Under the pieces are notes generated by a model. It saw only the letters and a list, made by a program, of their open reading frames with translations, was not told the origin of the DNA and did no database searches. Below, piece by piece: positions 1-21,272 of a stretch of 21,272 nt of DNA (the first letter of the stretch is position 1; the number at the start of each line of letters is the position of its first letter). The stretch is taken from the IMG/VR virus record IMGVR_UViG_2617270964_000007, positions 1 through 21,272 of that record; one strand, 5' to 3'. The position numbers and the translations under genes were made by a program. This DNA is from a virus. Its lineage: Duplodnaviria; Heunggongvirae; Uroviricota; Caudoviricetes.

Positions 1-1254
1 ATGCTGGAACAAATGGGCATTGCCGCGAAGCAAGCCTCGTATAAATTAGCGCAACTCTCCAGCCGCGAAAAAAATCGCGTGCTGGAAAAAATCGCCGATG
101 AACTGGAAGCACAAAGCGAAATCATCCTCAACGCTAACGCCCAGGATGTTGCTGACGCGCGAGCCAATGGCCTTAGCGAAGCGATGCTTGACCGTCTGGC
201 ACTGACGCCCGCACGGCTGAAAGGCATTGCCGACGATGTACGCCAGGTGTGTAACCTCGCCGATCCGGTGGGGCAGGTAATCGATGGCGGCGTACTGGAC
301 AGCGGCCTGCGTCTTGAGCGTCGTCGCGTACCGCTGGGGGTTATTGGCGTGATTTATGAAGCGCGCCCGAACGTGACGGTTGATGTCGCTTCGCTGTGCC
401 TGAAAACCGGTAATGCGGTGATCCTGCGTGGTGGCAAAGAAACCTGTCGCACTAACGCGGCAACGGTGGCGGTGATTCAGGACGCCCTGAAATCCTGTGG
501 CTTACCGGCGGGTGCCGTGCAGGCGATTGATAATCCTGACCGTGCGCTGGTCAGTGAAATGCTGCGTATGGATAAATACATCGACATGCTGATCCCGCGT
601 GGTGGCGCTGGTTTGCATAAACTGTGCCGTGAACAGTCGACAATCCCGGTGATCACAGGTGGTATAGGCGTATGCCATATTTACGTTGATGAAAGTGTAG
701 AGATCGCTGAAGCATTAAAAGTGATCGTCAACGCGAAAACTCAGCGTCCGAGCACATGTAATACGGTTGAAACGTTGCTGGTGAATAAAAACATCGCCGA
801 TAGCTTCCTGCCCGCATTAAGCAAACAAATGGCGGAAAGCGGCGTGACATTACACGCAGATGCAGCTGCACTGGCGCAGTTGCAGGCAGGCCCTGCGAAG
901 GTGGTTGCTGTTAAAGCCGAAGAGTATGACGATGAGTTTCTGTCATTAGATTTGAACGTCAAAATCGTCAGCGATCTTGACGATGCCATCGCCCATATTC
1001 GTGAACACGGCACACAACACTCCGATGCGATCCTGACCCGCGATATGCGCAACGCCCAGCGTTTTGTTAACGAAGTGGATTCGTCCGCTGTTTACGTTAA
1101 CGCCTCTACGCGTTTTACCGACGGCGGCCAGTTTGGTCTGGGTGCGGAAGTGGCGGTAAGCACACAAAAACTCCACGCGCGTGGCCCAATGGGGCTGGAA
1201 GCACTGACCACTTACAAGTGGATCGGCATTGGTGATTACACCATTCGTGCGTAA
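1..1254 (+). CDS. proA: Gamma-glutamyl phosphate reductase (glutamate-5-semialdehyde dehydrogenase), complete 417 aa
   Basis: Full-length ORF starting with ATG at position 1. The translation ([16 protein letters not shown]...GDYTIRA) matches enterobacterial ProA as I recall it, including length. Chromosomal gene flanking the prophage. Confidence 0.93.
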
Positions 1255-1368
1255 ATAAAACCGGGTGATGCAAAAGTAGCCATTTGATTCACAAGGCCAT
1301 TGACGCATCGCCCGGTTAGTTTTAACCTTGTCCACCGTGATTCACGTTCGTGAACATGTCCTTTCAGG

Positions 1369-1444
1369 GCCGATATAGCTCAGTTGGTAGAGCAGCGCAT
1401 TCGTAATGCGAAGGTCGTAGGTTCGACTCCTATTATCGGCACCA
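1369..1444 (+). tRNA. thrW: tRNA-Thr, anticodon CGU, 76 nt including encoded CCA
   Basis: GCCGATATAGCTCAGTTGGTAGAGCAGCGCATTCGTAATGCGAAGGTCGTAGGTTCGACTCCTATTATCGGCACCA folds as a cloverleaf: 7-bp acceptor stem GCCGATA/TATCGGC, anticodon loop with CGT, T-arm GGTTCGACTCC. It lies downstream of proA, as thrW does in E. coli, and is a known integration site for P22-type integrases. Confidence 0.9.
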
Positions 1445-1458
1445 TTAAAATCAAGTAG
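1400..1458. other. attL: Probable attL (prophage left attachment junction overlapping the 3' end of thrW); exact core not delimitable without attR
   Basis: The integrase stop codon is at 1459, 15 bp after the tRNA 3' end. tRNA-targeting integrases recombine within the tRNA 3' end. The extent is inferred. Confidence 0.35.
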
Positions 1459-2619
1459 TTACCCCATATTTAAATACACCACGTTCTCCTCTTGTGCCGT
1501 ATTTGTGCCATTGCGACTTATAATCGCATCGATTTTGCTTGCGTGCTCGGTGAGATGCCCGGCTGAAAGGTGGGCGTATCTTTGAACCATTTCGAGAGTT
1601 TCCCATCCTCCCATCTCTTTAAGTGCAAGAAGAGAGACACCGGACTGAACCAGCCAGCTTGCCCAGGTATGCCTCAGATCATGGAAGCGGAAGTTACTAA
1701 TGCCTGCCCGCTTTAACGCTCCCTTCCATGCCTTGTTGCTGTCGGTTCTCATCTTCCTTACCGCTGCTGTTTTTGTTCCGTCGCTTCGGTAGGCAGGTTT
1801 GGTGTGGACAAATACCCATCTCTTATGGAGCCCCTGCTGTTTTCTTAATATCTGGCATGCGGTTTCGTTAAGAGGAACTCCGATCGCATTGCCAGCTTTT
1901 GTTTCATCAGGGTGTATCCATGCCATTTTCTTATCCAGATCGACCTGTGACCACTCAAGGTCTGTAACGTTGGAACGGCGAAGGCCTGTCGTGATTGCAA
2001 ACATGACCACAGGGAAGAAGTGAGGAGCAATTTCTGCAAACAGGCGCTTCGATTCCTCCTCTGTAAGCCATCTGATGCGTCCATTCTTAACGCGTGGTGT
2101 TGATATTTTGGGTGCCCTGTCAAGCCATCCCCATTCAACAGCCATATTGAGAATGGCGCGAAGTATTGCCAGATGCCTCGTCTTCGTTCCTTTGCTTGCA
2201 AGCTTTGGTTTATACTCCGGCACCGGATTGCCAAGTCGCAAACACCTGTCCCGGCTCATCTCCCAGTTCAGGCGATGGCGGCGGTTTTCCATCCCATCTA
2301 CCGCCTCCATTATTTTTTCTGTTGTTATGTCAGAGAGAATGGCTTCTCTGAAGTGCAACATCCAGAACGATATAATGCTCTTGTCATCATCAATGGACTT
2401 CTTATCCGATTTCTCACGCAGCCACCGTATGCAGGCTTCCTTGAATAGCTTTTTCGGTGATTCCCCGAGATTTTTTACTCTCCACGCTTCTGCTTTCAGA
2501 CGATCGTGAAGTTCTTGCGCTTGCCTTTTGTCCGATGTTTCAAGAGAGCGTCTAACTCTTGATCCATCTGGCGCGACGAAATCGCAGTGCCACGTGCCAC
2601 CGCGTAGTTTGATTGACAT
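1459..2619 (-). CDS. int: Tyrosine-type site-specific integrase (P22/CP4-6 IntF-like), 386 aa
   Basis: ATG at 2619 preceded by AGGAGG. C-terminal catalytic region HDLRHTWASWLVQSGVSLLALKEMGGWETLEMVQRYAHLS carries the tyrosine-recombinase HxxR...Y signature. Position next to a tRNA att site. Confidence 0.9.
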   Translation of the reverse strand: MSIKLRGGTWHCDFVAPDGSRVRRSLETSDKRQAQELHDRLKAEAWRVKNLGESPKKLFKEACIRWLREKSDKKSIDDDKSIISFWMLHFREAILSDITTEKIMEAVDGMENRRHRLNWEMSRDRCLRLGNPVPEYKPKLASKGTKTRHLAILRAILNMAVEWGWLDRAPKISTPRVKNGRIRWLTEEESKRLFAEIAPHFFPVVMFAITTGLRRSNVTDLEWSQVDLDKKMAWIHPDETKAGNAIGVPLNETACQILRKQQGLHKRWVFVHTKPAYRSDGTKTAAVRKMRTDSNKAWKGALKRAGISNFRFHDLRHTWASWLVQSGVSLLALKEMGGWETLEMVQRYAHLSAGHLTEHASKIDAIISRNGTNTAQEENVVYLNMG

Positions 2620-2843
2620 GCTTTAACCTCCTGCACATCAACCGCATTCACCGCGCTATTGTGTCTCACAGACTTAAGCGCCGCAATGCAGTCTGACTTG
2701 CAAATGCGATATGGGCTTTTAGGTTTATCTGGATTTATCTTTGCGGCCTGAAGTCGTCCACTTCGTATCCACTGCGTGATAGTGCCTTTGTCTACCTTCA
2801 GATACGACGCTGCCTCTTCACGAGTGAAGATTTCTTCTTCCAC
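2496..2843 (-). CDS. xis: Excisionase / AlpA-like HTH DNA-binding protein; GTG start, 3' end overlaps int by about 124 nt
   Basis: Directly upstream of int on the same strand. The N-terminus (FTREEAASYLKVDKGTITQWIRSGRL) looks like an excisionase-type winged helix. GTG at 2843 is preceded by GGAGAT. The overlap with int is typical of lambdoid xis-int. Confidence 0.6.
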   Translation of the reverse strand: MEEEIFTREEAASYLKVDKGTITQWIRSGRLQAAKINPDKPKSPYRICKSDCIAALKSVRHNSAVNAVDVQEVKACQSNYAVARGTAISSRQMDQELDALLKHRTKGKRKNFTIV

Positions 2844-2933
2844 CTGGAATCTCCATTTATTGGATTGGTATTATTGCGGTAGGTCTGGATATCATTGAGC
2901 AATGAACAGGCCTCATCGAGTATGAGGCTGTGG

Positions 2934-3278
2934 TTAGTCCTTGCGTAACTCGCTAATTCTTCTGTAAGTCTCTGGTGCTTTGTTTCCGTGTATCTTCATT
3001 TCAGACTTCAACAGATCAACGAGGGAATCCCATTCGTTGAGGATTCCTTTGAATGCCGGAACGCGCTTTGCAACCTTGTCGAATGAATCTCTGATTTCTG
3101 GAATCTGCTCAACAAGTGCAACGCATAGTCGGAAATCTGCTGCGTCATGTGGAGCGCCGAAGTGATGACCATAGATATTCTTTTTCAGTCCACATGCGAT
3201 TGAGGCAAGAGTTGCGCTACTGATGCCGACATCGCCAGTCGATTGCCATTTCAAAACCTTCATAGCCAAATCTGACAT
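2934..3278 (-). CDS. Hypothetical protein, 114 aa, int-proximal accessory gene
   Basis: ATG at 3278 with GGAG 7 nt upstream. I recognise no family. It sits in the xis-proximal accessory region of the leftward early operon. Confidence 0.5.
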   Translation of the reverse strand: MSDLAMKVLKWQSTGDVGISSATLASIACGLKKNIYGHHFGAPHDAADFRLCVALVEQIPEIRDSFDKVAKRVPAFKGILNEWDSLVDLLKSEMKIHGNKAPETYRRISELRKD

Positions 3279-3358
3279 TTCTTGTCTCCATAAAACAAAC
3301 CCCGCCGTAGCGAGTTCAGATAAAAGAAATCCATCAATTGGTTAGGGTTTTTGTAATT

Positions 3359-3550
3359 CTATGAATTATGTTGTTTTTTAGCTTCAGCTTTCCATTCATC
3401 AAAGGCAGTGTCTTTGTTCATGGTGCTGATATTGATCTTACGGTCAATATCATATACACGCCACTCACCGTTAGGCCTCTCTTCGCATCTAACTAAGTAT
3501 GAATTGCCATTAATATCTATGCGTCTGTCTATTTGCATGAACATTTTCAA
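3359..3550 (-). CDS. Hypothetical small protein, about 61-63 aa (TTG at 3550 or ATG at 3544)
   Basis: ORF with AGAGGA 8-9 nt upstream of the TTG. Local sequence is visibly AT-rich. No family recognised. Confidence 0.4.
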   Translation of the reverse strand: MKMFMQIDRRIDINGNSYLVRCEERPNGEWRVYDIDRKINISTMNKDTAFDEWKAEAKKQHNS

Positions 3551-3664
3551 TTTTCGAATCCTCTTTAATATGCATTTTTTTTTGCTATTTCAGTAGTTTA
3601 CTATTGATGAGGCGTTATTATACACACTTCATTAATGCAAGCATCTTTATGCTATGCTACTAAT

Positions 3665-3946
3665 TTAGCAATTGATATTCACCTTTATCGCGTATACCTT
3701 TACCGGTTTATCACCGAAGTGGGGGTGTGTGATTGTTTTCACTTCATATCCTCCATACGGAACATCAATTCTGCGACTGGAGTCGTCGCGCTTCGGATAT
3801 CCCTTTGTGATAATCAGGCGGTCATACTCCCGGAACATAATTCGCTTATTCCAATAGTCATTACACAGGCGATACTCTTCCGTTTTCTCTCCTCGAATCA
3901 TGGCATCGAAGTATTCACCTTTGACGGCAAGTTGTAGGTTAGCCAC
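3665..3946 (-). CDS. Small PUA/ASCH-like domain protein (tentative), 93 aa, GTG start
   Basis: GTG at 3946 preceded by AGGAGG at optimal spacing. The N-terminus LQLAVKGEYFDAMIRGEKTEEYR resembles the beta-barrel opening of ASCH/PUA-like domains. The fold assignment is a guess from sequence pattern. Confidence 0.45.
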   Translation of the reverse strand: MANLQLAVKGEYFDAMIRGEKTEEYRLCNDYWNKRIMFREYDRLIITKGYPKRDDSSRRIDVPYGGYEVKTITHPHFGDKPVKVYAIKVNINC

Positions 3947-4673
3947 GGTTAACCTCCTGCGGCGGTTCTGGCAGCGGCATCCAGTGGGTTACGTCATCCA
4001 AGATATTTCCTGATAAATATGTGAAAGCTCTATATTTTTTGTAATCAATTGGACTCATTACCCAGTTCCAATATGCTGCCACTATTTGACCTTGACTAAA
4101 TGCCAGTAACATTTTGGTGTCGTCCGGCATTCGCTCACTACAGCTTATCCAACCATCCGGAGTTACCGGAGAGTTGCCATTTACATCGAAGTTTGGCTCT
4201 GCGTCCTGAATCAGGAGGATGTAGCCATTCTTGGCAGTATCAAGTTCTAACGCCTCGGTGACGGTGCCGAAATAGCGATTACCTAAATCAGCATCACAAG
4301 TACTTACATCAATGGAAACTTCCATGCCTTCGATTAATTCTGGCAAGTTGTAAGCTTGGCTTACAGGTTCGGCTTCCAGTTCTGCAATGCGCTTTTTTGC
4401 TGTTTCCAGCTCGCCCAGCAGCGCCAAGACGGTAGCCGGATTGGCTGCAGCGATGAATTCAGCATTGGCCTGCTGTTCCATTTGGAAATCTTCATCGAAA
4501 CCGCTTTCTGGATGCGCTCCTTCAATTCTGCAAATGGGAAGATATCCAACAACTTCACGATGAATTAGTGCATCACCAGCATCAAATCTCTCCTCTCCAT
4601 ATTCGAGCGACCACACACCACACGTTGCTTTCTCTGCCGCCTCACGCAGTGCCTGATAGTCAATCTTGCTCAC
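3939..4673 (-). CDS. Ead/Ea22-like protein with C-terminal DUF551-like domain; probable GTG start at 4673 (track ORF extends to 4694)
   Basis: AAAGGAGG lies 6 nt upstream of the GTG at 4673, giving [16 protein letters not shown]..., as Ead/Ea22-family proteins begin in my recollection. The C-terminal segment [11 protein letters not shown]...[10 protein letters not shown] resembles DUF551. Confidence 0.6.
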
Positions 4674-4837
4674 TGTTTGCCTCCTTTGCGCCACATCGCA
4701 TTCAGATATTTGTTTTGATTCACTGATGGAAAAGAATTTCTCTTAAGCAATTCCTCTCTCGATGGCATTGGCTTTACGCGTTGGCGAATAATCATTTCTG
4801 CCGGAAGAATGCCGGGATTGTATGCAAGTCCTCTCAT
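4670..4837 (-). CDS. Small basic hypothetical protein, 55 aa
   Basis: ATG at 4837 with AGAGGAA upstream. Its stop overlaps the start of the downstream Ea22-like gene (GTGA), suggesting translational coupling. Below the 60-aa ORF-track threshold. Confidence 0.3.
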
Positions 4838-4853
4838 GGTAAATTCCTCTTTG

Positions 4854-5168
4854 TTAATTTATTCGTATGCCAGCTCTTTCTTCATCGAGTTTTTTTAGCT
4901 TGTATCGCATAGCTCTTACTGAATAAATTGAGCGGCAGGTTGCAATTGCTATTTCTTCTGCGGAGAACTTACCGAAAAGTGATACTTCGGCTCTTGTCCA
5001 GCGTCTTCCACGAAGTCGGCTAACAATGTCAGCGCCAATCCTTGTTGCTTTCGCCATAACTGCTTTTTCAGTCCTTTCCAGTTTTTCAGCGATAACTTCA
5101 ACTGGCATTGTCGCCGCTACTTCGCGCAAGAAATCGACTTCCCATTTCTCCCATGGAGTCTTTTTCAT
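4854..5168 (-). CDS. Hypothetical protein with two Myb/SANT-like helix-turn-helix repeats (tentative)
   Basis: Two segments with spaced tryptophans ([17 protein letters not shown]... and [24 protein letters not shown]...) resemble tandem Myb-like repeats. The start is probably the ATG at 5168; the track begins at a TTG at 5174. Confidence 0.45.
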
Positions 5169-5179
5169 AGGCAATACCG

Positions 5180-5662
5180 TTATTTGATAAGAAGTGAAGG
5201 TTTCCCAACTTTGAGTTGAGCGCCGGGGATATTTATTCCTGCTTTTAGTTGGTGTTTGATTGCCAGTTTGTCGGCTTTAATTGTCGTTTCAAACTCAACG
5301 TATTCAGGAGGAAGGGCGCTTGAGTCGATTATTTCTACAATTTCTGACGGTTTGCGGATTGTTACCTGGTGAATACCTGCTCGAATATTTTTCTTGCCAA
5401 CCATTTCAAGCGATGACGCTATATATGATTTGATGCTGTCAATCTTATTTTGAATTACTGCGGCTCGCTCATTTAGTGACTTTGCCTCTTCCTTGAGGCG
5501 TTCAGCATAACCATATTCATTTTTAATAATGGCAAGAAGTTGCTCTATTTTATCGGTAAATTCTCCTTCCATGCCTTCTATTGTGTCAGCAATCATCTCT
5601 GGCTCTAAATCTGAATCCATCAGCTTTGCATATTCATTGGCTATTTCATACAGTTTGCTCAC
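5180..5662 (-). CDS. Siphovirus Gp157-family protein (recombination-module accessory), about 160 aa, probable GTG start
   Basis: Coiled-coil-rich sequence immediately downstream of recT. AGAGGT lies 5 nt upstream of the GTG at 5662. Gp157-family proteins commonly accompany RecT/Sak recombinases. Confidence 0.55.
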   Translation of the reverse strand: MSKLYEIANEYAKLMDSDLEPEMIADTIEGMEGEFTDKIEQLLAIIKNEYGYAERLKEEAKSLNERAAVIQNKIDSIKSYIASSLEMVGKKNIRAGIHQVTIRKPSEIVEIIDSSALPPEYVEFETTIKADKLAIKHQLKAGINIPGAQLKVGKPSLLIK

Positions 5663-6548
5663 TGGCAACCTCTAGTTTCGCTTTGCATTCTATGTAAATG
5701 GCTTGTACGTTCTGCTGCAATTTCATTCCAGATGTCAGGCGATATGCTTCTGCAAAATATCGCTTCAAATCATCCATGTTTTCTGCCTGAGCCATTTCAT
5801 CACAAAGAAGTTGTGCTTTTTCCATAATTTCCTGCTGGTGTTTCCGTTCATCTTCGCGGATATCTTCCTCTGATTTGTGCGGCATAACTGGTTCCTGATG
5901 CATACCTTCATCTTCGTTAAGCAGGTGAATGGCATTATCCAGTCGCTGGGCTTTAGGCCAGTATTTGCTGGCGCGTTTAACTATTGTTTTACGCGCCATC
6001 TCTTCCCAGAATGTTTTCCACGGTCCATTCTTTGCCTTGCTCGTTGCTTCCACTGCTTTAATTTCTGCCAGACTCATTTCTTCAGTCAGGTAGTCACCAT
6101 CTGCTGTTTTTACCGTGCAATAACCACCAACAATAGAGCCTCGCTCTCCAAATGCGTTGTATTTGTGAGTTGGTGCTGAATCAAGGCCGTTTGATTCATA
6201 GGTGTCGTTTGAGTACACCAGTTTGCATTGCCCCCACTTAATTGATCCTGTCGATTGCGCAAGATGAAGTAATCCCATGTAACTGATATCAAGGCACACC
6301 ATGCCGTCGCGAGGAACCAGATAAGCTAGTTTGCTGGCCGGGTTTAAGGTGATGCCGATCGCCGCAACATTGATGATGGCGTTCTGTGCGCTGGTTGGAT
6401 TTGCCAGTGCTGTTTTAGCCAGGTAATCGTTTTTCTGGAAATACTGAATTGCAAACTGGCTTTCCTTAGCCCATGTCACCGTCTGTTCAGTCAATGCTCC
6501 GCAGAATAACTGCTCTTGCTGTTTAACGAATTCAACGATATTGCTCAT
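5646..6548 (-). CDS. recT: RecT-family single-strand annealing recombinase, 300 aa
   Basis: ATG at 6548 with GGAGAAG upstream. The translation has the RecT/Red-beta core as I recognise it (…PRDGMVCLDISYMGLLHLA…FGERGSIVGGYC…). It sits in the recombination position of the leftward early operon. Confidence 0.8.
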   Translation of the reverse strand: MSNIVEFVKQQEQLFCGALTEQTVTWAKESQFAIQYFQKNDYLAKTALANPTSAQNAIINVAAIGITLNPASKLAYLVPRDGMVCLDISYMGLLHLAQSTGSIKWGQCKLVYSNDTYESNGLDSAPTHKYNAFGERGSIVGGYCTVKTADGDYLTEEMSLAEIKAVEATSKAKNGPWKTFWEEMARKTIVKRASKYWPKAQRLDNAIHLLNEDEGMHQEPVMPHKSEEDIREDERKHQQEIMEKAQLLCDEMAQAENMDDLKRYFAEAYRLTSGMKLQQNVQAIYIECKAKLEVASEQTV

Positions 6549-6856
6549 GCAGCTTCTCCATAAATATGTCTGCGTTTGAATATTGCGAAGGCATATTCAG
6601 CCTTAACTCTTTCGGTTATTGCATCCCAGAACCATTCAGCGGCTTTTTCCTGATAGTTACAGTCATCATCTTCCAGCCAGTCGATAGCGTCCTTAGTGTG
6701 TTCATCTGGTTTATATGAGCGAAGCATTTCGCTTATTGGGTCGCAACGTTTGCAGAGGCGATCAACTTCACTGTTGATTCGCTCGTAATCTTCATCAGTA
6801 AAACTTGCGATTATTTGCGATATTTCACGCTTATCATTCAGAGTCAGAATCATCAT
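6545..6856 (-). CDS. Hypothetical acidic protein, 103 aa
   Basis: ATG-ATG start at 6856 with AGGAGA upstream. Translationally coupled to recT (ATGA overlap). No family recognised. Confidence 0.5.
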   Translation of the reverse strand: MMILTLNDKREISQIIASFTDEDYERINSEVDRLCKRCDPISEMLRSYKPDEHTKDAIDWLEDDDCNYQEKAAEWFWDAITERVKAEYAFAIFKRRHIYGEAA

Positions 6857-6941
6857 CTTTCTCCTGTTCTTTGTGCTGATTGAGCATTTCTTTCATCTGA
6901 CGAATGAATTCTTCGTCTGACCAGTTATCTGTAAAACTCAT
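6834..6941 (-). CDS. Small hypothetical protein, 35 aa, acidic C-terminus
   Basis: Start overlaps the stop of the upstream Kil-like ORF (ATGA). The short SD spacing makes it uncertain. Confidence 0.2.
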   Translation of the reverse strand: MSFTDNWSDEEFIRQMKEMLNQHKEQEKDDDSDSE

Positions 6942-7090
6942 TTCCTGCGATACCATGGAAGGTTGATAGCTGATTTCATCGCTTTATTTGCTTCAAGCCA
7001 CATTTTTGAATCACCAATAAATCGGGCTATTACTGCTTTGTTTTGTGCAGCACGAAGCATCTGGTGATTGATGGCTATTTCATTGCGCAT
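6938..7090 (-). CDS. Small protein, possibly Kil-like (50 aa)
   Basis: ATG at 7090 with GGAGG 5 nt upstream. The segment IARFIGDSKMW resembles what I recall of lambda Kil, but the recollection is uncertain. Its position, just promoter-distal of the CIII-like ORF, matches lambda gene order. Confidence 0.35.
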   Translation of the reverse strand: MRNEIAINHQMLRAAQNKAVIARFIGDSKMWLEANKAMKSAINLPWYRRK

Positions 7091-7209
7091 AACGCCTCCA
7101 GTTGTTTCTTTGCTGCTCTGATTAATTGTTTAACTCGGCGTGATAATTCAGATTCGTGCGGGGAGAAAGCGGACATGACGCCGCTACCCGCGAGCTGAAA
7201 GTGCATCAT
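7075..7209 (-). CDS. Small protein, possibly CIII-like FtsH inhibitor (44 aa)
   Basis: ATG at 7209 with AAGGAG upstream. The translation MMHFQLAGSGVMSAFSPHESELSRRVKQLIRAAKKQLEAL echoes the lambda CIII pattern (…AIAG…SESLLERITRKLRDGWKRL…) as an amphipathic helix after an AG-rich start. Confidence 0.4.
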   Translation of the reverse strand: MMHFQLAGSGVMSAFSPHESELSRRVKQLIRAAKKQLEALCAMK

Positions 7210-7292
7210 GGGTAACTCCTTATATTTGATTGCATAACGAAAACGCCTCAAGTGAAGCGTTATTGGTATGCGGTAAAGCCGCGCTCAGGCGG

Positions 7293-7541
7293 CTACTCTA
7301 TTTCTTCTTCGAATGATTTTATTAGCCGGTCAATAACATCATCTGTTTCAATATCATTTCCGTCTGATTGCTTTAATACGTCTATTGATTCTGCTGCGGT
7401 AAATTCCATCGCTGTGAGAAACTCGACAATTGCACACTCAACGACATGTCGTTCTTCATCTGTACGACATGAGATAAAAGAGCATTTAATTGCTGTTATT
7501 ACTTTTTGTTTAAGTTCTGCAGGATAATCAGTTTTTATCAT
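7293..7541 (-). CDS. Hypothetical acidic protein, 82 aa
   Basis: ATG at 7541 with GGAG 7 nt upstream. It is the first gene after the intrinsic terminator at 7555-7584. No family recognised. Confidence 0.5.
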   Translation of the reverse strand: MIKTDYPAELKQKVITAIKCSFISCRTDEERHVVECAIVEFLTAMEFTAAESIDVLKQSDGNDIETDDVIDRLIKSFEEEIE

Positions 7542-7554
7542 CGTTTACTCCGTC

Positions 7555-7584
7555 AAAAAAAATTGCCCTCACACTGGAGGGCAA
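7555..7584 (-). terminator. Rho-independent terminator in the leftward early operon (tL-like)
   Basis: On the minus strand an 8-bp stem (TTGCCCTC / GAGGGCAA, 6-nt loop) is followed by a run of 8 U. It lies between the 7687-8157 gene and downstream early genes, so N-dependent readthrough would be needed. Confidence 0.6.
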
Positions 7585-7686
7585 AGAAGATTTCCAATAA
7601 TCAGAACAAGTCGGCTCCTGTTTAGTTACGAGCGACATTGCTCCGTGTATTCACTCGTTGGAATGAATACACAGTGCTTATTCGTA

Positions 7687-8157
7687 CTAATAAAACACCC
7701 AGTTTTCTGTTTCTTGGTTGTGTCCAAAGTTATATTCAATATCTGGTGTTGATGTATCAATATTCTTCATCCCATCAACAAGAGTTGATACAACAGCCAA
7801 ATCTTGTTTGATTCTCATTAAATGGTATTTCTTCCGGCGAAATAAACTTTCAATGGCAAGTTTCTTCGTTGGGAATGCAAAAGATCTTTCTGCATTTTTT
7901 GCTACTTTCTTAATTGCATATCTATTTCTCTTTTGTTTCCATTCCTGTAACCACTGATTTGGTGCTGGTTTAAAATTAACGATCCAATACGCAGGAACCA
8001 ACCATGCATAATGCTCTGTCTGATGAAAAGCTATATATTGAAGTGCGAATATTTTGATTCCATCTTCTTCAACTGTCGCCTGGAATCTCCAGAAAACAGG
8101 CATTCCATCATGTTCAGTTTCTGATTCAGGAAAAGGTACGCTCCATGATATTGTCAT
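7687..8157 (-). CDS. Hypothetical protein, 156 aa, moron-like gene in the N-proximal region (the position occupied by ral/sieB in lambda)
   Basis: ATG at 8157 with GAGGTG upstream. The gene is visibly AT-rich compared with its neighbours and is followed by a hairpin and an intrinsic terminator. I recognise no family. Confidence 0.55.
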   Translation of the reverse strand: MTISWSVPFPESETEHDGMPVFWRFQATVEEDGIKIFALQYIAFHQTEHYAWLVPAYWIVNFKPAPNQWLQEWKQKRNRYAIKKVAKNAERSFAFPTKKLAIESLFRRKKYHLMRIKQDLAVVSTLVDGMKNIDTSTPDIEYNFGHNQETENWVFY

Positions 8158-8219
8158 ATCTCACCTCAAATAAGTGGTTTGCTGCCAAAACAATAAACCA
8201 TCCGGAAATTCCAGATAGC

Positions 8220-8444
8220 TCATAATTCACTCTTCAATACTTCCAACTTACTAATCGCCGATAGATATCCGCGCTGATAGGGCATCATCATTCCTTCTAG
8301 CTTGCCACTTCTTAACTCCTCCCTGAGCAATTGTATTGCTTGATCAATAACCTCTGCCTTAGCGTCCTTTATGGCTTGCTTGCGGGGCTTTGCTTTCTGC
8401 TTTGGCAGATTTCTCAAGCATGATGGAATGTATGTCTGATTCAT
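8220..8444 (-). CDS. Hypothetical protein, about 74 aa, immediately downstream of the N-like gene
   Basis: ATG at 8444 abuts the N stop codon (TAA-GTG-ATG), with GAGG upstream. Lys/Arg-rich N-terminus. Unknown function. Confidence 0.45.
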   Translation of the reverse strand: MNQTYIPSCLRNLPKQKAKPRKQAIKDAKAEVIDQAIQLLREELRSGKLEGMMMPYQRGYLSAISKLEVLKSEL

Positions 8445-8447
8445 CAC

Positions 8448-8720
8448 TTACCTCGCCGTCAGTTGTTTTGATTTCCGGTAGCCTGCCGCGTAAATGGCTA
8501 CGTTTGGCAGGCAAATACTTCCGCTGCATTCATCTGCCTTCTTGCAGCGAAGGCTTCCGAGTGATGCTGCTTTATCTGCTCTGACGCAACCAGAGAGCTT
8601 TAGCGCAATCTTTCGCGCCAGTCGCTGTTCTTGCATTGCCTGTTCACGTTGAGCCTGTCTGCGTGCTCTGCGGCGATTTCTGGCGTTATCGTCAGCCAGA
8701 TATGTAATGACTACTGTCAT
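8448..8720 (-). CDS. N: N-like transcription antitermination protein with arginine-rich motif, 90 aa
   Basis: ATG at 8720 with GGAGGT upstream; the track ORF extends further 5' into the leader. It contains the arginine-rich motif NARNRRRARRQAQREQ near the N-terminus, and the ends (MTVVITY… / …YAAGYRKSKQLTAR) resemble P22 gp24 as I recall it. It is the first gene downstream of pL and nutL. Confidence 0.65.
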   Translation of the reverse strand: MTVVITYLADDNARNRRRARRQAQREQAMQEQRLARKIALKLSGCVRADKAASLGSLRCKKADECSGSICLPNVAIYAAGYRKSKQLTAR

Positions 8721-9031
8721 GTTGACCTCCGATGAAACAACTTTGGAATTGATAGTGATTGCAAAGTGGTTTCTGGCCCCTCGAACTGAGGGGCAGAAAG
8801 AGCATCTCGCCACCTAATAGGTCAATGCTCGGATCGAGAGATTTAATTAACCTCGGTTTTGAAGTTATGCATTCACATAAATCCTCCTGTTGCATGTGCA
8901 GCATTGGCTGTGTTTGGCGGCTGCATTTCGCCTATGGAATTGACTTTGGCGGTGACGCGCCGGGTGCTTATCTTCCGGTTGCCGTCGTGCAGCTGCACTT
9001 CACGTCACCCCAAAGCCAACTACTCTTTGGT

Positions 9032-9072
9032 TCCCGCATTTCGGCGGGACAATCCCATCAATGTTAAAGAGC
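9032..9072 (-). promoter_or_regulatory. nutL: nutL: boxA (GGCTCTTTAACA) and boxB hairpin (UCCCGCCGAAAUGCGGGA) on the leftward transcript
   Basis: Read on the minus strand, boxA at 9072-9062 matches the boxA consensus (TGCTCTTTAACA) in 11 of 12 positions. It is followed by a boxB stem-loop at 9049-9032 identical to the boxB found after cro at 10189-10206. Confidence 0.6.
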
Positions 9073-9119
9073 CTGCCAATCTGTTCCGTTTAGCTACCAG
9101 CGTCCTGCTGATGGCTTAA

Positions 9120-9201
9120 ATTTAAGATCTCTTTAATTAATGGTCAAGAGTATTTTTGAAGAAAACTTAAATTTTCTTTCGTAACTTAAGTTTGGCTTTG
9201 A
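9120..9201 (-). promoter_or_regulatory. oL/pL region: P22-type operators and leftward early promoter
   Basis: An 18-bp site ATTTAAGATCTCTTTAAT (9120-9137) fits ANTNAAG-N4-CTTNANT. A second site (9155-9172, TTTGAAGAAAACTTAAAT) has one mismatch, and a weaker third lies near 9184-9201. On the minus strand TTGACC (complement of 9142-9147), a 16-nt spacer and TTAAAT (complement of 9120-9125) form a sigma70-like promoter pointing at nutL and N. Confidence 0.6.
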
Positions 9202-9215
9202 TTTTTAAAGGAAAT

Positions 9216-9240
9216 AAAAAAAAAGGGGCGAATGCCCCCT
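9216..9240 (-). terminator. Rho-independent terminator at the 3' end of the repressor gene
   Basis: On the minus strand the hairpin GGGGGCATTCGCCCC overlaps the cI stop and is followed by 9 U (A-run 9216-9224 on the plus strand). It would insulate pL from repressor-gene transcription. Confidence 0.6.
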
Positions 9241-9890
9241 TATGGAAGGTTTGCTAGTTTTGCATCGACAACTACGCCGATGATTTTGCAGTTTCCGTTG
9301 ATCTCGATCATCGGATATTGTGGGTTAAGTGGTTTTAGAAACTTCCTGCCTGCATCAATAACTAACTTCTTGAAAGTTGCCTCGTTTTCTCCTTCGAGCT
9401 TTGCAACTACCAGTTTCCCGTTACGCGGCTCTACTTCAGGATCGACGAGTATTATCATTCCTTCAGGGATACTGAGACCGGCCGGAGCCGTCATTGAGTC
9501 TCCCTTCACGTCCAACCAAAACGAATCTTCTGAACAGTCTACGGTTGTATCGTACCAGTTATCTATTGCACGCTTATGATATGGTTCTACAGCTTCCATC
9601 CAGCATCCTGCGCTCACCCAGCTAATCAGAGGGTATGACCCTCTTGGATCATGCCTACTGTGATAGGCAATGTTTGAAAGACTTTCCTCTCCTTTCATCA
9701 GATAGTCAGGGGAACACTTCAACGCATTAGCCAGGGCGAGAAGATTCTCTCCATTTGGCTCTGTCTCAGAGCGTTCCCACTGAGATATGGCAACATTAGA
9801 CACGCCGACCATCTTTCCAAGTGCGGCCTGCCTGATCTTGAGTTCTTTTCTCCGAGCGCGAATGCGCTCTCCCATCAATTGAGTTTTCAT
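9240..9890 (-). CDS. c2: Phage repressor, P22 C2-type (HTH_XRE N-terminal domain plus LexA-like S24 autopeptidase domain), 216 aa
   Basis: HTH segment LKIRQAALGKMVGVSNVAISQWERSE. The C-terminal domain has the S24 catalytic motif GDSM and a downstream Lys (…VVAKLEG…). The whole protein closely resembles P22 C2 as I recall it. It is divergent from cro across operator sites. Confidence 0.9.
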   Translation of the reverse strand: MKTQLMGERIRARRKELKIRQAALGKMVGVSNVAISQWERSETEPNGENLLALANALKCSPDYLMKGEESLSNIAYHSRHDPRGSYPLISWVSAGCWMEAVEPYHKRAIDNWYDTTVDCSEDSFWLDVKGDSMTAPAGLSIPEGMIILVDPEVEPRNGKLVVAKLEGENEATFKKLVIDAGRKFLKPLNPQYPMIEINGNCKIIGVVVDAKLANLP

Positions 9891-9956
9891 AGTTAAGACA
9901 TCTTAAATAAACTTGACTTAAGATTCCTTTAGTGGATAATTTAAGTGTTCTTTAAT
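9891..9956. promoter_or_regulatory. oR (three 18-bp P22-type operators) with overlapping pR and pRM
   Basis: Three sites fit ANTNAAG-N4-CTTNANT: AGTTAAGACATCTTAAAT (9891-9908), ACTTAAGATTCCTTTAGT (9916-9933) and ATTTAAGTGTTCTTTAAT (9939-9956). pR is read as -35 TTGACT (9913-9918) and -10 GATAAT (9935-9940), pointing at cro (ATG 9971). Confidence 0.75.
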
Positions 9957-9970
9957 TTCGGAGCGAGTCT

Positions 9971-10156
9971 ATGTACAAGAAAGATGTTATCGACCACTTC
10001 GGAACCCAGCGTGCTGTAGCTAAAGCGTTAGGCATTAGCGACGCAGCAGTCTCTCAGTGGAAGGAAGTCATCCCAGAGAAAGACGCCTATCGACTGGAAG
10101 TCGTTACAGCTGGCGCCCTGAAGTATCAAGAAAGCGCTTACCGCAAAGCGGCATAA
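9971..10156 (+). CDS. cro: Cro repressor, P22 Cro-like, 61 aa
   Basis: First rightward gene after oR. HTH segment TQRAVAKALGISDAAVSQW. The length and sequence resemble P22 Cro as I recall it. Confidence 0.85.
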   Translation: MYKKDVIDHFGTQRAVAKALGISDAAVSQWKEVIPEKDAYRLEVVTAGALKYQESAYRKAA

Positions 10157-10162
10157 GCAAAT

Positions 10163-10206
10163 TGCTCTTTAACAGTCATGGTCCTCATTCCCGCCGAAAT
10201 GCGGGA
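10163..10206 (+). promoter_or_regulatory. nutR: nutR: boxA TGCTCTTTAACA (10163-10174) and boxB hairpin (10189-10206), followed by a weak tR1-like hairpin
   Basis: A perfect boxA consensus sits 7 nt after the cro stop. The boxB stem-loop TCCCGCCGAAATGCGGGA is identical to the one in nutL. A GCGCA/TGCGC hairpin with a U-rich tail follows at about 10213-10245. Confidence 0.65.
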
Positions 10207-10264
10207 ATACAACGCGCATCAGTTGGTGCGCATAACTTCTTATTTGTTAAGGAAATACTTACAT

Positions 10265-10543
10265 ATGCAACTTACAAGTACTCGCAAGAAAGCGAATGCA
10301 ATTACAAGCAACATCCTAAATCGAATTGCTGTACGTGGTCAGCGAAAGGTTGCTGATGCATTAGGGATCAATGAATCGCAAATTTCGCGATGGAAAGACA
10401 GCTTTATCCCAAAGATGGCCATGCTTCTGGCTGTGCTGGAGTGGGGTGTTGAAGACAAGGAATTAGCGGAGCTGGCAAAGAAAGTAGCCATGGTGCTGAC
10501 AAAAGAAAAGCCTCAAGACTGCGGCAACAGTTTTGAGGCCTGA
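10265..10543 (+). CDS. c1: CII/C1-like transcriptional activator (lysogeny establishment), 92 aa
   Basis: ATG at 10265 with AAGGAAA upstream; the track ORF starts further upstream at an alternative codon. HTH segment QRKVADALGINESQISRWK. It occupies the cII position after cro-nutR, and 92 aa matches P22 C1 as I recall. Confidence 0.7.
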   Translation: MQLTSTRKKANAITSNILNRIAVRGQRKVADALGINESQISRWKDSFIPKMAMLLAVLEWGVEDKELAELAKKVAMVLTKEKPQDCGNSFEA

Positions 10544-10577
10544 TGTAGAAAGACTGGATCAATCCACAGGAGTAATT

Positions 10578-10739
10578 ATGACAAAACGTCGTAAGAAATA
10601 CCAGGAAAAAGAAGAGATTCGACACCCTGATTCACCTGAGGGATTAGTGGTAGCCGCAGCAAATAACAGGGCGTTCGCAGAGCGCCTTGTTGGTGTTTAC
10701 AGACTAGCCAAAGCAGGAGTGAAACATGGGCGTCGTTAA
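10578..10739 (+). CDS. Small basic hypothetical protein, 53 aa, between c1 and the replication gene
   Basis: ATG at 10578 with CAGGAG 6 nt upstream. Its 3' end overlaps the start of the O-like gene by 14 nt. No family recognised. Confidence 0.35.
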   Translation: MTKRRKKYQEKEEIRHPDSPEGLVVAAANNRAFAERLVGVYRLAKAGVKHGRR

Positions 10740-11547
10740 GTTAGCTGATTACAGGCCTCAACTGGAGGTCGTGGAGCATCGCGTGGCAGATACCGAAGAT
10801 GGTTTCATGCGCGTTGCTAACGAGATTACCGACAGTCTGCTGATGGCTGATTTAACCGTCCGGCAGTTGAAGGTGATGCTCGCTATCATGCGCAAGACAT
10901 ACGGATTCAATAAGCCGATGGATCGACTCACAAACACGCAGATAGCAGCCATGACAGGTATTCATCACACTCATGTTTGCGCTGCTAAGCGCCAGCTTAT
11001 TGAGCGTAAATTCCTCATTGCTGATGGCGTGAAAATCGGAGTGAACAAGGTGGTTTCGCAGTGGATTAGCCAGGACAGCTTAACATTAGCTAAAACAGCT
11101 AATAAAACATTAGCCAAGTCGGCTAATGGGCATAAGCCAAGTCAGCTAAACACAAAAGACAATATACAAAAGACAATAAATACAAATACCCCCTTCCCCC
11201 CTAACGGGGGCGGCGATGGGCAGGTTAAACCTGAACGTCGCAAGGCAGAACGAATCGACTACGAATCCTTCCTGAACGCCTACAACACCGAAGTCGGTGA
11301 CAGACTTCCACACGCTGTTGCGGTCAACGAGAAACGCAAACGCCGCCTGAAGAAAATCATCCCGCAACTGAAAACGCCAAACGTGGACGGTTTCAGGGCG
11401 TATGTCAGGGCGTTTGTGCATCAGGCCAAGCCGTTTTACTTCGGAGACAACGACACGGGCTGGACAGCTGATTTTGATTACCTGTTGAGGGAAGATTCGT
11501 TAACGGGAGTACGGGAAGGGAAGTTTGCAGACAGGGGGATTGCATGA
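10726..11547 (+). CDS. O: Replication initiator, lambda O-like N-terminal DNA-binding domain with a divergent C-terminal domain, 273 aa
   Basis: The N-terminal segment [37 protein letters not shown] resembles lambda O (…DLTKRQFKVLLAILRKTYGWNKPMDRITDSQLSEIT…). The gene contains an iteron/AT-rich origin and is translationally coupled to the helicase gene (ATGA). Confidence 0.85.
11083..11190. repeat. ori: Candidate origin of replication inside the O-like gene: three dyad-symmetric iterons plus an AT-rich unwinding element
   Basis: Iterons TTAGCTAAAACAGCTAA (11086-11102), TTAGCCAAGTCGGCTAA (11110-11126) and AGCCAAGTCAGCTAA (about 11135-11149) sit on a 24-bp phase, each a TTAGC-N7-GCTAA dyad. 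They are followed by AT-rich ACACAAAAGACAATATACAAAAGACAATAAATACAAATAC (11151-11190) and a GC-rich clamp. Confidence 0.55.
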
Positions 11548-12920
11548 GACAGGATATCGAAGCGAGCGTTATCGGTGGCCTGCTGATTGGTGGATTAACT
11601 CCAACCGCCAGTGACGTTCTGGCAACGCTGGAGCCGGAAGCGTTTTCAATTCCGCTCTACCGGAAAGCCTTCGAGGTTATCCGCAAGCAGGCGCGAAACA
11701 GAAACCTAATCGACGCGCTGATGGTTGCCGAGGCGTGCGGAGAGGAGCATTTCACGTCAATCCTGATGACCAGCAAAAACTGCCCGAGTGCCGCAAACCT
11801 GAAGGGATATGCAGGAATGGTCGCGGATAACTATCACCGCCGTCTGGTGCTGGAAATCATGGATGAAATGCGTGAACCAATTCAGAGCGGAACCATCGAC
11901 GCATCGAGTCAGGCGATGGATGAACTTGTAAAGCGTCTTTCAGCCATCAGAAAGCCACGTGACGAGGTTAAACCTGTGCGGTTAGGGGAAATCATCACCG
12001 ACTACACTGACACGCTTGACAGGCGTCTGAGGAACGGAGAAGAGTCAGATACCCTGAAGACCGGAATCGAAGAACTTGACGCTATCACCGGAGGGATGAA
12101 CGCAGAAGACCTGGTGATTATCGCTGCTCGTCCGGGTATGGGGAAAACCGAACTGGCGCTGAAGATTGCCGAAGGCGTTGCAAGCCGCGTTATTCCTGGT
12201 TCTGACGTCCGGCGCGGAGTGTTGATTTTCTCAATGGAAATGAGCGCATTGCAGATTGCAGAGCGAAGCATTGCCAACGCCGGGAGGATGTCGGTTAGTG
12301 TGCTGCGAAATCCTGCAGCGATGGATGACGAAGGCTGGGCGCGCGTTGCTAACGGCATGAGTCAGCTTGCGGATTTGGATGTATGGGTAGTCGATGCCTC
12401 GCGGTTATCGGTCGAAGAAATACGCTCAATCGCAGAACGGCATAAACAGGAAAATCCAAACCTGTCTCTAATCATGGCGGATTATCTTGGCCTGATTGAG
12501 AAGCCGAAAGCAGACCGCAACGACCTAGCAATTGCTCACATCTCCGGAAGCCTGAAGGCGATGGCGAAAGACCTGAAAACGCCTGTTATCTCCCTAAGTC
12601 AGCTTTCGCGCGATGTTGAGAAGCGACCAAACAAACGCCCGACAAACGCAGATTTGCGTGATTCAGGAAGCATTGAACAGGACGCAGACTCAATCATCAT
12701 GCTCTATCGGGAAGCGGTATATGACGAGAACAGTAGCGCCGCGCCATTTGCTGAAATCATCGTGACGAAAAACCGTTTTGGCTCGCTTGGTACGGTTTAC
12801 CAGCGGTTCTGTAACGGACACTTTGTTGCATGTGACCAGGATGAAGCCAGACAGATTTGCACAGCATCAAATGCACCTGCTGCGCGTGGCAGACGATATG
12901 CACAAGGGGCGGACGTATGA
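11544..12920 (+). CDS. DnaB-family replicative DNA helicase (P22 gene 12-like), 458 aa
   Basis: Walker A motif ([15 protein letters not shown]) and a DnaB-like C-terminal RecA-fold region with N-terminal helical domain. It is coupled to the O-like gene, so the phage brings its own helicase rather than a lambda P-type loader. Confidence 0.88.
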
Positions 12921-12945
12921 CCATCTACATCACTGAGTTAATAAC

Positions 12946-12976
12946 AGGCCTGCTGGTAATCGCAGGCCTTTTTATT
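12946..12976 (+). terminator. Rho-independent terminator (tR2-like) between the replication genes and the nin region
   Basis: AGGCCTGC-(5-nt loop)-GCAGGCCT followed by TTTTTATTT, immediately after the helicase stop. Confidence 0.6.
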
Positions 12977-12993
12977 TGGGGGAGAGGGAAGTC

Positions 12994-13434
12994 ATGAAAA
13001 AACTAACCTTTGAAATTCGATCTCCAGCACATCAGCAAAACGCTATTCACGCAGTACAGCAAATCCTTCCAGACCCAACCAAACCAATCGTAGTAACCAT
13101 TCAGGAACGCAACCGCAGCTTAGACCAGAATAGAAAGCTTTGGGCTTGCCTTGGTGACGTCTCTCGTCAGGTTGAATGGCATGGTCGCTGGCTGGATGCA
13201 GAAAGCTGGAAGTGTGTGTTTACCGCAGCATTAAAGCAGCAGGACGTTGTTCCTAACCTTGCCGGGAATGGCTTTGTGGTAATAGGCCAGTCAACCAGCA
13301 GGATGCGTGTAGGCGAATTTGCGGAGCTATTAGAGCTTATACAGGCATTCGGTACAGAGCGTGGCGTTAAGTGGTCAGACGAAGCGCGACTGGCTCTCGA
13401 ATGGAAAGCGCGATGGGGAGATCGGGCAGCATGA
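12994..13434 (+). CDS. ninB: NinB (Orf-family recombination mediator), 146 aa
   Basis: ATG at 12994; the track ORF begins 18 nt upstream at a different start. The translation MKKLTFEIRSPAHQQNAIHAVQQILPD… matches lambda NinB as I recall it. Confidence 0.85.
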   Translation: MKKLTFEIRSPAHQQNAIHAVQQILPDPTKPIVVTIQERNRSLDQNRKLWACLGDVSRQVEWHGRWLDAESWKCVFTAALKQQDVVPNLAGNGFVVIGQSTSRMRVGEFAELLELIQAFGTERGVKWSDEARLALEWKARWGDRAA

Positions 13435-13958
13435 CTATCAAATCAAATACGCCAGCACACGACAAGGACTGCTGGCAAACGCCGCTTTGGCTTTTTGATG
13501 CACTGGATATTGAGTTTGGATTCTGGCTGGATTCGGCAGCGAGCGACAAAAATGCTCTGTGCGCTCACTGGCTAACTGAGGCCGACGATGCGCTCAATTC
13601 TGAGTGGGTAAGCCACGGTGCAATCTGGAATAACCCACCGTACAGCAATATCAGGCCGTGGGTGGAAAAAGCCGCTGAGCAGTGCATACAACAGCGACAG
13701 ACGGTAGTGATGCTTGTGCCAGAGGATATGTCTGTCGGATGGTTCAGCAAGGCTCTGGAGAGTGTTGACGAAGTTCGCATTATCACTGATGGACGGATTA
13801 ATTTTATCGAACCATCGACGGGGCTGGAGAAGAAGGGAAACAGCAAAGGCTCCATGCTGCTGATTTGGCGACCGTTCATCAGTCCTCGACGGATGTTTAC
13901 TACCGTATCCAAAGCGGCATTGATGGCGATCGGGCAGGGTGTCAGGAGGGCTGCATGA
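13431..13958 (+). CDS. Phage DNA N6-adenine methyltransferase (Dam family, NPPY motif)
   Basis: ATG at 13431 overlaps the ninB stop. It contains the catalytic motif WNNPPYS and the conserved WQTP motif near the N-terminus, typical of the phage Dam-family MTases. It sits between ninB and ninC, which are adjacent in lambda. Confidence 0.75.
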   Translation: MTIKSNTPAHDKDCWQTPLWLFDALDIEFGFWLDSAASDKNALCAHWLTEADDALNSEWVSHGAIWNNPPYSNIRPWVEKAAEQCIQQRQTVVMLVPEDMSVGWFSKALESVDEVRIITDGRINFIEPSTGLEKKGNSKGSMLLIWRPFISPRRMFTTVSKAALMAIGQGVRRAA

Positions 13959-14800
13959 TAAATGTCGTTAGTTTCTCAGGTGGCAGGACGTCAGCATATT
14001 TGCTCTGGCTAATGGAGCAAAAGCGACAGGCAGGTGAAGACGTGCATTACGTTTTCATGGATACAGGGGCAGAGCACCCTAAAACATATGAGTTCATCCG
14101 AAATATCGTCAGTAACTGGAAAATAGACTTACATTGCCTTCGTGTAATACCTAATCCAGAAATGGGGAAGGCCAGTAGTTATGAAGAGATAGGTGACAAT
14201 GATATTGGTCCAGATCTTATACCGTGGAAAAGGATGTTAAATAAATACGGACATCCATATATCGGCGGTGCGTTCTGTACCGACAGAATGAAGTCTGTTC
14301 CATTCACCAAATATTGTCAGGAAAAGTTTGGGAAAGGAAATTACATCACATGGCTTGGCATTCGCACAGATGAACCAAACAGGCTTAAAAGGGCTAATGG
14401 TTTTCGGTACCTGGCTGATATAAGCGATTTTGACAAACAGGATGTGCTTGATTGGTGGAGTGGGCAGAAGTTTGATCTTGGCATACAGGAGCATCTTGGT
14501 AATTGTGTTTTCTGTATAAAAAAAAGTATGCAAAAGGTTGCGCTGGCAGCCATGGATGAGCCAGAACTTGCAGATGCATTTATCAACATCCTTGATACAG
14601 AAATAAAAACAGGAAAGGAACCGGTTATGTATCGAGGGAATAATACACTTAAATCACTGATTGCCTTGTTTAGTGATATATCAAGAGATGAGTTAGCCTC
14701 AAGAATGACATCAATGCGACAGTATGATTCAGGTTCGTGTTCTGAATCATGTGAAGCATTTTCATGTCAGCTTGGATTTAATTTTGAGGATGCGGCATGA
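13955..14800 (+). CDS. ninC: NinC, PAPS-reductase-like PP-loop protein, 281 aa
   Basis: ATG at 13955 with AGGAGG upstream. PP-loop motif SFSGGRTS near the N-terminus and cysteine clusters CVFC and [10 protein letters not shown] near the C-terminus. The N-terminus [20 protein letters not shown] resembles lambda NinC as I recall. Confidence 0.8.
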
Positions 14801-14973
14801 GACGACAGCGACGAAGCATCACCGACATCATCTGCGAAAACTGCAAATACCTTCCAACGAAACGCTCCAGAAATAAACGCAAGCCAATCCCAAAAGAATC
14901 TGACGTAAAAACCTTCAATTACACGGCTCACCTGTGGGATATCCGGTGGCTAAGACATCGTGCGAGGAAATGA
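14797..14973 (+). CDS. ninD: NinD-like small protein with CxxC motif, 58 aa
   Basis: ATG overlaps the ninC stop (ATGA). The translation [58 protein letters not shown] is below the 60-aa track threshold and matches lambda NinD as I recall. Confidence 0.6.
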
Positions 14974-14975
14974 CA

Positions 14976-15260
14976 ATGGATTATTCACAGTTAAGTGATT
15001 TTGAAATTAACGTGGCGGTATTCGAAGCCATTCATAACGGATCACCGGATTACAAAGAAGGTGAGAATGGCGCGATGGTGTTTATCTCATTTGAGGGAGA
15101 CATTGTAAACGGAGACGCAGTTGAAGTAGAAGTTGAGCGCGGATCCTTTAACCCATGCGCAAACCCAGCAGACGCATGGCCGATTATTGAAAAATACAGG
15201 ATTAGCATTATCAATCTCGATGAAGACGAGTGGGGGTGCACGCGGTGTGGCCTACTGTAA
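14976..15260 (+). CDS. Hypothetical acidic protein, 94 aa, at the position where lambda carries ninE
   Basis: ATG at 14976 with GAGGAA 6 nt upstream. No family recognised. The C-terminus has a CxxC (CTRCG). Confidence 0.45.
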   Translation: MDYSQLSDFEINVAVFEAIHNGSPDYKEGENGAMVFISFEGDIVNGDAVEVEVERGSFNPCANPADAWPIIEKYRISIINLDEDEWGCTRCGLL

Positions 15261-15335
15261 ATCTAAGCGAGCTATACATGAAAATCCCCTCCGCGCCGCC
15301 ATGATTGTCTTTCTCATGATGCAGAGAATCCAATA

Positions 15336-15515
15336 ATGCTTAGCCCATCCCAATCCATTCAATACCAGAAAGAAAGCGTCGAGCGAGCTTTAACGTGCGC
15401 TAAATGCGGTCAGAAGCTGCATGTGCTGGAAGTTCACGTGTGTGAGCACTGCTGCGCAGAACTGATGAGCGATCCGAATAGCTCAATGTACGAGGAAGAA
15501 GACGATGGTGATTAG
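15336..15515 (+). CDS. ninF: NinF-like small cysteine-rich protein, 59 aa
   Basis: The translation MLSPSQSIQYQKESVERALTCAKCGQKLHVLEVHVCEHCCAELMSDPNSSMYEEEDDGD carries CxxC…CxxCC (a zinc-ribbon-like pattern) and resembles lambda NinF as I recall. It falls below the track length cutoff. Confidence 0.6.
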   Translation: MLSPSQSIQYQKESVERALTCAKCGQKLHVLEVHVCEHCCAELMSDPNSSMYEEEDDGD

Positions 15516-15897
15516 CCGATACGGAAAAATAACGTTTAAACATTTTCAAGACAATCCAACATGGGCTGCTGCGGCTGGATATGACTTTAATTATTTTGAT
15601 TGTCTGTCAGTCGCATGTATTGCAACTACCAATGTTGCTAACAACATAATCGATGAATTCTTGGATTTTCCAGACTATCAGGTCAGAGAGTTGCCTGCAT
15701 TTTTTGTGAAAGTATCTGTTGCTACAGCTCTGTTATTTATTTTGTTATTCGCATATCCATTGCTTGCCGTATTTGTTTATGTGAGATGCAAGCACTCACA
15801 AAATGAATACACCGGAGAGCATACCGATATTACCAGCCAAAATATGCGAGTGTGGTTGAGGAGATGCCAAGAGAAATGGGGGAGAAGTCATGGCTAA
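15505..15897 (+). CDS. Hypothetical membrane protein, 130 aa, one predicted transmembrane helix, moron-like
   Basis: ATG at 15505 overlaps the ninF stop, with GAGGAAG upstream. The hydrophobic segment FFVKVSVATALLFILLFAYPLLAVFVYV is followed by a basic stretch. The gene is AT-rich and has no counterpart in the lambda nin region as I recall it. Confidence 0.5.
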   Translation: MVISRYGKITFKHFQDNPTWAAAAGYDFNYFDCLSVACIATTNVANNIIDEFLDFPDYQVRELPAFFVKVSVATALLFILLFAYPLLAVFVYVRCKHSQNEYTGEHTDITSQNMRVWLRRCQEKWGRSHG

Positions 15898-16180
15898 CCT
15901 ACGCAAAGAAGCGCGCGGAAGAGAATGCCAGGTACGTATTTACGGCATATGCAATGGAAATCCTGAAACTACAGTTCTGGCACATTACCGGATGGCTGGA
16001 ATTTGCGGAACGGGAATGAAACCTGACGACCTGATCGGCGCATGGGCTTGTAGTGACTGCCACGCGGAGATCGACCGACGCACAAGGATTCTCGACAACA
16101 AAGACGCCAGACTTTACCACCTCGAAGGCGTGATCAGGACGCAGGCGATACTGCTGAAGGAGGGGAAGATTAAGTCATGA
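15890..16180 (+). CDS. DUF1364 / YbcO-like putative metal-binding nuclease, 96 aa
   Basis: Cys/His pattern C-x7-C…H…C…C-x3-C-x2-H as in DLP12 YbcO. It lies immediately upstream of rusA, as ybcO does in DLP12. Confidence 0.7.
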   Translation: MANLRKEARGRECQVRIYGICNGNPETTVLAHYRMAGICGTGMKPDDLIGAWACSDCHAEIDRRTRILDNKDARLYHLEGVIRTQAILLKEGKIKS

Positions 16181-16539
16181 ACGAATATCAGTTTGTGCTT
16201 CCATACCCGCCGTCGGTGAACACCTACTGGCGAAGACGGGGAAGCCAATACCACATCAGCGATAAAGGCCAGAAATACCGAAAAGACGTTCAGCAAATCA
16301 TCCGCCAACTTAAGTTAGACATTTTCACCAAATCACGACTCCGCATCAAAGTCATCGCAGACGTTCCAGACTCCCGCCGCCGCGACCTCGACAACATCCT
16401 GAAAGGTTTACTCGACTCCCTTATCCACGCCGGATTTGCGGAAGACGACGAGCAATTCGATGACATTCGCGTAATTCGTGGTGTGAAAGTACCAGGCGGA
16501 CGGCTTGGAATAAAAATCACCGAACTGGAGAACGTATGA
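16177..16539 (+). CDS. rusA: RusA-family Holliday junction resolvase (NinG-position endonuclease), 120 aa
   Basis: Conserved RusA segments: PPSVNTYW near the N-terminus, the catalytic-aspartate region DVPDSRRRDLDNILKGLLDSL, and the GGRLGIKITEL C-terminus. Confidence 0.85.
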   Translation: MNEYQFVLPYPPSVNTYWRRRGSQYHISDKGQKYRKDVQQIIRQLKLDIFTKSRLRIKVIADVPDSRRRDLDNILKGLLDSLIHAGFAEDDEQFDDIRVIRGVKVPGGRLGIKITELENV

Positions 16540-16724
16540 ACGCCACAATTCAAACGATACCAGAGCTTCTTATCCAGACACGAGGCAATCAGACCGAAGT
16601 GGCGAGGATGCTTTCCTGCGCAAGAGGAACAGTGCTCAAGTACAACCGAGACAGCAAAGGCGAGCGTCATGTAATAGTTAACGGCGTCCTGATGGTCAAA
16701 CAGGGCAAGAGGGGAAGACGATGA
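16536..16724 (+). CDS. ninH: NinH-like small DNA-binding protein, 62 aa
   Basis: The translation …GNQTEVARMLSCARGTVLKYNRD… resembles lambda NinH (…GNQTEVARRLKCSRGTVRKY…). It is translationally coupled between rusA and Q. Confidence 0.65.
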   Translation: MNATIQTIPELLIQTRGNQTEVARMLSCARGTVLKYNRDSKGERHVIVNGVLMVKQGKRGRR

Positions 16725-17344
16725 GACTCGAAAGCGTAGCTAAATTTCATTCGCCAAAAAGCCCGATGATGAGCGACTCACCACGGGCTACGGCTTCTGA
16801 CTCTCTTTCCGGTACTGATGTGATGGCTGCTATGGGGATGGCGCAATCACAAGCCGGATTCGGTATGGCTGCATTCTGTGGTAAGCACGAACTCAGCCAG
16901 AACGACAAACAAAAGGCTATCAACTATCTGATGCAATTTGCACACAAGGTATCGGGGAAATACCGTGGTGTGGCAAAGCTCGAAGGAAATACTAAGGCAA
17001 AGGTACTGCAAGTGCTCGCAACATTCGCTTATGCGGATTATTGCCGTAGTGCCGCGACGCCGGGGGCAAGATGCAGAGATTGCCATGGTACAGGCCGTGC
17101 GGTTGATATTGCCAAAACAGAGCTGTGGGGGAGAGTTGTCGAGAAAGAGTGCGGAAGATGCAAAGGCGTCGGCTATTCAAGGATGCCAGCAAGCGCAGCA
17201 TATCGCGCTGTGACGATGCTAATCCCAAACCTTACCCAACCCACCTGGTCACGCACTGTTAAGCCGCTGTATGACGCTCTGGTGGTGCAATGCCACAAAG
17301 AAGAGTCAATCGCAGACAACATTTTGAATGCGGTCACACGTTAG
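16721..17344 (+). CDS. Q: Late-gene antiterminator Q, lambda-type, 207 aa
   Basis: The translation MRLESVAKFHSPKSPMMSDSP… with the zinc-binding CRDCHGTG…CGRCKG region matches lambda Q as I recall. It is followed by the lambda pR'/qut/tR' sequence. Confidence 0.9.
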   Translation: MRLESVAKFHSPKSPMMSDSPRATASDSLSGTDVMAAMGMAQSQAGFGMAAFCGKHELSQNDKQKAINYLMQFAHKVSGKYRGVAKLEGNTKAKVLQVLATFAYADYCRSAATPGARCRDCHGTGRAVDIAKTELWGRVVEKECGRCKGVGYSRMPASAAYRAVTMLIPNLTQPTWSRTVKPLYDALVVQCHKEESIADNILNAVTR

Positions 17345-17386
17345 CAGCATGATTGCCACGGATGGCAACATATTAACGGCATGATA

Positions 17387-17425
17387 TTGACTTATTGAAT
17401 AAAATTGGGTAAATTTGACCCAACG
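17387..17425 (+). promoter_or_regulatory. Late promoter pR' with overlapping qut site (Q-utilisation)
   Basis: -35 TTGACT (17387-17392), a 17-nt spacer and -10 TAAATT (17410-17415), with the transcription start near 17422. The sequence is essentially the lambda pR' region. Confidence 0.75.
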
Positions 17426-17615
17426 ATGGGTTAATTCGCTCGTTGTGGTAGTGAGATGAAAAGAGGCGGCGCTTACTACCGATTCCGCCTAGTTGGTCAC
17501 TTCGACGTATCGTCTGGAACTCCAACCATCGCAGGCAGAGAGGTCTGCAAAATGCAATCCCGAAACAGTTCGCAGGTAATAGTTAGAGCCTGCATAACGG
17601 TTTCGGGATTTTTTA
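17422..17615 (+). ncRNA. Lambda-type 6S RNA (short pR' transcript terminated at tR' in the absence of Q), about 194 nt
   Basis: The distance from the predicted pR' start to the end of the tR' U-run is 194 nt, the known size of lambda 6S RNA. The two track ORFs over this region (17456-17650, 17489-17773) are therefore not called as coding. Confidence 0.6.
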
Positions 17616-17616
17616 T
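17556..17616 (+). terminator. tR' intrinsic terminator
   Basis: A long imperfect hairpin AATCCCGAAAC…GTTTCGGGATT is followed by TTTTTTAT (U-run 17609-17616). Confidence 0.7.
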
Positions 17617-18020
17617 ATCTGCACAACAGGTAAGAGCATTGAGTCGATAATCGTGAAGAGTTGGCGAGCCTGGTTAGCCAGTGCTCTTTCCGTTGTGCTG
17701 AATTAAGCGAATACCGGAAGCAGAACCGGATCACCAAATGCGTACAGGCGTCATCGCCGCCCAGCAACAGCACAACCCAAACTGAGCCGTAGCCACTGTC
17801 TGTCCTGAATTCATTAGTAATAGTTACGCTGCGGCCTTTTACACATGACCTTCGTGAAAGCGGGTGGCAGGAGGTCGCGCTAACAACCTCCTGCCGTTTT
17901 GCCCGTGCATATCGGTCACGAACAAATCTGATTACTAAACACAGTAGCCTGGATTTGTTCTATCAGTAATCGACCTTATTCCTAATTAAATAGAGCAAAT
18001 CCCCTTATTGGGGGTAAGAC

Positions 18021-18344
18021 ATGAAGATGCCAGAAAAACATGACCTGTTGGCCGCCATTCTCGCGGCAAAGGAACAAGGCATCGGGGCAATCCTTGCGTT
18101 TGCAATGGCGTACCTTCGCGGCAGATATAATGGCGGTGCGTTTACAAAAACAGTAATCGACGCAACGATGTGCGCCATTATCGCCTGGTTCATTCGTGAC
18201 CTTCTCGACTTCGCCGGACTAAGTAGCAATCTCGCTTATATAACGAGCGTGTTTATCGGCTACATCGGTACTGACTCGATTGGTTCGCTTATCAAACGCT
18301 TCGCTGCTAAAAAAGCCGGAGTAGAAGATGGTGGAAATCAATAA
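18021..18344 (+). CDS. S: Class I holin S with dual start (S107 antiholin / S105 holin)
   Basis: The translation [20 protein letters not shown]… carries the Met1-Lys2-Met3 dual-start motif and three hydrophobic segments. It matches lambda S. Confidence 0.9.
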
Positions 18345-18804
18345 TCAACGTAAGGCGTTCCTCGATATGCTGGCGTGGTCAGAGGGAACTGATAACGGAC
18401 GACAGAAAACCAGAAATCATGGTTATGACGTCATTGTAGGCGGAGAGCTATTCACTGATTACTCCGATCACCCTCGCAAACTTGTCACGCTAAACCCAAA
18501 ACTCAAATCAACAGCAGCCGGTCGCTATCAGCTTCTTTCCCGTTGGTGGGATGCCTATCGTAAGCAGCTTGGCCTGAAAGACTTCTCTCCCAAAAGCCAG
18601 GACGCTGTGGCATTGCAGCAGATTAAAGAGCGTGGCGCTTTACCGATGATTGATCGCGGTGATATTCGTCAGGCTATCGACCGTTGCAGCAATATCTGGG
18701 CTTCACTTCCGGGGGCTGGTTATGGTCAGTTCGAGCATAAGGCTGACAGCCTGATTGCAAAATTCAAAGAAGCTGGCGGAACGGTCAGAGAGATTGAGGT
18801 ATGA
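18328..18804 (+). CDS. R: Endolysin R (lytic transglycosylase), 158 aa
   Basis: The translation [26 protein letters not shown]… matches the lambda R family, with the catalytic Glu in the WSEGTD context. It overlaps the S 3' end as in lambda. Confidence 0.9.
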
Positions 18805-19268
18805 GCAGAGTAACCGCGATTATTTCCGCTCTGGTTATCTGCATCATCGTTTGCTTGTCATGGGCTGTTAATCATTACCGTGATAATGCAATCGCCTACA
18901 AAGAACAGCGCGATAACAAGGCCAGTGAACTGGAGAAGGCGAACGCCACCATTACTGACATGCAGCAACGCCAGCGTGCTGCTGATGCACTCGATGCTAA
19001 ATACACGAAGGAGTTAGCTGATGCGAAAGCTGAAAATGATGCTCTTCGGCGCAAGCTTGATAATGGTGGCAGGGTGCTCGTCAAAGGAAAATGCCCTGTG
19101 CCATCGTCAGCCGAAACCTCCGGCGCCTCCGGCATGGGCAATGATGCCACCGTCGAACTCTCTCCAGTTGCTGGACGAAACGTTCTCGATATCCGGGACG
19201 GAATTATCCGCGACCAAACAGCACTGAGAACGCTTCAGGAATACATTAGGACGCAATGCCTTCGATGA
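18801..19268 (+). CDS. Rz: Spanin inner-membrane subunit Rz (i-spanin), 155 aa
   Basis: N-terminal transmembrane helix ([18 protein letters not shown]) followed by a coiled-coil periplasmic domain. The N-terminal half is lambda-like and the C-terminal third diverges from lambda Rz as I recall it. Confidence 0.85.
19021..19227 (+). CDS. Rz1: Spanin outer-membrane lipoprotein Rz1 (o-spanin), embedded in the +1 frame of Rz
   Basis: Signal peptide with lipobox (…LIMVAGC) followed by a proline-rich mature region ([14 protein letters not shown]). It lies entirely within Rz in a different frame. Confidence 0.7.
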
Positions 19269-19442
19269 TAGCGATAATTTTACTCATCATCCTTCACATC
19301 TGGCTCTGTAGACAGGGTGATGATCACTTCTGGAGTGAATCCAGATTAAACATCTCATTGCTGATGCTTGATATTGAGCATCTGGCGCGCGGTAAGGGGC
19401 TGCGTTGAGATAAGAGCCAGTCATTACAAATACCAGGATTTA

Positions 19443-19466
19443 GCCTCGCATTTGCGGGGCTTTTTT
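19443..19466 (+). terminator. Candidate rho-independent terminator downstream of the lysis cassette
   Basis: GCCTCGC-ATTT-GCGGGGC (7-bp stem with one G-U pair) followed by TTTTTT. Confidence 0.5.
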
Positions 19467-19614
19467 GCATCTGCAGTAAACCGCGCATCGCAGCGCGTAA
19501 CAATCCCGAGTCTTTCAGAAAGCTGAGCCTGAGAATTGCCGTATATGGTGGCGACCATCTCGGGGACGGCTTTTCTGTGCGAACAGGCTCATCTTTCTAA
19601 AAGGTAAAGACGCA

Positions 19615-20157
19615 ATGAACTACCCAACCGTTGTTAACGATATAGATTTCAGAGACCTAATTTTTGTAGCAAACAACGATCCGGTTACAGATTCTTTTAT
19701 GGTGGCAAAAGCATTTGGAAAGCTGCCGAAGAACGTGGTTCGTGACATTGAACGAACCATAGAAGCTTGCCCTCCTGAGTTTGATACAAAGCTCAACTTT
19801 GAGCTTTGCTATAAAAACAATGAGTTACAGAATGGTAAGCCGCAAAAATTCTACCGTCTCCGCAAGGATGGGTTGATGCTTTTGGTTATGTCCTACACCA
19901 AAAAAGAAGCAATGCGTATCAAAATTGCTTACATCAACGCATTTAACTGGATGTACGCCATGCTTCAGGTTGGTCATCGTCAATTTGAAGAAGAGAGAAA
20001 TGCCGTAATGCTGGAGTACATGAAAGAGAAGGATGTTGCCAGCATGTCAGGGCGCCTGCTTAATCGCTGGGGAAAAATTAAGAAGCCTCAGCTACTGGCG
20101 AGAATTGAACGCCTTGAACAGCACGGGCAAACCGTAATCCCCGGACTCACTAATTAA
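19615..20157 (+). CDS. rha: Rha-family phage regulatory protein, 180 aa
   Basis: The N-terminal domain pattern …VTDSFMVAKAFGKLPKNVVRDIERT…GKPQKFYRLRKDGLMLLVMSYTKKEAMRIKIAYINAFNWM matches the Phage_pRha family signature as I recall it (VxTDSxxVAxxFGKxHKNVLRDI…). ATG at 19615. Confidence 0.7.
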   Translation: MNYPTVVNDIDFRDLIFVANNDPVTDSFMVAKAFGKLPKNVVRDIERTIEACPPEFDTKLNFELCYKNNELQNGKPQKFYRLRKDGLMLLVMSYTKKEAMRIKIAYINAFNWMYAMLQVGHRQFEEERNAVMLEYMKEKDVASMSGRLLNRWGKIKKPQLLARIERLEQHGQTVIPGLTN

Positions 20158-20452
20158 CGGCAGTACAGCGAAACAACCCAAGCCAGTAAGTGGGGAAATA
20201 ACACTGGCAGCCACTGAAAGATGAACCTCCTGCATTATGGCAAAAAAGATTCTTTGTGGTGGCGGACTGATGGAAAGACATCGGTTATTGCAGAGACCAT
20301 TCAATGAGTGGTCTCGACAATGGCTTATACCCTACACGGGATAACTTAACTGATATCCCCACAAGCGGATAAAGAGGTCCCTCAATGTCAGGAATCTACT
20401 TTTAGTCCTAGTAATGATGAACTAGATATCAGTTGAGTCGCTTGGGTGGTGA

Positions 20453-20661
20453 TTACGATTCTGCTTCAAACTCAGAAATTAGTTGATGAACACGTTCAGT
20501 ATATGATGGGTTAGAACCTAGAAACTCTTCCACTGTCTGAATGGTTTCATCACCCTCCCATTCAAAATGGCTCACAGGCGACGAATGACCAACCCTGACT
20601 TGGTAGGAGCCATTGTCCAATTTGTCCAGGAATATATAAGTTTCATTATCATGACCTGTAT
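20453..20661 (-). pseudogene. 3' fragment (about 69 codons) of an unidentified minus-strand gene, with the IS1 end abutting its upstream boundary
   Basis: An open frame without an in-window start, …HYHTGHDNETYIFLDKLDNGSYQVRVGHSSPVSHFEWEGDETIQTVEEFLGSNPSYTERVHQLISEFEAES, ends at the TAA complementary to 20453-20455. It runs open up to the IS1 terminal inverted repeat at 20662 and continues into IS1 sequence, so any 5' part must lie beyond the IS1 copy. Confidence 0.4.
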
Positions 20662-20676
20662 GGTAATGACTCCAAC

Positions 20677-21180
20677 TTATTGATAGTGTTTTATGTTCAG
20701 ATAATGCCCGATGACTTTGTCATGCAGCTCCACCGATTTTGAGAACGACAGCGACTTCCGTCCCAGCCGTGCCAGGTGCTGCCTCAGATTCAGGTTATGC
20801 CGCTCAATTCGCTGCGTATATCGCTTGCTGATTACGTGCAGCTTTCCCTTCAGGCGGGATTCATACAGCGGCCAGCCATCCGTCATCCATATCACCACGT
20901 CAAAGGGTGACAGCAGGCTCATAAGACGCCCCAGCGTCGCCATAGTGCGTTCACCGAAAACGTGCGCCACAACTGTCCTCCGTATCCTGTCATACGCGTA
21001 AAACAGCCAGCGCTGACGTGATTTAGCACCGACGTAGCCCCACTGTTCGTCCATTTCCGCGCAGACGATGACGTCACTGCCCGGCTGTATGCGCGAGGTT
21101 ACCGACTGCGGCCTGAGTTTTTTAAATGGCGGAAAATCGTGTTGAGGCCAACGCCCATAATGCGGGCGGTTGCCCGGCAT
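20677..21180 (-). CDS. insB: IS1 transposase InsB reading frame (expressed as the InsAB' fusion by -1 frameshift)
   Basis: The translation …[53 protein letters not shown]… is the IS1 InsB sequence. Confidence 0.88.
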
Positions 21181-21272
21181 CCAACGCCATTCATGGCCAT
21201 ATCAATGATTTTCTGGTGCGTACCGGGTTGAGAAGCGGTGTAAGTGAACTGCAGTTGCCATGTTTTACGGCA
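21099..21272 (-). CDS. insA: IS1 InsA (C-terminal portion; 5' end beyond the window)
   Basis: Reverse-complement translation gives …[18 protein letters not shown] ending at the TAA complementary to 21099-21101. The A6C frameshift window TTTAAAAAAC is present on the minus strand near 21118-21127. Confidence 0.7.

Follow-up and report, generated by a model that had tools for sequence, protein, structure and literature searches.

A lambda-type Q-dependent late-gene regulatory cassette with its 6S leader in a predicted Escherichia prophage with P22-like immunity

The DNA analysed in this study (the window) is a stretch of 21,272 nucleotides which opens with a 417-codon ORF (1-1254), named proA according to the RefSeq annotation of E. 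coli. The gene for tRNA-Thr(CGU), thrW, was identified at 1369-1444 and was the only match in the whole window in an Rfam scan at gathering thresholds. thrW is the classic attachment site of P22-like phages. Host proA and thrW (window 1-1444) were observed to lie directly next to the prophage at its integrase end, where the integrase ORF (minus strand, 54% identical to P22 Int) follows the tRNA. Past the integrase, a typical lambdoid early-left operon leads into the immunity region, after which come the genes for replication, the nin region, Q and the lysis genes. On the basis of proA, the tRNA, the integrase and this lambdoid gene order, the window is predicted to be a prophage in an Escherichia-type chromosome at proA-thrW. 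At most 64% of the window was covered by any phage or complete E. coli genome, in patchy matches of 94-97% identity which have the appearance of ordinary lambdoid mosaicism. The matches to phages and E. coli prophages end at 20359, and an IS1-like element (97-98% identical to plasmid IS1B copies) runs from approximately 20640 to 21272, so that the window ends inside it; a 167 amino acid ORF on its minus strand (20677-21180) lies under the IS1 transposase annotated in plasmid IS1B copies.

The immunity region resembles that of phage P22. The C2 repressor, encoded at 9240-9890 on the minus strand, shares 92% amino acid identity with P22 C2, the corresponding values are 95% for Cro (which also has a P22_Cro Pfam match), 82% for C1 and 90% for the helicase, and the oR/PRM/PR region between c2 and cro differs from P22 at 4 of approximately 90 bases. 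The N-like antiterminator (8448-8813, minus strand; Pfam N_peptide) is 35% identical to P22 gp24 and 97-100% identical to the N proteins of HK140, HK620, mEp213 and HK630. DNA homology to P22 starts only at nutL, and the P22-like parts are approximately 83% identical to P22 at the DNA level. An earlier note on this DNA had described its early control as P22-type, a description which, judging from these comparisons, appears to be true of immunity (repressor, Cro, C1 and operators) but false of early antitermination, N being of the HK140/HK620 type.

The Q antiterminator gene (16721-17344, plus strand) is predicted to encode a protein of 207 amino acids of the Q-lambda family (PF03589 in Pfam, E = 6e-58; PMC9388147), which is identical to lambda Q at all 207 positions, the three nucleotide differences between the genes being synonymous, and 97% identical to P22 gp23, the product of gene 23. 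The stop codon of Q ends 78 nt ahead of the late transcription start. The first late genes under Q control, S (with a dual start), R and Rz, were assigned by homology to lambda at 18021-19268 (plus strand), with protein identities to lambda of 99%, 98.7% and 62%, respectively, and a holin Pfam match (PF05106). An exact TTGC-N6-TTGC box is present within Q on the minus strand (17008-17021), as the putative equivalent of the anti-Q promoter activated by CII or C1 (lambda paQ, P22 a23). The motif occurs at 4 sites in the whole window against 2.0 expected, which is non-significant by itself, and the one line of support for the box in Q is positional: it maps onto the annotated P22 C1-binding site (37473-37486) of the anti-gene-23 promoter. 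Given this coincidence, a CII/C1-dependent antisense brake on Q is probably also present. A second such box was observed at 10298-10311 (minus strand), inside the CII/C1-like ORF and on the opposite strand to it, as would be expected for pRE.

The late region was compared without gaps with lambda (NC_001416), for which the window coordinate equals the lambda coordinate minus 27165. Colinearity with lambda sets in where Q starts, at window 16721 (lambda 43886), and holds to at least 18435, which is lambda 45600 and the limit of the stretch compared; by blastn it runs on to approximately 19048. Mismatches between 16721 and 18435 are confined to three in Q, one at 17420, one at 17662 and three in S and R. 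Homology to lambda stops abruptly upstream of Q, and the lambda record marks a recombination boundary at exactly the Q start. The stretch 17387-17616 corresponds to lambda 44552-44781 at 229 of 230 bases and matches E. coli lambda lysogens with E = 2e-114; a 731-nt query around it showed 99.7% identity to lambda as well as to derivatives of lambda made in the laboratory. The proposal of the earlier note that this stretch is the lambda pR'-qut-6S-tR' unit is thus borne out by a lambda-identical Q protein and by an alignment without substantial divergence.

A promoter scan of 16500-18400, in which 2.4 sites were expected by chance, returned a single sigma-70-like site on the plus strand, consisting of the -35 hexamer TTGACT (17387-17392) and the -10 hexamer TAAATT (17410-17415) separated by a 17-bp spacer. 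One such site is not above chance, and its significance therefore rests on identity to lambda: the hexamers and, as had been claimed, their spacing are the same as in the published lambda PR' sequence, TTGACTtattgaataaaattgggTAAATTtgactcA (PMC4604602). Because the window matches this published string, +1 was assigned to A17422, and the annotated start of the P22 late RNA (37887) maps onto the same base, providing independent support for the start site. The Q-binding element region in the spacer, TATTGAATAAAATTGGGTAAA (17393-17413, plus strand), is identical to lambda and is annotated as 'lambda Qut site' in HK/mEp phage records; the element is known to lie between the -35 and -10 hexamers (PMC4914094; PMC9388147). 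Within it the window has the lambda alleles -28A and -18A, while most of 114 colinear relatives carry -28T and -18G. The start and the sigma-dependent pause element AACGAT (+1 to +6), together with the discriminator-like triplet GGG, occupy 17422-17430 on the plus strand and are also identical to lambda, where AACGAT at +1 to +6 directs a sigma70-dependent pause at +16/+17 (PMC4005639; element definitions from PMC4005639 and PMC4604602). By identity with the lambda positions (PMC4005639), the pause at which Q is loaded would be expected at 17437-17438 (+16/+17, plus strand).

The sole difference from lambda within the unit is at position -2, where T44585 of lambda is replaced by C at 17420. 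This is the sixth base of a hexamer, TTGACC (lambda TTGACT), at 17415-17420 on the plus strand (-7 to -2), which matches the lambda hexamer at 5 of 6 bases and is separated from the pause element by one base. The sixth base is the least conserved position of the -35 motif. We take the hexamer to be the -35-like element for repositioned sigma region 4 (Nickels et al. 2002). In lambda, sigma region 4 is known to shift onto a -35-like site which lies just upstream of the pause element (PMC9388147). Among 114 colinear relatives 87 carry C and 27 carry T at -2, and in a search of IMG/VR a 36-nt pattern occurred with C in 94 contigs and with the T of lambda in 30, so C is the majority natural allele. 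When contigs representing one genome per species were scanned for an exact match to the C variant, a single contig was returned, from a MAG labelled Collinsella which is probably mis-binned. Because of its frequency, the T to C change was assumed to be neutral.

The leader transcript, corresponding to lambda 6S RNA, runs from 17422 to 17615 on the plus strand and is identical to lambda 44587-44780 at all 194 positions. The pR'-to-tR' distance of 194 nt given in the earlier note is therefore correct, its end point of 17616 being one base too far. The leader is predicted to fold with a minimum free energy of -66.6 kcal/mol (z = -3.15), and the published 6S Northern probe matches exactly at 17492-17526. 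A permissive Rfam scan of 17350-18050 returned no match at E <= 1, which says nothing against 6S because lambda 6S RNA has no Rfam family. The intrinsic terminator tR' (17556-17614, plus strand) consists of an irregular hairpin with its core at 17558-17608, followed by U6 at 17609-17614. The hairpin at 17556-17610 has a predicted free energy of -26.9 kcal/mol (z = -6.26), a stability reached by none of 200 shuffled sequences. The U6A following the hairpin spans +188 to +194, its last base being 17615, and termination at lambda tR' has been mapped to +193 (PMC4914094). tR' escaped a consensus terminator scan, its hairpin being long, irregular and closed by a 10-nt loop; the four sites which the scan did list are irrelevant. 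Between tR' and S, a G+C-rich hairpin (17868-17900, plus strand; GGCAGGAGGU...ACCUCCUGCC, then GUUUUG; -29.8 kcal/mol, z = -3.06) was also observed, which is identical in lambda and may be an extra terminator of the late leader.

Taken with the Q gene, the unit is almost certainly a lambda-type Q-dependent late-gene regulatory cassette. The lambda Q switch is the best-studied antitermination switch in biology, and what was found here is a textbook element which is already known. From their sequence all of the cis elements (the -35 hexamer, the spacer with its Q-binding element, the -10 hexamer, AACGAT with GGG, and tR') appear intact, and we infer, by analogy with lambda, that the cassette would be functional in this prophage; the activity of each element is likewise ascribed on the basis of lambda biochemistry. 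Following the mechanism described for lambda Q (PMC9388147; PMC4914094; PMC4005639), sigma70 RNA polymerase would start constitutively at pR' (+1 = 17422) and would pause at +16/+17 through renewed binding of sigma region 2 to the -10-like AACGAT (+1 to +6). Without Q, transcription would terminate at tR' and release the 194-nt 6S RNA, leaving the lysis and structural genes off in the lysogen. On induction, Q (16721-17344) would be produced from the early rightward transcript, bind its element between the -35 and -10 hexamers and contact the paused complex, with sigma region 4 shifting onto TTGAC(C) at -7 to -2. Together with NusA, Q would then become a stable subunit narrowing the RNA-exit channel, and the polymerase would read past tR', as well as the terminators after it, to transcribe S, R, Rz and the genes beyond.

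Comparison with known systems places the cassette closest to the lambda late region (J02459/NC_001416, 43886-44781), which has the same Q (100%), unit (229/230) and transcript (194/194), the same distance to S and, apart from one further mismatch (17662), the same downstream leader. Lambda differs in having T at -2 and in that NinI precedes Q, which it does not here; furthermore, the immunity, replication and integration modules of the window are P22-like and unlike lambda, and its nin region is also unlike that of lambda. The late control region of P22 (NC_002371, 37186-37945) shares the Q family (97%), the same promoter (Plate/PR') and AACGAT, with 2 differences in the Q-binding element, and is homologous to the window as far as +23. 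Beyond +23 the P22 sequence turns into a short leader of no relation, which has a terminator of its own at approximately +31 to +59; the 194-nt body of 6S and the tR' hairpin of lambda are both missing from P22. The part of the cassette which is specifically lambda-like is therefore limited to the 6S body and tR'. Accordingly, of the contrast which the earlier note drew between lambda-type late and P22-type early control, the presence of the lambda unit stands, but the contrast itself is weaker than it had been made out to be, as P22 shares the Q family, promoter and loading site. The Q21 and Q82 cassettes (PF06530 and PF06323, compared with PF03589 for the Q of the window) have the same architecture and a terminator-resistant Q-loaded polymerase, but differ in their unrelated Q folds, in the architecture of the binding element and in their pause positions (+25 in phage 82) (PMC9388147; PMC4914094).

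The lambda late unit was found in 439 of 5426 complete E. coli genomes (approximately 8%), and in 413 of these it is nearly full-length. In one natural E. coli isolate a 100%-identical 230-nt unit lies inside a P22-like prophage. Among the 23 IMG/VR relatives which reach far enough upstream, the repressor that accompanies the unit is a P22-like C2 (at least 90% identical) in three and is less than 70% identical to it in 17. The combination of a lambda unit with P22-like immunity thus looks, at the sequence level, like ordinary lambdoid mosaicism, and the word 'retained' in the earlier note goes beyond what can be demonstrated. The block from -40 to +195 (or +219) is conserved in 121 loci and is followed by several unrelated segments, and tR' thus marks a mosaic joint. 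In a second search for relatives, anchored on the 6S body, three loci (L134, L140 and L141) were found to encode longer Q-lambda-family proteins (250-308 amino acids) with other promoters and spacers upstream of the same AACGATGGG and 6S body, with a recombination joint at approximately -3; the module made up of Q and its binding element therefore reassorts with that of the pause element, leader and terminator. In nine loci (L131, L136, L138, L142, L143, L145, L146, L149 and L151) an insertion of approximately 680 bp, encoding a 163 amino acid HNH/AP2-type homing-endonuclease-like ORF, is present at approximately +9, in the Q-loading region of an otherwise lambda-type late promoter, where it separates the 6S body from a variant pause element (AAGAAT).

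Two ORFs overlie the unit, both of which had been called almost certainly non-coding in the earlier note, and our analysis agrees. One, of 64 amino acids (17456-17650, plus strand), is 100% identical to lambda orf-64, which the lambda reference record lists as a hypothetical protein. Of the 121 relatives with enough sequence, 58 have ATA in place of the ATG start, 101 have a stop at codon 28 owing to T instead of A at +116, and six lack one nucleotide at +128; the full 64-codon form is kept in just 15, and in most the 3' end is replaced by recombination joints at +196 or +220, which lie inside the ORF. In addition, orf-64 was non-essential in a lambda CRISPRi screen (PMC10695390). The other ORF, of 50 amino acids with a TTG start, lies antisense across the promoter (17373-17525, minus strand) and is absent from the annotation of lambda and of the RefSeq genomes. 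It remains open in most relatives, a point in favour of coding, but all four of its common polymorphisms alter the amino acid; the case for its being non-coding is good, if less decisive than that for orf-64. No Pfam match was obtained for either ORF, and PGAP annotates no gene between Q and the holin gene in the E. coli genomes examined. We consider it highly improbable that either ORF encodes a real small protein, and the lambda reference gene orf-64 is itself very probably not a genuine gene. The 822 nt that separate Q from the holin gene are accordingly best annotated as pR', qut, 6S RNA and tR' and not as two hypothetical proteins.

The near-lambda segment from Q to R adjoins P22-like immunity, as it would in a chimeric assembly or in a lambda-P22 hybrid made in the laboratory, such as lambda immP22. 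This explanation was rejected and is barely credible: the prophage lies at proA-thrW with an integrase only 54% identical to that of P22, N is of the HK620 type, the nin region is unlike that of lambda, the P22-like DNA is only approximately 83% identical to P22, and the same combination occurs both in a natural E. coli isolate, with a 100%-identical unit, and in three of the 23 metagenomic relatives. A more serious consideration is whether the intact cassette sits in a defective prophage, where only the short terminated RNA would be made and Q-dependent read-through would be futile. The IS1-like element begins approximately 1.4 kb downstream of Rz, after a Rha-like gene and before the expected terminase genes, and runs off the window, and the matches to phages and E. 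coli prophages end shortly before it, at 20359; on sequence grounds the element may interrupt the late operon ahead of the packaging genes. Against this, the Q, S and R frames are intact and near-identical to lambda, the ORFs for the repressor, Cro, replication and integrase are uninterrupted, and a single intergenic IS need not be inactivating. A defective prophage was on balance judged unlikely.

The leader itself is less variable than its surroundings. In 95 colinear loci, which were picked by an exact match at -15 to +21, nucleotide diversity from +22 to +194 was 0.0126, approximately 6-fold below the 0.082 at four-fold degenerate sites of Q; in the promoter-proximal quarter of Q the value was 0.074, and when the four-fold sites were resampled 10000 times no value as low as that of the leader was reached. 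The 6S leader is thus more constrained, or younger, than the adjoining neutral sites. A conserved 6S fold beyond tR' was considered and rejected: 16 segregating sites were paired and 13 unpaired (P = 0.68 for an unpaired bias), and compensatory changes in the 6S body were absent among the 95 colinear loci.

Lambda 6S RNA has been reported to be enriched with Hfq, to give bands of approximately 194 and 121 nt, to be present in lysogens and to be joined in chimeras to several RNAs of E. coli and to one early RNA of lambda, the Hfq binding and approximately 121-nt processing having been reported for lambda only (bioRxiv 10.1101/2024.10.31.621285). Northern probes for all three of the Hfq-associated lambda RNAs (PreS, 6S and LPR2) map to the window. 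The PreS/LPR1 sRNA locus (7555-7677, minus strand) was identified by the published probes and by identity to lambda: an island of 121 nt (7557-7677) in an otherwise non-lambda early-left operon has 99.2% identity to the ea10-ral spacer of lambda, both PreS/LPR1 probes match exactly (7583-7616 and 7612-7643, minus strand), and the locus ends in a G+C-rich hairpin (7584-7563) followed by U8, a terminator of the tL2a type. A permissive Rfam scan of 7450-7750 returned just chance-level matches to SraG and RyhB. The LPR2 probe target (17651-17685, plus strand), approximately 35 nt downstream of tR', matches the reverse complement of probe P844 at 34 of 35 bases. Its one mismatch, T at 17662 (C in lambda), and the change at 17420 are the sole differences from lambda in the stretch between Q and S. 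The LPR2 target is kept in 17 of 105 relatives with a 6S body, none of which carries T at 17662.

These observations raise the question of a second function for the 194-nt leader, as a trans-acting, Hfq-bound regulatory RNA under selection, which would be compatible with its role in antitermination. The association of lambda 6S with Hfq and its RNA chimeras are in favour of such a function, as are the low diversity of the leader and its conservation despite the broken ORF within it. A further argument comes from the analogous leader of Stx phages: the Hfq-binding sRNA StxS derives from the Stx-phage pR'-tR' leader and matches the lambda leader in position and logic (a late promoter that is constitutive, termination soon afterwards and an abundant short RNA in the lysogen), but that system differs in its Q family and promoter and has a 258-nt spacing, no sequence similarity to lambda 6S has been reported, and a regulatory role is proven for StxS and not for lambda 6S (PMC7547250). 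Lambda 6S is without a published function or validated target, a conserved structure is unsupported by the segregating sites, and the low diversity, in loci selected by their match at -15 to +21, could also reflect the recent recombinational spread of one leader module. A second function as a regulatory RNA is accordingly put forward tentatively, at rather less than an even chance. We are a little more doubtful still of the wider reading in which the 6S leader, far from being a passive spacer, would be a portable module of non-coding RNA under selection which travels with PreS and LPR2; this is suggested because diversity is approximately 6-fold low, loss of the ORF is tolerated, the leader is joined to different Q and promoter modules, and PreS and LPR2 are also kept.

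The conservation of 6S and its co-occurrence with PreS and LPR2 fit, without proving, the proposal that antitermination leaders double as sRNAs. Were the leader indeed such a portable module, a lambda-type set of sRNAs would move across lambdoid and P22-like phages regardless of their immunity type.

Follow-up and report, generated by a model that had tools for sequence, protein, structure and literature searches.

Two kinds of described systems are closest to the locus studied here, i.e., IS1 copies within prophages of E. coli and Shigella and the so-called morons of lambdoid and P22-like phages. When inserting, IS1 normally duplicates 9 bp of its target and sometimes 8 bp. The element is classically polar in both orientations via Rho-dependent termination, and the antiterminated (Q-modified) polymerase of lambdoid phages reads through Rho-dependent polarity signals. 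Morons, in the concept of Hendrix and Juhala, are independently transcribed genes that are inserted between core phage genes.

Within the window, i.e., the whole analysed stretch of 21,272 nt, we find an ordinary insertion of a known element, IS1, into an accessory gene of a prophage. Our account as a whole is probably correct: a simple and recent IS1 transposition into codon 10 of a cargo gene, with the rest of the prophage past IS1 located on another contig.

The end of the window (20662-21272, minus strand) comprises the first 611 of the 768 bp of an IS1 copy. Several complete E. coli genomes carry copies annotated as 'IS1-like element IS1B family transposase', to which the window copy is 100% identical over these 611 nt. 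Read from position 20662, the sequence GGTAATGACTCCAACTTATTGATAGTG... is the IS1 terminal inverted repeat. The repeat of about 23 bp (GGTAATGACTCCAACTTATTGAT, 20662-20684) is the same as the end of an annotated full IS1. The full copy of E. coli 1223 shows the same first bases, is 768 bp long and has ...GTTGGCAGCATCACC at its end; a complete copy at our locus would end at about 21429. In a three-way DNA alignment with two IS1-free prophages, homology extends up to 20661 and is absent from 20662 on. That is, repeat sequence, identity with the full copy and the homology break all confirm the start of the inverted repeat at 20662, which an earlier note on this DNA had claimed.

IS1 is entered at its right inverted repeat and its transposase genes run leftward, i.e., in the same direction as the truncated small gene described below. 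The insB' frame (20677-21180, minus strand), a 167-aa ORF that encodes the DDE transposase part of the InsAB' frameshift product, matches PF03400 (DDE_Tnp_IS1) and NF033558 (transpos_IS1; 9.4e-42). The 3' part of insA (21099-21272, minus strand; 33-aa ORF at 21099-21200) is cut by the contig and window end. In the full copy, the joined transposase CDS covers IS1 nt 16-713, which correspond to 20677-21374 in window numbering, and is annotated with a programmed frameshift. The locus thereby shows what is expected for the IS1 family, namely insA together with an insB' DDE transposase and a programmed -1 frameshift. No intrinsic terminator is predicted on either strand of the visible 611 nt of IS1.

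Compared with IS1 in E. coli and Shigella prophages, the locus is thus similar with regard to the identity of all visible nucleotides, the canonical terminal repeat and the insA/insB' organisation, and further in its AT-rich target (ATATATAAGTTTCATTATCATGACCTGTAT) and in a gene that is disrupted at a precise boundary. It is only the insertion site that appears to be new, since it is found in 0 of 5426 complete E. coli genomes. Given IS1 biology and the sequence, we predict that the 9 bp GACCTGTAT (20653-20661) would recur as target duplication at the far IS1 end if the transposition was a simple one.

The frame that is interrupted by IS1 lies on the minus strand, has its stop at 20453-20455 and stays open as far as IS1 and into it, in agreement with the earlier description of a gene fragment that runs straight into the element. 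As read from the sequence, it continues for 19 codons into IS1 until a TGA at 20720-20722. Between this in-frame TGA and an internal TTG at 20620, there is no ATG, GTG or TTG start. The source annotation calls just a 40-aa internal ORF at the remnant. The intact allele is provided by EH01-18-04-A and BY63, where the protein starts with MNSKQIFYRN/TGHDNE... (the slash marks the IS1 position, which is inside codon 10); the intact 78-aa protein reads MNSKQIFYRNTGHDNETYIFLDKLDNGSYQVRVGHSSPVSHFEWEGDETIQTVEEFLGSNPSYTERVHQLISEFEAES. The window (20453-20661, minus strand) still contains codons 11-78 with the stop as well as 2 nt of codon 10; the 69 residues counted before correspond to 68 complete codons plus these 2 nt. 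Over the compared part, this remnant matches the EH01 allele with 100% identity. Lost from the window copy are residues 1-10, which form most of the first predicted beta-strand (E2-11 in the structure model), the ATG, a Shine-Dalgarno sequence (GAGG) located 8 nt before it and the upstream region. Since start codon, Shine-Dalgarno sequence and first predicted beta-strand are removed, the small gene is, judging from its sequence, inactivated by IS1.

IS1-free relatives show how the region is organised without the element. The stretch 20158-20661 is present in full in 12/5426 complete E. coli genomes with 98-99% identity (megablast). Two of these genomes, EH01-18-04-A and BY63, are annotated here: rha is followed by an opposite-strand 78-aa hypothetical protein (WP_097365374.1 or WP_023565728.1), directly after which come a Terminase_2 small-subunit gene (terS), TerL, a DUF1073 portal, a head-morphogenesis protein, a DUF2213 protein and a Gp24-like cement protein. 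The ATG of terS is located 55 nt beyond the insertion point and 24 nt beyond the ATG of the small gene. This matches the alternative raised earlier that the interrupted gene might be cargo with its 5' part past IS1: the relatives carry the 78-aa opposite-strand ORF, and its first 10 codons as well as the RBS lie past the insertion. IS traffic is common in related prophages (IS100 and several IS3-family copies).

No terminase gene is found within the window. The identical end portion of the draft contig JHDG01000081.1 (GCA_000601135.1; 83,238 nt) includes the window; the contig runs only 2 nt (GT) past the window end and stops 613 nt into the 768-bp IS1. There is no terminase after rha because the contig ends inside IS1, a multi-copy repeat, such that the absence holds no information on the prophage itself. 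That is, the seeming lack of a terminase is an assembly artefact. The earlier statement that no terminase follows rha is therefore true of the window, while the conclusion drawn from it for the late region fails, given a contig end inside IS1 and a terS that follows in the relatives 55 nt further on.

The visible part of the prophage shows no decay. Its integration site is thrW (tRNA-Thr CGT, 1369-1444), with proA (1-1254) immediately upstream; the window starts exactly with the proA start codon. Over about 20 kb, we find full-length ORFs for proA, the integrase (1459-2619, minus strand), RecT, kil, cIII, N, cI, cro and cII as well as for O, a DnaB-type helicase, the nin region, Q, holin, lysozyme, Rz and rha. 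The Q antiterminator (16721-17344) is identical in sequence to lambda Q (UniRef name REGQ_LAMBD). Lysis cassette and rha are of a P22-like/lambdoid mosaic type. The nin region (13371-14800 and 15505-15897) contains a Dam-type methyltransferase, a gene of the PAPS-reductase family and a 130-aa ORF without Pfam family, the exact sequence of which occurs on 6 contigs only. The same early region of the prophage is also found on a Logan contig from run SRR1186660 with 99.985% identity (2 mismatches within 12,976 nt).

We also searched for the insertion in other genomes. No match spans the IS1 junction in any of the 5426 complete E. coli genomes (megablast), the left junction is absent from the GTDB species representatives (exact search), and none of 8592 Rha-bearing blocks carries IS1. 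The 40-aa remnant ORF is recorded on JHDG01000081.1 only, and a 55-aa TTG ORF is not on record. The insertion thus appears private to this strain or assembly. It is also probably recent, because no difference separates the remnant from the intact allele or the IS1 part from other copies (100% identity in both cases).

For the origin of the locus, we propose that a lambdoid prophage carried an acidic accessory ('moron'-type) gene of 78 residues and that an IS1 copy transposed into its codon 10. A simple insertion is its most likely form, as we infer. In this case, the far side would read ...AAGTTGGCAGCATCACC followed by GACCTGTAT and TTCGGTAAAAAATTTGCTTTGAGTTCAT, and then terS (ATGGCACTCACTGACAAGCAAGAAATG...), such that the terS start and its 24-nt upstream leader would be untouched. 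The remainder of the small gene would be placed on another contig together with the terS-terL-portal-head module, presumably because the assembler broke the contig inside the repeat.

A more drastic course of events would be an IS1-mediated deletion or inversion by which the small gene's 5' end and the whole packaging, head and tail region were lost or relocated, leaving a defective remnant. The contig shows nothing beyond IS1, which is compatible with such a loss, and IS elements commonly rearrange prophages. IS100 is found between Rz and rha in BY63 (locus L002, 3277-5078), and P22-like prophages carry copies of the IS3 family, i.e., in locus L006 (3340-4553 and 12282-13495) and in locus L009 (2026-3239, 5645-6858 and 12285-13498). 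The IS pair of L006 even brackets a gap: genes are missing there between the tail genes and the gene that follows DUF2560, the latter marking the terS position in sister loci. Nevertheless, we regard a rearrangement as rather unlikely for the window, given that its visible 20 kb are without decay, that simple transposition is the commonest outcome, and that an identical remnant next to an identical IS1 copy leaves little time for secondary events.

Two further explanations question the junction and the gene, respectively. The contig end could have been wrongly extended into an IS1 copy from elsewhere in the genome, since it lies inside a multi-copy repeat, where short-read assemblies are least reliable. 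We consider this highly improbable: the break falls exactly on the first base of the IS1 terminal repeat, as a true transposition gives and a chimeric join is unlikely to give, and in the IS1-free relatives the native sequence continues into unique terS DNA. Finally, IS1 might reside in intergenic DNA and the interrupted frame be a chance or decayed remnant rather than a gene, in line with the lack of any Pfam, NCBIfam, PADLOC or significant PHROG match, of a predicted promoter and of matches in 50,697 phage records and 72,556 plasmids. This is hardly credible in view of full-length homologues of 76-86 aa, a strong third-position substitution bias, the Shine-Dalgarno sequence GAGG, 8 nt ahead of the ATG (read from the sequence), and a confident structure model (pLDDT 85.8).

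Returning to a simple transposition, its effect on the late genes can be considered. On its way from a Q-dependent promoter to terS, late transcription would have to pass through 768 bp of IS1. If antiterminated polymerase reads through IS1 as introduced above, the insertion need not abolish late gene expression. By itself, it does not show that the prophage is defective.

The 78-aa ORF is, as the comparison with its homologues indicates, a real protein-coding gene, since full-length homologues exist and substitutions are concentrated at third codon positions (9/6/35 and 17/11/44 for codon positions one to three between homologues). Homologues with 60-79% identity keep the gene length, and full-length relatives can be followed down to roughly 30-40% identity (judged by eye). 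Conserved motifs of the family are ETYIFLD, VR.G.S.PVSHF.W and EEFL..NPSY..RV..L..EFE. Full-length alignment and motifs place the interrupted gene within the ORFan family of WP_097365374.1 and WP_023565728.1, with the window copy being without residues 1-10.

This family is very rare. It accounts for 13 clusters among 5.8 billion proteins and for 16 matches with E<=1e-3 among 1.84 billion representatives, and it is present on 14 IMG/VR contigs. Searches of 185,579 species-representative genomes, 50,697 phage records and 72,556 plasmids reveal no member. The earlier note had suggested searching the C-terminal fragment against protein databases. When run with the whole 78-aa protein, such searches reveal homologues but no usable match in Pfam, NCBIfam or PADLOC. 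More precisely, there is no Pfam family at E<=1, no NCBIfam and no significant PHROG match, and with regard to known anti-phage defence no PADLOC family at E<=1.

The 78-aa protein is acidic (pI 4.6; 14 D/E vs. 5 K/R) and its structure is predicted with confidence (pLDDT 85.8). The model was compared with the beta-beta-beta-beta-alpha topology of PUR repeats and Whirly-like proteins, where scores are modest for so small and simple a fold. The protein may be PUR-repeat-like and probably dimeric, which we take as a lead rather than a classification. It shows no sequence similarity to single PUR-repeat proteins such as Borrelia burgdorferi Pur-alpha (PDB 3n8b/3nm7), and no PUR family of Pfam is matched at E<=1. 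A sequence-profile search of the PDB provides only two matches with E of about 1, both to a portal protein and not to PUR, and a fold search of BFVD is uninformative. The wider Whirly-like fold, comprising PC4, Mam33/p32, MRP1/2 and Whirly, serves as comparison group for the predicted fold. The acidic character sets the protein apart from typical nucleic-acid binders.

The protein might be a new accessory factor of prophages with a PUR-repeat-like fold, perhaps a nucleic-acid mimic or single-strand binder, that acts on packaging or on a function of the host or of a rival phage, such that its loss through IS1 would change the phenotype of the lysogen. The suggested role derives from the tight divergent pairing of the gene with a Terminase_2 terS across unrelated head modules. 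We regard this proposal in its entirety as a long shot.

Concerning this pairing, every close or mid-distance homologue is divergent from a Terminase_2 terS, the start codons of the two genes being 24-31 nt apart, although the adjoining TerL are unrelated (17-20% identity) and the terS proteins are just 60-65% identical. An obligate linkage of the small gene to Terminase_2 terS was rejected, i.e., near-identical terS occur without the small gene, and distant homologues are found in other contexts, the most distant ones inside same-strand multi-gene cassettes. A terS that is 95-97% identical to that of the relatives is preceded by an opposite-strand ORF of 182 aa (locus L026, 933-1481), 192 aa (L033, 602-1180) or 62 aa (L036, 982-1170), or by none. 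These alternative ORFs have no family assignment; the 182-aa ORF has no Pfam match and its only PADLOC match is very weak (E 0.024).

Most simply, the site can be read as a variable cargo ('moron') slot where the packaging genes begin, and the slot upstream of near-identical terS looks like an uncharacterised cargo hotspot. Similar to morons of lambdoid and P22-like phages, the small gene is oriented opposite to the late operon and located between lysis/rha genes and terS, its G+C content of 0.41 is lower than the 0.47 of the window, and the contents of the slot differ, or are missing, among close relatives. In contrast to such morons, it shows neither a predicted promoter, nor a convincing terminator, nor a match to a known defence or anti-defence family. 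In detail, no sigma-70 promoter is predicted for the small gene in intact relatives, and the terminator scan near the gene yields only one weak terminator-like site, located 205 nt downstream in a relative.

Two side observations concern the DNA between and behind the divergent start codons. A palindrome (CTCTAGAG) is located within the 24-nt gap between the two ATGs (locus L001, 6532-6620). Furthermore, terS proteins with an overall identity of only 60% hardly vary in their first 30 residues (MALTDKQEMFCREYLIDLNATQAAIRAGYS), and the same is true of about the first 55 nt of the gene. Palindrome and conservation of the terS start could reflect a DNA-binding domain, a pac-related site or the promoter of the small gene.

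On the other side of the small gene, rha (19615-20157, plus strand) is the last late-strand gene before the region. It encodes a Rha-family regulator of 180 aa with the Pfam domains Phage_pRha and ORF11CD3, matching PHROG 518 (1.5e-81) and TIGR02681. A non-coding spacer (20158-20452) with short ORFs only separates rha from the 3' end of the small gene. It had been described before as containing nothing but very short ORFs, and this is what we observe: the longest ORF overlapping it has 70 aa and a TTG start.

The first about 216-242 nt of the spacer (about 20158-20390) are found in 2274/5426 complete E. coli genomes. P22, CUS-3, HK140, Kapi1 and further P22-like phages share this block with 92-98% identity, also when their flanking genes are different. 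Its predicted folding is unusually favourable, with z-scores of -4.64 (plus strand) and -3.2 (minus strand) for the spacer, and no Rfam family reaches its threshold there. The block may function as a cis-acting element, encode a small RNA or represent a conserved linker for recombination. In a P22-like prophage (locus L012, 10544-11132), the spacer is split by an inserted DUF551 gene into parts that correspond to 20160-20287 and 20305-20391 of the window, which argues against a single structural unit.

The only by-products of mild interest are the ORFan family, which is uncharacterised, and the conserved spacer behind rha. Both the very rare 78-aa family with its confident predicted fold and the variable cargo slot upstream of Terminase_2 terS are possible, modest leads for the mining of prophage accessory genes. 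The main value of our results is one of annotation hygiene. If a contig stops within an IS copy, a prophage can seem truncated although its missing genes may be located on another contig. 'Defective prophage' calls from draft assemblies should check for contig ends that are bounded by IS elements.
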